Positions 1 through 64,000 of a stretch of 64,000 nucleotides of DNA are shown here, in pieces. Position numbers and translations under genes: made by a program. Position 1 is the first letter of the stretch, and the number at the start of each line of letters is the position of its first letter. The DNA comes from a virus. Lineage: Duplodnaviria > Heunggongvirae > Uroviricota > Caudoviricetes. Location of the stretch: positions 1 through 64,000 of the IMG/VR virus record IMGVR_UViG_3300021400_000141, one strand, 5' to 3'. The notes under the pieces were generated by a model. It did not search any database. It was given only the letters and a program-made list of their open reading frames with translations, and had not been told where the DNA came from.

Positions 1-29
1 CCCTGCCATTTCTTCTTGAATGTCTGCAT
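1..29 (-). CDS. 5' start of a cassette gene running off the window (MQTFKKKWQ...)
   Basis: ATG at 29 with GAGGT RBS, downstream of promoter 57-85. Confidence 0.6.
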
Positions 30-56
30 TGTTTTAACCTCGTTGTTGATACCTTT

Positions 57-85
57 AATATACCTAATTAAAAGCATCTTGTCAA
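57..85 (-). promoter_or_regulatory. sigma70-type early promoter
   Basis: TTGACA(85-80)-N17-TATATT(62-57). Confidence 0.85.
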
Positions 86-105
86 GCCCTAGCCATCATT
101 TTCTT

Positions 106-123
106 TGTAAACTTTCCTTTACA
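106..123. promoter_or_regulatory. Palindromic box TGTAAA-N6-TTTACA
   Basis: Perfect inverted repeat; recurs at 483-500 and 2779-2796, always 43 bp from the -10 hexamer. Confidence 0.75.
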
Positions 124-217
124 CACCACCCAACGAGGACAAGGGCTGCCACCCAGCCTCCTCCTGTCGCTCACGGTCAATAGGTGATAACCCAAGTTGA
201 ACATCGCTCCGAACACG

Positions 218-250
218 AGAGAAAGGGTCGCAACCATTCGGTCGCAACCC
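218..250 (-). terminator. Intrinsic terminator of cassette 1
   Basis: GGGUUGCGACC-GAAU-GGUUGCGACCC 11-bp stem (with G-U pairs) followed by UUUCUCUC. Confidence 0.75.
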
Positions 251-267
251 AACGATGAGAACAAGAG

Positions 268-405
268 TTACTTCGCTCCTGCCATTCCCAAGATACCCTC
301 CCACAATAGGACGAATACCATTACATAGGAAGCGAGCAGTCCGAAACCTTCGCAAAGGCTTTCAAGAAGACCCTTATCGTTCATCTTTTCGTTCTTGATA
401 TTCAT
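268..405 (-). CDS. 45-aa membrane peptide (cassette 1)
   Basis: GGAGGT RBS before ATG at 405; hydrophobic segment FGLLASYVMVFVLLWEGILG. Confidence 0.7.
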   Translation of the reverse strand: MNIKNEKMNDKGLLESLCEGFGLLASYVMVFVLLWEGILGMAGAK

Positions 406-433
406 TGTAGACCTCCGTTGTTGTTCTATATAT

Positions 434-500
434 AATATACCCAATTCATTCCAATTTGTCAATAGCATACCCAAACTTTTTGTGTAAACTTTCTGTTACA
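434..500 (-). promoter_or_regulatory. sigma70-type promoter plus upstream palindromic box
   Basis: TTGACA(462-457)-N17-TATATT(439-434); TGTAAA-N6-GTTACA at 483-500. Confidence 0.85.
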
Positions 501-612
501 AACTAGGTGCCAACATCGTTTCCAACCCTGACAAGAACCCCTGACCCTGATGACCGACGCCGGCTGCAGTCAGGACCAGGGTGATAACCCAAGTTGGAAT
601 CGGGGCGGCAAC

Positions 613-670
613 AAAGTTAAACCCCTAGGTCTAAACCTAGGGGATAAAACTAGGGGTTAAACCCTAGGGG
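613..670 (-). terminator. Hairpin/terminator of cassette 2 with CTAGGGG repeats
   Basis: CCCCTAGGT-CTAA-ACCTAGGGG stem plus two more CTAGGGG copies. Confidence 0.6.
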
Positions 671-682
671 AGACCACGATGA

Positions 683-811
683 CTACCTGCCCAAGCACTG
701 GAACATCGCCGTATGGCCGAACGCCAACGGAACCAAGTCCTTGAAGTAGCCTATCGCAGTCGGCTCGTATTCGCCTTTGCCGTTCTTCAAGTAGAGCATA
801 TACTTCTTCAT
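683..811 (-). CDS. 42-aa hypothetical peptide (MKKYMLYLKNGKGEYEP...)
   Basis: Translated by hand; ATGA overlap with upstream ORF. Confidence 0.6.
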   Translation of the reverse strand: MKKYMLYLKNGKGEYEPTAIGYFKDLVPLAFGHTAMFQCLGR

Positions 812-921
812 TTCGCTACCGCCTTTACTAGATAGATGAGACCGATGAGAGCATAGAGAAACATAACAGGTGGATAGAACACCGCTAGCAGAACTAGCAC
901 CACAAAGAGTATCAGTTTCAT
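808..921 (-). CDS. 37-aa hydrophobic membrane peptide (MKLILFVVLVLLAVFYPPVMFLYALIGLIYLVKAVAK)
   Basis: Translated by hand; ATGA coupling at both ends. Confidence 0.65.
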   Translation of the reverse strand: MKLILFVVLVLLAVFYPPVMFLYALIGLIYLVKAVAK

Positions 922-998
922 TTGCGACCCCCTTTGTAAATGCGTAAGCCCATTTTGATTGCGGTCAGTTTGTCTTTCGTTGTAGGTTTCTTTGCCAT
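918..998 (-). CDS. 26-aa basic micropeptide, TAxKMGLxI family (MAKKPTTKDKLTAIKMGLRIYKGGRK)
   Basis: GAGGT RBS, first gene after promoter 1025-1053, two paralogs in window. Confidence 0.75.
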   Translation of the reverse strand: MAKKPTTKDKLTAIKMGLRIYKGGRK

Positions 999-1024
999 TG
1001 TCTTACCTCGTTGTTTGTATCTAT

Positions 1025-1053
1025 AATATAGTTAATTAAATCTAGTTTGTCAA
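1025..1053 (-). promoter_or_regulatory. sigma70-type early promoter
   Basis: TTGACA-N17-TATATT. Confidence 0.85.
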
Positions 1054-1139
1054 GGGGGTGCAGCGATTTTTTTAACTGCCCGACGGAAGCTGCAGTCGAG
1101 CCATGGGTGATAACCTAAGTTGAACATCGGGCGGCAGAC

Positions 1140-1176
1140 AAAAAGATTGGCGGTATCATCAGACACCGCCTTTTTT
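1140..1176. terminator. Terminator of cassette 3 (possibly bidirectional)
   Basis: GGCGGT...ACCGCC stem flanked by A and T tracts. Confidence 0.6.
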
Positions 1177-1188
1177 GTGAAGCCAACA

Positions 1189-1584
1189 CTAGGACATTGC
1201 GACTTGTATCGTCTTATCCCTTATGACAGACAATGCGTCAGTCAGCATAGGAATAGTCCACGCAAGGTTCTTCTCGTCCAAGCAGGTAATATCATCAGTA
1301 AAGGTGTTTACCCTAAACCTATACACATAGACCTTTCTATGCCGTCCGTCCATAGGGATAGCCTTACACACAATAGTGAAAGCGAACTCATCTTCCCTTT
1401 CGGGGATATGTTCAAGCCCCCTTTCAGTATGATTGTAAAGGTCGAATAACTCCCTACCTACTGCGTCCATATCATATTCATCACGAATAATGTCAGCAAC
1501 ATTATTCAATTTGGAAACAATGTTGTCCAACATATTCAAGTTCATATCAGTTGCGATGAACTCTTTTGCTTTTCTCTTTGCCAT
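1189..1584 (-). CDS. Hypothetical protein (cassette 3)
   Basis: 131-aa ORF with GAGGT RBS and its own promoter. Confidence 0.8.
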   Translation of the reverse strand: MAKRKAKEFIATDMNLNMLDNIVSKLNNVADIIRDEYDMDAVGRELFDLYNHTERGLEHIPEREDEFAFTIVCKAIPMDGRHRKVYVYRFRVNTFTDDITCLDEKNLAWTIPMLTDALSVIRDKTIQVAMS

Positions 1585-1609
1585 AATATACCTCGTTGTT
1601 TCTACTATA

Positions 1610-1638
1610 AATATAGATAATTAAATCTAATTTGTCAA
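1610..1638 (-). promoter_or_regulatory. sigma70-type early promoter
   Basis: TTGACA-N17-TATATT. Confidence 0.85.
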
Positions 1639-1739
1639 GCACTTTTTTAACTTTTTGCTAGCGACAAACTCAGCAACACCTCCGTGCGGGCCCACAGTCA
1701 ATGGGTGATAACATAAGTTGAAACCGCAGATTAAAAAAT

Positions 1740-1772
1740 AAAAAAGGGTTTAACCCGTTGGGTCAAACCCTT
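1740..1772 (-). terminator. Terminator of cassette 4
   Basis: AAGGGTTTAACCC-GTT-GGGTCAAACCCTT stem, U-tract on minus strand. Confidence 0.75.
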
Positions 1773-1786
1773 CATTAGGGAGATGA

Positions 1787-2215
1787 TTAAAACTTAATCT
1801 TGTAGTAGGCGAGTGCCTTGTAAACGATGTCCACAAGTTCATTCTGAACCGCCTTGGCCGCAAGCCCCCGCTGCTTCTCGGTGTTGCGGTTGCACTCCGC
1901 TATGGTGCAGTTGCCACCACCGAACATCATACAGCGGTAGCCGAGGTCAGTGAGTTCAACGGGCGTGATGTTCAGGTAGTAGGAACTGGGGTAGTTGTGC
2001 CCGTCATAGAACGAGTGCCCGCCCTTGCGGTAGTTCACACTCATACGCAGTGCGTTGCAGTCGTCCGTTCCGCACCCCGTATCAACCTGCTGCATAGGGA
2101 ACGGGATAGTAATGTCCTTGTCGAACTTGACCTCAATGCCTTCACAAAGAGCCTGTGCCTTCTTGTAAAGGTCGCTAGAATAATCAACGGCAATGCCAAC
2201 ATTCATAATAGCCAT
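1787..2215 (-). CDS. Hypothetical protein (cassette 4)
   Basis: 142-aa ORF with AAGGAG RBS. Confidence 0.8.
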   Translation of the reverse strand: MAIMNVGIAVDYSSDLYKKAQALCEGIEVKFDKDITIPFPMQQVDTGCGTDDCNALRMSVNYRKGGHSFYDGHNYPSSYYLNITPVELTDLGYRCMMFGGGNCTIAECNRNTEKQRGLAAKAVQNELVDIVYKALAYYKIKF

Positions 2216-2235
2216 ATATCAACTCCTTTATCCCC

Positions 2236-2275
2236 TTGGCAACACCGCCTTGGGACACCCCTTAATATAGGGGGG
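2236..2275 (-). promoter_or_regulatory. 40-bp leader/promoter element duplicated at 4385-4424
   Basis: 39/40 identity between copies; contains TATATT inside a CCCCT...AGGGG stem; no -35 match. Confidence 0.7.
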
Positions 2276-2343
2276 GATACCTCCAGTGGAGGCGACTCTG
2301 GCGTGGGGTGATAACCCAAGTTGAAACCGAGAGGGGACCAGTG

Positions 2344-2374
2344 AAAAGGGAGCCTTACGGCTCCCTTTGTTTTT
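2344..2374. terminator. Terminator of cassette 5
   Basis: AAAGGGAGCC-TTAC-GGCTCCCTTT. Confidence 0.8.
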
Positions 2375-2392
2375 AAGCGGAGACCAACCGCC

Positions 2393-2578
2393 TTAAATCT
2401 TTTCCCACTTGTCGCGTTCTGCTTGCACCGCTAAGCCGCCCCAAGTGCCATGTATCTGCCCAATATCGTCTATGAGTTCAATCGTTCCGCTTTTGCCGTT
2501 ATATTGTGGCTCTCCAATCATTTCAATGATGCGGATTTTATCACCCACTTTTAAGCCCATTGTATTATGTTTTTCCAT
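2393..2578 (-). CDS. DUF4314-like small beta-barrel protein
   Basis: GDKIRIIEM...GKSGTIELIDDIGQIHGTWGGLA pattern. Confidence 0.7.
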   Translation of the reverse strand: MEKHNTMGLKVGDKIRIIEMIGEPQYNGKSGTIELIDDIGQIHGTWGGLAVQAERDKWEKI

Positions 2579-2595
2579 AACCTTTTTACTCCCTT

Positions 2596-2682
2596 TTATT
2601 TCTTGCTGAAAATGTTCAAGCCCATTTTCTTAGCAGTTATACGCCAAGTTTTTTCTTGCTTTGTAAGTTTGCTTTTTGCCAT
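2596..2682 (-). CDS. 28-aa basic micropeptide, TAxKMGLxI family (MAKSKLTKQEKTWRITAKKMGLNIFSKK)
   Basis: Translated by hand; GGAG/AGGG RBS; paralog of 918-998. Confidence 0.7.
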   Translation of the reverse strand: MAKSKLTKQEKTWRITAKKMGLNIFSKK

Positions 2683-2729
2683 AAATCCCTACTCCATTTT
2701 TATAGTGTCCAACATTAAACACTATACTA

Positions 2730-2796
2730 AATATAGTTAATTAAACACGAAAGCGTATATAGTTTTCTTAGAAATTTGTGTAAAGTTTCGTTTACA
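2730..2796 (-). promoter_or_regulatory. Promoter with -10 only plus palindromic box
   Basis: TATATT at 2735-2730, degenerate -35, TGTAAA-N6-TTTACA at 2779-2796. Confidence 0.65.
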
Positions 2797-2890
2797 AAAG
2801 AGAACAAAAACATCGTTCTGAAAGACCCTGATTTTTCGAAGCTGCAGTCATCGAAAAGGTGATAACGTAAGTTGGAAATTTCGTGACGAT

Positions 2891-2917
2891 AAAAAGAAAG
2901 GGAGACTTTCGTCTCCC
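2891..2917 (-). terminator. Terminator, duplicated at about 3071-3095
   Basis: GGGAGAC-TTTC-GTCTCCC stem in both copies, with A-tracts on the + strand. Confidence 0.8.
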
Positions 2918-2941
2918 ATTGTTAAAGGTGAATGTTGTTTT

Positions 2942-3013
2942 TTACTTACGGCGGGGAGAATAAATCTTCAATCCCATTTTAATTGCCGTAATTCTGTCTT
3001 TGTTAGTAGCCAT
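2942..3013 (-). CDS. 23-aa basic micropeptide, TAxKMGLxI family (MATNKDRITAIKMGLKIYSPRRK)
   Basis: Translated by hand; AGAGGT RBS; paralog of 918-998. Confidence 0.7.
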   Translation of the reverse strand: MATNKDRITAIKMGLKIYSPRRK

Positions 3014-3100
3014 AATTTTACCTCTTTGTTTGAGTGTTTGTTTTGTTTGTTTTGTTAAAAAGAAAAAGGAAAAGGGGAGACTTTCGTCTCCCCTTTGTTT

Positions 3101-4363
3101 TTAGAATTCACATTCTTCTTCATCGCTCTTTTTCTGAGAGTTATTCAGAAAATCGGCAACAAAGTGGAAAGCAGGATTTTCTTGGAGATTTTCACGAATA
3201 ATTGCCGCTTTCATAACTCCGTAAAGTTCCGTTTTAGAACCCATAATCGGAGTTCCGTCTGCGTTCATCGTTCCCGTAGGATAATCCTTATTAAGGAAAT
3301 CTTTCAAAGCAGAAATTTCAACATTGGAAATTACCTGCTTTTTGGAACGATTACGGAAACCGAAGAAAGTACACATTGCGTTAATTCCGACAACTGCGTC
3401 CGCCTGCGTTTTTACCAAAACTTTTCCGTTAAGGTAATCTTCGCCCGTAGGAATATCGAAAGTATTCACGAAAGTGATGAACTGCTTTGCGACTTTTTCC
3501 GAGCCCTCAAAATTGATATTCACGCACATTTTTGCGTCCTTATCAAAATTTTTGCTATCGTAGCCACGCAAAGAAAGTTCTTCCATAAGACTTTCGTAAG
3601 TGCGACCACAAGAGTTTCGCCCGTCATCGTTTTCGTCGCAAATGTTCAAATCCGCAAGATACTTATCGGTGAACTTTTTCCAAAAATCCGAAATAATCGG
3701 ATTTGCCATAACCGCCGCCTTTACGCAGGCGTCCTCATAGACCAATTCCAAAGAATCAAATCTTCCGTTCGGGCCGACAAGAGCCGCAGAAATTTCAGAA
3801 GTCTGACCCTCAAAGCCCTCTCTATCGCACCCATTATATGCGATAAAGAAATTTGTATCGTTGTGAAGTTTGAAATTCTTCACAACCTTATCCAAAGCCA
3901 CGCAAAGAAAAGTTTGCTGAACCGCACTTTTTGCGGCAGAAAATTCGTCCAAGAGAACGACTGCCGCGTGGGCTTCGGGCATTCCCTTCTTGTTGTACCA
4001 AATCGGGTAGCCTTTGGTGCTATCGTTAGTCACCACCTTATCGCCCGTAGCAGGGTCTACCCTGTAATACGGGAGCCAAGGCGGGATTTCGTCCTGCCCG
4101 CTGATTTCAAGGTCGCCCTTTTCGGTCTTACGGCCCTTGTAGGCAAAGCCTACAACATCGGCAGCATTAACCCACTGGTTAATGCTTACGGTGATAAGGG
4201 GCAACTCCCAATCCGTAGCAAGACTGCGGACAACGGAAGTCTTGCCCATGCCCGGCGCCCCTTCAAGGGCGAAGGACTTACGGGCGTGCCAAACAGTGCC
4301 GTCCCCGAGAACCTTGCGACGGCCATTGGCCAACATCTTAAACTGACTTGCTGTAACTTTCAT
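3101..4363 (-). CDS. MoxR-like AAA+ ATPase (cassette 6)
   Basis: Walker A GAPGMGKT, Walker B VVLLDE, sensor N (IAYN), AL...GRF arginine-finger region. Confidence 0.85.
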   Translation of the reverse strand: MKVTASQFKMLANGRRKVLGDGTVWHARKSFALEGAPGMGKTSVVRSLATDWELPLITVSINQWVNAADVVGFAYKGRKTEKGDLEISGQDEIPPWLPYYRVDPATGDKVVTNDSTKGYPIWYNKKGMPEAHAAVVLLDEFSAAKSAVQQTFLCVALDKVVKNFKLHNDTNFFIAYNGCDREGFEGQTSEISAALVGPNGRFDSLELVYEDACVKAAVMANPIISDFWKKFTDKYLADLNICDENDDGRNSCGRTYESLMEELSLRGYDSKNFDKDAKMCVNINFEGSEKVAKQFITFVNTFDIPTGEDYLNGKVLVKTQADAVVGINAMCTFFGFRNRSKKQVISNVEISALKDFLNKDYPTGTMNADGTPIMGSKTELYGVMKAAIIRENLQENPAFHFVADFLNNSQKKSDEEECEF

Positions 4364-4461
4364 TGTGTCATCTCCTTTGTCCCTTTGGCAACATCGCCTT
4401 GGGACACCCCTTAATATAGGGGGGCATCGACGCCATCTCGTATGGGTGATAACCTAAGTTG

Positions 4462-4910
4462 GAGCGTAGGGGGTCGTTTTAGGGGGTGGCGCGTATAGGG
4501 TATAGGGGTGGGGTAATTTGATATTTGATAAGCGCGGTACTTTTCTTTTTTTATTTCCTAGGGTTTCAACCAGGGGTTTCCAACAGGGGTTGGAACCAGG
4601 GGGTTTCCAACCATGTCTCGAACCCCCGCTCCCACCCATGTTTCGGGACAGGGTTCGGGACACGGTGTCTCGAACACATGTCCGCACCCAGGAATCGGGA
4701 CAGCAGGCGCCCGCTCCCACCAATGTTTCAACATGAAACACACAAGTTATCAACAGGATATCAACACCTCATCAAAAAATCAAAATGCAAAACTGGGGGC
4801 AGAAAAATAGAAAAAATAAATAAAAGCCCCTATCATACCCTTTAAAAAATTTTTGGTAGGGGGGTATATACAGGGGTGTAAAAATTTTTTGGGGGTGGGG
4901 GTATGTCAAA
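4462..4910. other. Structured non-coding block (candidate origin or genome-end/packaging region)
   Basis: G-runs alternating with A/T tracts, GGGTTTC(C)AAC x3, CCCGCTCCCACC x2, TCGGGACA x3, DnaA-box-like TTATCAACA at 4747-4755. Confidence 0.5.
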
Positions 4911-4966
4911 CTAAAGAAATAACCGTATCGAATTCGACACGGTTAAAGCAGTTAATTGGATTAGGT

Positions 4967-5482
4967 TTAGAACGGGAGGCCATCATCCTCTTCTGGTGGA
5001 GGAGGGGTTTGTTCCTGGGGTTGGTTCTGTGTTTGGTACATGGAGCTGATAGGGGGTTGCTCCGGCATTTGGAAAGAGGGTTGAGCATCCGTCTGGAACG
5101 AGGGTTGAGCATCCGTTTGGGCAGGCTGTTGGTTACTGGTGTTAAACTGTCTACTACCGAGGAGTTGGAACGTTTCGATGACAACGTCAGTTGAGTACCG
5201 TTTTTGTCCATTCTGGTCATTCCATGAGCGGTATGAGAGGGAGCCTTCGATGAAGAGTGGCATGCCCTTGTGGACACCGAGGGATTCGATGACATCTGCT
5301 GTTTTGCCCCATGCGACGACATTGTGCCAGTCGGTCTGTTCTTTCTGTTCGCCATTCGAGTCTCTGTATCTTCTAGTGGTTGCGAGGGAGAAGGATGCAC
5401 GTTTGCGGCCCGTTTGGGTAACTGTGAATTCTGGGTCTCTTCCTGTATTACCTATGAGGAGGACTTTGTTGAGGTAAGCCAT
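4967..5482 (-). CDS. ssb: Single-stranded DNA-binding protein (bacterial type)
   Basis: LNKVLLIGN.GRDPE, TDWHNVVAWG, EGSL..RSW, C-terminal DDGLPF tail. Confidence 0.97.
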   Translation of the reverse strand: MAYLNKVLLIGNTGRDPEFTVTQTGRKRASFSLATTRRYRDSNGEQKEQTDWHNVVAWGKTADVIESLGVHKGMPLFIEGSLSYRSWNDQNGQKRYSTDVVIETFQLLGSRQFNTSNQQPAQTDAQPSFQTDAQPSFQMPEQPPISSMYQTQNQPQEQTPPPPEEDDGLPF

Positions 5483-5564
5483 AGTTTGTTATTCCTTTTG
5501 TTGTTGGTGTTTTTGGTTGCAATGGAGGTTTTCACGGCAGTTGAAGCAGATGTGGCGTTTTGGG

Positions 5565-5891
5565 TCACCGAGGGTGGTATAGACACCAGTCGCCAGCAGG
5601 TCCATACGGTTTATTCTGGAAAGACGCCGTAGGCATATGAGACTGCAAGTGCTCGTATCGCCAGATGCGATTGCTGTCTTCCAGTATGATTGTATCCACA
5701 TTCCCACAGAAGGACAGGGTGATGCACTTGTCAGGGTCATCGACAGCTACCCATGCGTCTTCCCTGAATTGCTTCGATGTAGTGTCGAATATTGCGACAA
5801 AGCAATGCCCACGATAGTCTACGAAGTCGCCGACGAAGTAGAATCGTCGGTCGCCAAATGTGTGTATTTCGTGCAGCTTGGAATGTACCAT
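5565..5891 (-). CDS. Hypothetical protein
   Basis: ORF with GAGGT RBS in co-oriented run. Confidence 0.65.
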   Translation of the reverse strand: MVHSKLHEIHTFGDRRFYFVGDFVDYRGHCFVAIFDTTSKQFREDAWVAVDDPDKCITLSFCGNVDTIILEDSNRIWRYEHLQSHMPTASFQNKPYGPAGDWCLYHPR

Positions 5892-5916
5892 TTTTGACCT
5901 CGTTTTGGAAGCACCG

Positions 5917-6273
5917 TTAAACCTTCTTGATGCGGTTTATGGCATAAACCTTTTTGATGCGGTTTACTGCATATTCGATATAGCGGGAGATTTCCTCTGG
6001 TGTAGCCGAGTCCGTATCGGCTATTATGATGGGAGGGGTTGTTTTGGAGAACATGGGTGCATCACGTTCCCAGAGGGGTTTGTCATTGAGTTCGTTACCG
6101 AGGAGGCCTAGGATATACTTCGGGGTCCGTTCGATGACTGGGACAAGGTTATCAAAGTCATTTTCGTTAGGGTAGAAACCGAAGCGGGTGCAATCGAGGT
6201 TTCCATCTCTGTTTGCAATCATGGAGAGGTGGTGTTTGCTTCTGCACAGGGTTTCGAACTCGGTTTCGTTCAT
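5917..6273 (-). CDS. Hypothetical protein (start MNETEF)
   Basis: GAGGA RBS before ATG at 6273. Confidence 0.65.
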   Translation of the reverse strand: MNETEFETLCRSKHHLSMIANRDGNLDCTRFGFYPNENDFDNLVPVIERTPKYILGLLGNELNDKPLWERDAPMFSKTTPPIIIADTDSATPEEISRYIEYAVNRIKKVYAINRIKKV

Positions 6274-6277
6274 GGGT

Positions 6278-6520
6278 TTAGTCCTCTGAGGGTTCATCGA
6301 GAAGGTGTTTATCCTCGTCCTTGTCGAGTTCTTCTTGGAGTTCCTTTTCGTCCCAGATTTCGTCATAGTTGGGGCAGTCTGGGATGCACTGGTATTTATC
6401 CTGCCAGTCTTCTGGTTCAGGGCATTCATCCAGTTCAGTAATGAGTTTGTGGCATGCTTTGCAGACGGCGCAGGAGAGGGGGCAATCGACGAATACTCCA
6501 TCTTGGCAGATATCGACCAT
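6278..6520 (-). CDS. Cys-rich acidic hypothetical protein
   Basis: Multiple CxxC motifs, acidic tail. Confidence 0.65.
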   Translation of the reverse strand: MVDICQDGVFVDCPLSCAVCKACHKLITELDECPEPEDWQDKYQCIPDCPNYDEIWDEKELQEELDKDEDKHLLDEPSED

Positions 6521-6544
6521 GTTTTGGACCTTTTTTGTATGTGT

Positions 6545-6868
6545 TTAGTGTTGTTTGATTAGTTCACGGAACGCATCGAAGCGTGTACCTGGGCAGAAGT
6601 CTTTCAGGAACTGGATTTGGGTTTCCGTAATCGGTTTTGCCTTTGTCAGTGCTCCAAGGACCAGGGATTTTGTATAGCGATATTCAAATCGGCCTGTATA
6701 TAAGTAGATTGAGTTTGAATTGTCTTTCCAGTCATAGGACTTGAACCAGTTGATATACTTATGGAGTTGTTTTTCCGTGAGGAGGATGTACTTGAAATAC
6801 TTTCCTTCGTCACCAGGGAGGCTGGTATCAATGAAATACAGGGGTTTTGCGGTTTGTTTATTCATCAT
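6545..6868 (-). CDS. Hypothetical protein
   Basis: Directly follows promoter 6896-6924. Confidence 0.75.
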   Translation of the reverse strand: MMNKQTAKPLYFIDTSLPGDEGKYFKYILLTEKQLHKYINWFKSYDWKDNSNSIYLYTGRFEYRYTKSLVLGALTKAKPITETQIQFLKDFCPGTRFDAFRELIKQH

Positions 6869-6920
6869 GTATCCTTAGGGTGAGCTGATGATTACAATAT
6901 AGATAATTATTTTCAGTTTG

Positions 6921-7322
6921 TCAAGTGGTAGGGTTGACAAATTCGTATTTTTCTGGGTCGTAAGGATAAAGGCAGTTTTCGGGGACATCGAGCGAATACC
7001 ACGATGCTTGCTTGTATCCTTGTTCAAGGAGGCTGTCGATATCCTTCATTGATTGCTTGACCAGTTCGATGGCCAATTCCACCTTGTCTCTGCTGCGGAA
7101 TTCACGGCTTTTCCAGAACCTGATTTCCGTGTGCTTGCGGTTAGGGAAGGTGTCCTCCTTCGAGTTTACCTCGAAGAACGGATAGTACACGCCGTTCATG
7201 GTCGCCAGCAGGATTCCCTTGTAGAATCCCTGTTGCAGTTTACACTGCATTCCCTTGTCGTCAGTACGCTCAATCAATCCGGTCTCGGCGATGAGCTTGT
7301 TCCATCTATCGTATACGTCCAT
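6921..7322 (-). CDS. Hypothetical protein
   Basis: ORF in operon-like run. Confidence 0.7.
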   Translation of the reverse strand: MDVYDRWNKLIAETGLIERTDDKGMQCKLQQGFYKGILLATMNGVYYPFFEVNSKEDTFPNRKHTEIRFWKSREFRSRDKVELAIELVKQSMKDIDSLLEQGYKQASWYSLDVPENCLYPYDPEKYEFVNPTT

Positions 7323-7497
7323 TATCGCCCCTTATTTCCATATCCTGCGGGTTATAAAACTTGCACTTGTTCTTGGCTGTAGGATATTCGGTTTCGGAAG
7401 GTTCGCCACAACGGCCAAACGGGCATGCTTCAAGGAAGCACATTTTGCAGCAATTCCGTCGTTTGCATCTCATGTCCATGGTTGACTCCTTGGCCAC
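7306..7497 (-). CDS. Small Cys-rich protein
   Basis: 7 Cys in 63 aa; abuts neighbouring genes. Confidence 0.55.
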   Translation of the reverse strand: MAKESTMDMRCKRRNCCKMCFLEACPFGRCGEPSETEYPTAKNKCKFYNPQDMEIRGDNGRIR

Positions 7498-8145
7498 TTA
7501 TTTATCCATAAGGTATTTGAGAGCGAAGGCTAGGCCCTGTGGTTTTGACGTTGGGATGACTCTAACTGCGGTATTTGGGTATAGTTGGGGTTCAACGAGT
7601 CTGACTGGAGGCCCGAAGTATTTATCTGGGTGTTTGAGGTAGTCTTGGAAACGGGCTTCTGATTTCGCTTTGAGTTCGGCGTATTCTTCCCTACGGACTT
7701 TATCCCAGTATTGGTAGTTGAAGTTGCGTTGTTCGACTGGCCTTCCATAGAAGTAGTTAACGAGGTCTCTAACCCAGTATTCTACGGCGGCACATTTTCC
7801 GTCCACGTCTCTGTCTGGGGGGATTTCGAACTTAACCCGCTTGTTGATTTTATTGGATATATTTTTGAAGCCTCCGATAGAATCTAGGAATTCGGTTCCG
7901 TTGCGGAGGCTTCTGGTGGCATTTATGACGAACGAGAAGCATCTTCCGTCCTTTTCGATTTTATACAGGTCGGAGTGAGGTCTGGCGTCCATGACCAGTT
8001 CGTCTGCCGACAATTCCCCTTGATTGGTGGTTTTGAACCCGTTTTCTTCGAGGCGTTTGAAAAGTAGTTCGAACGGGGTTTCCTTCCATCCGGTCGGGAA
8101 CTCGTTCTTGACTACTGTGTAATCTGTATTCTTCGTCTTGTTCAT
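7498..8145 (-). CDS. Hypothetical protein with C-terminal gp23 (major capsid) gol-like segment
   Basis: Start MNKTK overlaps upstream stop (ATGA); C-terminus PVRLVEPQLYPNTAVRVIPTSKPQGLAFALKY. Confidence 0.7.
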   Translation of the reverse strand: MNKTKNTDYTVVKNEFPTGWKETPFELLFKRLEENGFKTTNQGELSADELVMDARPHSDLYKIEKDGRCFSFVINATRSLRNGTEFLDSIGGFKNISNKINKRVKFEIPPDRDVDGKCAAVEYWVRDLVNYFYGRPVEQRNFNYQYWDKVRREEYAELKAKSEARFQDYLKHPDKYFGPPVRLVEPQLYPNTAVRVIPTSKPQGLAFALKYLMDK

Positions 8146-8498
8146 TTTAGTCCCTTGTATATGCACCATACGAACAGCATCATCATGATATAGTTGTATG
8201 CGGCAATCACTATCGAGCTGTGTTTTCCATATCCGAATGAGATAGCGGCAAGAATGGTCATCATGACGCATCCGATGGCCAGGGCTATCGCTATTACGAT
8301 TGCAACGGTTCCTCCGACGAACAGGCCGACCGCTGACATGCTGATGGCGCCAACTCGCAGGAGAATAGCCAATGTGAGACCCATTCTTTGTTCGAGCGTG
8401 CCTTCTGCTTCCTTGGTCTTTCTGAGGTATCTTACGAGGTTGCAGCCAATGCGGAGCGCTTGATATACGATTGTGACGATGAATAGGTAAGCAATCAC
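8142..8498 (-). CDS. Multi-pass membrane protein
   Basis: About 4 hydrophobic segments; AAGGAG RBS with GTG start. Confidence 0.75.
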   Translation of the reverse strand: MIAYLFIVTIVYQALRIGCNLVRYLRKTKEAEGTLEQRMGLTLAILLRVGAISMSAVGLFVGGTVAIVIAIALAIGCVMMTILAAISFGYGKHSSIVIAAYNYIMMMLFVWCIYKGLK

Positions 8499-8509
8499 GG
8501 TTACTCCTT

Positions 8510-9313
8510 TTATTTGTTGAGCTTTTGGTTGAACGGAGTTTCTCTCGACGGGTCGAAGTTGAAGTCAACTCGTCTTCCGCACTGGGTGCAGTACACGGCG
8601 AAGTCGGGGAAATTCAGGAATTCTTGGACGGTACGGCTGAAGTTGTTGACCGTTCCGCAGCTGCATTGCCAGTCCACCCTGTATCTGTCTGGTACGAAGC
8701 AGTGATGGATGCGTTTCCAGAAGCCATTTACAGCAAGTGGATTCTGTTGGGGTTTCAGAGGTTCGTAATCGAAGCAGTCCTTGGGTGCTTCAACCACGCC
8801 GCAAACTGCTGAGTTGAGCTTCTTGGGGAAGTCAACGGCTTTCCAGTACTTGATTTGGGCCCCGTTGCAGCTATGGAAGTTGCCTGCGGGGACATCGTAG
8901 CAGAGAACATCGCCTTCTTTGTTTTTCGTCCAGGTAAGTCTATTGGCTGGCATCATCCTGGCGACGATGACTGCAGGCCTGAGTTTTTCTGGGTTCTGCC
9001 TGTCTTCGAGCAGGGCGAAGATTTCCTCGTTAAGCGGGATTTTAGTGTTTGCGACATCGTTCCAGTCGTGCAGGTCAATCATTGTTTCCTCCTTAGGTCC
9101 ATACTGTTCTTCGTACGGGGTTTCCCAGACATGTACGGGCAAGTCATTCTGTTTGGCAAACTTGTCCATGGCCGATGAAATTTCGTGTTCGACATCTTTG
9201 TGGTTCATGTCGTTGCAGTGCAGGCCGTATTCGAAGGCATGGTGAACTTTCTTGATGAGGTCATACCAGCCCATGTTTTCGGCTTTTTCGTCGATAGGTT
9301 TTGTTCCGCACAT
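8510..9313 (-). CDS. Hypothetical protein with C-terminal zinc ribbon
   Basis: AGGAG RBS at MCGTKP start; CSC...CTQC. Confidence 0.7.
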   Translation of the reverse strand: MCGTKPIDEKAENMGWYDLIKKVHHAFEYGLHCNDMNHKDVEHEISSAMDKFAKQNDLPVHVWETPYEEQYGPKEETMIDLHDWNDVANTKIPLNEEIFALLEDRQNPEKLRPAVIVARMMPANRLTWTKNKEGDVLCYDVPAGNFHSCNGAQIKYWKAVDFPKKLNSAVCGVVEAPKDCFDYEPLKPQQNPLAVNGFWKRIHHCFVPDRYRVDWQCSCGTVNNFSRTVQEFLNFPDFAVYCTQCGRRVDFNFDPSRETPFNQKLNK

Positions 9314-9548
9314 AGTTTTTTCTCCTAGGATGTTCATATCCTTGTTTTTGGAAAATATAATGAAACAACCCCATGTTGTCAAGGGGTTTGTGGTAACTCT
9401 GGCTTGCAGTTGGGTTCTCCGCCCTTGCTGTTGGGAATCCAGTTGCATTTACGGCCTTCGAGAAAGTCCTTGAACCAAGTGGGGAGTTCTTTCGGGAATT
9501 CCCCGTCGAGCAATCCTTTGATTTTGACCAGCTCCATTGAATCCTCGC

Positions 9549-10229
9549 TTATAGCTGTATAAGCTCATTGGTTTCGTGTTCTTTTTCTGCAGCTTTTACG
9601 AGGGCTTCCATGTTGTCGATATACTGTCTGACGAGGGTGGGGTTAAGTTTGCCGCCCGACTGACGCATACATTGCCCGACGAGTTCGTGCTTCGCCTTGT
9701 CGTCACCGTTCTGTGACCTGTGCAGGAGGTCTGGGAACTTGTTGATGATATCGAGGACAGCAATCGGGTCTGGCATGCACTTGCGGAGACCGATGTTCTT
9801 TATGACATCCTCTGGGGTTCCACCCTGTTCGAATATGATTGCGGCGACCTTCTTTCCAATCTTGGCGTTTATAACGTTGTCGTTAATCATGTCGAAGACA
9901 TGGAGGACGTTCTGAATCTTCTCATTTTCCATCGGGTTTCTCATGTTTTTACTCATTTGTTCTATCCATGCCCACGTTTTACTCAGCAATCTGCCGTGCA
10001 TGTTACGGGGATTAAAATCGGTTATGTGATATATTTCGAAACACTTTTCGGCAATCTTTTCCAGCTTGCTGTAAACGTCTTCCGCAGTGTACTCGGTGAA
10101 TAGCAGCCACATGGGTTCAATCGGGTGTTGCCATTCGCCGAGCTTCTTGATTGTGTGCAGAAATTCCGTCCAGTCATCTGGACTTACGTTTGAACGCTGG
10201 CTGTATGTGACAGATACGAAATTCATCAC
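9549..10229 (-). CDS. Fusion of a Cas2/VapD-like ferredoxin-fold domain and a GatB/YqeY-like domain
   Basis: N-terminus paralogous to 21543-21836; C-terminus INAKIGKKV...GDDKAKHELVGQCMRQSGGKLNP resembles the GatB tail. Confidence 0.6.
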   Translation of the reverse strand: MMNFVSVTYSQRSNVSPDDWTEFLHTIKKLGEWQHPIEPMWLLFTEYTAEDVYSKLEKIAEKCFEIYHITDFNPRNMHGRLLSKTWAWIEQMSKNMRNPMENEKIQNVLHVFDMINDNVINAKIGKKVAAIIFEQGGTPEDVIKNIGLRKCMPDPIAVLDIINKFPDLLHRSQNGDDKAKHELVGQCMRQSGGKLNPTLVRQYIDNMEALVKAAEKEHETNELIQL

Positions 10230-10516
10230 CCCTCCTCTGGGTAAATGTATTCTGGTTTAATCTTGCTGGTTTTCTTGACGAGTTCACAATGTTCGTCATA
10301 AAGCTTGATGTATCTTCTTGCATTGTCCTCGGTGTAGAAACCGATGCAGTTTCCACAGAAGAAGCTGTCATATGATGTATGATTGATATATACATCTAGG
10401 TCATAATACTCTAACACGAAAGCGGGTTCCCAATAGTGGAAGAACAGGAATTTGACCCTCTTGTAGGGAGCGAAGATTTTCTTCCCGTTATGATACAATA
10501 CTTTAATTCGCCACAT
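10226..10516 (-). CDS. Hypothetical protein (weak paralog of 15615-15893)
   Basis: RIK...PY..KFLFFHYW pattern. Confidence 0.65.
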   Translation of the reverse strand: MWRIKVLYHNGKKIFAPYKRVKFLFFHYWEPAFVLEYYDLDVYINHTSYDSFFCGNCIGFYTEDNARRYIKLYDEHCELVKKTSKIKPEYIYPEEG

Positions 10517-10519
10517 AGG

Positions 10520-10777
10520 TTAAACTCCTTTCCAATCTGCCATATCGAGGAGCCAGTCGGTGAACTTGATGACTGGATTCATCAGATATTTGTGCTCACC
10601 TGAGTTCAACAATCTAATAATGCGGTACAGACGGACTGCTGGCATCAGGGCGAGTTTAGCAAGGTAGTAGATACCGAGAGCAAGCAGGCTGATTAAGGCC
10701 GCTGCGAGGACGAAGGGGAGTGCCAGAATGGATATTACCAGCACGGCAAACCAGTGAAGACGTTGTTTGATAGTCAT
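10520..10777 (-). CDS. Membrane protein
   Basis: Long hydrophobic N-terminal half. Confidence 0.7.
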   Translation of the reverse strand: MTIKQRLHWFAVLVISILALPFVLAAALISLLALGIYYLAKLALMPAVRLYRIIRLLNSGEHKYLMNPVIKFTDWLLDMADWKGV

Positions 10778-10780
10778 AAT

Positions 10781-11245
10781 TTACCACGTTTCATGATATA
10801 CAAGGTCAAGAATTTTAGTCATTTGGGAGTCAAAGTATGTTTTAATTGCGGTGAGAGTCTGAATTGCCCTATCAACGGTGATAGTCACTGTGCCATCGCT
10901 GTTGACTGACGGTGTCACTTTGTTGAACCAGTCTGGTGAGTTCAACTTAATCTGAGCGACCTTTATCCGTGTGTTACGGACAAAATCTGCAAAATGCAGA
11001 CCAAACACTGCATCGTGTAAATCGTCAACCGAAGATTCGAGAATCCTGTCTTTATAGCGGGTTACCCAGTCGTCTGCATCGAGGTTTGCTTCCTTGCGTT
11101 TTTCATCAACGACCTCACGGGTGAGATAACCTTCATTGACCATCTCTGTTGCATACCGTTCGATTTCGTCGAGATATTCCTTCATTGTTTCATCTAATAT
11201 AGTTATTTTTTCTTTATCGTCAAGTCCCTTCCGCACATTGGGCAA
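10781..11245 (-). CDS. Hypothetical protein (start uncertain)
   Basis: ORF in run. Confidence 0.6.
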   Translation of the reverse strand: MPNVRKGLDDKEKITILDETMKEYLDEIERYATEMVNEGYLTREVVDEKRKEANLDADDWVTRYKDRILESSVDDLHDAVFGLHFADFVRNTRIKVAQIKLNSPDWFNKVTPSVNSDGTVTITVDRAIQTLTAIKTYFDSQMTKILDLVYHETW

Positions 11246-11532
11246 AATTTTATGCCACGTATGGTGCAGATATTAACGGTCTGGTCGTCCGTAGTCTGGA
11301 TTTCAATTTCGTTAAAGTGTACAATCGCCTCGTAGGGCCAGCAGCTCATTGGTGCATTGAGGACAACACCGCCTGGGTGTTCGCAGTAGAAACACGGTTG
11401 CTTCTTTTTTTCATCCTTGTCGTCGCCTTTCAGGTTGGCGATATACTTGTCCACATCGGTCTTGAGGTAGACTTCTCCACGATAGTCTTGGATATCTACC
11501 AAGTCGTGCGCTTTCAGTTCTTCGTTGTTCAT
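11203..11532 (-). CDS. Zinc-finger hypothetical protein
   Basis: CFYC...FCPMCGR. Confidence 0.7.
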   Translation of the reverse strand: MNNEELKAHDLVDIQDYRGEVYLKTDVDKYIANLKGDDKDEKKKQPCFYCEHPGGVVLNAPMSCWPYEAIVHFNEIEIQTTDDQTVNICTIRGIKFCPMCGRDLTIKKK

Positions 11533-12035
11533 TTGCGCTTCCTCTTGCAATCGGGGTATAGGAACCTGAGCGCCTTGTAGATGCCGTCTGGTGCGCTCAT
11601 TCCAGGTATCGGCCCATGGCAGTCGAACAGGGCAGGGAACCTGCGTCTGTCCATCGGCATTTGTTCTTTGGGATGTTTCTTACGCCATTCGGCTTCTTCC
11701 CGTTCCCATTCTTCGAGAGCCTTCTTGCGTTCTTCTTCCCATTTCTTTGCTTCGATGGCACGCTTGGCATCTTCCTCCGCCCAGCGTTTGCGGTCGGCAG
11801 CGATGTCGTGTATCTTCCTGAGTGGAATGCCATTCGACGGAACTTCCTTGATTACATATTCGTCTGGGCCGCTTTCCTCGTGGTTCATGCGTTCCAGTTC
11901 GATACAAATGTCTTCCCAAGCTCGGAAGTAGCCGCAGAACCATTCCTTTCCGTTCGGATAGATACGGTAGAGTTCTAAACAGAGGTCTGAGCCTTGGAGT
12001 TTCTTTCCATTGTGTTTGACACGTTTTACACTCAT
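11529..12035 (-). CDS. Hypothetical protein with coiled coil and C-terminal gp23 gol-like segment
   Basis: MPMDRRRFPALFDCHGPIPGMSAPDGIYKALRFLY. Confidence 0.7.
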   Translation of the reverse strand: MSVKRVKHNGKKLQGSDLCLELYRIYPNGKEWFCGYFRAWEDICIELERMNHEESGPDEYVIKEVPSNGIPLRKIHDIAADRKRWAEEDAKRAIEAKKWEEERKKALEEWEREEAEWRKKHPKEQMPMDRRRFPALFDCHGPIPGMSAPDGIYKALRFLYPDCKRKRK

Positions 12036-12553
12036 GTTGACTCCTTGAATGTTGCGGAAACGTCGCCAGCATTGAATTGGACAGTGGCGCCTTCAATCTT
12101 CTTCATGAACTCGTTGAACGGGCAGGAGAGTTCCACTGTCACGTTCCTCCAGCATGGATATTTCTTGGACATAAAGTCGATGAACTTGTTGAAAGGAATT
12201 GTCGTTTTATTTCTGGCTTCCAACTCTTCGTCTAGGAACCTCTTTTGGTTCTCGATGCAGCTGCGGATTCTTTCTTCTGCAATGAAGGGGAAGTCAGTTG
12301 AAATGCGTTCGGAAGGGTAGTCGCCGAGTGCCATATTGAATTGACTTGGTACGCCAACACTGATGTAGATGTTGTCGTCCTCGCAAAATTCTTCATAGTA
12401 GGCAAATTCGATTGGCTTGTCCGAAATCGGGTGCGTGTACGTGAAATAGCTCGCCTCACCGAAGCATTGTTCATTTCTTTTCACATCTGGGGTTAAACCG
12501 CATTCGGTGCAGATACGGTTGAACTCTTCCATTGTAAGTTTTTGGTTTGCCAT
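12032..12553 (-). CDS. Hypothetical protein
   Basis: AAGGAG RBS. Confidence 0.75.
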   Translation of the reverse strand: MANQKLTMEEFNRICTECGLTPDVKRNEQCFGEASYFTYTHPISDKPIEFAYYEEFCEDDNIYISVGVPSQFNMALGDYPSERISTDFPFIAEERIRSCIENQKRFLDEELEARNKTTIPFNKFIDFMSKKYPCWRNVTVELSCPFNEFMKKIEGATVQFNAGDVSATFKEST

Positions 12554-12565
12554 AGGGGTATCTCC

Positions 12566-13558
12566 TTATTTATATGCCAGCTTCTTGATGTAGTCGAGCA
12601 TGAACGGGGTGTACTTTTCGACGAGTTTGCACAGTTCGTCAAATTCGATGACATGCAATTCAGTCAACCCCTGTTCTATCGTGCTCATCCTAGACAGGTA
12701 GAAAGAAGACTCTTCGTTGAAGTATGGGTGAAACCCATAGTCAAGATGAAGTGTACGCCCAGTCAGCCAAACCGACTTATCACCAGGGCCTGTAAGCGTG
12801 AGTCCGTCAATCCGCATATATTTACAGTTATTGACATCTTCATCATCCCAGAATACATACTTTCCGCCAAGGGAACCAACGATGGCGTTGCGTAGTTGTT
12901 TTTCAAGGCTTCCGTTCTCTTTGATGATTTTTCTAAGCAGATGTGCCTTACCCTGTGTGCAACGACGAATCATTTCGAGCAGGTCGGTATTTTTATCATT
13001 TAGTTTCTCGGCAATTTTCGACATTTCCTTGTAGGTTTCGATGTCCGCCTTAGCATGAACGGAATCGTTGTAAAGAGCTATTGCTTTTGGCACCGTTTCA
13101 CCAAATGATTGCTCTTTGGTAATCGTCGGATATTTTCTCAGTTCATTGACCAAGGTGACAATAGCACCTGTCTCTTCCTTTCTTTTCCTACTTATTGCCG
13201 CTATCTCATTAATATGTTTTAACACAACTTCACATAAATACTCTTCGAAAAGGTCATAACTGTCTCGCCAATATTTGCTTCCGCAGTCTTCCTGAGCTTT
13301 CTTGCTCACAGCATCCACTTCATCCGCCCATCGAAGACCCGCATCAGGATTTGAAAACCTTTCAGTCAAGGTGGTTACACGGAGGAATGCAATGAAAAAG
13401 TTTATGAAACTGCCTGTACGGTCGCTATAATATCCTAGAATACGCTTTAACCCGTCAATGGTGTAATCCCACTCTGGCGGTGGCATGTATGTTATTCCAG
13501 ACTTAGGTTCTTTTGCGTAAATCTCTCTTGCTTCTTTCAGGAATTGTTTTGCATCCAT
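12566..13558 (-). CDS. Hypothetical protein
   Basis: 330-aa ORF, RBS present. Confidence 0.8.
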   Translation of the reverse strand: MDAKQFLKEAREIYAKEPKSGITYMPPPEWDYTIDGLKRILGYYSDRTGSFINFFIAFLRVTTLTERFSNPDAGLRWADEVDAVSKKAQEDCGSKYWRDSYDLFEEYLCEVVLKHINEIAAISRKRKEETGAIVTLVNELRKYPTITKEQSFGETVPKAIALYNDSVHAKADIETYKEMSKIAEKLNDKNTDLLEMIRRCTQGKAHLLRKIIKENGSLEKQLRNAIVGSLGGKYVFWDDEDVNNCKYMRIDGLTLTGPGDKSVWLTGRTLHLDYGFHPYFNEESSFYLSRMSTIEQGLTELHVIEFDELCKLVEKYTPFMLDYIKKLAYK

Positions 13559-13559
13559 A

Positions 13560-13811
13560 TTACTTCTCCTCGTTTTCTTGCTGCATCTCGTGCAGGGATT
13601 GTACGTGGCATTGAATAGCGTCCTTGCTCAAGTCGGGGTAATAACCAGTTTCTTCGTACAGTTCGTCGGAAACCCAGTCGCACTCTCGGCATTGAATCCT
13701 TATGCTGAAAATGCCGTAGTCAACCCTTTCCCCGAAGCACTCGAATTTGACATCGTTATTGCATTTCGGACATACGATATAATTGCTTTGCTTCATTTCA
13801 AACTGCATCAT
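13560..13811 (-). CDS. Zinc-ribbon protein
   Basis: CPKC...CREC; AAGGA RBS at MMQF start. Confidence 0.7.
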   Translation of the reverse strand: MMQFEMKQSNYIVCPKCNNDVKFECFGERVDYGIFSIRIQCRECDWVSDELYEETGYYPDLSKDAIQCHVQSLHEMQQENEEK

Positions 13812-13824
13812 ATATTCCTTTGGT

Positions 13825-14475
13825 TTAGATAGGAACTGTACGGCACAGGTCTTTGTTTCCAGCTTTCCATACGAACCAGGCATGGCACATCGTTGTAGCC
13901 CAGCGCTTGCCGTTCTCGTCGGTAGGCTGTCCGTTGTTCCAAGTAGGCATTCTCTTGGAGAACGGGAAGCAGAAGGCGGGAGGATTGTCAAGGAGGAACT
14001 GGCGGCGTTTCTCGCCTTCCCAGAACTGGATTTTGAGGAAGAATGCGAGGTAGCCACGGGGAGCCAAGATGGAGAGACTCTTCTGAACGAATTCAAGTGC
14101 TAGGGAGTACGGCGGGTTTGAAACAATCAGGTCGTACTTGGTTTGCGTTTCGAATGTCAAGAAATCATGGAGTATCGTGTCTTTGTAGCCACGGTCAACG
14201 ATATCGACAAAAGTCCGTTCGGATTCTGGACGGCACAGGGAGAAATTGAAGTAGTCCAAGGTAGCCTTGGCTATATTTCCGTTGCCAACGCAGGGCTCAA
14301 TAAACGTGCGTGGGCGTAAGTCTTCAAAATCGGTGTCGTATTTAGACAGTGCGTTGAACAACGCAGTTACTGCCTGGGGGTCTGTTGCGTAGAAGTCGTT
14401 TTCGGTGCGGTGGCCGGCGGAAGGGTTCCCTCCCGCAAGTTGACCACCAGATAGGGTCTTGCTTTCATCTGGCAT
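13825..14475 (-). CDS. DNA amino-methyltransferase (N6-adenine/N4-cytosine)
   Basis: DFYATD, SAM-binding EPCVGNG, catalytic NPPY, AWFVW. Confidence 0.9.
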   Translation of the reverse strand: MPDESKTLSGGQLAGGNPSAGHRTENDFYATDPQAVTALFNALSKYDTDFEDLRPRTFIEPCVGNGNIAKATLDYFNFSLCRPESERTFVDIVDRGYKDTILHDFLTFETQTKYDLIVSNPPYSLALEFVQKSLSILAPRGYLAFFLKIQFWEGEKRRQFLLDNPPAFCFPFSKRMPTWNNGQPTDENGKRWATTMCHAWFVWKAGNKDLCRTVPI

Positions 14476-14544
14476 GTTATATCCTTGGTTATGCACCTAA
14501 ATATAACACAATTATCCAGATTTGTCAATCGAAATCACCGTTAA

Positions 14545-15105
14545 TTATGCCTTACTGAGCGTGCAGACGGATTTAATTAGGGTTTTAAGCTTATCTACTG
14601 TTTCTTCGACCTCATCGAAATAATCTATCATTAAAGAGTCGGTGTTTCCATTTCTATCACATGTGATGTATTTAACCTCCCAATTCACGGGAGATTCCAC
14701 GTCGGCACCTTTATGACGCAACATGAAAGTGACAGAAGCAACTATTCGGCATCCATAAGTGCCATCATCGAGTTTCATCCGACGGTGTACATCCAGTTCG
14801 ACATTATTTTTATCAATGAATGTAATAGAGATGTGGTCTCCGTTATCGTTATTACGGGCATCATCGAACATCTTGATGAAGTTGTTCACGGCGATGGTGA
14901 CAAGGAGCTTGTTGTCGGAAGTTTCATCCGGGTTTGTAACCACATCCAACATCATGGTCAGCGTATCTTTTACCTTAGCCTTAATTTCTTTCAGCTCGGA
15001 CGTGTTGATAGGTGTTGGCTCAATGAATATTTTGCCCATGTCGAAATTCTCTGGCATCTCTACGTCAAATGTCCTCTTGTTTACTCTGACTGTTATTCTT
15101 TGCAT
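14545..15105 (-). CDS. Hypothetical protein
   Basis: GGAGGT RBS. Confidence 0.75.
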   Translation of the reverse strand: MQRITVRVNKRTFDVEMPENFDMGKIFIEPTPINTSELKEIKAKVKDTLTMMLDVVTNPDETSDNKLLVTIAVNNFIKMFDDARNNDNGDHISITFIDKNNVELDVHRRMKLDDGTYGCRIVASVTFMLRHKGADVESPVNWEVKYITCDRNGNTDSLMIDYFDEVEETVDKLKTLIKSVCTLSKA

Positions 15106-15114
15106 GGGACCTCC

Positions 15115-15621
15115 TTACTTCGTTTTTACATATTTCTTTACAGCGTTCACGATACGGATTACATCCTTGTCAGTAACCGATTCCCACCTTACCTGATAGG
15201 ACAGGTCATCAAGCTTTCCGTTATTACACGGGGCGACACCCAGTATCGTAGCAAGACCCTTACCGTTGATAAAGAATACGGAGTTATGAATGGCGCCTTG
15301 CAAACTGAATGTGCCATTCGGGAATTTCGAGCCGATGTATTTCACGAACTTCACGAAGTTCCAGCGAGGGATATCCATATATCGTCTATCGGCATCGTGC
15401 CAAAAACTGTCACCATACAAACGAACCTTGTACTGATTGAGTTCAAGTTCGGCAAGCGGCCTGTCTTCCGCTTCTGGTCTATAGTCAAACGAATGAATGC
15501 GACGGTTGGAATCGGTCGTGTCGAGGACTTCACCCTTGCCCTGTGCAACCCACATGGCGAGTTCCCAATGAGTCGGGATATTGCTTGTAATCTCTTCTGT
15601 TTTAGCGTTCTTTTTTAGCAT
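15115..15621 (-). CDS. Hypothetical protein
   Basis: ORF in run. Confidence 0.7.
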   Translation of the reverse strand: MLKKNAKTEEITSNIPTHWELAMWVAQGKGEVLDTTDSNRRIHSFDYRPEAEDRPLAELELNQYKVRLYGDSFWHDADRRYMDIPRWNFVKFVKYIGSKFPNGTFSLQGAIHNSVFFINGKGLATILGVAPCNNGKLDDLSYQVRWESVTDKDVIRIVNAVKKYVKTK

Positions 15622-15893
15622 GTTAAACCCTCTGGATAAGCGTCGTCAAACCCGATATAGAATTTTCCCTTATAACCCTGTTTGATAGCTTTGTTGATGA
15701 AATCGATTGCTTGCTGTTCCGTATGGAAAATCGGGTCATATATGCTTTTGCTGTATATTTCGGCATGTCCCATGGCGGTATCAGCTGTCATGAGGATATA
15801 TTTGGACCATCTGAGAAATCCCTTCTTCCACTGCGGAACCCAGTACCCGTCGATTTTCTTGACTCGGTGTGTCTTGTCGATGTAGGTAGCCAT
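15615..15893 (-). CDS. Hypothetical protein
   Basis: AAGGA RBS. Confidence 0.7.
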   Translation of the reverse strand: MATYIDKTHRVKKIDGYWVPQWKKGFLRWSKYILMTADTAMGHAEIYSKSIYDPIFHTEQQAIDFINKAIKQGYKGKFYIGFDDAYPEGLTC

Positions 15894-15895
15894 AG

Positions 15896-16597
15896 TTATC
15901 CTTTAATCGTCCAGTTATAAAAGTTGCGTTCGGCATTATGGTCATATCCGCAGTGCATGCAGCGGTAGTTTCCATCTTCGGTCTTTTTGAATTCTCCGAG
16001 CCCACACCATGGGCAATCAGTCGGTTCGTAGTATTCCTTACACGGATTTTTTGGTTTCCTCGTGTCCTTGCTTTCTAAACGGTAGTCGGTCTCCTCCCTG
16101 ATAACTCGGGTCCATACCCTGTTTTCTCCAAAATGCAAGTACAGTTCTTCCTTTGGCATCCGTCTCGCCTTACACTTGAGCACGGGATATAAGGCCTTTT
16201 CCTCTTCCGTATATGTTTCGGTAAGCCACGGAGCTCCGTCTGTGTTGAGATACTTTTTCTCTTTGTTATCGGCGTCGGCGAACACCTTATTCCAGAATAG
16301 CTCTGGGCATTCCCCCTTTGCCAGTTTTTCCAACTGTTCTTTAAGCCAGTTGACTTCGGCCACGGATGCACCCTTCGGGCATATATCGTCGATGATGTCG
16401 GCGGTATCTCGCCAAGTCTTCGGCGGCTCAAAATACGGGGGTGGATAACCTGATATTGTATCGACCCTGAGAAGTTCTTCGAGTTTGTCCTTGACTGTTT
16501 CATCGAGGTTGGAATCCCCGATGATATCAAGCGCTTCCTCAACATTGCTATAATACTCGTCCCAGTTGATTGGGCAAATTGACATTTCACCTACCAT
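15896..16597 (-). CDS. Hypothetical protein with C-terminal zinc ribbon (start uncertain)
   Basis: CPWC...CMHC. Confidence 0.7.
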   Translation of the reverse strand: MVGEMSICPINWDEYYSNVEEALDIIGDSNLDETVKDKLEELLRVDTISGYPPPYFEPPKTWRDTADIIDDICPKGASVAEVNWLKEQLEKLAKGECPELFWNKVFADADNKEKKYLNTDGAPWLTETYTEEEKALYPVLKCKARRMPKEELYLHFGENRVWTRVIREETDYRLESKDTRKPKNPCKEYYEPTDCPWCGLGEFKKTEDGNYRCMHCGYDHNAERNFYNWTIKG

Positions 16598-16599
16598 AG

Positions 16600-16884
16600 T
16601 TAAACAATCTCCGATTTTATGTCTTTCTCGTAACACCATTTCCAGTTGCTGCAGCTTTTCAGGTAGCGAGGCACCCTGTTGTGGTGGAAATGATATCCAT
16701 CCTTGATAGTCTCTTCCGTGTTGTTAGTGTTTGGCATGAGTGTCGTATGGTCTGCTTCGAGGAACCCGCCGCTAGGGGGAGTGACATAAATCCAAACATT
16801 CCTGTCAGGAAGGGCCTCATCAAAGGTCTTCCAAGTGATATTGATTGTTTCAAACTTTATCATTTCAACCTTGTTCTGCCGCAT
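16600..16884 (-). CDS. Hypothetical protein
   Basis: ORF in run. Confidence 0.6.
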   Translation of the reverse strand: MRQNKVEMIKFETINITWKTFDEALPDRNVWIYVTPPSGGFLEADHTTLMPNTNNTEETIKDGYHFHHNRVPRYLKSCSNWKWCYEKDIKSEIV

Positions 16885-17593
16885 TTAGAGTATCGATTAG
16901 ATACTTATGGTTATCGTCCATAATCTTCTTTCGTTCATTAAGAAATGCGATTGCATCGTCGGGGTCAACAATGTAAAACATCTGGATAACAGTGCCTTCT
17001 GCTGCAACTGGGGTTTTACCTTCGTTGACTTGTTGGGCAACATGACTAGCAACAGTAGAAATGCTGTTAGACCTGTTCCACACAGAAACTCCATACGAAT
17101 CATTCTGCTGATACGCAAGTAAGTTCAGCTGTAATTTATCGCCATACGCTAATATCTCGTTGTCAAAATACCCGCCAGTGGCCACATTTTTAACACGAAC
17201 AACATGGTCAATCCAGCTATTGTCGGACACAACAAATTTGCCATTCAACATTTTTTGCAGAATTTTGCATACGTTTGCCACCTTTTCCTTGTATGTCGCA
17301 TACGCATCGCTTTCTGTTTTGCAAAACTTGTCGCACATGGTATCAACATAGTCCCTAGCCGTATCCAATTCTTTTTTATGACCAGGCAACTTTGTATCAA
17401 TATCCATAAAAGCAGACCTGATTTGGCGATACTTCCTCGCCTCGTCGGTTTCCTTCATGTTTTCCGCAGCGGTGTTTACCTCGACGAGGGCATCGATAAG
17501 TTCTTGCGTATAGCAAAACGGAGTGCATTTGAGTTTATTTAGCATAGTTATCCTCTGTATGTTGGCGGCAGTGTGCCGTTTCTTTTTGCCCAT
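16865..17593 (-). CDS. Hypothetical protein (start uncertain)
   Basis: ORF in run. Confidence 0.7.
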
Positions 17594-17946
17594 TCAATCT
17601 TTTCCTTGCAACCGTACTCGCAGTGGCAACGGCAGTCATCACATGGGCAATCAGAAAGAGCTTCAAAGCGGTACTTCTGCTTGATGTTCGGATATTTCTT
17701 GTGGTCAACCTCGCTCAGGAACATCGAGAGAGGGCGGGCACAGAAAGTAGGCTTTCCGTAAAGAGCCTTGTACACAACAAGAAGTTCCTTTGTCTCAGTA
17801 TGCTCGGCGAGACCGATAATCTGATACAGGTACATGTTCGGACTCTTTTCGAGTTCATTCTTGGTTAGGTTTTCACGCTTGAAGTGCTTGACTATAGCAC
17901 CTTCGATGAATCCACGCTTCGATGCAACACTTAAATCATCAATCAT
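17548..17946 (-). CDS. DUF1653-domain protein
   Basis: KHFK...[23 protein letters not shown]...[23 protein letters not shown]. Confidence 0.9.
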
Positions 17947-18343
17947 TTTTCGCCTCAGTATCGTTGTCCTTGGGGGTTCTCCTGGGTTTGATTAACAGGA
18001 TGAGATGGTTGGGTTCAAACGGGTCTTTGTCAATGTAAATGGAGTATTTCCTGTACTTGGAGGGAGGAGCGTTCAGGTGCAGTTCCTGCATTGTAGGCTC
18101 GCCGTTATCGTCTACGATATTGTACACAGAAGAAATCGCACCAGCCTGTCCCTTACATGCTTCACGCCTGCTTCCGAGGTCGATATGCACACCTGTATTG
18201 ATGTAGACATATCTGGCGAACTCGACATCGGTCAACTTTATCCTTCGATAACCGTACTCGCCTGTATAGTTGGAAACCATGAAATCAAGGCAATGCTTCT
18301 CATAACCAGGCATTCCAGACTTTAATGTTACGACTAGGGACAT
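17939..18343 (-). CDS. Hypothetical protein
   Basis: GAGG RBS before MSLVV. Confidence 0.65.
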
Positions 18344-18353
18344 ACTGCCTCGT

Positions 18354-19262
18354 TTAAATCTCGATGATGAAGTCTTCGTGTTTCGTCGGTCTGGAGCCAC
18401 GGGTTTCTTTGCCGTCTTTGATAAGCATTGTGTCGGCATAGGCCCTGTTCTCTCCAGGATATCCGTTCGGGTTGCAAAGAATTGTTATCGTATTTCCGTT
18501 CGGATTGACATAGGTGCAAATCTTCTTGTCGTGAACATGGCCGCAAACCCAGATGGCATCGTTCTCGAACATGTCGAAGAACTTCTTTCCCTCTAAATAG
18601 AAGTAGGTGTTCAGGGGGCTGAGCCTGTATTCGAAATTGATGCCGACCTCGATTGGAGCGAAGTGGGTCATCATTATTTTCGGCTGCTTCGCTACGAGTT
18701 CTGTCATCATCTTGTCGTAGTGTTTCCAAATTTCGCTCGGGTTCTGTTTGAAGTATCTCCAGTGCTTACCGTCGAACCACTCCCTTTTCCAAATGGTTTT
18801 CTTGTCGCTTCCGAACGAATGCGGTTCGACATTGAAGTCGCACATTCCCATGCAGCCTGCCATGTTGTCGATTATCCTTCCTTCGAGCAGGTGGACATTT
18901 CCCAACTTGTTGCAGAAATCCTGTATTGCGGCAATCTTTTCTTCCGATGTTTGGAACTGTAGGTTAGACCTTGACGGAGTACCGCCACGAACGAGGATGT
19001 CGTGGTTTCCTAGGCACAGGTAGACTTCCTTGTACTTGTTGGAAAGCCACTTCACCGTACGGGTGTATGTAAGGTAGTCATTGGCCACATCACCTGCAAC
19101 AATGATTGCGTCGGTTTCTGGGTATCCGAACGTGTTCCAAAGAAAGTCTAACGTGTTGGTGACGACCTTTTCTTTAACGTCGTCTCCCCGAAGTGCGGAC
19201 GGATTGTTGGCATAATGGAACCAAGTGTCGGGATGAAGGTCGGATAGGATGAACGCTTTCAT
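18354..19262 (-). CDS. Calcineurin-like metallophosphoesterase
   Basis: SDLH, AGD, GNHD, THF, GHVH motifs. Confidence 0.92.
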   Translation of the reverse strand: MKAFILSDLHPDTWFHYANNPSALRGDDVKEKVVTNTLDFLWNTFGYPETDAIIVAGDVANDYLTYTRTVKWLSNKYKEVYLCLGNHDILVRGGTPSRSNLQFQTSEEKIAAIQDFCNKLGNVHLLEGRIIDNMAGCMGMCDFNVEPHSFGSDKKTIWKREWFDGKHWRYFKQNPSEIWKHYDKMMTELVAKQPKIMMTHFAPIEVGINFEYRLSPLNTYFYLEGKKFFDMFENDAIWVCGHVHDKKICTYVNPNGNTITILCNPNGYPGENRAYADTMLIKDGKETRGSRPTKHEDFIIEI

Positions 19263-19265
19263 AGA

Positions 19266-19553
19266 TTATTTTCCTTTGAGACGGTCCTTCCAGTGGTCTC
19301 GAGGATTGATTGCCAACTCGTTGTCGGCAACCACGGACAATTCCTGCTTGCATGTAGGGCATTCCGTCTTGACAACATATTTACGACGGTTCCAAAGGCT
19401 GGAATCTCCCTTTATGGATTCATAAAAGCTGATGTGACGCATGTCCTGAATGAATGCACAGTGGCAATTCCCGCAACAGAAAGTGATTCCACCACGCTTA
19501 CCGAACACGTCTTCGATTTCTTCTGTGGATTTGAGTTCTGTGTAGTTTTCCAT
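19266..19553 (-). CDS. Zinc-ribbon protein
   Basis: CGNC...CPTC. Confidence 0.7.
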   Translation of the reverse strand: MENYTELKSTEEIEDVFGKRGGITFCCGNCHCAFIQDMRHISFYESIKGDSSLWNRRKYVVKTECPTCKQELSVVADNELAINPRDHWKDRLKGK

Positions 19554-19753
19554 AGACTAAAATATAGTCTATTTAATGCTATTTGTCAAGCGAAGTTTCT
19601 TCATTTTCGCACAATAAAGGTCGCTTGTCAGCCTTGCACCTCCATTTCCACGGTGTCCAACTCGGCATGAATACGCCGATTTCGATATACCGTTCGCAAT
19701 TCTTGCAATTCCTGCAGATTTTAGGGATTTCAGCGTCGGTCATAACAGCTCCA

Positions 19754-19939
19754 TTACAGCGGGTCGTTTTTGAATATGATTTTATCCTCTGTGTTCAGAA
19801 CATTTTTCAGAGTGTCGGCAAGGTTGGTAGCGGCAAGCGCTTCGATAGAGGGAGCTTCCTTCTCCTCTTTCATGTGCTTTTCAAACCCAGCCTTGTCGTG
19901 ACCGAAATCGGCCTTGCAGAACGGACAGCGGAAACCCAT
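19754..19939 (-). CDS. Small zinc-finger-like protein
   Basis: CPFC...H; GAGGAG RBS. Confidence 0.65.
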   Translation of the reverse strand: MGFRCPFCKADFGHDKAGFEKHMKEEKEAPSIEALAATNLADTLKNVLNTEDKIIFKNDPL

Positions 19940-19957
19940 AATTTAATACTCCTCGCA

Positions 19958-20377
19958 TTAATACTCGCCATGATACGAGACGACAAATTCCATATGGTCG
20001 TACGCCTTATCGATTGAATTCATTTTCGTCGCTTCCTTCACGATAATCTTCTTGCAGAGCTTTTCTTCCAGATAGTTGATTTCCCTCCCAGAAGGACCAA
20101 TAAAAATCCCAGGGTGTTTCGCCCATACGGTAAGCTTGTTCCAACCCCGTCTGACCTTTACGATGTCGCTGTCCTTCATGTATTTCAGAGCCTTTTCGGG
20201 AGAGCTGAAATGGTTAATCATATTATAAAACATGCTGATAAGAATCATCTTTGTAGGGAACATGGTGTTGTATACCCAGCGACCGAATATGATTAATTCG
20301 ACCTTGATGTCGTCCCACAAGCTGATATCAATGTCAAGCCGTTCACTTCTTTCTTTTCTCGACTCTATTCCAAACAT
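19958..20377 (-). CDS. Type II KH-domain (ribosomal S3-like) RNA-binding protein
   Basis: VWAKHPGIFIGPSGREI..L GxxG loop. Confidence 0.65.
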   Translation of the reverse strand: MFGIESRKERSERLDIDISLWDDIKVELIIFGRWVYNTMFPTKMILISMFYNMINHFSSPEKALKYMKDSDIVKVRRGWNKLTVWAKHPGIFIGPSGREINYLEEKLCKKIIVKEATKMNSIDKAYDHMEFVVSYHGEY

Positions 20378-20381
20378 AGGG

Positions 20382-20600
20382 TTACTCCTCGATTAGTTCA
20401 AGTTCAAGCTTCATAGCCTTTTGGAAAGATTCAAACCCTTCCTTCCATTTAGTTGGAAGGTTAGGTGAAAAATGACAAGCATTGCGTTTATCATTAGTCC
20501 AAAGAACAGATACCTTTCCGTTAATCAGCCTTGCCTCATAAATGTACTGGCCAGTGTGCTTATTGCGAATAATCATAGTTACTACCAAATTGATTGACAA
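20382..20600 (-). CDS. Hypothetical protein (start uncertain)
   Basis: ORF in run. Confidence 0.5.
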   Translation of the reverse strand: MSINLVVTMIIRNKHTGQYIYEARLINGKVSVLWTNDKRNACHFSPNLPTKWKEGFESFQKAMKLELELIEE

Positions 20601-20893
20601 TAAACATGGTATGGTTTCAAGGTCATCGAACCTTCATGATTTGACTGGAACGTTGATTTCCCTTCTTTGGTAAGATACATGTTCTTGCAGTGCCATCGGA
20701 CAACCTTTGCTGTCCACCCAGTATTGTAGTAGCATGCACCATCCTTCGTCATTTTGTCGGATACTTTTCGATGGAAGTGTATCAAGGTATCCTTCGTTGC
20801 AGGATTCCATACGACAAGCTCCCTGCAGTCATCAGAGTGGGCGTATGCTCCACAAACGGCAATAACTAGAAGAAATGCTATAATCAGACGCAT
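20582..20893 (-). CDS. Secreted hypothetical protein
   Basis: Signal peptide MRLIIAFLLVIAVCGAYA. Confidence 0.7.
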   Translation of the reverse strand: MRLIIAFLLVIAVCGAYAHSDDCRELVVWNPATKDTLIHFHRKVSDKMTKDGACYYNTGWTAKVVRWHCKNMYLTKEGKSTFQSNHEGSMTLKPYHVYCQSIW

Positions 20894-20896
20894 GGT

Positions 20897-21337
20897 TTAC
20901 CTCTGTGCAATTTGTTTCAACTTCTCGATAATGTACTTGTGTTCTTCGGTAAGTTGTGAACCATCGAGAAAATCCTGCCTTACCTTTACTTCACCGACAA
21001 ACAGAAGATAGAGTTCATAGGCGAAACGGAAACGGTTTCTCTGGGTAATTGAACCAGGGCTAACAATACCCTTCTTGTCCTTTTTCATGGCATTCTTCAT
21101 AATGCGCTTCAACTCACGAGCAAGCTGTTTCTTGTTGCTGCTTTGAAGCACGTGTGCTGCCGATACGTACTGCTGAGAAGCAATGAGTTTGCCTACATCG
21201 CCGAGAATTTTGTTTCTAGGTCTTGACACTATCTTGCTGAGGACAGCAAAGATTGCTGCGAGGATGACGAGTACGCAGAAGATGATGAACATGGTATCGT
21301 CATACGGGCCTTGGGCCACTACAACATATTGAGTCAT
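20897..21337 (-). CDS. Membrane-anchored protein
   Basis: N-terminal transmembrane helix. Confidence 0.7.
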   Translation of the reverse strand: MTQYVVVAQGPYDDTMFIIFCVLVILAAIFAVLSKIVSRPRNKILGDVGKLIASQQYVSAAHVLQSSNKKQLARELKRIMKNAMKKDKKGIVSPGSITQRNRFRFAYELYLLFVGEVKVRQDFLDGSQLTEEHKYIIEKLKQIAQR

Positions 21338-21339
21338 TT

Positions 21340-21546
21340 TTATCCTACCTTTACTGGAATGATGTTTTCTTCACCGCAGTGTGAGCACCAAAGGTGTCCA
21401 CCCTCGCTGTCATATGTGTTCGATGTAAAGCGGCCCTTGTTGTACTTTCCGCACTTTCCGCAAATGTATTCAAACTTCGGGGAAATGCCGATTAGCATGG
21501 CAGGGCTCCAATTCCATGCGCTAAACTTCTTGCATTTTACGCTCAT
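21340..21546 (-). CDS. Zinc-ribbon protein
   Basis: CGKC...CSHC. Confidence 0.7.
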   Translation of the reverse strand: MSVKCKKFSAWNWSPAMLIGISPKFEYICGKCGKYNKGRFTSNTYDSEGGHLWCSHCGEENIIPVKVG

Positions 21547-21836
21547 GCCATCGACTCCTGTTTAGTGGTTTCGTTTTTCAACCAAAGCCAGAACTGGTTG
21601 GATGTCCAACCTTCGATGCATCCTGGCTTTATTTCGGTGACAATGAAGCCTTCGAAAGTACCTGGTTCATACAGGTCGTGGAAAATATCTTCAGCAGATT
21701 TTTCGCTCTTGACAAACCAGACTGTATCGATTGGATGATGACAGTCGTATTCCTTCTTTATTTTGCGGATAAAGCGAAGCCACTTCTCGATGTCGGTCTC
21801 TGCCTTGATACCGTATGATACTGAAAATATACGCAT
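21543..21836 (-). CDS. Cas2/VapD-like ferredoxin-fold small protein
   Basis: FSVSY...IKK....HPIDTVWFVKSEKSAEDIF..L; paralog of the N-terminus of 9549-10229. Confidence 0.6.
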   Translation of the reverse strand: MRIFSVSYGIKAETDIEKWLRFIRKIKKEYDCHHPIDTVWFVKSEKSAEDIFHDLYEPGTFEGFIVTEIKPGCIEGWTSNQFWLWLKNETTKQESMA

Positions 21837-21871
21837 AACAAAAATATAGCAATTTAAGTGTTAATTGTCAA

Positions 21872-22021
21872 TTACGGGCACCACCACGGGGTTTCGCAAC
21901 CTTCCTTGTCCTCGGGAGGAGTCCAGTACGGGTTATCCTCGCCAGAGCCTGCGAGCAATACGCAGTCGTTCTCATAGGATATGATGCGCATTTCGGGTTT
22001 CTTGTATTCTTTCTTGCTCAT
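21872..22021 (-). CDS. 49-aa RiPP-precursor-like peptide
   Basis: MSKKEYKKPEMRIISYENDCVLLAGSGEDNPYWTPPEDKEGCETPWWCP; AGGAG RBS; ATGA overlap. Confidence 0.75.
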   Translation of the reverse strand: MSKKEYKKPEMRIISYENDCVLLAGSGEDNPYWTPPEDKEGCETPWWCP

Positions 22022-22266
22022 GTGTTAACTCCTGCCGTTTCATATCCAGGTTGGCTGAAACAGGCTTCTGTGTCTTGTTCATAGATATGGCCGAAAGCGT
22101 TTTCATATCCCTTTGGGAAAATCATCCTTATGATATGAACGTCCTTGATGCGGCCACTTGGATAATATTCGTTTATAGCCCAACACTCTACACCCTTGCG
22201 TGTCATCCAGTGAGTAGCAATGTCGTGCTCGTCAACTTCCAGTTCTTCGTAGGTATGCTTTGCCAT
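22018..22266 (-). CDS. Hypothetical protein
   Basis: AGGAG RBS. Confidence 0.7.
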   Translation of the reverse strand: MAKHTYEELEVDEHDIATHWMTRKGVECWAINEYYPSGRIKDVHIIRMIFPKGYENAFGHIYEQDTEACFSQPGYETAGVNT

Positions 22267-22321
22267 AAAGTTGCTCCTATCCTGTCACAAAAAGTATATA
22301 TTTTTGTGACAAAATTTTGGC

Positions 22322-22573
22322 TTATTTGATGCCCCTTCGCATCTTGTCGTCCTCTATTTTTTTCCGTTTGTCGTATTCATTCTTGGCAAGCTGGAATGCA
22401 CATACGATGATAGCAATTAGGCACAGGACGCACCACATGGAATTGGAAGAAAGGTTAACACCAATGAGGCGAACTGCATATGCGATTGAAAGCAGAACGC
22501 CAGCGACAACGATGCTCAATCCAGTGATTAAGCCAATCAGGATGAGCAGGTATTTGAAGAACAGTTTAATCAT
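22322..22573 (-). CDS. Membrane protein
   Basis: Two transmembrane helices. Confidence 0.7.
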   Translation of the reverse strand: MIKLFFKYLLILIGLITGLSIVVAGVLLSIAYAVRLIGVNLSSNSMWCVLCLIAIIVCAFQLAKNEYDKRKKIEDDKMRRGIK

Positions 22574-22980
22574 CCGATTACCTCGAATACCATCTTCTTG
22601 AAGGTTTCCCAGTTTGCATCAAGCTGGTCGTAGATGTCGATTTTACGTTCGGTCTTCGTATCGGGCCAACCCGTCACGATTACCTCGTATTCGCACTTAG
22701 CCCAGAAATAATACTGGCACTTGCGGCGAAGCTCCAGTTCAATCAGGTCTTCTGGAGTAAGCTTCATGCAGTTCTTAGTTTCGTCCCAGACCATCTTGCT
22801 GACAAGTTTAAAGTACTTGGCATCATCCTTGCCGTATGCGCCATCAAGTTTCTTTTTGAGCTTTTTAAGCTCTTTCAACAGCCCTTCGACTTGGGCGAAC
22901 TCGAAGATGTTTTCAAACTTGATTCCACGACCGAACTGGTTGTAAATGACATTCAAAACAGGTTTCTTAGACTTTTTCAT
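22570..22980 (-). CDS. Hypothetical phage protein
   Basis: YYFWAKCEYE...KIDIYDQL..NW; GGAGG RBS. Confidence 0.75.
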   Translation of the reverse strand: MKKSKKPVLNVIYNQFGRGIKFENIFEFAQVEGLLKELKKLKKKLDGAYGKDDAKYFKLVSKMVWDETKNCMKLTPEDLIELELRRKCQYYFWAKCEYEVIVTGWPDTKTERKIDIYDQLDANWETFKKMVFEVIG

Positions 22981-23437
22981 TCTTAGCCTCCTTTTGCTTC
23001 TTGACGCTGTCGCAGAACATCTGGTAGCGCTTTTTCACACACTTTTCGACATGGTTCCAAATCAGAACCCATGAACCAGCAGAAAGCAGTTCCTGGTTAT
23101 TAGACATGGAGTTAAACGGACGTTCTCCATCCTTTGTATAAAGCGGCGTGCATTCTGGATGGCGACTGTTGCGCTCTTCACGCAGAAGGGCGGAAAACAG
23201 AAGGACCATCGAGTGGGCATATCGGACACGGAGACCCCACTGGGACAGCAAACGTTTTTGCATCAGCTCACAGTTATGGGCATGCACGCTGAGAAGGACT
23301 TTCCGTTCCTTATCCAGCATTTCATTTTTCGATTCCAGGATAGCCACATTCTCTTTGAGCTTGGTCGCCTGCTCCATGAGTTCACCCGATAGTTGCAGGT
23401 TTCTCTGGATAGATTCGGATAATTCTTCGTCCATCAT
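22967..23437 (-). CDS. Coiled-coil hypothetical protein
   Basis: AGGAG RBS. Confidence 0.7.
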   Translation of the reverse strand: MMDEELSESIQRNLQLSGELMEQATKLKENVAILESKNEMLDKERKVLLSVHAHNCELMQKRLLSQWGLRVRYAHSMVLLFSALLREERNSRHPECTPLYTKDGERPFNSMSNNQELLSAGSWVLIWNHVEKCVKKRYQMFCDSVKKQKEAKNEKV

Positions 23438-23446
23438 TTTAATCTC

Positions 23447-23773
23447 CTATGCGGCAAGAACTGCTGCGACAACAATGAGTTGAACCATAAGGACAGCATC
23501 GAGTAGACACCAGATGGAATTCTTGATGATGAGGTCCATAATAACCCCAAGACCCTTGAGGATTGCACATATAACCAGAATGGTAATCGAGTGCGAAGTA
23601 TGGAAGTTTACTGCGGCGATTATGTAGTACACCGTCAGAACAGCAGCAAACCCGACTGCGGGAAGTGAAAATCTCTGTCGGTAGGAAACCATCGGGTTGA
23701 TGACATTGACCGCTAGGGGGATTCCCATGGCAACCGCACACAGCACCACAAGGATGAACGCATAAGTAAACAT
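23447..23773 (-). CDS. Four-transmembrane protein
   Basis: Almost entirely hydrophobic. Confidence 0.75.
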   Translation of the reverse strand: MFTYAFILVVLCAVAMGIPLAVNVINPMVSYRQRFSLPAVGFAAVLTVYYIIAAVNFHTSHSITILVICAILKGLGVIMDLIIKNSIWCLLDAVLMVQLIVVAAVLAA

Positions 23774-23990
23774 GGTTACTTGCCCTCCACTGTATAGAGT
23801 TCAAACGCGGAAGAACCGAGCAGAGGATAGTGGGAGTTAATCCAGATTTTCTGGTATGCCTGCTCACGGATGTCCTTTTCGGACTGCAACGGGTATTGGA
23901 GTAAGTTTGCCATATTTTTGTTTCCTTATGTTTGACTTACCAAAATATACATAAATAATTTCTGGCTGTCAAGAGGAAAATGCAAAAAAA

Positions 23991-24221
23991 TTATCCAAAA
24001 GTTAGCGAACAGCCAGTTTCCATCCCGTCAATCTTGTCGATAGGGGTGGCTGTGAACTCGCTGAGGCGGAACTTGTCGTACCCTAGTTTCCACATAGGGT
24101 CGTAATTCGTCCTTTTGGCAACCCTCTTGGCTTCATCGGCTGTTGCCGCCCTGACGATGCAGAAGCGGTTGACATCTGACGTGGTGTGCTCTACGAGGTA
24201 TAACTTGGGTTTAGTCATCAT
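23991..24221 (-). CDS. Hypothetical protein
   Basis: GGAGG RBS. Confidence 0.7.
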   Translation of the reverse strand: MMTKPKLYLVEHTTSDVNRFCIVRAATADEAKRVAKRTNYDPMWKLGYDKFRLSEFTATPIDKIDGMETGCSLTFG

Positions 24222-24345
24222 CTATCCTCCAATGTCGTATCAGCTACGGCTTTATGAGGGTGATAAAGTTCAATTTCTGGTCTGGACGTATTCTCGCTTA
24301 CCGAACACGCCACAAACAGAAATGCCAAGAATGCTACAACAAGTT

Positions 24346-24576
24346 TCATACAGCTTCCCTAGCCTTGATTTCGTCAACCTTGTTCATCTCACGCAAAACA
24401 AATTCAACTGCACCGCCAGGGCCACCCTTGTCCAACAGAGAGTTAAGCTGTGTCGTGTAGTATGACGCGGCAGACTTGAGAACGACAGCCCTTGGATAGA
24501 TTCTATTGTTCCTGGTGACACAGTCGGCCTGGGAAAGCATGTAATCTATGGTTGGTATAAATTCAATCATTTCCAC
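24346..24576 (-). CDS. Small protein carrying a T4 gp21 (prohead protease)-like segment without the catalytic motif
   Basis: QADCVTRNNRIYPRAVVLKSAASY..Q; no GELxHP. Confidence 0.6.
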   Translation of the reverse strand: MEMIEFIPTIDYMLSQADCVTRNNRIYPRAVVLKSAASYYTTQLNSLLDKGGPGGAVEFVLREMNKVDEIKAREAV

Positions 24577-25274
24577 TCCAATTTTCGATACAGTTCCATG
24601 TAAGCGGCGAAATCATCGGAAGGAATTGTTGGTAACACCTCATAATGGAACGGGGATGCATTTACATGGTTCAAAACGGGTTCGTACGTAGGGTCAGCCT
24701 TGTCTTTCTCACGGGGCCCTGCATAGTAAATGTACAGTTTCAGCGGGCAGTATCCTAGGGGTGTCTTGGCAAGGCCGTATTTCTCGGTGAACACGCACTG
24801 TATGGTCTTGTCCTCGCTCTCGATGTAGCTGTTTTCCTGGCTGTACTTGTATCCGCGCAGCATCTTATCGAGAGCAATACTAAATTTCAGACGGAAGTCA
24901 TGCGGTGCATGCCACGATTCGTGCCACTCCTCCACGCATTCGGTGCCGAATTCAGAATCAGCAGAAATGTAGCAGGCATGTCCGTACGGAACTTCCACCA
25001 GGCGAAGAAGGCATCCGACATTGACTTCGTCAAGCTCGTCATAGTTCCCTTCCAGTGTCTCAACAAACGGGATTAACAAATTACGGAAACTCTCGCTGCA
25101 ATACGATATGCTGGGCAGACGTTCTCCGCCATCATTCTCGAATTCATAGGTAGCCTTTTCGAGAAGCTCGGCCTTCCGTTCGGGAATTCTCTCGGCAAGG
25201 TACAAAACGGTCTCCCAATTGAGTTGGAACCCGCCAATAGAAGTCGCTACCAGAAATTTTTGCACAGGTGTCAT
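24567..25274 (-). CDS. Hypothetical protein
   Basis: AAGGAG RBS before MTPVQK. Confidence 0.7.
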   Translation of the reverse strand: MTPVQKFLVATSIGGFQLNWETVLYLAERIPERKAELLEKATYEFENDGGERLPSISYCSESFRNLLIPFVETLEGNYDELDEVNVGCLLRLVEVPYGHACYISADSEFGTECVEEWHESWHAPHDFRLKFSIALDKMLRGYKYSQENSYIESEDKTIQCVFTEKYGLAKTPLGYCPLKLYIYYAGPREKDKADPTYEPVLNHVNASPFHYEVLPTIPSDDFAAYMELYRKLEWK

Positions 25275-25984
25275 TTTGTCTCCTTCATCTTGCGGAAGCT
25301 CCACTTGTCGAAACCCTTCGAGTCGCGAATCTGGTCGTCGGTCCCTACGGGCATTGTCGGCGTGGTGTTGTTTGTGAGGACGTTCCCGATGAACATTTCC
25401 AGTTCCTGCATTGCTGTGAACGGGTCGAGCTGGGTTACGAACCTGATGTCTTCCTCGATGTTCTGCAACTTGTAGTCAAGCCCGCAGCGAACAAGTTCGG
25501 CAATAGGAATAGCAGTGAGCTGAGGGTTTACAATCACAGTGTAGGCATAGTTCTTGCTATGCGGACGGTACTTGCTTCCATCATATCCGACAGCAAGGAT
25601 GGGCGAATTGAACTGAACGAAGATGTCGTGTTTCCAGAACGGGTCGGAACCCATGTCAACGATAGGGTCTCCCTTCGTGAACCACTGGAGCAAACTCTGG
25701 ATTTCATCCTGCTTCACGTAGACATACTTTGCATCGTAAGGGTCCTTAGACAGTTGCTTCCTGTAGCAATGGAACCACTTGCCGCAAAATCCGATGTGGA
25801 ACAAGTGTTCGGTTGAGTTGAACACTTCGAACCCCTCGTTACTTCCAGAACAGATACGGCTTGGCAGTTCCTGATTTCGGGTAACGCTTTCAGTACGAGT
25901 GTGACGCTCGTACACGATGGAGGGGTCGTTGAACACGCTCAACGCCCCATCATAGTAGTCTTTGAATTTCGAGAATATACGCAT
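25271..25984 (-). CDS. Hypothetical phage protein
   Basis: MRIFSKFKDYYDG...IGFCGK...KGFDKWSFRK; follows a promoter. Confidence 0.8.
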   Translation of the reverse strand: MRIFSKFKDYYDGALSVFNDPSIVYERHTRTESVTRNQELPSRICSGSNEGFEVFNSTEHLFHIGFCGKWFHCYRKQLSKDPYDAKYVYVKQDEIQSLLQWFTKGDPIVDMGSDPFWKHDIFVQFNSPILAVGYDGSKYRPHSKNYAYTVIVNPQLTAIPIAELVRCGLDYKLQNIEEDIRFVTQLDPFTAMQELEMFIGNVLTNNTTPTMPVGTDDQIRDSKGFDKWSFRKMKETK

Positions 25985-26007
25985 AGTTACAATATAGTTA
26001 ATAAAAA

Positions 26008-26526
26008 CTATTTGTCAAGTGGCGGAGTGAAATATTTTTGCTGAGTGAATCCGTCATCGAGAAGCTTCGAGATGCAGAGCAAGTGAGGAAGCTTTCCACC
26101 TTCTTCATACACCCTGTCGTCGAGCATTTCATCAATCATCTTCTTGAAGTCTGGTGCCTCTTCGCCGCTCCACATGCACATGTGACGCCACTTGCAGATA
26201 TACCTGTTCTCTTCATCACGTGTGTTCAGTGTAGTCGCATCAAGGCGGCAGGTAGCGTGCTTGTCGCTGGTTGCGTTGATGACGATTGATATGGCAAGAA
26301 GATGCACCTTGTCGTTGAGCTTTGGTGCGTCACGGTACACGATATTGTATTTTAGCACATCTTGGTACTGCACTGGGTTCTTGTCATCGAGCTTGGTGAC
26401 ATGTTCTTCCGCAAAGACTGGTTCAACATGTGGAACGCCATATTCGGCGAACGCACCTTCAATGAGTTCAACCGTACGGTTGAGGATTTCTTCTACATCC
26501 TGGTTAGACATGATGTTTCTTACCAT
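26008..26526 (-). CDS. Hypothetical protein
   Basis: AAGGAG RBS. Confidence 0.7.
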   Translation of the reverse strand: MVRNIMSNQDVEEILNRTVELIEGAFAEYGVPHVEPVFAEEHVTKLDDKNPVQYQDVLKYNIVYRDAPKLNDKVHLLAISIVINATSDKHATCRLDATTLNTRDEENRYICKWRHMCMWSGEEAPDFKKMIDEMLDDRVYEEGGKLPHLLCISKLLDDGFTQQKYFTPPLDK

Positions 26527-26538
26527 CTCGCATCTCCT

Positions 26539-26736
26539 TTACAATGACAGGAACAGTTTCCAAATTTTCTTTGATTTCTCGATGTTCGCCTTATGAAGGG
26601 CGTCCACTGAAGCGGACAGGTTGACAATTATGTTGTCCTTCGGGGTGTTCATCCAGTGCTCGTATATAGCCTGTGTCACCTCGTGCGGAGCCTTGAAAGT
26701 AGTTTTAGTTAGAAAGTCGTAGTAGTTATCATCCAT
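26539..26736 (-). CDS. Hypothetical protein
   Basis: GAGGA RBS. Confidence 0.6.
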   Translation of the reverse strand: MDDNYYDFLTKTTFKAPHEVTQAIYEHWMNTPKDNIIVNLSASVDALHKANIEKSKKIWKLFLSL

Positions 26737-26748
26737 AGGATAATCCTC

Positions 26749-27228
26749 TTAGTAAGATTCCAAAGCGTGTCTTTCTCTGTAATCCTGTTCTTCTGAGCGT
26801 TGCTTGTACTTTTCTCGTAAAACCTGCAATGACTTCTCAAAATCAATTTCACTGCTCTTGTTTTTAAGCACCCATTCCGCACCAGCTATAAAAATGCTGT
26901 ATGTATCAACAAAGTCCATTGCAGTTTTCGTGTACTCCAGCGTCTTATTCGTCATCCGTTCTGTCGTATGACTTGTTACATTATATGTAGGTGGAGCTGG
27001 GTCCTTGTCCGAACCGTGCCTGCAAAACAAGTAATACGCATCACTAGCCTCTTTTCCAGTACACCAGTCCAACGGAGTGAGCGAATAGAAAGACCTCTCA
27101 AAATTGAACTGATGGCCTTTCGCTTCAACCTGTTCCCCGACTTCCTTGAAACGGTCAGTCCTGTATACAGGTTTTCCCTCGGCATACGCCTTCATGATTT
27201 CAATTTGTTCTTCAATACTCTGTGCCAT
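26749..27228 (-). CDS. Hypothetical protein
   Basis: IEIMKAYAEGK N-terminus; AGGAG RBS. Confidence 0.75.
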   Translation of the reverse strand: MAQSIEEQIEIMKAYAEGKPVYRTDRFKEVGEQVEAKGHQFNFERSFYSLTPLDWCTGKEASDAYYLFCRHGSDKDPAPPTYNVTSHTTERMTNKTLEYTKTAMDFVDTYSIFIAGAEWVLKNKSSEIDFEKSLQVLREKYKQRSEEQDYRERHALESY

Positions 27229-27237
27229 GACTTTCTC

Positions 27238-27468
27238 CTATATGGTACACAAAACGATTTCGATTACCAAAGCTAAAAGCAGAGGCAAAATCCATGTAAA
27301 CTCAACTCCGAGAAACACACATCCGATTTTTAGCACAAAGCTCAACGCACAGGCTATAACAACGTATGCAACAAGAAGTAGAAACCCAGATGCAATGACA
27401 TCGACAGCGGAAAACCCGTCCTGACTATCATTTTCAACACGAAACGAAATAATAGGTTTACTCGACAT
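27238..27468 (-). CDS. Membrane protein
   Basis: Two transmembrane helices. Confidence 0.6.
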   Translation of the reverse strand: MSSKPIISFRVENDSQDGFSAVDVIASGFLLLVAYVVIACALSFVLKIGCVFLGVEFTWILPLLLALVIEIVLCTI

Positions 27469-27492
27469 AAAACCCCAAATGTAAATTTTCGT

Positions 27493-27553
27493 TTACTAAC
27501 ATTTTTCTTGATATTAACATTTCGAAATGTTAGAATCAGAAAAATGTTAATAA
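27493..27553. repeat. About 60-bp AT-rich imperfect palindrome with four TAACATTT half-sites
   Basis: TAACATTTTTCTTGATATTAACATTT-CG-AAATGTTAGAATCAGAAAAATGTTA. Confidence 0.85.
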
Positions 27554-27723
27554 TAAAATTTTCCGCAACTATTGAGCGAGTCTGATGACTCTGAACACTG
27601 CGTTTCGTAATAGATTTCAGTACCAGAGCCCGAATCGTGGTTGCAACCATACAGCATCGCAAACACTGCAAGGAACAGTACCAGCAGAACCAGGCAGATG
27701 TAGTCTCTGTGAATCCACTTCAT
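27547..27723 (-). CDS. 58-aa putative lipoprotein
   Basis: MKWIHRDYICLVLLVLFLAVFAMLYG-C lipobox; AAGGA RBS (translated by hand). Confidence 0.6.
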   Translation of the reverse strand: MKWIHRDYICLVLLVLFLAVFAMLYGCNHDSGSGTEIYYETQCSESSDSLNSCGKFYY

Positions 27724-27941
27724 GGTTAATCCTTTTCAGAACAGACTTCGACAACAAAGTTTTTCGCCTTACGTTCAATCAATACGACAACGACGGCAGT
27801 AGCGATGTAGATGAGTGCGGCAATTATTTTCTTTTTCATGAGGAATCCTCCATTTATTGTTTGGTTTGACGACAGAAATATACATATTTATCTAAGTATT
27901 GTCAATGGAATTTGGATAAATAATCGTTATTTTTACCCAAG

Positions 27942-27970
27942 TTGACAGGAATTGGTTTTTATACTATATT
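27942..27970 (+). promoter_or_regulatory. Divergent sigma70-type promoter
   Basis: TTGACA-N17-TATATT. Confidence 0.85.
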
Positions 27971-27992
27971 TTTTACAAAAAAGAGGTGCAAT

Positions 27993-28262
27993 ATGGCTAA
28001 CGAAAACGAAGAATGTACACTTAAACGGCTGTTTGAATACCTTTATCCTACCGACGTGTGGTTCGAATACCGCTCGACTTCTGCGGATGGGGCATACATC
28101 AAGGTGCTTCTATACAATGATTTGTGGGTGACAGTCTATCCATATATTGACAACACTTTCAAAGTTGTCCACCACGACAACAATGCAAATCCGAAGGAAA
28201 CCGTTTTCTACTGGTCATATAAAGACCTGATTGAGTATCTCTCCGTAAATTACGAGGGCTAG
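27993..28262 (+). CDS. Hypothetical protein
   Basis: GAGGT RBS at MANENE. Confidence 0.75.
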   Translation: MANENEECTLKRLFEYLYPTDVWFEYRSTSADGAYIKVLLYNDLWVTVYPYIDNTFKVVHHDNNANPKETVFYWSYKDLIEYLSVNYEG

Positions 28263-28263
28263 T

Positions 28264-28635
28264 ATGAATCCGAACGACATTCCTGAAGACAAGTTGGACA
28301 AGCTCCGCACATACTACATCAACACGAAGGGTGGATTTATCGGAAAGGACTCAACCGATGAAAAACTACAATTCGTGATGGAAGGATACAAGGCACTCAC
28401 TTTCGACAAGGCGGAGGCCGCAGTAAAATTTGCTCACAACCTCGTCGCATCAATGGGCATCCCGCTTGCACGAGTGTTCTGTTGCAGCAACCAGCAGCAA
28501 AATCACGGTATCGCATTGCTTCGTCGTGAAGGTGACCAAATAAAGTATATGTACATCGGTCAATCCGATACGCCTATGCAGTTACATGGAGGGCTTCCAG
28601 CATTGTTGCATCGAATTTCTCAATCAAGGAGATGA
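28264..28635 (+). CDS. Hypothetical protein
   Basis: Operon with neighbours. Confidence 0.7.
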   Translation: MNPNDIPEDKLDKLRTYYINTKGGFIGKDSTDEKLQFVMEGYKALTFDKAEAAVKFAHNLVASMGIPLARVFCCSNQQQNHGIALLRREGDQIKYMYIGQSDTPMQLHGGLPALLHRISQSRR

Positions 28636-28638
28636 ATT

Positions 28639-29043
28639 ATGGACCAATATATCGACTTCAAATCAGGCGTTCAACATCACATTCGCAATAAGTTCCTGGA
28701 AGCTAATGGCAATAACCTGCCAGAGGCGGTAGAAGGTGCCACATATTTGGCCGACGAGCTAGCCGATTTCATTAGATATTGCTTCGACAACTTCGGTGAT
28801 ACCTTAAAAGAAAGATATCGCTGTTCAATCGGAGTATTGGCTAAAATTGATTCTATAGACCACCCAGAACGATACAAGAACTATAACATGAGCTCCATGT
28901 TCGATGTACACCTCTGTGCAGGACGAATAATGGCAAAACACGCCATACAACAGGAAGACGTGCCGCTTGCTCAAATCGAAAATGATGTTATGACATCATT
29001 GAAATCAACACAAGGTATGTCGCATACAGTTCAAGGAACATAA
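28639..29043 (+). CDS. Hypothetical protein
   Basis: AAGGAG RBS. Confidence 0.7.
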   Translation: MDQYIDFKSGVQHHIRNKFLEANGNNLPEAVEGATYLADELADFIRYCFDNFGDTLKERYRCSIGVLAKIDSIDHPERYKNYNMSSMFDVHLCAGRIMAKHAIQQEDVPLAQIENDVMTSLKSTQGMSHTVQGT

Positions 29044-29228
29044 TAATCGTCATGGTCGGTGATTGCCTCGAACACCCACGAAAGCAGTCCTATCACCAAT
29101 AGGAAAGCGACAAACAGTATTGCCGCAACGACTCCTGGAGCCATCATTCCGTACAGGAACCCAGCTCCGTCACATCCAGCGTTCTGTGCGGCAAGAAGTG
29201 TGAAAGTTGTAGATAATTCGGTATTCAT
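29031..29228 (-). CDS. Small membrane protein
   Basis: Single long hydrophobic segment. Confidence 0.5.
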   Translation of the reverse strand: MNTELSTTFTLLAAQNAGCDGAGFLYGMMAPGVVAAILFVAFLLVIGLLSWVFEAITDHDDYYVP

Positions 29229-29266
29229 ATACAAATTGTTTATTGGAAATATATGAGAATTTATTC

Positions 29267-29295
29267 AAAAAACGCAGTGACAATGGTCACTGCGT
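29267..29295 (-). terminator. Intrinsic terminator
   Basis: ACGCAGTGAC-N4-GTCACTGCGT followed by a U-tract. Confidence 0.8.
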
Positions 29296-29319
29296 GTTCT
29301 ATATCACTCTGATGAAAGC

Positions 29320-29727
29320 TTACAACATGTCGATTACATCATCCAGCATGGACGGCTGTTCGTCAAACTTCCTTTCAGAAATGTCTGCACCATGTTGCCT
29401 CAACCAGTTTGCAACGAGGTGCCTATGGCAAAAGTCGCTTGGCTTCTCGTAGCAAAGGAGGGTGAGACGGTCGATTGCATCGGGCCCGTATATCCCAGAG
29501 AGTTCCTGCATGACTTCCTTGAAATCAAGTGTGTCAAGGTATTTCAGGAACTCGGCGGTATAGAACTCGGTGTCCCCCTTGTGCGAACCATACTTGAAGT
29601 CGAACAGGAGTTCCTTTGAAGGCGCCAGCTTAGGGTATGACGGCTTGTCGTACCACTCTGGGTTAATCCGTGCGATAGACAGCGGATACTCAATCTGCGG
29701 CACCTTGGCAAAGTACGAGGTGAACAC
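29320..29727 (-). CDS. DUF488-like protein
   Basis: TSYFA...SIAR..P...LAPS...LLCYEKPSDFCHRHLVA.WL. Confidence 0.85.
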   Translation of the reverse strand: MFTSYFAKVPQIEYPLSIARINPEWYDKPSYPKLAPSKELLFDFKYGSHKGDTEFYTAEFLKYLDTLDFKEVMQELSGIYGPDAIDRLTLLCYEKPSDFCHRHLVANWLRQHGADISERKFDEQPSMLDDVIDML

Positions 29728-30261
29728 CTAGTAGTCCTCGTGCTTGAACTGGCGGAAATATGTATCGACAGTATTCTTGAGGAGTGCAACAGTCTGTTCA
29801 TCCATGTGGAAACGGCCCTTGTTGATTTCAAGAGACTTGTCGATGTTGCCATCGTCATGTCGCATCGTTGCTGCGAACCAGTCGCAAATCAACTCAATCA
29901 TATCGACAAGGTTCATCCCGTTCACTCCGTTGGCGAAATGTTCTGGGTGATGCCTGTTTTCTGCATAGTGATGTTCAAGCGCCTTTTTCAACCCTGCCAG
30001 AAACTCCTGATATTCAGGAGAACCGTAGGTGCAGTTTTTGAGCTTCGGTGTGTACTCGTCAAACAATTCCTTCTCGGGAGGAAGCAACTTGGAGTCATCA
30101 TGATGGTCAGCCCTGTCCATGATGTCCTTTGCCATAGTGTACATCTGAATGCGGATGTCATCCGCATGGTTCATGATGTCCTTTGCGACAAGGCCCATGA
30201 GCATGCGAACGAAGTCACGATGCTTGTTGGTATCGGCGGTAGAATCGTATTGCTCTGGCAT
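29728..30261 (-). CDS. HD-superfamily (DUF5662-like) protein
   Basis: HDDSK, HHYAENRHHPEH, E.ICDW. Confidence 0.8.
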   Translation of the reverse strand: MPEQYDSTADTNKHRDFVRMLMGLVAKDIMNHADDIRIQMYTMAKDIMDRADHHDDSKLLPPEKELFDEYTPKLKNCTYGSPEYQEFLAGLKKALEHHYAENRHHPEHFANGVNGMNLVDMIELICDWFAATMRHDDGNIDKSLEINKGRFHMDEQTVALLKNTVDTYFRQFKHEDY

Positions 30262-31310
30262 TACTTATTCTCCTTGGTGTCATTGCTTGCGAAAAGAGCG
30301 TTGAAATCATCCAAATGGAGCTTGTCCCAGATTTTGGATTCCTTCATTCTTTTTTCTGCTTCCTTTCGTTTCTCTGGGGATGCAGTCTTTAAGAAGTCAA
30401 TAACCTTGCTCATATTATTTGCGTCTTCTTTACATTCCTCAGGAAGCGCACCAGGGCGGTACTGGGGGATTTCACCGTTGAACAGATATCCAGCTTGGTT
30501 CGTGATGTTTCTGAGGATGACACCAGCGAAACGGATATATGCGTGACGGAGGAACGTCATGTCAGGATTCTGCCTTGCCGTGTGCTTCGGTGGAAGATTT
30601 TCCAGTTCTTCCTTAGTGAGCGTACGGAGAATAGTCTTGCGGACGATGAAGGTTCCCTGCATGTTCATCGCTTCCTTGTCGAAGAACAGGTCGCCATTCC
30701 ATTTAGTCGGGCTCCACTTCATCGTGTAGCCAGCCTGCTTAATCATTTCAAGCTTGTCATCGCTGTTCTTGTTGAGAAGTTCCTTGTGCGGATAAAGGGT
30801 CTGTGCAATCATGCTGATGGCGTTCTTGATGGAATCTGCCTGTCGCCAACTGAGAACGAGTGCGGCAAAGTCCATGTGCGGAACATTCCATGCACGGCAA
30901 TCGAAGTAAGCCGTGCGGTTTCCGATGCGAGATTCAAGCTTGGTGAACTCAACGTCATGCACGAGATAGTTGAACTTCACGCTTGCAACAGCGGAAAGCA
31001 TGCTGCAAATCTTCTGGATTCTACCCCCGAAGTAGTAATCGCTGATGTGGGCCATCGGTTTCAGGACGAGGGTAATTTCATCGGACTGTGTATAACCGAT
31101 TACAGCATTGCATTCTTCCATGAGTGCGGTAGTTACACGGCACATGACCTCTCGAAGTTCGGCATCGAACGGACGCAAGCAGTTCTTGGTCACGTTGTGG
31201 AATGCACGACCGTCAAGACGGATGCACACTGGAAGTCCAGGAATGAGGGTTCGCTTCGCTTCGATGCCCTCGTATTCCTTCATGAAGATGTCCAAGTTAG
31301 AATATGACAT
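30261..31310 (-). CDS. thg1: Thg1-like tRNA(His) guanylyltransferase / 3'-5' polymerase
   Basis: IRLDGRAFH, GYTQSDEI, GRIQK, FDCR, WRQ.D..KN motifs. Confidence 0.92.
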   Translation of the reverse strand: MSYSNLDIFMKEYEGIEAKRTLIPGLPVCIRLDGRAFHNVTKNCLRPFDAELREVMCRVTTALMEECNAVIGYTQSDEITLVLKPMAHISDYYFGGRIQKICSMLSAVASVKFNYLVHDVEFTKLESRIGNRTAYFDCRAWNVPHMDFAALVLSWRQADSIKNAISMIAQTLYPHKELLNKNSDDKLEMIKQAGYTMKWSPTKWNGDLFFDKEAMNMQGTFIVRKTILRTLTKEELENLPPKHTARQNPDMTFLRHAYIRFAGVILRNITNQAGYLFNGEIPQYRPGALPEECKEDANNMSKVIDFLKTASPEKRKEAEKRMKESKIWDKLHLDDFNALFASNDTKENK

Positions 31311-31313
31311 TGT

Positions 31314-31727
31314 CTACCTCTTTATGTTTCTTTCGATAATTTCTGCAAGTTTAGCCTCTACCTCGTCATTCTGGCGGGCTGCGTTAAAAATCTTCGACAT
31401 ACAACGGGGAAGATGGCATTCCTTGTTGATGACATCCAACAGGGACACTCCCTCGTCAGCCCTCTCAATGATGGAACCATCTTCGTCAAGAACCACGTCG
31501 AACATCTCGGCGGTCAACACCATGAAGATATCCCCCTTTACAGAAACACAGTATTCAACTGTGATTAAGGGAACTTCCTGCCTGCCGTCAGTTGCCAAAT
31601 GGTATTCGTACGATACCTTAGTGCAACAAAGGTCTTCATCGTCGAATTTACCCTTCTTGATAGGGACTATGCCGTTATCGGAAAGGGCTTTATCCAGCTT
31701 TTCAAATGTATTTATCTTTTCCAGCAT
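31314..31727 (-). CDS. Hypothetical protein
   Basis: ORF in run. Confidence 0.65.
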   Translation of the reverse strand: MLEKINTFEKLDKALSDNGIVPIKKGKFDDEDLCCTKVSYEYHLATDGRQEVPLITVEYCVSVKGDIFMVLTAEMFDVVLDEDGSIIERADEGVSLLDVINKECHLPRCMSKIFNAARQNDEVEAKLAEIIERNIKR

Positions 31728-31849
31728 ATTACGTCCATGATAGGATGAGGAGTACTATGATAATGATGATTGCGACGAGGGTTTCCCTCCAAGGGAACTC
31801 GTCTTCCTGATTTTCTGTTTTGTTGTTCAAATTCTGTTTCATACTATAA

Positions 31850-31917
31850 AATATAGGATAATTTATTCACTTTGGCAAGAGTTTACTCTTGACAATACCC
31901 ACTTTTTTATGTACGTT
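31850..31917. promoter_or_regulatory. Divergent promoter pair
   Basis: Minus: TTGCCA-N17-TATATT (31850-31878); plus: TTGACA-N17-TACGTT (31889-31917). Confidence 0.7.
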
Positions 31918-31944
31918 TTACCAAAAATCAACCGAGAGGTTACC

Positions 31945-32238
31945 ATGAAACGAGACGAAGTTATCAAAACGCTTATAGAACTACTAAACGATGAGACAGG
32001 TGACTTGGGATATGACGGCTATATCGAGCCTTCTGAAACAGGAAATTCATTCAAACTCGTCATCATTCCAGCCCCAGGAAGGCATACTGTCCCTAGACAG
32101 TCCGTGATAGATTCCGTACTCCATGTTGTAAAGTCGCATTTCCCGTCAGAATGCGTAACAACTATGGAAGGCACACGCGATTACCCGTACGGAGCGTATG
32201 TCATCACGGTTTCCGACTACACACGGTTCCACAAGTAA
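31945..32238 (+). CDS. Hypothetical protein
   Basis: GAGGT RBS at MKRDE. Confidence 0.7.
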   Translation: MKRDEVIKTLIELLNDETGDLGYDGYIEPSETGNSFKLVIIPAPGRHTVPRQSVIDSVLHVVKSHFPSECVTTMEGTRDYPYGAYVITVSDYTRFHK

Positions 32239-32241
32239 GGC

Positions 32242-34137
32242 ATGAGGGTTATGGAAAAAACGGTGTACAGTTTCGAAACAATGGTATGCATCTCGACAAT
32301 CCTCGATAAATGGTTTGGATTGCCAACCGCAAGAGACTATTATGACGGGGAGTCCTACTCAAAGAAGCTTTCCACTACGAACACATCAGGTTATAACAAT
32401 GACCGATACACGTTCGGCTCACTGCCCCACAACACGGCTGTTTACGGTGACTGCAACCTGGTCACATTGTTGGGAGAGGAATCCGACGCCAAGGACATGC
32501 ATCTTGTGGAAAAGATTGAGAACGGGGTATACGCCATAGAGAGCAAATCTGTGGACGATTACGGTTGGAAATACACGTTCGCTAACGGGGTTGGCAACAG
32601 AGTGTCAGCCCGTGTATTCTTCGACTCACTGTATACTATACATATCAAGGCGACATGTCCCTGCGACGGGGACCCGACAATATGCCTGAGTCTAAGCCAT
32701 GCCATAGAGGATAGCATCTTGGCGGACATACTCGAATTTCTTCCTGAACTAGATATCGCCTTGATTAGAGAGGTGATGAAGCGTTCTGGGCTAAGCGGTC
32801 GCCACCCAAGAATCGCAATCGAGCGACTGATTGCGTTCGGTGCGTACCGTACACGTCTTTTGCTGGACATCCTCAAGCATTCGGACGAGAGAATAAGGAT
32901 AATCGTCAAACGGCTTTCAATCAACTGCCGCAGGGACAGATGCGAGAAATGCGGACGGTGCCACGGCAAGCTGTACACATTGGCGGATGACGCACTCTTG
33001 CTTTCCAAGGGACGGTACAAAGTAGGCGAAGACGCACCGCCAGCATGGGAAAATGAGAGCCATCTCCCTCTGGACGCTATGGAATACGCCTCGTGCGAGA
33101 TGTTCAGGGTCATCAACAAGGACTTCCAGCGATTAGATGTTCCAGACCAACCGTATTTGCCAGACATAGGCAACAAGAAGGAAGTGTATTTCCCTGAACG
33201 CACAGACCGCCCCAAGGTTGACTACGAAGACGATAACGAAGACAGGGCGTATGACCCCGATGGGTTCGACCCAACAATCGATTCTGGTGGCACCAATAGT
33301 TACACCAAAGCCATGCTAAACATTATTTTGTCACGCACGGTAGACGACGGAGATACTGATTTCATCAGCGAGTACGTGGAAACACGGTTCTATCAGACCA
33401 GTTTACTTCCATTAATCGGCCTGGCATTCGACCCTCGCGGTCCCAAGAGGCTGTCCGACAGAAAGATGTCCTGCGGGGAGGCAATCACGTATGTCACCGA
33501 CAGCGAAAAGATATACGAGAAGCTCAAAGATGGAGGATATCCAGTCAAGAGCTGCATCAAAGAACGATGCAAGACATGGAAGCACGCATTGAGCATATGC
33601 GACAGAAACCACGCCATCTTCAACGATATAGATTGGGAAAATTTTCCAAACATGGAACCGATGAAATGCGACATCAAGTTGCCGCGTTGGATGGAACGGT
33701 TACGAATCAAGAGCAAGGAAGCCATGGTTGCTATAGGGGAGAACATGCACAACTGTCTCCGAGCCAGGACCGAAAGCAACAACCTGTTCTTCCATTGGCA
33801 TAACTGTGCCCTCGAACTTTCATACGGGAAAAATCCCCATGTAGTTCAGTGCTACGACAAGTTCAACCACACGACACCCGACTCTACCAAGATGAAGGAT
33901 GTGTTCACCAAATACGTACGCCGTCACATCAATATGTTCTTGACATACCGCATTGAACCTGATGAAAAAACACGTTACGTGCGCAACGCATTGGGGCATG
34001 TACAGTTCAATGAAGGCGAATACGAGATGGAAACGTGCAAAGTCCATGAAGGTAAAAAGAGGAACAATAACGAATTTCAAATCAACATTTATCTAGTGAA
34101 AAAGAAAATCAACCTGCGGACGTTTTTCGCCGCATAA
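32242..34137 (+). CDS. Large protein with C-terminal PcfJ-like domain
   Basis: GENMHNCL...ALEL...VVQC; internal CEKCGRC. Confidence 0.6.
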   Translation: MRVMEKTVYSFETMVCISTILDKWFGLPTARDYYDGESYSKKLSTTNTSGYNNDRYTFGSLPHNTAVYGDCNLVTLLGEESDAKDMHLVEKIENGVYAIESKSVDDYGWKYTFANGVGNRVSARVFFDSLYTIHIKATCPCDGDPTICLSLSHAIEDSILADILEFLPELDIALIREVMKRSGLSGRHPRIAIERLIAFGAYRTRLLLDILKHSDERIRIIVKRLSINCRRDRCEKCGRCHGKLYTLADDALLLSKGRYKVGEDAPPAWENESHLPLDAMEYASCEMFRVINKDFQRLDVPDQPYLPDIGNKKEVYFPERTDRPKVDYEDDNEDRAYDPDGFDPTIDSGGTNSYTKAMLNIILSRTVDDGDTDFISEYVETRFYQTSLLPLIGLAFDPRGPKRLSDRKMSCGEAITYVTDSEKIYEKLKDGGYPVKSCIKERCKTWKHALSICDRNHAIFNDIDWENFPNMEPMKCDIKLPRWMERLRIKSKEAMVAIGENMHNCLRARTESNNLFFHWHNCALELSYGKNPHVVQCYDKFNHTTPDSTKMKDVFTKYVRRHINMFLTYRIEPDEKTRYVRNALGHVQFNEGEYEMETCKVHEGKKRNNNEFQINIYLVKKKINLRTFFAA

Positions 34138-34152
34138 TTAAAGGAGGCAACC

Positions 34153-34590
34153 ATGTCCTGGTTTCACCGTCTAAGCGAAGCAGACAGAAAATCTATCGAC
34201 GAGACATACCTCAAGAAATCCGATTTCAAGGATATCATGGGGAAGGTTCTCACAACCATAATCAACGAGGCAGGAAACACTACGTCAAAGGGTGTTTCGT
34301 CAACCGACGCACCGACAGCGCCTACCCCAGTCAAAGCACAGGTCGAACCGCCAAAACTGAGCTGGGAAGACTGCGTCAGCAAGTTTTACGAAGCGATGAA
34401 AACTTCGTTGAAGGCCCAGGGAGGCCGTTTCACGGACGAAGCTGCCGCATTGAAGAAAGTAAAGGAATTGATGCCGCCAGTGGATTCGATGCCAATCCTC
34501 GCAAAGTTTACCAGCGAAGAAATCAATGCAATCTGCAACGTCATGGACATGATGCAGGCGGCAGTACTCCCGCTTGTAACCAGGGCGTAG
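34153..34590 (+). CDS. Hypothetical protein
   Basis: AAGGAGG RBS. Confidence 0.8.
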   Translation: MSWFHRLSEADRKSIDETYLKKSDFKDIMGKVLTTIINEAGNTTSKGVSSTDAPTAPTPVKAQVEPPKLSWEDCVSKFYEAMKTSLKAQGGRFTDEAAALKKVKELMPPVDSMPILAKFTSEEINAICNVMDMMQAAVLPLVTRA

Positions 34591-34601
34591 GCTGGATATA
34601 G

Positions 34602-35300
34602 ATGACACAGAGCACAAGGAAAGAAGACAACAGGCTAGTCGAAGTAGTAAACAGTTATCTTGACAATGTCGCTTACCCGCAGACCAATCACCTGCGGTTC
34701 ACATCCCGTGTTACGGACGCTGACCAACAACAGTCTGGAAGCGACCTCATTGTCAACATAAATGGATTGAAACTGACTTGCGACGAGAAGGCTGCGGTGA
34801 AGTACATAGCTAAGCCGCTAACGACATTCGCACTTGAACTCGGTTTCATGGACAACCGTTACCACCAGCAGCACCAGCTCGGATGGCTAATCGACCCGAA
34901 GCATACGAACGACCTGTTTTCGTTCATCTGGTTGCCTCAGGCTACTCGACCCGATATTCAAACCCCATCTGATATAATCCAGTGCGATATAGCCCTTGTC
35001 CGAAAACTGGACATAATGAACTATCTCGAATCCTTTGGGTGGAACCCGAAGAACCTCGCCAAGAAGGAATGGTGCATCAGGAACGGAACTGGAAAGACCG
35101 AATTGGGCAACTTCCGTGAGCACGGACTGAAGTTCGCAATCAGCCGTTTCCTGCACGAGCAGCCCGTTAATGTTCTCCTTATGAAGGAAACCTACATGGA
35201 GATGGCCATTGGTCGGTACTCGATAATAAACAACCAGCTATCGTATATTTTCGAACGGGATATCGATTCTTTCATAGAACCGCCACGCCCAAGATTATAA
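34602..35300 (+). CDS. PD-(D/E)XK nuclease-fold protein
   Basis: Q..GSDL...DEKAA, TFALEL, GWL. Confidence 0.55.
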   Translation: MTQSTRKEDNRLVEVVNSYLDNVAYPQTNHLRFTSRVTDADQQQSGSDLIVNINGLKLTCDEKAAVKYIAKPLTTFALELGFMDNRYHQQHQLGWLIDPKHTNDLFSFIWLPQATRPDIQTPSDIIQCDIALVRKLDIMNYLESFGWNPKNLAKKEWCIRNGTGKTELGNFREHGLKFAISRFLHEQPVNVLLMKETYMEMAIGRYSIINNQLSYIFERDIDSFIEPPRPRL

Positions 35301-35353
35301 ACTAGATTTGAACAAGATGGCGTTACAGTCATCAAGCAAATAAGGTTTGTATT

Positions 35354-36193
35354 ATGGATTCGTGGAAGCAATGGACAAAGCCAGTTACAATTCCTGGCGA
35401 AAAAATGTTTAAGCTCAAGTTTGAGACACCAGACGCAGGAGGAAAACTGGGATTGGCCATCTTTGACCACCTTATGCGTCTGTACCAGTATTCTCAGGAA
35501 GAGAACATTTTTGCAAACCCCTCGTTGACATTGAACGACAAAACCGTTCCCGATAACGCTGGTGGAGCTCTCGGTGCAGGAACAGGTGAAATAAGCCAGG
35601 GAAGGCCGATTATCCAGATACCTCCATCACAGTCAGGCGATGTTTTCTGTACTCCTCCTGACCCTGCTAATCCGACGAAGAAGACGCTCCGTGTGGTACT
35701 CAACCTGACCCAAGCAGCAATTATTCTTCACGAGGCAAACCATGCAATTCACCGCTTTGTAAACCACGGTGAATACATGCATCCAAAATCCAGCGAGATT
35801 CTCGGTGCAGTTGACCAGGACCTTAACATGGGCGTAATGAGCAAAGCGCTCCAGACGCAGAATAACTATGGGGCCGCTATTCGTTACAAAAAGGCAAACG
35901 AGATGGAAACATACTGGCTTTGCTGCTGCGATGCTGCGAAATACCAGTTTAGCGAAGACGCAATAAAGGCAATCAAGGTTGTAAACAACCAGAACCTGTT
36001 GAGTGCTAATTATGAAGTGCTCGCCAACCAGAAGCAGGCAGAAACATTGCAGAAGAACATTGACAACGATAACCTCTGGGAAAACATGTTCGATATAGAG
36101 AAGGAAGACCCGACCAAATACAACCCGCCTAGTGACGATGTGTTCAAGGATTTTTACGACGACGAGAACAAAGAAACTACCAACGAAGTATAA
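35354..36193 (+). CDS. Putative zinc metallopeptidase-like late protein
   Basis: IILHEANH (HExxH) and downstream NEMETY. Confidence 0.55.
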   Translation: MDSWKQWTKPVTIPGEKMFKLKFETPDAGGKLGLAIFDHLMRLYQYSQEENIFANPSLTLNDKTVPDNAGGALGAGTGEISQGRPIIQIPPSQSGDVFCTPPDPANPTKKTLRVVLNLTQAAIILHEANHAIHRFVNHGEYMHPKSSEILGAVDQDLNMGVMSKALQTQNNYGAAIRYKKANEMETYWLCCCDAAKYQFSEDAIKAIKVVNNQNLLSANYEVLANQKQAETLQKNIDNDNLWENMFDIEKEDPTKYNPPSDDVFKDFYDDENKETTNEV

Positions 36194-36222
36194 ACTATAC
36201 GTGAAGAAGGACAGGTTTAGCC

Positions 36223-37578
36223 ATGAATAATCAAGACATCAACACAGAATTCAGTGCGTTTCTCACGGATTTCAGCAAGAAAAATCCTAGCAAGCGGTTG
36301 AGTGACCTCGCCGCAAAACGCCAAATCGACCTCAGTAAGCTGAACGACTCGACGTTACACAACCCTGAGGCAGACTCCCGTGCAATGGGTATATGGAGAG
36401 ATGCCCAGAGGGACCTCCGTAAGCTCAACAACCCGATGTCCAGCACGCTTTGGTACTTGGCATACAAGTATTTTCATGACGAAATCGACGGAATTACTGA
36501 CGATGCGGAAAAGAAGGAAGCTATATCTGACCTATGTGGGCTTCCCGAGAACAGAATCGATGCTGAAAACGAATTGAAAGAAATTATTAAAGAAAAGATT
36601 TGCGAAAAAGAAGTAACAATAAACGGCAATACCTGGTCGCTATTCACTGAAGAGGATGCAGAAAACAAAACCCCAGACGAGCTGTGCGCTGAGCTTGACA
36701 AGAGAATGAAAGAAATGTCCGTTATCTTCGACGAGGATGCCGAAGACCGTAACACATACAACGAGATTCAGAAGAACCATACGTTCGAAGACTTTTTCAG
36801 GGCATTGGCCGCATTCCTTAACATGAAGGTTGGTGAAATCCTGAAATCAGGAAAGATGAACACGTTCAACTTCTCCTACAACGATAAGGATACCTGTGTC
36901 ATTGGCAAGCATCACTCAGGTTTGGAAGTCATCACGATTACTCCCGATATCAGTGACGAAGACGATACGGGTACTACCGACGACCTAATATGCGACATCG
37001 ATGTGGCCGGACTTGGTCTTCCAGAATACCACCCATCCTACGAAGACACTAAGGACATGATGGAAGTTCTATCCTATATCAACAGGCATAGGACATATTC
37101 ACCAGGCGATGACGGACAATACACCATACCAGGTGTAAAGGGCTCAGAAGTCCCCGCAATAGTATACGACGCCGTACAGGACTGGCAGGCAACCGCATCA
37201 GCATGCAAAACTGTCGCAAAGGCATGGACAGACGCACATGAACTCATTGGTGATTCCAAGATGAATGATTTCAAACGTGATGTAAACGAAACGAAATTCT
37301 ACCGTGAAAGAGCAAATGTGAAAGACCCAACATACGACATGGATGAGTATTATAAGCAGAAGGAAGCGGAGAGGGAAGAACGTTCCGAGCTAGTAAAGCC
37401 AAAAATGGGTGACAACGGAAACTACGACGACGATGACATCAGCCACGTATTCAAACAGCTTCAAATAACGCTTGGCGGAAAAACGGCTGACGGTGAAATC
37501 TTTACTGACGATGAACTGGACGCACTGGCAGACGTAGACGATGGTGAACCAGACGAAGAACCTGATGACCGTGTCTAG
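36223..37578 (+). CDS. Acidic late hypothetical protein
   Basis: 451-aa ORF after TATAAACT. Confidence 0.8.
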   Translation: MNNQDINTEFSAFLTDFSKKNPSKRLSDLAAKRQIDLSKLNDSTLHNPEADSRAMGIWRDAQRDLRKLNNPMSSTLWYLAYKYFHDEIDGITDDAEKKEAISDLCGLPENRIDAENELKEIIKEKICEKEVTINGNTWSLFTEEDAENKTPDELCAELDKRMKEMSVIFDEDAEDRNTYNEIQKNHTFEDFFRALAAFLNMKVGEILKSGKMNTFNFSYNDKDTCVIGKHHSGLEVITITPDISDEDDTGTTDDLICDIDVAGLGLPEYHPSYEDTKDMMEVLSYINRHRTYSPGDDGQYTIPGVKGSEVPAIVYDAVQDWQATASACKTVAKAWTDAHELIGDSKMNDFKRDVNETKFYRERANVKDPTYDMDEYYKQKEAEREERSELVKPKMGDNGNYDDDDISHVFKQLQITLGGKTADGEIFTDDELDALADVDDGEPDEEPDDRV

Positions 37579-37602
37579 GTGATTCCAAAATAAATTGAAT
37601 TT

Positions 37603-37626
37603 AAAGCCCCTTCGGGGGCTTTTTTT
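37603..37626 (+). terminator. Intrinsic terminator
   Basis: AGCCCC-TTCG-GGGGCT followed by a T-tract. Confidence 0.9.
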
Positions 37627-37647
37627 GTATTTTTTTCAAAAATTCCC

Positions 37648-37676
37648 TTGACAAGTCGTTTTTAATTAGTTATATT
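37648..37676 (+). promoter_or_regulatory. sigma70-type promoter
   Basis: TTGACA-N17-TATATT. Confidence 0.85.
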
Positions 37677-37702
37677 TCTGATATCAACATAAGGATATAA
37701 TC

Positions 37703-38419
37703 ATGAGTAGAACATTTGACGAATTGCCTCGCAAGGATTACATGGGAACCATCTCTTGGAGCCGCCCGTATTTCGGAGCTCCCCAGCCGATGTTCGGTTC
37801 CGCCATCAAGACAAGCCACCCCGTATGCATCCGCATCGACAGGGCTAATGTGATTTGTCATGGAGGGGACGCTTCCGACACGAGCATCCTGCCAGACAAT
37901 CACCCGTACATCGAACTGGAAATGACCCCGTTGCAGTGGGCAGAATTCCTGACGTGCGGAGGACAGGCGGAAGGTGTTCCTTGCACAATTACCAAGGTGG
38001 ACGGCAAGATTATGTCTCGCCCCGAAGAAGATACCACTGCGGACAAGTATCTCCAGTCAACTAACGAGCATTTCGACGAGTTTTCCAACGGCATCAAGCG
38101 TTTCGAGAAAGAACTGTCTGATGCCATCGCAAGCGGCAAGCCCATGTCCAAGACCCAGATGAAGGAAATGCTGGACAACATGAAGTGCTTCCGCACCAAC
38201 AGCGTTGCCAACCTGAACTTCCTCAGAACACGTTTCATGGAGGAAATGGGCGACATCGTAGTGAAGGCCAAGGCGGAGGTCAACTCCTATGCCGAAATGC
38301 ACCTGCACGAACTTGGAGTAAAGTGCCTTATGGACCAGTCGGATAATATGGATGGAGACAAGATAGTAGCCCAGTATCTCAGAAAAGAAATCGGTACATC
38401 GGAGGAACCGAATGACTGA
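37703..38419 (+). CDS. Hypothetical phage protein
   Basis: MFGS...IELEMTPLQWAEFLT...GVPCTI. Confidence 0.8.
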   Translation: MSRTFDELPRKDYMGTISWSRPYFGAPQPMFGSAIKTSHPVCIRIDRANVICHGGDASDTSILPDNHPYIELEMTPLQWAEFLTCGGQAEGVPCTITKVDGKIMSRPEEDTTADKYLQSTNEHFDEFSNGIKRFEKELSDAIASGKPMSKTQMKEMLDNMKCFRTNSVANLNFLRTRFMEEMGDIVVKAKAEVNSYAEMHLHELGVKCLMDQSDNMDGDKIVAQYLRKEIGTSEEPND

Positions 38420-39833
38420 AATAAAGAAATACTTTGACAAGAACAAGGACGACAGAAACGTGTCCTGCATGATGAAACTCGTTCATGCTGTTTCATCTGC
38501 TGGTGGAAAGGCGTATGTCGTCGGCGGTTTTGTCCGTGACGCAATCCTTGGCAAGGACAACAAGGATATCGACTTCGAGATACACGGTCTCGATGCGTCA
38601 ACTATTGAAAAACTCTTGCTCGAATTGAGTGGAAGCCCCGCTTTGAAGAAGGGTTCCTCTTTCGGCGTGTACGGAATCAAGGGTTATGACTTCGATATTG
38701 CGATGCCGAGAAAGGAACACTGCATCGGCAGCAAGCATACTGACTTCGCAGTGTCCGTAGACCCGTCAATGGGAGTGGAAGAGGCTAGCCGCAGAAGGGA
38801 CTTCACCATCAACGCCCTCATGTACGATGTGGAAGCCGATGAAATCGTAGATTGCCACAACGGTTGCAACGACATTGCAAGCAAGACCATTCGCCATGTT
38901 TGCGACGAGACTTACATCGAAGACGCTCTCCGTGTGTTCCGTGCTGCACAGTTCGCTGCAAGGTTCGGTTTCGACATCGCTCCCGAGACAATCGCCCTTT
39001 CCCGTTCGATATCGGGAAAGCTGGTTGACCTGTCTGGCGAACGGGTTGAGTCGGAGATGCACAAGGCCCTGATGAAATCGGACAAGCCGTCGGTGTTTTT
39101 CAGGAAGCTGGTCGAAATGGACGCTCTTGATTACTGGTTTCCAGAACTTAGCGCACTCATCGAAACTCCGCAAGCACCTGAGTTCCACCCAGAAGGAAAC
39201 GTGTTCGAACACACGATGCTCGTAATCGACCAGGCAGCAAAAGTCAGGAACCGTGCTGATGACCCGTACGCATTCATGCTGACGGCACTCTGCCACGATT
39301 TCGGAAAGGCAAAGACTACGTTCTTCAACGAAAAGAAGCAGCGTCTCGTTTCCTATGGTCACGACAATGCGGCAAAACCGCTTATCGACTCGTTCATGGA
39401 CCGTCTCAGGTTGTCGAACTCTGTTCGGGCATATGTTCAGAACCTTACCCTTCTGCACATGCAGCCGAACATGTATGTTGGTAACGACGCTACGGACTAT
39501 GCTTTCAACAATATGTTCGACAAGACAAAGCATGCTGAAGACCTCCTGTTGCTTGCCCGTTGCGACCACTTCGGTCGTGGAGTACAGCTTGACTACGCCA
39601 GGTATGAATGCAAGCTGTCCGCACGGCTTGCCAAGTACCGTGAACTCATGAAGTTACCCGAGGCAACCGCAGACGATTTCATGAAGCTCGGAGTGAAGCC
39701 ATCGCCTCTCCTTGGGGAAATGCTGGAAATGTCGCACAAGTTGCACTTGAAGGGAACTCCTTGCCAGACAGCAATCAAGCTTACACGGAACCAGTTTGCA
39801 AAACGAATTCGAATGCAGAATGCCGAAGCATAG
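38412..39833 (+). CDS. cca: Class II tRNA nucleotidyltransferase (CCA-adding) with HD domain
   Basis: VGGFVRD, DIDFE, RRDFTINAL, EDALRVFRAAQF, ERV..E, HPEG.V.EHT, HDFGK. Confidence 0.95.
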   Translation: MTEIKKYFDKNKDDRNVSCMMKLVHAVSSAGGKAYVVGGFVRDAILGKDNKDIDFEIHGLDASTIEKLLLELSGSPALKKGSSFGVYGIKGYDFDIAMPRKEHCIGSKHTDFAVSVDPSMGVEEASRRRDFTINALMYDVEADEIVDCHNGCNDIASKTIRHVCDETYIEDALRVFRAAQFAARFGFDIAPETIALSRSISGKLVDLSGERVESEMHKALMKSDKPSVFFRKLVEMDALDYWFPELSALIETPQAPEFHPEGNVFEHTMLVIDQAAKVRNRADDPYAFMLTALCHDFGKAKTTFFNEKKQRLVSYGHDNAAKPLIDSFMDRLRLSNSVRAYVQNLTLLHMQPNMYVGNDATDYAFNNMFDKTKHAEDLLLLARCDHFGRGVQLDYARYECKLSARLAKYRELMKLPEATADDFMKLGVKPSPLLGEMLEMSHKLHLKGTPCQTAIKLTRNQFAKRIRMQNAEA

Positions 39834-39867
39834 AAAACCCGACCTCGATGAGGTCGGGCTTTGTTTT
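39834..39867. terminator. Bidirectional terminator between convergent genes
   Basis: CCCGACCTC-GAT-GAGGTCGGG flanked by A/T tracts. Confidence 0.8.
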
Positions 39868-39886
39868 AATGCAATTAACGGTTTAT

Positions 39887-42800
39887 TTATTCTGGTTTTT
39901 TAAACGAGTATGCTTCGATTTCCTTCTGCCACATTTCGTATGGAATCCAGGTCACCATTTTCTTGAATGTTGGTGATGTTTGCCTTTCGCCCTGTGGATG
40001 GCAGCATACGCAGCAAAGCCTAGTTGGCGACACCGTAATCTGGTCAAACCTCCACTTGATTTCCTTTGGATTACTAGGAATGCTATATGCAGGACTTGAC
40101 GGGAAACAGAAGTCACTGTAAATAATGATAAGGTCATAGTCTGTTCCGTAGCTCAACTTGTATTGTTTCTTGGTTTTCGCATCGTACTTGACCTTACGCT
40201 GCTTACGTGGCTTTACTGTTCCGTCGCCGTTCAATTCGGGCGGATAATAGTAAGGACTCAAACGGTCGGCAATACTATATACGTTAGTTCCACCACCGCC
40301 AACAGCAAGTTTAATAGCACCCGTATAATTACTTACGGAGATATCTCCCTTAGCAATGTCACGAGCCTTCTGAATGCTGAACGGACGTGGGATATCGCAT
40401 CCATCATCCCAGAATGCATAATCCATGGTAACACCCTTCGTTTTCAGCCTAGATGCAATGCTGCTAAGAAGGTTAGCCGCACCAGTCAGGATGGTTTCTT
40501 TACACCACATAGAGCCAGATGCGTCAATGGCCAGAAGGACACGTGGAGCGTAGTCTTCTAGCACGTTAAACGAGCCTGTGCTGAAATGGCTGTGCGTAGG
40601 ACTTTTGTAGTTCCTACTATCACCATCTTCATTTGATGGACGGCTGGCGTTTGAAGCCAAAGCAACGATACGGTTGGCTATTCTAAGCTTTACGTCGGTT
40701 CTCATATATGCTTTGGCTGCGTTGTCATCGTTGATTTCCTTTGTGAGAGAATTCAGCTCTTCCAAGTTAGCGTCGTATTCACCTGATTGGTTCTTGATTT
40801 CTATGTTATTTTCAATTTCCTTTGCAGCCTGTTGCAAGGTATTTTCCATTTCAGTTGACGTACTCTGCATCTCGGAGAATGTATTTGTCTCATTTGCAAA
40901 CTGTGCAAGGTTTGAATTCAATCCCTCGATTGGGTTTCCACTATTCTTCTTGATTTCGCTAATGAGATTGATTTTAAGACCAGAAAGCCCACCTACACTG
41001 GTTGAACCGCTTGTTCCTGCTTCTGATGTATCATCACTTAGCTTCTCTTCTATCTTTGGCTCACCAGGTCCAGACGGAGGACCATGAGGAGTCTCACCAC
41101 CAGGTCCAGACGGTGGTTCGCCAGGTCCAGACGGAGGTTCACCAGGACCAGACGGAGGACCATGAGGAGTCTCACCACCAGGCCCAGACGGTGGCTCACC
41201 AGGGCCATAAGGTGGTTCACCATAACCTGTACCTTTACCTCTACCTTTACCTATACCTGGGCCTTCACCTTCGCCTTCTTCCCCTGTACCTTCACCATCA
41301 GTATCACCATCACCCCCTATACCTTCACCTTCGTCTTCACCAGTACCTGTGCCTGTACCTGTGCCAGTACCTTCACCTTCGGTTCCTCTTGCACCGTTGG
41401 TAGCGGTCTGCTGAGCCTCCTGAGCAGCTTCCTGCAACTTTTGTAGTCCAGTTCGTGCCCCATTTGGACCTTGCTGACCACCTTGCTGTCCGCCTTGGTC
41501 GCCACCTTGTTCACCGCCTTGCTGGCCACCTTGTTTACCATTAGGAGTCGGGAACCCTTCGTTTCCACCTTGGTCGCCACCTTGGTCGCCACCCTGTTGG
41601 CCGCCTTGCTGACCACCCTGTTGACCACCTTGGTCGCCACCTTGCTGGCCACCTTGCTGGCTACCCTGTTCGCCACCTTGCTGGCCACCTTGTTGACCGC
41701 CTTGCTGGCCATTCTGCATAGCTTGCTTTAACGCCTTTTGCATCTGCTGAGTGCCTTTCTTAATCTGGTTGGCACCCTGTTGCATCTGCTTGGAACCATT
41801 CTGCATTTGCTGGGAGTCGCCATTCTGACAACCCTGTGCATATTGGTTGGCACCTGCTTCGAGCTGCTGTGCACCCTGTTCGATTGTCTGCTGGGCTTGT
41901 TTTGCCTCAGGGCTACCACCACAAGCTTGAGCACATTGTGCAGCAGCATTACGAGCATCCTGAGCAGATTGGTGAGCCTGCTTTCTTACCGATTCTCCAT
42001 CAGTAGGCTGGGCCGATGCCGACTCGTTTGCCGAACTCTGTGCTTCATTGGATGTAGAACCAGCCTGTTGTGAACCATTAGAGAGTTGCTGAGAGCCTTG
42101 TTGTCCCTGAGAAGAGCCCTGTGCTCCACTAGACTCCATTGCCTGTTTCATTTGCTGTGCGCCAGCGTCTATCTGTTGGGCACCAGCCTTCATCTGCTGT
42201 GCTCCTAGCTGTTGCTGGGCGGTATTACCACTCTGGACACCAGCATCGTAGCGTTTAGCACCTTGTTCCAAATTCCTTGCACCTTGGTTCACCATGTTTT
42301 GAGCCGCTTGTGCTTCAGGAGAATTTCCACATGCCTGAGCACATTTTGCCGCACCCTGCTTTGCGTTGTTCGCCGCAGTAGATGCCTGCTGTGACATGCT
42401 CTGACCATTCTGTGAAGAACCCTGCTGTGAACCCTGTTGAGAACCCTGCTGTCCATTGGAGTTTGCCGAACTGGATGCCTGCTGAGAAGCAGAAGCACCT
42501 TCTTGCATCTTTTGTGATGCCTGTTGAGCACTCTGCTGAGCGCCAGCATTTTGCATAGCCTGTTGCATGTGCTGTGAAGCCTGCTGCATCTGCTGAGAAG
42601 CTTGCTGCATTTGCTGAGCAGCCTGCTCCATTGATGGCTGGTCTCCTGCCTTAGCGGCATTTTCATATTCATTTGCAGCTTCCTTCATTTCGTTAGCCGC
42701 TGATTGCATTTCAGACAATGCCTGTTGTGCTTCGCTTGAATTGCCGCATGCCTGGGCACATTTTGCTGCACCCATCTTTGCGTTTAGAGCACCTGCTCTA

Positions 42801-43690
42801 GCCTGCTGTGCAATCTGGCGAGGGGTCTTTTGTTCGCCACCATTCTGTTGGCCACCCTGTTGAGCACCCTGTTGGCCACCCTGCTGTTGCATCTGCTGTT
42901 GCTGTCCTTGGGAGTGCTGTGGACGACTTGCACCCCATTTACTTGTCTGGGGTTGTTGAGCACCCTGTTGGCCACCCTGTTGCATCTGCTGTTGTTGGGC
43001 TTGTTTCTGTTCCTCGCTCATACCCCCGGCCATCGCCTGAGGCATTTCAGAACCTTGTAAAGCCTGTTCGAGAAAACCGATATACTTTCGGATGGTTTCT
43101 AGGTTCCATTCTTCATCAGTAAACTCGGCCTTCTGTTTTGTAAATTGTCCTGACGGGTCATTCGGGTCCTCTTTGACCTCTTCATTCATCTCGCCGTACA
43201 GCGTCTTGACACCAGCCATCCATTGAGGGTTTTCGTACGCTTTTTCCAATGCGGCAAGACCAGCATCAACAGATGCGTTTCCAGTCTTTAGCTTGCTCAG
43301 GATACCGTAGTGAGACATCATGATTTGAACGGCTCTCGTATGTGCACTACCCTGTCCGTTACGGAAGTCATAGTATCCGCACTTAACTGCAAGGCCAATA
43401 GTTGCAACAATGGCACAGAAGGTCGTCATGTCACTTTCTTTGTACAGTTTGTGAATGAATTCTTCGTTGTATATAATGCAACCGTTCTTGATATGTTCCC
43501 CATAATTAGATGCAAACACGATTGTGCTTGTTTCGTTGTGACGTGCTGGGTTCCACGATAGGCCCTGTAAAATGGGCATAAAGATAGAGACGGCTGAACC
43601 CATCTCGCTTGCCCTATCCCTCATTTCTTCAAGTTCTTTAGCAACTTGCTGCGAAAATTCCTTAGGGTTTTGTGCGTTAATATCGCTCAT
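39887..43690 (-). CDS. 1267-aa Gln/Gly-rich repeat protein with C-terminal VWA domain
   Basis: MIDAS LLAIDASGSM, GGGGT, IIYSD; central QQGG, CAQACG, GEGTG and PPSGPGE repeats. Confidence 0.85.
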   Translation of the reverse strand: MSDINAQNPKEFSQQVAKELEEMRDRASEMGSAVSIFMPILQGLSWNPARHNETSTIVFASNYGEHIKNGCIIYNEEFIHKLYKESDMTTFCAIVATIGLAVKCGYYDFRNGQGSAHTRAVQIMMSHYGILSKLKTGNASVDAGLAALEKAYENPQWMAGVKTLYGEMNEEVKEDPNDPSGQFTKQKAEFTDEEWNLETIRKYIGFLEQALQGSEMPQAMAGGMSEEQKQAQQQQMQQGGQQGAQQPQTSKWGASRPQHSQGQQQQMQQQGGQQGAQQGGQQNGGEQKTPRQIAQQARAGALNAKMGAAKCAQACGNSSEAQQALSEMQSAANEMKEAANEYENAAKAGDQPSMEQAAQQMQQASQQMQQASQHMQQAMQNAGAQQSAQQASQKMQEGASASQQASSSANSNGQQGSQQGSQQGSSQNGQSMSQQASTAANNAKQGAAKCAQACGNSPEAQAAQNMVNQGARNLEQGAKRYDAGVQSGNTAQQQLGAQQMKAGAQQIDAGAQQMKQAMESSGAQGSSQGQQGSQQLSNGSQQAGSTSNEAQSSANESASAQPTDGESVRKQAHQSAQDARNAAAQCAQACGGSPEAKQAQQTIEQGAQQLEAGANQYAQGCQNGDSQQMQNGSKQMQQGANQIKKGTQQMQKALKQAMQNGQQGGQQGGQQGGEQGSQQGGQQGGDQGGQQGGQQGGQQGGDQGGDQGGNEGFPTPNGKQGGQQGGEQGGDQGGQQGGQQGPNGARTGLQKLQEAAQEAQQTATNGARGTEGEGTGTGTGTGTGEDEGEGIGGDGDTDGEGTGEEGEGEGPGIGKGRGKGTGYGEPPYGPGEPPSGPGGETPHGPPSGPGEPPSGPGEPPSGPGGETPHGPPSGPGEPKIEEKLSDDTSEAGTSGSTSVGGLSGLKINLISEIKKNSGNPIEGLNSNLAQFANETNTFSEMQSTSTEMENTLQQAAKEIENNIEIKNQSGEYDANLEELNSLTKEINDDNAAKAYMRTDVKLRIANRIVALASNASRPSNEDGDSRNYKSPTHSHFSTGSFNVLEDYAPRVLLAIDASGSMWCKETILTGAANLLSSIASRLKTKGVTMDYAFWDDGCDIPRPFSIQKARDIAKGDISVSNYTGAIKLAVGGGGTNVYSIADRLSPYYYPPELNGDGTVKPRKQRKVKYDAKTKKQYKLSYGTDYDLIIIYSDFCFPSSPAYSIPSNPKEIKWRFDQITVSPTRLCCVCCHPQGERQTSPTFKKMVTWIPYEMWQKEIEAYSFKKPE

Positions 43691-43718
43691 GATTAATCCT
43701 CAATAATTTAACTACAGT

Positions 43719-44225
43719 TTATACCAGCGTGCGGCATACGGCGGCAACGTTGGTGATGTATTTCTTGACAATTTCGACGACATCATCCTCGCATTCGGGA
43801 ACCTGGATTTCTGGCACGAACGATTCGTACGAGTCCTCGCCGAGGATGAAAGATTCGTCAAGACCCTTCATTATCAGGTCTTTTTGGTAGATTTCTGAGG
43901 CAACGGCACGCTTCACGAACTTTAACTTTCCGCTGCGGCTCATCATTGGAAGGAACAGAGTGAGGTTCTTCATGAAAGTTCCCGTAGATTCCGAGGTGAA
44001 CGTATCCATGTAGATGATTTCGTTTCCGCCACGGTCGTAATACTTTGCGGGAACATGCTTCTCGGTAAGGCACATGGCGTAGCCTGACTCTCCTTCGAAG
44101 TATTTCTTCTCAGTCCACTTTCCGTTCTTCAACGGCATCGTGGTGCCCATATCAAACCCAGCTTTCACAGGGTCGTTTTCAAGCCCGCAATCCTTGCAGA
44201 GCTTCAATATTTTCGTAACTAGCAT
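43719..44225 (-). CDS. Hypothetical protein
   Basis: ORF in run. Confidence 0.7.
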   Translation of the reverse strand: MLVTKILKLCKDCGLENDPVKAGFDMGTTMPLKNGKWTEKKYFEGESGYAMCLTEKHVPAKYYDRGGNEIIYMDTFTSESTGTFMKNLTLFLPMMSRSGKLKFVKRAVASEIYQKDLIMKGLDESFILGEDSYESFVPEIQVPECEDDVVEIVKKYITNVAAVCRTLV

Positions 44226-44228
44226 AGT

Positions 44229-44708
44229 CTACCTGTCCTGTACCTTTACGGAATAATCAGCACTTTCAGCATGTTCTTCAAGCTTTCTGTACAAGTTCTT
44301 TATGTCGATGAGGAGTTCAACGTCGTTTGCCTGCATCATCTTGAACAGCTTGATTGTCTCTTCTCTGAGAAACGCGAGCTTTTCGACAACTTCTTTCTTG
44401 TATACGGAGAAATCCAATGTCTTCAACACGGACAGAAGCTCGTCGATGTCGTTGAAAACGATACACGGTTGAAACTCCGAAGATATCACGAGGTCAATCC
44501 TGGGTATGGACGGCGTGTATGCGAGGACGATGACAAAGGTATTCCCTTCGACAAAATCGAATCCTGCGATTTTGCCAGCCTTGTTCAGGACATACTTTTC
44601 ACCCAATGGGATAATCTTGTCGCACTTTTCGCTATATTCCTTGTATAGCCTGTCGTACGTTTCCTTCGGAATTACGCCTTCTTCGTTACAGAACTTGGAA
44701 ATGTCCAT
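44229..44708 (-). CDS. Hypothetical protein
   Basis: ORF in run. Confidence 0.7.
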   Translation of the reverse strand: MDISKFCNEEGVIPKETYDRLYKEYSEKCDKIIPLGEKYVLNKAGKIAGFDFVEGNTFVIVLAYTPSIPRIDLVISSEFQPCIVFNDIDELLSVLKTLDFSVYKKEVVEKLAFLREETIKLFKMMQANDVELLIDIKNLYRKLEEHAESADYSVKVQDR

Positions 44709-45310
44709 TACAACCCCTGGATTTTCCTGATAATCTCTTCAGCCGCACACAGAGGGATGTCGATTGCATCAACTTCCTTATCGGGAACCTTACTAATCTC
44801 GCCAGTATCGTCGTTTATCGTCAACTTAGGGGAGTCTGCATCGGCGGTTCCGTCCTGCTCTGAACTGAGTTTTGCAAGAAGATATTCTACCTCCTTGTAG
44901 AGCGCGTTTAGCTCGGCTCTCAATCCTTTGTTCGTCTCAACCTGCTTGTTGTATCTTGCCGCAAGGCCGTTGTAGCTTTCCTTGACTCGGGCGGCGTTCA
45001 GCTCGGCGTCTTCTGCACGCTGTCTGAATTCCCGTACGCTACCCTGCAATCTTCGTACGCTCTCGCGGGCTTCCTTCAGGTCCTTGTCCTTCTGGTTGAG
45101 CTCGTTGTACAGCTCGTTTATTTTGTTCGCCATCTCACGGTTTCCGACAGCGTCCGTATGGCGTGGATTAATGGCAGACTGGCGTTCACGCTCGTCTCTG
45201 CCATATTTAAATTTGGTTAGAGTACCATCGGACTCGATAGCTCGTCTAAGGTCATCTGGGTCGATGCCCAACATGTCTTCCCAAAAATTGATTACTCCGT
45301 CTCTAAGCAT
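44708..45310 (-). CDS. Coiled-coil protein
   Basis: Heptad-rich centre; GAGGT RBS. Confidence 0.75.
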   Translation of the reverse strand: MLRDGVINFWEDMLGIDPDDLRRAIESDGTLTKFKYGRDERERQSAINPRHTDAVGNREMANKINELYNELNQKDKDLKEARESVRRLQGSVREFRQRAEDAELNAARVKESYNGLAARYNKQVETNKGLRAELNALYKEVEYLLAKLSSEQDGTADADSPKLTINDDTGEISKVPDKEVDAIDIPLCAAEEIIRKIQGL

Positions 45311-45343
45311 AAATACCTCTGATTTAGGGTGAATTCAGCACCA

Positions 45344-45730
45344 TTAAAATACATTATTAGAGTCCAGTTCGAGCAGTTTCTTGTTCAATACCGCGAAGAA
45401 CTTGTCGATGGTATCCCTCTCGTCCTGTACTGCAAATACCAAACCCGACTTGGGACGCGCATCAAATGAAAATTCTCCGTCTTTGTAGTGAGAGTGTCCA
45501 ATCTGCTCTACCCGTCCAGAGCAGAATATGCCGTTCTTGTGGTCAACGGTGAACCTTATCCTGACTATGTTGAAACGGTGGATGAACACGTAGATGACAC
45601 TATCGTTTTCACCCTCATCGGAAGTCGTATGCAGGAAATTAAGTCCGATGGTTCTTGCTTCCTGAATCATCCAGGTTTCTTCTGGTATGATTTGTGTACG
45701 CTTGTTGATATTTACTTCGTTTTTACTCAT
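45344..45730 (-). CDS. Hypothetical protein (start uncertain)
   Basis: ORF in run. Confidence 0.6.
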   Translation of the reverse strand: MSKNEVNINKRTQIIPEETWMIQEARTIGLNFLHTTSDEGENDSVIYVFIHRFNIVRIRFTVDHKNGIFCSGRVEQIGHSHYKDGEFSFDARPKSGLVFAVQDERDTIDKFFAVLNKKLLELDSNNVF

Positions 45731-45746
45731 AAAGTTAATGCAAGGC

Positions 45747-45775
45747 ATCTCACCCGAAATGAACGGGTGAGATGA
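45747..45775. other. Perfect 11-bp stem-loop
   Basis: CATCTCACCCG-N7-CGGGTGAGATG, no U-tract. Confidence 0.7.
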
Positions 45776-45798
45776 CCCGCACTCTCCGTGGTTGAATA

Positions 45799-46140
45799 CT
45801 AGGTATGCTTAGCAGCCTGCTTCATGAAGTTTGCGTGTATCGTGTACACGGTCTTCATGTCGCCCTGCTGGAACGCAGTAACAGCATCCTTCGCTTCCCT
45901 GAGGACAGCGACAATGCGGGAGTAATACTCCTTGTCGTGACGCTTCTTCATGAAGGCGGCACTGTCCTGGAGACCCTTCATTTCGTGACGCATTTCCGTC
46001 TGGGTCTTGCACTTGCTGATGACACGTTCGAGATGGCGGGCGGCACGGAGGTTAATCTTGCCGAGGTCGCTGTTTACGTCGCAGCCGACAGTCCTGTGAG
46101 AACGGTCGGCTATCCTTTTCATGTATGCTTCGTTTTTCAT
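45799..46140 (-). CDS. Hypothetical protein
   Basis: AAGGA RBS. Confidence 0.7.
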   Translation of the reverse strand: MKNEAYMKRIADRSHRTVGCDVNSDLGKINLRAARHLERVISKCKTQTEMRHEMKGLQDSAAFMKKRHDKEYYSRIVAVLREAKDAVTAFQQGDMKTVYTIHANFMKQAAKHT

Positions 46141-46221
46141 TTGAGCATCCTTTGTATTGGGTGAACCGCATTATTCAGCATCTTCTCGGCGTGCTGGCTG
46201 TGCGGAATCAGCGTTTGCCGT

Positions 46222-46707
46222 TCAAAAGTTCGATAATATCCTGTCCGCCTTGATTTGCCTGATTTTACGCTGCATAGTGAGCATGTCAACCACAAACGTC
46301 TTGAACCCTGGGGTAACATCGTTGATTGAAACCGAATTGACGGTAACGGTGTTGTTTACACGGTTCAACATGGGGTTTCCAGCATATTTCTCATAAAATT
46401 CCAGAACAAGTCTGGATTGCGGGGTGTCCTCTAGTTTATCCAGGTTGATGTTGCTCTGGAAAGAACTGCTGTCACTAATCGACAGGCTGTTGAGTTCCTC
46501 TGGGCTGTAGAAAGGGTATAGACGCAGAGTTTTCTCATTGAGCATCGCTACACATGTATGGGCCATTTTCTGCAGGAACGATGCGTCATCGTAGTCGCAA
46601 GCAGACGAGAAATAGAACGTGCTGGAACTGGCTTCCTTCCACGTCCTGACGACGCTTTTTGAAAGCCCGCAACCTTGAAGCATCCTGTCTATCTCGTTGA
46701 AGGTCAT
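46222..46707 (-). CDS. Hypothetical protein
   Basis: ATGA overlap with the exonuclease gene. Confidence 0.7.
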   Translation of the reverse strand: MTFNEIDRMLQGCGLSKSVVRTWKEASSSTFYFSSACDYDDASFLQKMAHTCVAMLNEKTLRLYPFYSPEELNSLSISDSSSFQSNINLDKLEDTPQSRLVLEFYEKYAGNPMLNRVNNTVTVNSVSINDVTPGFKTFVVDMLTMQRKIRQIKADRILSNF

Positions 46708-47501
46708 GCGAGTATCGTCCTCTTGATTACGTCGGAAACGTCGATAATTCCGTACGGTTTCGCATCACCCTCCGCTGGAATGTGGCATATCCACATCGCC
46801 CCGACTTTGAGTGGCGTGTTTAGTTCAAGTATCGCCTTGTACATGCTGAGCTGTATGCAGTAGTGATGATAGTTTATGTCGTAGAAGTTGTCGAACGGGG
46901 CGTACATCTTGGTGGTGTACGGCTTGGGTTCGAAATCAAGGTGCGAATTGGTTTTCCAGTCACCGATTACGAGCTTGTCGGAAACCTTGTCGTACAGGAG
47001 GATATCCATCGTTCCGCAAATGAGGTGCTTCTTGTCGTAGACGGGAAGTTCAACCCTGATTGGGATGTACCGCTCGGACAGCTTCGAGAACAACGCCTTG
47101 CACTTTGGTATTCTCCGTTCAAAATCGGCCTGAATATCGTCGTATTTGTAACGTTTTCTAAACTTATGCGTATATGACTTTCTGGCCCACAGGTTTTCCA
47201 TGACGCTATGGACCTCGTGCCCGATGTCCTTGCCGTATTCGTTCTTGTCCTTCCACATGGCAAGCACTTCTTTCGCAGTAACCGTCCTGCCCTGCTGCTT
47301 GGACATCTTGGCGGCAGTAAACGGGGCGACTTCCTTATCGTTGAACGGGTCATGCAGCTCTTCAATGACGGTAGATACGGACTTGTACACGTTACCCTCG
47401 GAATCGGTATAACGGTGCCCCTCGTCCTCGAAATAAATATCTCGGAACGAACTCCAAAGAATATCGTTTAACTTATATAAGTTAGGAACCTTTTCTTCCA
47501 T
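46704..47501 (-). CDS. PD-(D/E)XK (RecB/Cas4-like) exonuclease
   Basis: SVSTVI, G..VH..ME, E, GTMD, IGDWKTN, QLSMY. Confidence 0.88.
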   Translation of the reverse strand: MEEKVPNLYKLNDILWSSFRDIYFEDEGHRYTDSEGNVYKSVSTVIEELHDPFNDKEVAPFTAAKMSKQQGRTVTAKEVLAMWKDKNEYGKDIGHEVHSVMENLWARKSYTHKFRKRYKYDDIQADFERRIPKCKALFSKLSERYIPIRVELPVYDKKHLICGTMDILLYDKVSDKLVIGDWKTNSHLDFEPKPYTTKMYAPFDNFYDINYHHYCIQLSMYKAILELNTPLKVGAMWICHIPAEGDAKPYGIIDVSDVIKRTILA

Positions 47502-47601
47502 GGCTCTCCTTTTTACGGAAAAATACTAAAAAAGTTCCAGATTGTCAACGGTTTCCCCGAAAAAGTTATAAACTCTTTACAGTTAAGCATTGAGTATACT
47601 T

Positions 47602-49293
47602 ATGAACAACAAACAGCTTTTTGAGCAGTCAGCGAGCAAGATTCTGTCAAAGAACCAGCTCGAAGGAGTGATGAAGCTCCACAACGCCCTATTTGAATGC
47701 GGACAGGAAGAAATGGTGGCAGACACCGTGGCAGACGCCGTTGTTGACGCTGTCAAGGATTCCGTTGACGAAGTGGCCGAAGAACAGGTCGATAACGTCG
47801 TAGATGACGCCGTCGAAAGCGCCCCGTCAATAGAGATTGTCCCCGCAGACAGAGCCCGTCTCGAATCCCTTATCGACAGCATGAGCGATAAAGAGAAACA
47901 TATGTTTTTCGAGAGCCTCGACGACCAGCAAGTACAGGTTCTAATGGAAGGCCGTGTCGGGGCTTTAACTAAGTTCTTGAATTTCTTCACAAAAGCAGGT
48001 CGAAAGGCGAATAGGCTGGATAAGTTTGAAAAATTGGCTGCGAAGGATGCCGATTTGACCAACAAGTGGCTAAACCTTTCAAAAATTGGCGATGGTAACC
48101 TCAATTCTAAAAACGCCTCTGATTTAAGAAAACTCGGGATGAAGCGAGATGCCGTCCGTCAACAGATGAACGACATGAGATACAAGGCTGGCAAGGGAGA
48201 TGTCTCCGAGCGGAAGGAAATGGATAAAATTGCAAGGCAAAATAAGTCATTCAACTTTAATTCAGAGGAACTGGAAGGGTTTAAAGCTGATGACCTAGCT
48301 AAAGCAAATAAGTCATATAACACAAGTCTAAATAAGGCAAAAACGACTTTCGACAACGACGCCGAAGTACAGGCACTTGAACAACAACGCAAAACAGCGC
48401 TGGAGAACATAAAGAACAATCAAAATCTTAGCCAACTCGACCGTGATGCGGCTATTAAGAACGCCAATAAGGAGTTTGACGAGAAGATTGCTAATACACA
48501 GGCTATGAAGGATTATAACGCGAAAGTTAATAAAGCGACTACCAAATTTAACAAGGACAAGCAAGCGATTAATAACAATTACCAGTCTCACCTAGAAGAT
48601 GCGTACGAAAGAGAAGGTGGATTTGATGGCTTCAACGGAGCGTCAAAGGCAGGACGTGGTTATCGATACAGAGGAATGGGCCGTTATAACCAAGGGCCGT
48701 TCGGGAGTCCGTACGGATACCCTCCGTACATGAACCCAGAGGCATGGGGGCAGTTCACTGGAAAGTTCTCAACAATGCGTAAAGTCGCTAGGGGACTTAT
48801 AGGAAGCTACAAGTTGTTAATTGGAACACTCAAGCTTGGTGCAGCAGGTGTCGTAGGCTATGGTGGATACAAGATTTACAAATTCTTCTCCAACCCAGAA
48901 GAAGTTGACGCTGCTAATACTGGTTCCTTCGGCGGAATCTTTGGTGGTTCCAATGGTGGTTCCAATGGTGGTTCCAATGGTGGTGAAGAGGAAGGAAGCG
49001 TAGCCGAGACTGTTATGAAAGTGATTGCCGTACTAGGTGGTGGTGTGGGAGGTAATGTTATCGCACGTTTCCTCGGGTTCAACGGCACCACTGGAAAGAC
49101 AGTTGGCACACTACTTGGTGCAGTCCTGGTCGCTTACTTCATGTTCCTGAATGGTGGCGACGAAAAGAACGCAGTAGAAATGCTCGACGAATACAACAAC
49201 GCATCCCCACAGGATAAGCAAATCATCAACGAGGCGTTGGACTTCCCTGGTCTTGGTGAGGCATTGCAGAGCCTATACGATGAAAACCACTAA
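47602..49293 (+). CDS. Probable virion/ejected protein with acidic propeptide, coiled coil and Gly-rich hydrophobic C-terminal helices
   Basis: Late motif upstream; LHNALFE; GGSN x3 repeat; 2-3 hydrophobic helices. Confidence 0.6.
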   Translation: MNNKQLFEQSASKILSKNQLEGVMKLHNALFECGQEEMVADTVADAVVDAVKDSVDEVAEEQVDNVVDDAVESAPSIEIVPADRARLESLIDSMSDKEKHMFFESLDDQQVQVLMEGRVGALTKFLNFFTKAGRKANRLDKFEKLAAKDADLTNKWLNLSKIGDGNLNSKNASDLRKLGMKRDAVRQQMNDMRYKAGKGDVSERKEMDKIARQNKSFNFNSEELEGFKADDLAKANKSYNTSLNKAKTTFDNDAEVQALEQQRKTALENIKNNQNLSQLDRDAAIKNANKEFDEKIANTQAMKDYNAKVNKATTKFNKDKQAINNNYQSHLEDAYEREGGFDGFNGASKAGRGYRYRGMGRYNQGPFGSPYGYPPYMNPEAWGQFTGKFSTMRKVARGLIGSYKLLIGTLKLGAAGVVGYGGYKIYKFFSNPEEVDAANTGSFGGIFGGSNGGSNGGSNGGEEEGSVAETVMKVIAVLGGGVGGNVIARFLGFNGTTGKTVGTLLGAVLVAYFMFLNGGDEKNAVEMLDEYNNASPQDKQIINEALDFPGLGEALQSLYDENH

Positions 49294-49311
49294 TGGTTTA
49301 AGGAGAATGTT

Positions 49312-50547
49312 ATGAACAATATGCAGAAATACGATGTCGCTCTCATGGAAGGTGTAAGTCCCAAGAGGCTTGCCAAGAAGCGCATGAGGGCATTTATTGA
49401 GGCAGTAAGCGAAATCGCTCCTAAATCCCTGGTAGAGGCTGTCGTTGATGCACACAACGCACTGTTTGAAGGGTTTGAGTTCCGACTTCCTAACGGAGTA
49501 CGTGGAATTACTGGTGCTCGACCAAGTGGTTTCAGCCATGGCTATGGCAACAAGACAATATACAATGGTAACGACCTGGTTCGTACCCGTTCCAATCCGA
49601 GGCCTCCTACTAGCTCAAACGCAGACTTTCACTTGCAGACCCATCAGCAAGGTTCTTTTGCTCCTAGGAGTTACGGCAATGTTGTAACATACGACCCAGC
49701 CCCAAGGATTGACCCGCGTGAACCTGAGACACGTGTCACGTTCCACCCTGATACAAGATGGGAAGAAGCACAACGCATGGTAGATGCGGCTCCGCCTCCT
49801 CCACCTCCAGAAGAGCTGCCAGCACCACAGGCAGTACGCCAGCACGCACCGCAGCCTGCTCCTGCGCCAGCTCCGAAGCCAGAACAGCCGAAGGCAGAAT
49901 GTCCTCCTGTATGTCCAGAACCAGCTCCTGCACCTGCTAATGAAATCCCGTCTAAAAATGATGCTGGCGCACCAAAGAAGGAAGCACCAAAGAAGGCGGC
50001 ACCCGCGTATAAATGGAAGGATACCGACTTTGAGCCAATCGAGGGCGAACAGTGCAGCGAGACTCACCCGTACGTAGTCAACCTGGTATCGCACAGCAGC
50101 GAAAACAGAAAGAGCGCCGCATACCAGGCCAAGCACGAGCTTGACGATAACAACGTTCAGGGCGTGTACATTTACCAGTACGACGGTCTTGCACACAACA
50201 CTACCCGCAAGGACGTATGGCGTGTCCGTATCGGTTTCTTCAAGTCAAGGGCGGCTGCAAGGACATACGTCATAAAGCACGTGAAGGACCGTGACCAGTT
50301 CAAGTGGTGGATTGCAAGATGCGATGACAAGAGCGCCAGGGGAGACCTCCATATTAAGCCGGGTACGTTCAAGCTCGCCAAAGACATCACCATGGACGAT
50401 TGCATTGACACTAGCTCTCAAAAGAAAAGTTCAGAGCAGCCATCTTCCAATGCGTCGGCACAACCTGCCGAAAGCAAGCAGGCTACACCGAAGGTCGTAA
50501 CGAAACCTGGCGATAAACCGTTTATGGATTTCGCCGACGAAAAGTAA
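49312..50547 (+). CDS. Pro-rich protein with SPOR-like peptidoglycan-binding domain
   Basis: YVVNLVSHS...VWRVRIGFFKSRAAA; N-terminal AHNALFE. Confidence 0.6.
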   Translation: MNNMQKYDVALMEGVSPKRLAKKRMRAFIEAVSEIAPKSLVEAVVDAHNALFEGFEFRLPNGVRGITGARPSGFSHGYGNKTIYNGNDLVRTRSNPRPPTSSNADFHLQTHQQGSFAPRSYGNVVTYDPAPRIDPREPETRVTFHPDTRWEEAQRMVDAAPPPPPPEELPAPQAVRQHAPQPAPAPAPKPEQPKAECPPVCPEPAPAPANEIPSKNDAGAPKKEAPKKAAPAYKWKDTDFEPIEGEQCSETHPYVVNLVSHSSENRKSAAYQAKHELDDNNVQGVYIYQYDGLAHNTTRKDVWRVRIGFFKSRAAARTYVIKHVKDRDQFKWWIARCDDKSARGDLHIKPGTFKLAKDITMDDCIDTSSQKKSSEQPSSNASAQPAESKQATPKVVTKPGDKPFMDFADEK

Positions 50548-50557
50548 GGAGTTAATT

Positions 50558-52129
50558 ATGGAAAAGAAGTATATTATCGTAAGCAAAAAAGACGGTAAGC
50601 CAATAGACAACAAGCAATACACAAAAGAAGAATTCAAGAAGAAGGCTTACGAACTCATGGAGCAAACTGGTTTGGACAGAGACGCAATGAACGATACTTT
50701 CACCTATCAGGAAGTAGCTGAAGGCGGCGTGTCCACGGAAGAGAACACATCGGGTTCACCCAAAGCTATTAACGGTGAGTTTGACTCGGAAGACAAGAGT
50801 GATGATTACGAGTTTCATGACAAGAACGACACATATCAGGCAACCGTCTCCGACGACGATGAAGGCTGGAACAAGGTACTCGATAATTTGGGCCAAATTC
50901 CACCAGAAATCGCAAGCCTTGTTAGCGACCATAAAGATAAAATCGTCCTTTCCGAAGGCAAAAAAGATGGAAATATAGCGATGAAGAAAAACGCTATCCG
51001 CGTTCTGTACGTGTATAACGAGTTTCTTACATTCTACAATACGTACTGCGCAAATAATGGCAAACTTCCGTCTCAACTTGCCGCATATCTACGTACAGGA
51101 AAGCCAGTGTTTGGGTTGAGTATCTTTCGCCCTGAGTTTGCGTATGATGTAATCAAAAAGGACATGACATCCATTGTTGAGGATATGTTCGAAGCTATTG
51201 ATGATTACTATAAATCTGATGACCCCGAGAGTGAAATATCTGAATTCTACGATGAAGTCAATGATTTTGATGATGAACTCGAAAATGTCAATGTTGCGTT
51301 AATGTGTTTTAAAGAAAAAAACAACTTTAATAAACAGTTGACCAGTAAGGCTAAACAGGCGTATGCACGTATGCTTGCCGAACACGACACAGACTTCAAT
51401 AATTTCTGTAAAGGAAAGCCTACTGGCGATGCACTGTCCGAATACCTCCTGGACATTGCCCAAAATAAGTATCATTTGACAAAACTCAAAATGAACTACA
51501 AAGACAACGACAGCAAGCTAAATGGATTGTCTGATTGGGTAAATCCAGAAGAAAAGGAATCCAAAAACGTAAGGTTGAGCGAAAAACTTGATGACTATCT
51601 CGACTTGAAGCATGCGAAAATTCTCGATACCGATGAGGACAAAAAGAAGCTCAAAGAAATAACTGATTCCTTCAAAAAGGGAGACATGACACAACAAGAC
51701 GCACAAGGTGCAATCAACAGGCTGGTAATCTCGGCCCGTGACAAAATGGTGGAATCCCTTAGACTTTTCTTTAAGTTCGTTGGAATCACAAAGACAGATA
51801 AAATGAATCAGTTCACATCAGGATTGAAACGTCTTGATGAATCCGATTATCAGAACAACTGGCGTTCTCTTGTTACACACTACAAGGAATCCATTGAAAA
51901 GAAAATCGAGATATTCAAGAACGCTCACTCCAACGACATGACAAAGGAGAGCCTTGATGAGTGCGTCAATATACTAAACGGCCTTCTGAAAAATGCTGAT
52001 GTCCTTCTTAAAGACGTTGAAGCAAAGAATGGTACTCAGCTGATGGCACATTCCCGTGAAATTAGCGAACGTATAAAGGAAGTTCAGGAAAAAACCGCTG
52101 CCGCACAGAAGGCTTTCCCGAAACAATAA
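50558..52129 (+). CDS. Helical hypothetical protein (late operon)
   Basis: AAGGAG RBS; 523 aa. Confidence 0.8.
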   Translation: MEKKYIIVSKKDGKPIDNKQYTKEEFKKKAYELMEQTGLDRDAMNDTFTYQEVAEGGVSTEENTSGSPKAINGEFDSEDKSDDYEFHDKNDTYQATVSDDDEGWNKVLDNLGQIPPEIASLVSDHKDKIVLSEGKKDGNIAMKKNAIRVLYVYNEFLTFYNTYCANNGKLPSQLAAYLRTGKPVFGLSIFRPEFAYDVIKKDMTSIVEDMFEAIDDYYKSDDPESEISEFYDEVNDFDDELENVNVALMCFKEKNNFNKQLTSKAKQAYARMLAEHDTDFNNFCKGKPTGDALSEYLLDIAQNKYHLTKLKMNYKDNDSKLNGLSDWVNPEEKESKNVRLSEKLDDYLDLKHAKILDTDEDKKKLKEITDSFKKGDMTQQDAQGAINRLVISARDKMVESLRLFFKFVGITKTDKMNQFTSGLKRLDESDYQNNWRSLVTHYKESIEKKIEIFKNAHSNDMTKESLDECVNILNGLLKNADVLLKDVEAKNGTQLMAHSREISERIKEVQEKTAAAQKAFPKQ

Positions 52130-52149
52130 TCATATTTAACTCAATGCAA

Positions 52150-52182
52150 CAAAGAAGCGGTCCGAATGGGCCGCCTCTTTTA
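52150..52182. terminator. Bidirectional terminator
   Basis: AAGAAGCGGTCC-GAAT-GGGCCGCCTCTT. Confidence 0.7.
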
Positions 52183-52183
52183 T

Positions 52184-52513
52184 TTAGTGTGGGAAATCGG
52201 TTTCAAAATAGATTTCTGTTAAACGTTCGTTCGGTTCTGAACCGTCGTATTCAACCCGTACAGAATATATCGCAACAAACCTATCGAGCGTGAAGAAGAA
52301 ACGCCTGACATCATCAGGGATGTTTCTCCCCATCGCATCATGTGAAACAGGGCTGAACGATGCTTCCATACATGGGTCGTCTGCGGTATGCCCAACGCCC
52401 TTATACTTGATGAAGACAGTCGGGTGTTTGTCACGATACTTCCATGCGAGTTCGCCAACAGCCGTCTTTCCGAAGAAAGACTGGTTGTAATCTGGATATT
52501 TTTTGTATCTCAT
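52184..52513 (-). CDS. Hypothetical protein
   Basis: AAGGAG RBS. Confidence 0.7.
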   Translation of the reverse strand: MRYKKYPDYNQSFFGKTAVGELAWKYRDKHPTVFIKYKGVGHTADDPCMEASFSPVSHDAMGRNIPDDVRRFFFTLDRFVAIYSVRVEYDGSEPNERLTEIYFETDFPH

Positions 52514-52522
52514 TTTGACTCC

Positions 52523-55462
52523 TTAGAACAGGTCGCACATCATTTCAGTCTGGTCTTCCTCGATGTTCTCACCCCATCCGACAGCCTTGAATAGACGGCC
52601 AAGTATATTGGAGACGGTCACCTTCCAGTGGCCTTCCCAGTCTGGTGTGAACAGTTGGAGAAGGCGTGGCGGGACTACATCGCCAGTGTAACCGATTGAG
52701 GTTATGCCGAACGGGTTGTCGCACACCTTGATGTACTTCATCTTGTCGCCAGCGTGTATCGGCTCGTACGGAATCTTCATGAGTTCCTTGTCGTTCAAGA
52801 TAAGGTAGTTCCATACAGATGCGGCCTTTCTACGCCAGTCGATTTTCTTCAATTCTTCCTTCGGGAAGTTAATCATTTCAGTGTACTCAGGAGGCTCTTC
52901 CTTGACACCTGACGGGCAGGAAATGTCGAGGTAGGCATGGTCGAGAATCTTCTGCGTATACTCGTCCTTGATTTCGACGACACGTTTACGCAGGGTTTCC
53001 CTATCCATCGTATCCATCATGAGTTCCACCGTGTTCATCATACGTTCACGTGAGAACATGGTCGTAGACGAACGCACGATTTCAAGACCAGTGATTGCGT
53101 AGTGCGGGTGGATAACGAGGTCAGGTGTCTTCTTGTCAAGGTACACGATGTCTTCGTTGGATTCAGCCACACAGATGTATTTCTTCTTCGCAGTCACAAT
53201 TGTCTTGTAAATGCACTTTTCACGTTTAAGGAACAGTTCGTTTGTACGATATCCCCAAGACGATGCGTAGCCAAGCATGTACTCATCCAGTTTCTCTTCG
53301 AGGATAGATGCGTCAAGCATACGGCAGAAGTCGGTAAGCCTGTAACGGTTGATGATGACACGGAACCGCTTGTTCGAAATCATGCCGTCCTTGTACATAA
53401 TCTGCAGCTTGGAGAACTTGTACTTGCTCCCCTTGATTTCCTGCGGTTCACGGTTACTCGGCTTGTCATAGACATCAGGGCAGTATGTATGGGCCATGAG
53501 GGCAAAGTGCTTCTTGTAGGCCATCTCGTTGCCAGCGTCGAAATCATCCTTGTGGATAATCTGGTGTCCGTCATACACGACAATCTGAACCTTCTTACCC
53601 TGGTTCTTGCTGAACTCTTCATATATGTCGTCGAACTTGGCATAGAACGAGTCGGTATCACCGTGGGACATTCTTCTTTGCAGGATGTCGCTCGTGATGT
53701 CGTAACCCCATTCGGTAGCCTTTTCAACATCGTCGAAGTCAACGTTCGCTTCGTTCCAGAAAATCTCGCCGCAGTAGTCTGGGTTGATTTTCGGTGAGTA
53801 ACCAAACGTGTCGATGAAGCGCTGGTCATGAGACAGGTCTTTGTTGATGTATTCGGCAAGGTGCTTACAGGTGTACTTGATGAGCCTCTGGCCGTAACCA
53901 GTAATTGACGCAGCATTGTCGATATCGTAGAATGCGAAGAACGGAGTACCGAGCAATCCGTACAGGGAGTTACCAAGCACCTTGTACACCTTCTGCATCA
54001 TATCGTAAATGTTCATCAGTTCTTCGTTACCGTCCTTTTCGGCCTGCTTCTTCTTAATCTTGAGTTCGGCACGACCGTTGAACAGCTTTCTCGTAACCTG
54101 AGGAACGATACCTTCCACATCCTTTCGGTAGAACACCTGATATTGACCGTTGTGTGTCCAAGGCGACCTGATGAGAACCTTCTTTTCCTCTTCGGTCAGC
54201 ACATAGTCGATAGGCTTGATAACCTTTGTTTCGGGGCTGATGTTGAAGGTCATCATGATTGAAGGATAAAGGCTTCGGTAGTCGTACGACACCTCTATCT
54301 TGTAGAAACCTGGGACTGAATACACGAAGGCGCCAGGGTATTCCTCCTTTGCAGTAGGCCTGTAAACGGGGAACACCATGTTCTGCTTGTGAAGGTGGTT
54401 CAGGACGAAGCCCACCATCATCTTCTTGGATTCAAACACTGATGTAATCGGCACTCGTGCCTCAGCAGAGGACATTAGCGCAAGGTCGAACATCTTTGTC
54501 TTTGTCTGGATTTTTCTACATAGGACACCGTCTATCACGTTATAGTAGCCGAACAGCGACGGGTAAGTTTTCCACGACAGGTATCCATCAGGAAGCGGCA
54601 CCTTCTTCTCGCCAACTTCCTTTTCACCGATTGCATCGAGTTTGTAGCTCGGCTCTTCGGAGAAGGTGTATTTCTTGTAAAGTGCGAGGAAGTCCATGAC
54701 TTCCGTTCCAGCAATGTGGAGTTCACGCTTCTTTTCGTCGAAGTAAGCCTTTTCGCTTCCCTTAGGCATTCTCGACATGAGATTGATAGGAATTCCGAGC
54801 TTCTTTGCACGACGGCTTGTGTACTCGGTATCGTACGAAAAGTTCCAACCAGAGAGGATATCGACATTGTGCTCTCTGATGTAGTTGAAAGTTCCTGTCA
54901 GAAGTTCCTGCTCTGTCGCACACTTGATATAGGTGCAGTTGAGTTCCTTGTACTTTTCCAGAGTTTCATCGTCGATATCGAGCGTACCGAACTGAACGGA
55001 GTAATCTGCAAAGTTGAGGATAATCAGGTTAATCGGATATTCGGCCAACCAAGGGACAGGGAACCTACCCTCGGTTGACACTTCGATATCCATAAAGCAG
55101 AGGTTGATATCCTTGATGTTCGGGTGTTCGATATCATATCCTTCATACTGCTGTTGCAGGAAGCGGCATCGTGGGTCAATATCAATCTCGTTGAAATGGT
55201 TTGTCGAACCTTGATACTGCCGCTTGATTTCCTTTTCTTCGTTGTGGGAAAGGTAGAATTCGTATACGTCGTTTCCGAAGATGTCCTTCATCCCGCACTC
55301 TACGGCCCCGAATTCACCAAGGCGGTTAGTATAGGAACGGTGTCTGACTGGGAGTACATCGGTCGTACCGTCAACATACCACAGATACATCTTGTCGTTT
55401 GTCGTATCGTGGTATATGGTAGACCACATCTTCTTCTTTGGAAGTTCTTGCGTCTCGCTCAT
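52523..55462 (-). CDS. Family B DNA polymerase with 3'-5' exonuclease (T4 gp43-like)
   Basis: ExoI DIE, ExoII N..YD, ExoIII YN..D, motif A DYRSLYPS, motif B K...NSLYG, motif C HGDTDS, KKKY, GLE..RSS. Confidence 0.97.
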   Translation of the reverse strand: MSETQELPKKKMWSTIYHDTTNDKMYLWYVDGTTDVLPVRHRSYTNRLGEFGAVECGMKDIFGNDVYEFYLSHNEEKEIKRQYQGSTNHFNEIDIDPRCRFLQQQYEGYDIEHPNIKDINLCFMDIEVSTEGRFPVPWLAEYPINLIILNFADYSVQFGTLDIDDETLEKYKELNCTYIKCATEQELLTGTFNYIREHNVDILSGWNFSYDTEYTSRRAKKLGIPINLMSRMPKGSEKAYFDEKKRELHIAGTEVMDFLALYKKYTFSEEPSYKLDAIGEKEVGEKKVPLPDGYLSWKTYPSLFGYYNVIDGVLCRKIQTKTKMFDLALMSSAEARVPITSVFESKKMMVGFVLNHLHKQNMVFPVYRPTAKEEYPGAFVYSVPGFYKIEVSYDYRSLYPSIMMTFNISPETKVIKPIDYVLTEEEKKVLIRSPWTHNGQYQVFYRKDVEGIVPQVTRKLFNGRAELKIKKKQAEKDGNEELMNIYDMMQKVYKVLGNSLYGLLGTPFFAFYDIDNAASITGYGQRLIKYTCKHLAEYINKDLSHDQRFIDTFGYSPKINPDYCGEIFWNEANVDFDDVEKATEWGYDITSDILQRRMSHGDTDSFYAKFDDIYEEFSKNQGKKVQIVVYDGHQIIHKDDFDAGNEMAYKKHFALMAHTYCPDVYDKPSNREPQEIKGSKYKFSKLQIMYKDGMISNKRFRVIINRYRLTDFCRMLDASILEEKLDEYMLGYASSWGYRTNELFLKREKCIYKTIVTAKKKYICVAESNEDIVYLDKKTPDLVIHPHYAITGLEIVRSSTTMFSRERMMNTVELMMDTMDRETLRKRVVEIKDEYTQKILDHAYLDISCPSGVKEEPPEYTEMINFPKEELKKIDWRRKAASVWNYLILNDKELMKIPYEPIHAGDKMKYIKVCDNPFGITSIGYTGDVVPPRLLQLFTPDWEGHWKVTVSNILGRLFKAVGWGENIEEDQTEMMCDLF

Positions 55463-55474
55463 GCTGCAACCACA

Positions 55475-55726
55475 CTATCTCTTGTTGGCGTTTACCTTAA
55501 GCTTGCTTTCGGTATCTGGGTCGAAGAAACCAGTCTTGCTGTCGTAGAAAACCTTTGTCGGAATTTTCACGTCGGAGGCGAACACTAGGGTCACATCCAT
55601 CCCGTTAGTACACCTGTATGTGACAGATTGTCCGTTCGCAACAAGAATTGAACACTTGGTATCGTAGGTCTGTTTAGAAAATGCGAACGCCACCAGTACC
55701 GCAATAATAAGCAACATCTTTCTCAT
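55475..55726 (-). CDS. Small secreted protein
   Basis: Signal peptide MRKMLLIIAVLVAFAFS; two Cys. Confidence 0.7.
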   Translation of the reverse strand: MRKMLLIIAVLVAFAFSKQTYDTKCSILVANGQSVTYRCTNGMDVTLVFASDVKIPTKVFYDSKTGFFDPDTESKLKVNANKR

Positions 55727-55803
55727 AATAACCTCGTTTTAATTAACTATATTATGAACAAGCTAACTATCTCAATGTAAATATACATTCTTCCCATGAA
55801 AAG

Positions 55804-57126
55804 TCAAGGGTCTTTTTTGATACAGCTCATAATCTCCTTGCAACGCATAATCCTTCGGCGGGGAACCCATCTCGGAGGGTTGCTCCCGTCAGCCGTGCAA
55901 ATCCACAGCATGTTGTCAACGGGGATTTCCCTCGGTTTCGGTATCTCGTCGAAAATCATGTCCGAAAAGATGATTATGCCCGAATACTTCCTCACAAGTT
56001 TATTATCCCTGAGCATGTCAAACACGCACTGCGGGTTGGTTCCTCCTCGTCCAGTCACATCGAAGTTCTTGCGGGAACCTCCAGGCTTGAACGTCATCGG
56101 GAGGGTGCATTTGCAGTCCCACCACGAGAAATCTATCTGGCTCCCAGTGGCAATCTTGGCTATCAGGCAGGCGGCTGCGGAAAGGTCTTCGTCAGACATA
56201 GAACCAGACGAGTCTGCTGCAAGGAGAAGCTTGCAATCATATACGGAACGCTGACCTGGGAACAGCAGGTTGTACCGCCTGTTCTGCCTCATTCTCGTCG
56301 ATTCCGTACGCTGTGAGACAACCGTGCCTATGAACGAACGGATGATACGCCTGTGGTCAACGGGAGGCTTCTGTGCGGCAAGTATCTTCATCAGGATGTC
56401 ACCAGCGCTCAGACCCCAGCTAGTCCCATCAAACCCACCGTTCTCCTCCAGATGCTTCGTCTCCATCGCAATGTCGCTAGCAACGGTCTCGTTCGGTGTC
56501 CAGTTGTCGGAACGTGTGTCGTCACAGAAGTAGTCTTCAAGGGCTTCCTGCGGAGTTCCTGGCCCGTCGCTGTTCTCACCTTCTCCACCTGAGGTTTCGG
56601 ACTGGTCTGAATCATCTGGGTCGCCACCGTCGGAATTGTTTGCAGCCCGTTCCATCCACATCGCCACCTTCTCGTGGTAATCACAGTCACCGTCCCATTC
56701 CTTTCCAGTCTCGTTCTTGTACAAAACCTTCCCCTGTTCGTAGTAGACGTTGGCCTTGCTCTTGTCGAGAGCGTCAGGGAAAGATGTTCCTGTCAGGGTA
56801 AGACATCCCCTCGCCATAGCGTAGCAGATGATGTCGCTAGAAAGGAGGTTGAACTTGTTGTCAACGGCACGCTTGGTGACATGGTGCAATGCGATGCGGG
56901 AAGCCTCTATGTAGAGGACTTTCGCAAGGTCGCTCAGGTCCATCATGTCCACCCAACGGCTGTTCGCAACCAGATAAAGCTGGCCGGGCATGTGGGCATC
57001 AAGCATCAGCGTCTTCGTTCGGTCGTCCTCAATTAGCGGCTGTGCCATGTTTATGTAGCACAGTGCGGGAGCGTTCACCGACCCCAGCAGCATCTTAGCC
57101 TGTTCTATCTTGTATAATGCGGACAT
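55804..57126 (-). CDS. DUF2201-like (degenerate metallopeptidase) plus VWA protein
   Basis: LYIEASRIALHH (degenerate HExxH), DSSGSM, GRGGT, IIFSD. Confidence 0.85.
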   Translation of the reverse strand: MSALYKIEQAKMLLGSVNAPALCYINMAQPLIEDDRTKTLMLDAHMPGQLYLVANSRWVDMMDLSDLAKVLYIEASRIALHHVTKRAVDNKFNLLSSDIICYAMARGCLTLTGTSFPDALDKSKANVYYEQGKVLYKNETGKEWDGDCDYHEKVAMWMERAANNSDGGDPDDSDQSETSGGEGENSDGPGTPQEALEDYFCDDTRSDNWTPNETVASDIAMETKHLEENGGFDGTSWGLSAGDILMKILAAQKPPVDHRRIIRSFIGTVVSQRTESTRMRQNRRYNLLFPGQRSVYDCKLLLAADSSGSMSDEDLSAAACLIAKIATGSQIDFSWWDCKCTLPMTFKPGGSRKNFDVTGRGGTNPQCVFDMLRDNKLVRKYSGIIIFSDMIFDEIPKPREIPVDNMLWICTADGSNPPRWVPRRRIMRCKEIMSCIKKDP

Positions 57127-58265
57127 CAGTTGACCTGGTTGAATTCACTAAAGCTGGCTTTGAGGGCGGCCTTCTTCTGGTCCCCGACATGTTCACGGAG
57201 GACAGATAGCCAATTCTTCTTGTTTTCGGAAATCTGGAACACAAGGTCTATCAGGTGGAAGTTGTACATCTGGGCCCGTATCTCTGGCGGTACGGCAAAG
57301 TAGAAATACCAGAAGTTCAGTGACATCGTCTTAGACTGCTTTGCGTTTTCGTAGGCGTTAGAAATCTTTGTGATAACAGCGTCGCTCAACTGTGTCAACT
57401 GCGGAACGCTCATAGCGTCGATGATGCCCTTGTACGTCATCCAGTCGCTTTCCTTCGCTTTCAGAACCATGTCGGCATCGAGGGTGTTGCCGTTCTTTCT
57501 GAACCATTCGGTGAACACCTTGGCCATGTCTGGCCCTAGGGTTGACGTGGCATCTATGAGCATGGTCTCCATTCCGCCAGGAACAGGATTTCCATTCACA
57601 TCGACATAATCGCCGCCTTTATACGCATTGTCGAAAAGACGGGCGAAGTTTTCCCAGGAACGCGGGTTCGCCGTGTTCTCGTCTTCAGAGTCAACCTCGG
57701 TGTCGTCCACATACAAAGCGTTGTTGTGGGAAGCGATGAAGCGTCTGATGATAGGGTTGATGCCAGCGCTTTCAGCCCACTTGTCCCAATACTTCGCATC
57801 GACTTCGACGTGATAACGGGCGAAACGGGTGAAGAGAGCCCTGTTAAGAGGCATGACCTGGTTGGAGTCAACGTTCGACGGGTTGATTGCAAGGACGACA
57901 CGGGAACCTTCGGGAAGGGTGAACCCGTTGAACGACTGTTCGGGGGAACACAGCTTCATGAGGGCGGCGATGATTTCGCCCTTAGCCCTGTTGATTTCGT
58001 CGATGAACACCAGGGTCGGCTCGGTGCTGTTCATCCAGTCTGGTTTCGTATGGTGGTGTACATGGTTCTCGATTTCCAGCAATCCGATAAGGTCACCAGA
58101 GTCGCCAGACTGCGAACAGTCGAGAATTACCAGCCGCAGCCCGAGTATTTTTGCGAGTGAACGGCAGAACTGGGTCTTTCCTATGCCAGGGGGTCCGATA
58201 AGCAAAGCTGGGGTCTTACACCATAAACGAGTAATTCTCTTCTCAATAACACCAAACTGCATCAA
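57126..58265 (-). CDS. MoxR-like AAA+ ATPase
   Basis: GPPGIGKT, VFIDEINR, AINP, ALFTRF, NPRSWE; coupled to the VWA gene. Confidence 0.92.
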   Translation of the reverse strand: MMQFGVIEKRITRLWCKTPALLIGPPGIGKTQFCRSLAKILGLRLVILDCSQSGDSGDLIGLLEIENHVHHHTKPDWMNSTEPTLVFIDEINRAKGEIIAALMKLCSPEQSFNGFTLPEGSRVVLAINPSNVDSNQVMPLNRALFTRFARYHVEVDAKYWDKWAESAGINPIIRRFIASHNNALYVDDTEVDSEDENTANPRSWENFARLFDNAYKGGDYVDVNGNPVPGGMETMLIDATSTLGPDMAKVFTEWFRKNGNTLDADMVLKAKESDWMTYKGIIDAMSVPQLTQLSDAVITKISNAYENAKQSKTMSLNFWYFYFAVPPEIRAQMYNFHLIDLVFQISENKKNWLSVLREHVGDQKKAALKASFSEFNQVN

Positions 58266-58299
58266 TATATCCTTGACGGCAAGGTTTCAGCCGCCATCA

Positions 58300-59199
58300 C
58301 TAAATTATCTTATTTTTAGCCGTTTCCGACACTGGCTCAATCATATAAGGTGTAACGTACACACCAAACACGGACGGCCTGACGTAATACCTCTTGTCGA
58401 TTAGAATCGGCTGGTCCGAACCGTGCTTGCACCATGTGATGTAACTGGATTGAATCAGGTGCTGCGTGAACAGGAAGAACTTCACTCCGCTGAAATAGGT
58501 CGCGAGAACATATGTCAGAACAGTCTGGTCGAGCCTCGTGGAAGAGCAGTCTACTGCTGTAAGTTTCAGGAAAGACCAGGTGATTTCGTCTATGATGTTC
58601 ACAATCTTTACGTTCCTGCGGATGATTACCCCAGACTGGAACAGGACGGCCTTGTTGAACGAAGTCTTCGAGAACAGTTTCATCTGTGCGTTGACATCCT
58701 CCGCCGAAAGGCCACGGGCCCTCTGCCACGCATGGAGTTCGTCATAGACGCTCGTCCTGTACGGGTGTATGGAAATGCCTATGTCGGAACCGGAGTTGAC
58801 GAAGTCTTCATACAGCTTGTCAAGCGGCTTTTTAATCAACATGCTTGCATCGATGTAGATGGAAACGTTCGTGTCGGCAAACGCGAACGGATGATAGCGG
58901 ACATAGTTCAGAATCCCGATGACATCGTTAATTCCGTCGAGGCAATGGTATTCCGAAATGTGGTGTACATCCCATGTCTTGCTCTTCAGCTTCCTGTTGT
59001 CCGTTATCAGCAAGTAATGCACGTCGCCCTTCGCGTTCTTGACTTCCCTTACGGGTTCATAGTCGTCCAGGATACACTCGATGACAGTGTACTTGTACAC
59101 TTTACGGGGAGGCTTGGTTTCCTTGGCAGGCTCACTACTTGGTGGTGTGTCTGCGGAACCTGTCAGACGCCTCAGAAGCGACATTAATCCATTTGCCAT
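58300..59199 (-). CDS. DUF616-like (GT-A) glycosyltransferase
   Basis: YTVI...YE, YHP, SIYIDAS, HP.R..Y.E, DQ. Confidence 0.7.
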   Translation of the reverse strand: MANGLMSLLRRLTGSADTPPSSEPAKETKPPRKVYKYTVIECILDDYEPVREVKNAKGDVHYLLITDNRKLKSKTWDVHHISEYHCLDGINDVIGILNYVRYHPFAFADTNVSIYIDASMLIKKPLDKLYEDFVNSGSDIGISIHPYRTSVYDELHAWQRARGLSAEDVNAQMKLFSKTSFNKAVLFQSGVIIRRNVKIVNIIDEITWSFLKLTAVDCSSTRLDQTVLTYVLATYFSGVKFFLFTQHLIQSSYITWCKHGSDQPILIDKRYYVRPSVFGVYVTPYMIEPVSETAKNKII

Positions 59200-59908
59200 C
59201 GGTAAGAAGACCCTTCACTGTCTCAATCATGTTGTCGTAGGAGGAATAGACGACGGAATCGCCTGCATAGTTGTCGTTCTTCGACGGTTCGCTGACGATG
59301 CACTTGCCGTTGATTAGCGGGTAGAACATTCGGACGATTTCCTGACACTGGTACTGCGGGAATGCGTGGATGTTCAGTATAATCTTCGAGTGGGCAATCA
59401 GGTAGTCGAGAGCAGGGCCAGTAACGCCCGTTGCCGTGATGACAGCCCATTCACGGTGGGCGGCACGCATCGAGCCTATAAGCTTGTTCCTTCTGGGGGT
59501 TTCCTCTCCGTAGAACAGGACATCGTACAGCATGTTCTCGGGCTTAACCTTCTCTATCGTCTTCAGACTTTCTACCCACTTAATCGGGTGGTAGCTCGCC
59601 CTGTAACCTAGGGTATCCGAGAAGAACTTGATGTTCTCCAAGTTGTAGTCCCAGATTTCGTCGGCACGTGAGAACCATCCCCTCGTGTTTGCGTTCAGCC
59701 AAGGGCTTCCAACATAGAGTTGTTCGAGGTTGTAAACGACCAGTTTGTAATCGGGGTGTTTCTCCTTGAGTTTAAGGGCCTCGGAGCATGGCATCACGTT
59801 GTAACCGAGCACGACAACGACTTTCTCGTACTTCGGCTTGTCGCACAGCTCCTTCAACATAGCCTTAACCTGTTTGAACACGAACGGGTGAGGGTCAATG
59901 ATAATCAT
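59135..59908 (-). CDS. GT-B-like glycosyltransferase
   Basis: YNLEQL, IWDY..N, DVLFYG...RR, SKIILNIH, E.VR, IVSE. Confidence 0.7.
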   Translation of the reverse strand: MIIIDPHPFVFKQVKAMLKELCDKPKYEKVVVVLGYNVMPCSEALKLKEKHPDYKLVVYNLEQLYVGSPWLNANTRGWFSRADEIWDYNLENIKFFSDTLGYRASYHPIKWVESLKTIEKVKPENMLYDVLFYGEETPRRNKLIGSMRAAHREWAVITATGVTGPALDYLIAHSKIILNIHAFPQYQCQEIVRMFYPLINGKCIVSEPSKNDNYAGDSVVYSSYDNMIETVKGLLTDGKWINVASEASDRFRRHTTK

Positions 59909-59945
59909 AAATTAAATCCAGTTTGAAATGCACGTCATCATCAAA

Positions 59946-60193
59946 AATATAGCCATTCTTTCCAAATTTGGCAAGGCACCCTACCATTCTTCCTTCGGCA
60001 TTGGCTGGAACGGGGATGCTTCCGCCTTGATATCGGGGTTGTAACACTCGGCGCTAATGGACGGGTCGTGACACTCGGCTTGGAACACAGGGTTGTGACC
60101 TTCGGACTGGAAAACTGGTTTCAATTTGGGTTCATTAGATTCGTACGGAAGCATAATTTTTACCTTGACAAAAATACATCAATAAAATATATT
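59946..60193. promoter_or_regulatory. Minus-strand promoter for the GT operon and a divergent plus-strand promoter
   Basis: TTGCCA-N17-TATATT (59946-59974, minus); TTGACA-N17-TATATT (60165-60193, plus). Confidence 0.8.
59981..60154 (-). CDS. 57-aa peptide with four 9-aa repeats
   Basis: PVFQSEGHN/PVFQAECHD/PSISAECYN/PDIKAEASP; AAGGT RBS (translated by hand). Confidence 0.6.
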   Translation of the reverse strand: MLPYESNEPKLKPVFQSEGHNPVFQAECHDPSISAECYNPDIKAEASPFQPMPKEEW

Positions 60194-60230
60194 TATCTTA
60201 ACCTATAATCCAACAAAAACGGAGTTCCCT

Positions 60231-60962
60231 ATGTGCTCGCTTGAAGATGCGATTGAAACAATGGACAAGTGCGTCCTCGTTTCCCACGAAGTGTTTAAAT
60301 TCCTGGTTGACGAATACCGTAAGGCCCATACCGACGACGCCGTAACCGTCCTTCTCGACGAACAGGACATCGGTGTGGCCACCGAAGGAGAAATCATCAC
60401 CCTACTGAAAAGCTACCGATACGACCTGGAAGAAATGGAAAAGCTCAAGAAGAGAAACAACGACTTGAAGGAACACATCATCGCGTTGCAGGGGTCAGCG
60501 AACGCCTTCCAGGTAAGCAGGTGCGAATCGTGCCAGGAATCTCAGAGGGCCGACAAGGAGCTTGAAAAGTTGAACGAAATGGTGGACAAGTACAACGAGC
60601 TAGCCCACAAGTACAACGAACTCGAAGCAAGGAAGTCGTCAATCCCAGTTCACCACTTCCCAGAGGAAATCCCCGTCATCCCAGACGGGGAACAGTGCGT
60701 TGGGTTATACCTCCTTTCCGAAGACAAGCCGTTACAGAACGTGAATGACCACAGCACGCTCTACCATTTCGAGATTGATGGTGCATTCCGTCCAGGGAAC
60801 AAGCCGTGCTACTTCATCTACACGAAGGATGTACTCGACGCTCTCAACCAGGCCGCATTGTCCCATTTCAAGCGTATCTGTTACTGCCCCTCATGCGGGG
60901 CACCAATTCCTCCTCCTGAACCGTGCAATACCTACGACGATGTGGTGCAGAGGGATGGCTAA
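60231..60962 (+). CDS. Coiled-coil protein with zinc motifs
   Basis: CESC, CPSCG; GGAG RBS. Confidence 0.75.
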   Translation: MCSLEDAIETMDKCVLVSHEVFKFLVDEYRKAHTDDAVTVLLDEQDIGVATEGEIITLLKSYRYDLEEMEKLKKRNNDLKEHIIALQGSANAFQVSRCESCQESQRADKELEKLNEMVDKYNELAHKYNELEARKSSIPVHHFPEEIPVIPDGEQCVGLYLLSEDKPLQNVNDHSTLYHFEIDGAFRPGNKPCYFIYTKDVLDALNQAALSHFKRICYCPSCGAPIPPPEPCNTYDDVVQRDG

Positions 60963-61374
60963 TATGTTGAGCGAAGAAAGTTACTACAATTTTGACCTAA
61001 CCAAGAATTGGGGCAAGCAGCTTAAAGAAGCCTACATGTTCTGCCAGTGGATTAAGAAGGATATCGTCAAGGAACTGATTTACAACCGTGAAACAGACCT
61101 CGTTATCGAACCGTCAAACACTGGCAAATGGTATATCGCCCTGTTCCCGTGCGGAAAGATGTTCTATGGAGTAGACTGCAGGGTAGACCCGTCGGATAGA
61201 AGCAAATTCATATATTCCGACTGCTTGCCAAAGAGGTATGTAAAGGAAGGTGACAATTTCAAAGAGGTGGCCGCATTGGACATGAATGATGTCGTCTCTA
61301 TGGATGTCGGTTACGACAAGGACCTTGAAGCGTTGTGCGAATATCATGACAAAATGATGGAGAAGGAAGCATGA
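60955..61374 (+). CDS. Hypothetical protein
   Basis: Overlaps neighbours at both ends. Confidence 0.7.
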   Translation: MANMLSEESYYNFDLTKNWGKQLKEAYMFCQWIKKDIVKELIYNRETDLVIEPSNTGKWYIALFPCGKMFYGVDCRVDPSDRSKFIYSDCLPKRYVKEGDNFKEVAALDMNDVVSMDVGYDKDLEALCEYHDKMMEKEA

Positions 61375-61967
61375 AATTCTATTTCATCAGGCATGCACCT
61401 ACTTCGGCAAACCTGTCGGGTTCGATGGTTGCTGGGTACGAAAACACCGATATCAACCTCTATGACAAGCCAGACGACTGGGAAGAGCGTGTCGGCAAGT
61501 TCATTCCAGAGGCCGACAGGAAGGTTATCGTCAGCTCGCCGACCAAGCGTTGCATCAGCACGGCGAAACTGCTGTTCGACCGTCTCCCGACCGAAGTGAC
61601 CACGAGCCTAGGCGAATTCGACTGCAAGGCTCTCGGGAACAAGAAGTTCTGGGAGATTACGGAAGCCGAGTTCAACAAACTGGTGTTCCTCCCAGCTTCC
61701 ACGATGGAGAAACGGGCGAAAATCGTGCTGCACGACATGGGAAACGATATCCGTCACGAGAACAGCACGAACGCTGTAATCGCAATTTCGCACGGTATGC
61801 TAATCCGCTATATCTATCATTACGTGAACGGTAATGCGGGCATCAGTGCGTACGACATCATCAACTCCAAGGGCTTCGCGTTTTCCAACCTTGATTTGCT
61901 CATCGTTGACACTGTGAAGAGAACGGTGGAAGTCCATCATTACAAAGAGCCAATCAATCACAAATAA
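61371..61967 (+). CDS. Histidine phosphatase (phosphoglycerate mutase superfamily)
   Basis: FIRHA.T..N, SSP.KRC..TA, L.E, ISHG. Confidence 0.9.
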   Translation: MKFYFIRHAPTSANLSGSMVAGYENTDINLYDKPDDWEERVGKFIPEADRKVIVSSPTKRCISTAKLLFDRLPTEVTTSLGEFDCKALGNKKFWEITEAEFNKLVFLPASTMEKRAKIVLHDMGNDIRHENSTNAVIAISHGMLIRYIYHYVNGNAGISAYDIINSKGFAFSNLDLLIVDTVKRTVEVHHYKEPINHK

Positions 61968-61979
61968 GGAGATAGATAT

Positions 61980-62342
61980 ATGTGGATAGCAGCAGTTGTA
62001 ACTGTGTCTGTTATTGTAAGTATAATCATTGGCGTCATCTTGGTCAAGCGTGACAACAAGAATGCGTTCCACCGTCTCCGTGAAGCGGTGGAGACCTGGG
62101 ACGTTTATGAAATCCGACGGAGCCACAACTTGTTCGGCTCGTTCTGGGATACTGACTACCCCATTTTTGTAGTCCGTGCGGCAAGCCCAAGGCACGCAAT
62201 GGAACGCTACTTCCGTCACTACAGGAAGAAATATCACGAATACGACGACTACGACAACAAGCCGCTTCGTGCGACTACTTATGGATGGGGTGTATTCCAA
62301 GTGAAGAACACCCGCAGTAAATGGAAAACTTACTTCAAATAA
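61980..62342 (+). CDS. Membrane-anchored protein
   Basis: N-terminal transmembrane helix; AAGGAG RBS. Confidence 0.75.
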   Translation: MWIAAVVTVSVIVSIIIGVILVKRDNKNAFHRLREAVETWDVYEIRRSHNLFGSFWDTDYPIFVVRAASPRHAMERYFRHYRKKYHEYDDYDNKPLRATTYGWGVFQVKNTRSKWKTYFK

Positions 62343-62356
62343 AAACAGGATTTAAT

Positions 62357-62806
62357 ATGAACAGCATAGAAAAACTTAAAGCATACCAAGATTCGCAGAA
62401 GATTGTCAACGAAGTAGAAAGCGAGCTTGACAAGATGGTAGATGCGTTTTTTGCCGAGCCCAGTGGCGAACGCATTGCCACTTGGTTTTTTAAGGACTTG
62501 GAATATGACGGGGTTATTACCGAAGGTTCTATACCCAAAATTATCAATCTTTGCGTAGAAGAAGTCATTATGGGCGAGGGAGAATATTACACTTTTCCTG
62601 TCCCGAGTTCCATCATCAGGAAATACCTTGACGGCGACCAGGAAGAATCGGTCAAGGAGTTCCAGAAGTGGCACAAGGAATACTGGGAACAGAAGCGGCG
62701 TGAAGAGGAAGAGGCGAAACGCCGTGAAAAGGAAGCCCTCGAAAAAGCACGTGAAGAAGAAGAGTACAAGCGGTATCTCCAATTGAAGGAAAAATTTGAA
62801 AAATGA
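62357..62806 (+). CDS. Hypothetical protein with charged helical tail
   Basis: E/K/R-rich C-terminus YLQLKEKFE. Confidence 0.75.
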   Translation: MNSIEKLKAYQDSQKIVNEVESELDKMVDAFFAEPSGERIATWFFKDLEYDGVITEGSIPKIINLCVEEVIMGEGEYYTFPVPSSIIRKYLDGDQEESVKEFQKWHKEYWEQKRREEEEAKRREKEALEKAREEEEYKRYLQLKEKFEK

Positions 62807-63159
62807 ACGTATGTGACCGTTGCCGTCGCTATGCAACATCCTGTTGCCGAACCTGTTTGTATTTCAACGAAATCTACGGAAGCATTACTGGGGACTACTA
62901 TGGCGAACAGGTTTCCGACGAGGAAGCGTACCGAGAGCTCAACGAGATGTACCCCGAGGATTTCCACAGCCCGTTCGTAACCAGGATGATTCGGGCCTAC
63001 CGTTTTGTTTCACGTGTTCTCATGCCGTTCCTTCTGTACGAAAAGTGGAACAGGCCGAGGCAATACTACAAGAACAAGTATTACCCTCCGTTCACGTTAA
63101 GCCAGCAAGAGCTAACGTCACTGTTACTCGTGAACAAGGACACAACGTTGCCATGTTAG
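62803..63159 (+). CDS. Cys-rich N-terminus hypothetical protein
   Basis: ATGA overlap; CDRC...CCRTC. Confidence 0.65.
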   Translation: MNVCDRCRRYATSCCRTCLYFNEIYGSITGDYYGEQVSDEEAYRELNEMYPEDFHSPFVTRMIRAYRFVSRVLMPFLLYEKWNRPRQYYKNKYYPPFTLSQQELTSLLLVNKDTTLPC

Positions 63160-63193
63160 ATATAAACTGTAGGAAAAGCAAAAGCGATTTCCT

Positions 63194-64000
63194 ATGCAAC
63201 CTCTGTACGAATATGTCTGCCACATGAAAGGCCACCGCAACTCAAAGGGCGAACTGGCCGAGTGGGTGATAAAGAGCCATGAAACAGGTGAAATCCTGTC
63301 TTCGCACAAATCCGAGAAAAAGGCGAAAGAACATCTGCAACAGATGCACATATTCAACGAGGCTGCTGAAAGTGCAGGCTATCCGAAACTGTACCATATC
63401 TGCGGTTACATGACTGGGCTTACTGATGATGACCTCAGGAGCATCCTGACTACTGGCCTTCGCATCCACGATAACGGGGACGCTAATTGTATATGGTTTT
63501 CAACGGGAAAGCCATTCATTGACGATATAGTTAAAGCACCATTGATTGTATCGCTTGAATGCACCCCAGAAAACATCAAAAAATACAGAATAGACGAATA
63601 TGAGGTACGAAATCAATCAGGTGCAATCAACGTTCATGAAAACGTTCCTATGGAAGACCTGAACATCGAACAGCTCATGTGGGGACGAACACACCATGGT
63701 GAGGGAACCCGTGTATATCCATTAACATCCACAAAATACTATGGAGATTTCGAAAAATGGCAGCGCTTTGACAAGGACTTGCAGGCTATCATTTATGAAG
63801 ACCTGTTCAACCTGTGGGCCAGGGACGATATTGCCAGACAGGGGTTCAACCCAGATTTGAACCGATTGAAGGAAATCATGGGTGACCGCCTGACGATTAC
63901 AAACTTCATGGAAACGAAAAGTGATAAACTAATTGGTGAATCCACCTATGGTACAGATATGGACAAGAGAGTAAAGATTTTCATGGAAGGCGTAGGCCAG
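63194..64000 (+). CDS. Late protein with ADP-ribosyltransferase-like motif (runs off the window)
   Basis: Open frame to the window end, so absent from the ORF track; KLYH.....SILTTGL....IWFST; TATAAACT upstream. Confidence 0.6.
   Translation, partial: MQPLYEYVCHMKGHRNSKGELAEWVIKSHETGEILSSHKSEKKAKEHLQQMHIFNEAAESAGYPKLYHICGYMTGLTDDDLRSILTTGLRIHDNGDANCIWFSTGKPFIDDIVKAPLIVSLECTPENIKKYRIDEYEVRNQSGAINVHENVPMEDLNIEQLMWGRTHHGEGTRVYPLTSTKYYGDFEKWQRFDKDLQAIIYEDLFNLWARDDIARQGFNPDLNRLKEIMGDRLTITNFMETKSDKLIGESTYGTDMDKRVKIFMEGVGQ

What the first reader, a model, noticed from the sequence alone, without database searches (positions are those of the whole stretch)
1..4461. Integron-like array of self-contained gene cassettes delimited by a 17-bp site
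Seen: GGTGATAACNYAAGTTG occurs 7 times, co-oriented (183, 580, 1106, 1704, 2307, 2858, 4445; spacings 397, 526, 598, 603, 551 and 1587 bp). Every interval holds a complete minus-strand unit of promoter element, gene(s) and terminator, and a further unit runs off the left edge. I saw no full copy in the other 59.5 kb. The site can be read as arm-TAA / 6-bp spacer CNYAAG / TTG-arm, with the only variable bases in the spacer. Known: this resembles tyrosine-recombinase core sites (dif has ATAA-6 bp-TTAT; integron cores are GTTRRRY, matched by GTTGAAC in sites 1 and 3), but it is neither dif nor attC. Inference: a phage cassette-shuffling system for early host-takeover or anti-defence genes. The alternative is a repeated protein-binding or DNA-entry signal; the reverse strand contains TATCACC, a lambda-operator-like half-site. 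No recombinase is in this window.
Basis: partly seen in the sequence, partly recalled or inferred. Interest (0 to 1): 0.9.

Follow-up and report, generated by a model that had tools for sequence, protein, structure and literature searches.

The report
Boundary-marked early-gene block in jumbo phage
A giant gut phage keeps about 70 small, likely early-acting genes in one 38-kb row of 40 units, separated by 41 copies of one DNA site; gene order is kept across relatives and no recombinase was found, so the site is likely a protein docking point that helps end one transcript and start the next, in what is probably the first DNA to enter the cell, and not an integron.

Summary
The seven copies are real. 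They are the last 7 of 41 co-oriented copies in one 38-kb block that crosses the contig join of a 419-kb T4-like jumbo phage; no copy lies outside the block. Six related phage records carry the same block.

The integron reading fails. Gene order is collinear (Kendall tau 0.91-1.0 against four relatives), no recombinase was found, exchanges are spread over the whole intergenic module, and an outgroup keeps the site's position but loses the dif-like arms.

What is conserved is geometry. The site lies about 25 nt past the terminator stem (163 of 171 called terminators fall within a 4-nt range) and 35-37 nt above promoters that lack a -35 box. Depth in one run is about 1.6-fold higher over the block and drops at its edge, and units lengthen away from that edge. 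This suggests a ~39-kb terminal repeat that enters the cell first (T5/SPO1-like).

Best model: a PeSL-like early module with an extra polar protein-binding site that stops RNA polymerase at each terminator and activates the -35-less promoters. The binding protein is unknown.

The parts
183..199 (+). boundary site, copy 35 of 41
580..596 (+). boundary site, copy 36
1106..1122 (+). boundary site, copy 37
1704..1720 (+). boundary site, copy 38
2307..2323 (+). boundary site, copy 39; 37 nt above a -35-less promoter
2858..2874 (+). boundary site, copy 40
4445..4461 (+). boundary site, copy 41, first in the direction of transcription; no terminator before it; 26 nt above a -35-less promoter
57..85 (-). 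class I sigma70-type promoter (TTGACA-17-TATATT) of the unit that runs over the contig join
106..123 (.). TGTAAA-N6-TTTACA-type palindrome about 20 nt above the -35 box (27 of 39 array promoters, 2 of 41 outside)
225..250 (-). intrinsic terminator, stem ends 25 nt before the site
268..405 (-). 45-aa ORF, conserved in four relatives (start inferred from ribosome site and orthologue)
434..462 (-). class I promoter, with palindrome at 483-500
622..643 (-). intrinsic terminator, 25 nt before the site
683..998 (-). three small ORFs (918-998, 808-921, 683-811; 26, 37 and 42 aa)
1025..1053 (-). class I promoter
1149..1170 (-). intrinsic terminator, 26 nt before the site
1189..1584 (-). 131-aa ORF, no family above cut-off
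1610..1638 (-). class I promoter
1743..1773 (-). intrinsic terminator, 25 nt before the site
1787..2215 (-). 142-aa ORF, no family
2263..2272 (-). class II promoter candidate (C-run then TATATT, no -35 box)
2345..2368 (.). terminator hairpin, 24 nt before the site on the minus strand; also callable on +
2393..2682 (-). 28-aa basic peptide (2596-2682) and 61-aa DUF4314 protein (2393-2578)
2730..2796 (-). -10 box (2730-2735) and palindrome (2779-2796), no -35 match
2900..2917 (-). intrinsic terminator, 25 nt before the site
2942..3013 (-). 23-aa basic peptide, paralogue of 918-998 and 2596-2682
3071..3096 (.). internal bidirectional terminator; the one array terminator called without a site behind it
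3101..4363 (-). 420-aa AAA+ ATPase (phrog_1297), first gene of the block in all five records that reach this end
4412..4421 (-). class II promoter candidate of the ATPase unit
4462..4960 (.). conserved non-coding flank: 13-14-bp tandem repeats like the site's second half (reverse orientation), a TTATCAACA-type box pair (4746-4765) and A-tracts; inferred edge of the over-represented block

Best explanation
The 17-23-bp site is likely a polar docking site for one sequence-specific DNA-binding protein, placed in the gap between 40 small promoter-gene-terminator units that form a probable early host-takeover block, probably a ~39-kb terminal repeat that enters the cell first. Shown: the number, orientation and confinement of the sites, the unit anatomy, the fixed terminator-to-site spacing in two lineages, the fixed site-to-promoter spacing at promoters lacking a -35 box, the conserved gene order, and the gradient of unit length. 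Inferred: (1) the block is a terminal repeat injected from the window-4.5-kb end; (2) host RNA polymerase transcribes each unit inward from near-perfect promoters; (3) the bound protein sits just ahead of a polymerase paused on the terminator U-tract and acts as a roadblock that tightens termination and insulates the next unit; (4) at -35-less promoters the same protein sits near -60 and recruits or hands on polymerase; (5) as a by-product, the repeated modules give short homology for the phage's own UvsX-type recombination, which swaps flanks and genes as PeSLs do. The protein is not identified.
For: 41 sites, all on one strand, all in one block, none elsewhere. The same promoter occurs 41 times outside the block and 71 terminator-like calls lie outside, none with the site, so the site marks the block and not early units in general. 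Terminator stem to ATCACC core is 35-38 nt in 163 of 171 sites with a called terminator (201 sites in seven records; 30 had no call), while the bases in between vary and the distance to class I promoters ranges 51-117 nt (161 sites). Outgroup G006 (capsid 88% identical) has 13 co-oriented variant sites in the same register, 33 nt past the stem in 7 of 10 called and 35-37 nt above a -35-less promoter in 7 of 13. In the G000 clade that distance is 35-37 in 9 of 13 and 26-27, one helical turn less, in 4 of 13. Order: tau 0.98, 0.91, 1.00 and 1.00 for G000 against G001, G002, G003 and G005, at 60-91% median protein identity. Unit length falls towards the window end (rho -0.69 to -0.81), as described from a fixed genome end in phage 0305phi8-36 (PMC2147016). 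Run X1 depth: 429-454 on the eight longest pieces inside the block, 312 on the piece across the edge, 276 on a 32-kb piece outside; implied step at 4.2-4.4 kb. Precedent for polar intergenic sites that stop elongation: stoperators (PMC9283540). Precedent for roadblocks acting on polymerase after termination: PMC11364550.
Against: No binding protein was identified. The one array-encoded winged-helix protein was not found in G006, which keeps the site (record 66% complete, search without positive control). Gene-free mini-units of 93-119 bp keep near-perfect sites with no clear terminator or promoter in four distinct sequences, and the first site has no terminator, so the site has value apart from termination. 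One array terminator (3071-3096) has no site. In the G000 clade 161 of 174 classified promoters are class I, where the site is at no fixed distance, and helical phasing there is weak (R about 0.2, non-independent sites). The depth step rests on one run that may be the source of the assembly, on contig-mean depths that the tool warns are not copy numbers, and the ratio is 1.6, not 2. The cargo is mostly of unknown function, so 'host takeover' is by analogy.
Confidence: 0.5

Rival explanations
1. DNA-entry ratchet, anchor or end-protection signal: the site is bound as each stretch of the leading terminal repeat enters the cell, and holds or paces DNA that polymerase pulls in unit by unit. The box clusters in both flanks act like the T5 injection-stop signal or as terminus signals.
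For: Strict polarity and confinement to the over-represented block. Sites are densest at the inferred leading end. Gene-free mini-units keep their sites. The two 300-bp bins richest in half-site-like words are the two flanks (9 and 7 against a mean of 0.35; pattern chosen after seeing the flanks). The flanks carry TTATCAACA-type box pairs like the variant DnaA boxes of the T5 injection-stop region (10.1101/866236).
Against: It does not by itself explain the fixed spacing to -35-less promoters. No such boxes were found at G006 33-37 kb. The T5 paper is an in-silico proposal. The site itself differs from the DnaA-box consensus at two or more positions per half (comparison by eye).
Confidence: 0.2
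2. PeSL-type homology only: the site has no binding partner and is kept uniform because it is the preferred crossover point for homologous exchange and gene conversion between units.
For: The site is the longest exact match between non-allelic modules in 603 of 820 pairs (median 18 bp). 7 of 18 informative sites have flanks from two different partner sites. G000 site 13 matches one partner 59 of 60 on the left and another 57 of 60 on the right. The phage encodes RecA/UvsX, a UvsW-like helicase and a RuvC-like nuclease.
Against: Conversion would homogenise the neighbouring bases too, but they vary in sequence and not in length. It does not explain spacing conserved in the outgroup. Switches are not enriched at the site.
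Confidence: 0.12
3. Strand-specific nick site or RNA-processing signal: the site is nicked in virion DNA (as in T5; recalled), or it is cut in read-through RNA just past the terminator.
For: Polar, intergenic and near-invariant. Within the clade most variation falls in the 4 nt between AAC and GTT, which could be a small loop.
Against: Only a 3-bp stem is possible and folding z-scores are weak (mean -0.5 to -0.8). The AAC/GTT symmetry is lost in G006. No Rfam match in the array. The phage's own CRISPR repeat is unrelated.
Confidence: 0.07
4. Site-specific recombination array: a phage or host tyrosine recombinase excises and re-inserts units at the site.
For: Direct orientation, a 6-bp centre between TAA and TTG, whole-unit gains and losses and empty units, and several chimeras that switch at the site.
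Against: Collinear order. Genes move between units rather than units moving: G000 and G002 share 6 of 14 and 20 same-unit gene pairs. No recombinase found. The 20-bp form of the site was found in no bacterial chromosome among 185,579 species; all 27 stretches are phage arrays. Arms not conserved in G006. In X1 the listed array pieces have uniform depth and the listed joints are full-depth repeat mismappings; 66 joints were not shown.
Confidence: 0.06
5. Polar replication-fork barrier or replication signal at the terminus; the depth excess reflects local over-replication or a block-sized circle.
For: The cumulative GC-skew maximum (396,216) lies in the block, opposite the minimum (204,594). Both flanks carry iteron-like or DnaA-box-like clusters.
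Against: A fork trap needs two opposed sets, and these sites are all one way. Gene-strand bias explains the skew. It gives no reason for fixed spacing to terminators and promoters.
Confidence: 0.05

Closest known systems
PeSL (promoter-early stem-loop) cassettes of T4-type phages (PMC2839356, PMC4122927)
   Same: Terminator hairpin, AT-rich stretch, near-perfect sigma70 promoter and ribosome site repeated between small unknown ORFs in a T4-like phage; gains, losses and swaps at the repeated module; no dedicated recombinase.
   Different: In the parts read, PeSLs lie in several hyperplastic regions and have no invariant site between terminator and promoter. Here 40 units form one uninterrupted, co-oriented 38-kb block with a 17-23-bp site at fixed spacing, a second palindrome and a length gradient.
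Terminal-repeat pre-early / host-takeover modules of T5, SPO1, phage K and 0305phi8-36 (10.1101/866236, PMC2147016, PMC6022877)
   Same: A block of small genes on short transcripts, small-to-large gradient from one end, raised read depth, conserved non-coding repeat regions with DnaA-box-like pairs.
   Different: Those repeats or regions are 8.5-11.5 kb in the papers read; this block is about 39 kb. No site between every unit is described in the passages read. Terminal redundancy here is inferred from one run.
Stoperators of cluster A mycobacteriophages (PMC9283540)
   Same: More than twenty asymmetric intergenic sites oriented with transcription and proposed to halt elongating polymerase when bound.
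   Different: Stoperators are 13-mers spread across a temperate genome and bound by the immunity repressor. These sites are confined to one block, sit directly behind intrinsic terminators, and no repressor or integrase was found.
Integrons (attC/attI with IntI) and Xer/dif or pdif modules (features recalled)
   Same: Tandem gene units separated by a repeated site in direct orientation.
   Different: No integrase; no attC-type long hairpin; units carry their own promoters; order conserved; arms not conserved; no host chromosomal copy found.

Membership tests
Integron | IntI tyrosine recombinase gene linked to the array | tested here: not met
   No PF00589 match at E<=1 in G000, G001, G002, G003 or G006; 14 of 14 controls ring
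Integron | attC sites: long imperfect palindromes folding as single-strand hairpins | tested here: not met
   Site with 40-nt flank folds at mean z -0.5 and -0.8 over 87 sites; only a 3-bp AAC/GTT symmetry
Integron | Cassettes excised and re-inserted, so order differs between relatives | tested here: not met
   Kendall tau 0.91-1.0 in 8 of 9 computable pairs; 0.64 for G002 against the 13-kb G005 fragment
Xer/dif-type site | Two conserved arms around a 6-bp overlap, ending TAA and starting TT | tested here: not met
   G006 keeps register and spacing but reads TGG for TAA and degenerates the other arm
Xer/dif-type site | Matches the host's own dif | tested here: inconclusive
   Exact 20-bp form absent from bacterial chromosomes in the species collection; host unknown, mismatches not searched
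PeSL cassettes | Terminator stem-loop upstream of a sigma70 early promoter and ribosome site, repeated between small ORFs | tested here: met
   Terminator called at 131 and class I promoter at 123 of 156 sites
PeSL cassettes | Indels and exchanges between relatives map to the repeated module | tested here: met
   8 partner switches in 86 informative junctions, spread from gene start to terminator; whole-unit and gene-level indels
PeSL cassettes | Low-copy mini-circles from module-to-module crossover | not testable with these tools
   Only assembled contigs were available, and these drop rare forms
Terminal-repeat early module (T5/SPO1 type) | Region duplicated at the virion ends, seen as raised read depth with sharp edges | tested here: inconclusive
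Terminal-repeat early module (T5/SPO1 type) | Short units with strong host promoters, growing in length from the genome end | tested here: met
   rho -0.79, -0.69 and -0.81 in G000, G001 and G002; 39 of 80 class I promoters lie in 9% of the genome
Stoperator system | Asymmetric intergenic sites oriented with transcription | tested here: met
   41 of 41 in G000; 13 of 13 in G006
Stoperator system | Cognate phage immunity repressor that binds the site and halts elongation | tested here: inconclusive
   No repressor family among 414 scanned of 547 predicted proteins; binding cannot be tested here

The most novel reading that the evidence does not exclude
A ~39-kb terminal repeat, three to four times those of T5, SPO1 and phage K, is built as a relay: one DNA-bound factor at 41 polar sites catches RNA polymerase at each terminator and passes it to the next promoter, so that transcription both expresses about 70 takeover genes in a fixed order and ratchets the genome into the cell step by step.
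Probability: 0.15. Interest if true: 0.85.

Novelty: new variant of a known kind. Interest (0 to 1): 0.52.

Why it matters
If true, it adds a third, protein-bound element to the known terminator-promoter cassette and gives a testable case of terminators reinforced by a factor at fixed spacing. It would also mark out the first-entering DNA of an uncultured family of about 420-kb gut phages, with about 70 mostly unknown early genes as candidates for host takeover and anti-defence. More distant relatives build similar arrays with different repeated motifs, so the family allows the binding proteins to be found by comparison. It is not a new integron. Earlier scan notes describe comparable boundary motifs in unrelated phages, so the layout is recurrent rather than unique.

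Tried and rejected
Recombinase searches: none found (Pfam on 414 of 547 predicted proteins, most ORFs under 95 aa not scanned). Host chromosomal copies of the site: none in the exact 20-bp scan. Single-match viral contigs: 15 of 16 tested loci had no similarity to G000 and were dropped as chance. CRISPR-repeat reading: the phage's own array has an unrelated repeat, and its 7 spacers hit only their own locus among the sequences held. Rfam: nothing in the array. Hairpin in the GC-rich flank: z near 0. Phasing of all unit lengths: R<=0.24. Winged-helix protein of unit 3 as binder: model pLDDT 72.5, best Foldseek hit E 0.004 to winged helices, not found in five outgroup records. Last array gene in the ESM Atlas: leads under 0.9 only. 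Contig ends as physical termini: 4 of 14 related metagenome loci end within 700 bp of the near flank, at different places, so not used. RNA runs hold pieces of array genes at low depth and cannot show ends or strand, so not used. Restriction-site avoidance is genome-wide, not specific to the block. Host not identified: the two MAG labels are probably mis-binning (sigma70-type promoters are atypical for those taxa; own knowledge). Circles: not detectable in contigs. No protein-complex prediction was run.

Full report
Observation. The seven copies are at the stated places, all on the + strand, against 0.89 expected at up to three mismatches. The window is the start of a 419,423-bp record with a short terminal overlap. 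Across the join the motif occurs 41 times in 38,059 bp (G000 385,719 to window 4,461), always on +, and nowhere else at two mismatches. A weight matrix finds exactly these 41 above 14 bits. The genome is a T4-like jumbo phage: T4-type portal and capsid protein, RecA/UvsX, a sigma factor and 38 tRNAs. Its capsid protein is only about 30% identical to the best cultured phage. Runs that hold the window are mostly sheep, goat and cattle gut metagenomes. The host was not identified.

Relatives. The exact motif found arrays in viral records G001 (39 sites), G002 (46; complete; G004 is the same array and was left out of counts), G003 (22, partial) and G005 (8, partial). The species-genome scan gave 27 stretches, all from three contigs in two metagenome-assembled records that carry the same phage array (37 and 8 sites) and none from a chromosome. 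That makes 201 sites in seven records. A flank anchor gave 18 metagenome loci: 4 unrelated, 14 related, and 12 of these reach the array and show the last site 68-70 nt from the anchor.

Anatomy. Read in the direction of transcription (minus strand), each unit ends in an intrinsic terminator. Then follow about 25 variable bases, the site, a GC-rich unstructured stretch, and the next promoter. The distance from terminator stem to the ATCACC core is 35-38 nt in 163 of 171 sites with a called terminator; 30 of 201 had no call. The distance to the usual promoter (class I, TTGACA-17-TATATT) runs from 51 to 117 nt (161 sites). Class I promoters number 80 in the genome, 39 of them in the block. The 41 outside have no site, and only 2 of them have the palindrome found above 27 of 39 array promoters. 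Of 71 terminator-like calls outside the block none is followed by the site, against 32 of 34 minus-strand calls inside. Thirteen units have a promoter candidate without a -35 box (class II); the site lies 35-37 nt above its -10 box in 9 and 26-27 nt above it in 4. That places the site centre near -57 to -60, about where class I activators bind (position recalled). A 25-nt gap after the stem is about the U-tract plus the downstream footprint of polymerase (recalled).

Outgroup. G006 (capsid 88% identical) lacks the 17-mer at three mismatches but shares array genes, four of five in the same order. It has 13 co-oriented variant sites, and all 12 exact matches of the 10-base core in its 277 kb lie in this block. 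They align in register with the G000 site, keep ATCACCC, and lose the TAA and TTG arms. They lie 33 nt past the stem in 7 of 10 called terminators and 35-37 nt above a class II promoter in 7 of 13. The ancestral module therefore looks like terminator, site, -35-less promoter, with both spacings under selection. More distant relatives (capsid 68-70%) have dense arrays at contig ends with other motifs that sit in the -35 position: 26 copies in the last 20 kb of G008, 20 in G010 and 13 in G007; G009 shows no such array in the 80 kb examined.

Test of shuffling. Shared single-copy genes keep their order: tau 0.98 (49 genes), 0.91 (42), 1.00 (22) and 1.00 (14) for G000 against G001, G002, G003 and G005, at median identities of 79, 60, 91 and 78%; the lowest value is 0.64 for G002 against the G005 fragment. 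The first and last units are fixed. Change is mostly at gene level: G000 and G002 share only 6 of their 14 and 20 same-unit gene pairs. Whole units are also gained and lost, and empty units exist. Exchange at the site does happen: 7 of 18 informative sites draw their flanks from two partner sites; two of the seven are ambiguous on inspection, and one is sharp, 59 of 60 bases on one side and 57 of 60 on the other. But partner switches are spread along the module, 2 of 12 at the site and 6 of 74 elsewhere (p=0.31); the counts are small. No tyrosine, resolvase-type or large serine recombinase was found in G000, no tyrosine recombinase in four relatives, and none among 414 of 547 predicted proteins scanned. 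This matches PeSL-type exchange by general recombination (PMC2839356: passages and section 16; PMC4122927: parts 1-2 of 3).

Genome position. Units lengthen from about 550 bp near the window end to 1.5-3 kb at the far end (rho -0.69 to -0.81, last unit excluded). PMC2147016 (passages and section 19) describes such a gradient from a fixed genome end and links it to order of injection. In run X1 the eight longest array pieces have depth 429-454, the piece across the edge 312, and a 32-kb piece outside 276. This fits a step at 4.2-4.4 kb and a ratio near 1.6. Raised depth is how terminal repeats were found in K-like phages (PMC6022877, passages). The evidence is one run, probably the source of the assembly, and contig-mean depth, so it is a hint. 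Both flanks are non-coding and conserved, with tandem words like half of the site and TTATCAACA-type box pairs. The same variant box is described in the T5 injection-stop region (10.1101/866236: parts 1-2 of 6 and passages; an in-silico proposal; supplements not seen).

Cargo. About 70 ORFs, mostly without a family. Named ones: two SpoVG-like proteins, DUF932, GP88, DUF1281, DUF4314, a winged-helix protein and an AAA+ ATPase. PADLOC gave only weak ATPase-level hits among 9 array proteins tested. An anti-defence role is not shown.

Mechanism and limits. The simplest account of a polar, near-invariant site with two conserved spacings is a bound protein that blocks polymerase at the terminator and, where the promoter lacks a -35 box, recruits it. 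Stoperators show that oriented intergenic sites can halt elongation (PMC9283540, passages), and roadblocks affect polymerase after termination (PMC11364550, passages). Against a purely transcriptional role, gene-free mini-units of 93-119 bp keep their sites in four distinct sequences, which leaves room for an entry or anchoring role. The binder is unknown; the winged-helix candidate was not found in G006.

Novelty. Nine paper searches found PeSLs, terminal-repeat modules and stoperators, but no description of this phage group or site; most subscription papers are outside the library. Earlier scan notes report comparable boundary motifs in unrelated phages (unchecked). Verdict: a real and larger feature than reported, a new variant of the PeSL/early-module kind, and not an integron.

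Noticed in passing
G000 337,951-341,280 (L118:3951-9280): Phage-encoded type I-Fv-like CRISPR-Cas locus (Cas3, Cas7fv, one unassigned ORF, Cas6-like) followed by 8 degenerate repeats with 7 spacers of 34-35 nt; no Cas1/Cas2 seen in the scans; spacer targets not found among held sequences.
   Followed up: partly
window 918-998, 2596-2682, 2942-3013: Three paralogous basic peptides of 23-28 aa sharing a KMGL motif, in three units near the leading end; two or more such peptides in each of five records that reach this end.
   Followed up: partly
L001:10254-10748 (G000 390,254-390,748, minus): Winged-helix (HTH_39) protein with a lysine-rich tail ending in QLELF, which resembles the bacterial sliding-clamp binding motif (recalled); a possible replication inhibitor.
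   Followed up: partly
L400 (G008 end), L403 (G010 end), L395 (G007 end): Distant relatives have dense early-type arrays in which a lineage-specific 13-17-bp motif replaces the -35 box before nearly every gene, suggesting phage-activated promoters.
   Followed up: partly
L095 (G002, about 416.6-417.1 kb); L410, L412, L418: Runs of gene-free mini-units with sites 93, 104-105 and 115-119 bp apart, close to whole helical turns; the 141-bp empty unit of G000 is not in phase.
   Followed up: partly
whole genome G000: GATC is entirely absent (0 observed against about 1,577 expected) and GTCGAC is absent, indicating strong restriction-site avoidance.
   Followed up: no
G000 300-310 kb and 89-95 kb: Cluster of 36 of the 38 tRNA genes; NAD salvage and synthesis genes; also Thg1, RtcB, IF3 and ClpX homologues elsewhere.
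   Followed up: no
L390-L391 (G006 8-27 kb): More than 20 copies of a short repeat in apparent coding sequence, probably a family of repeat proteins inserted among the early genes.
   Followed up: no
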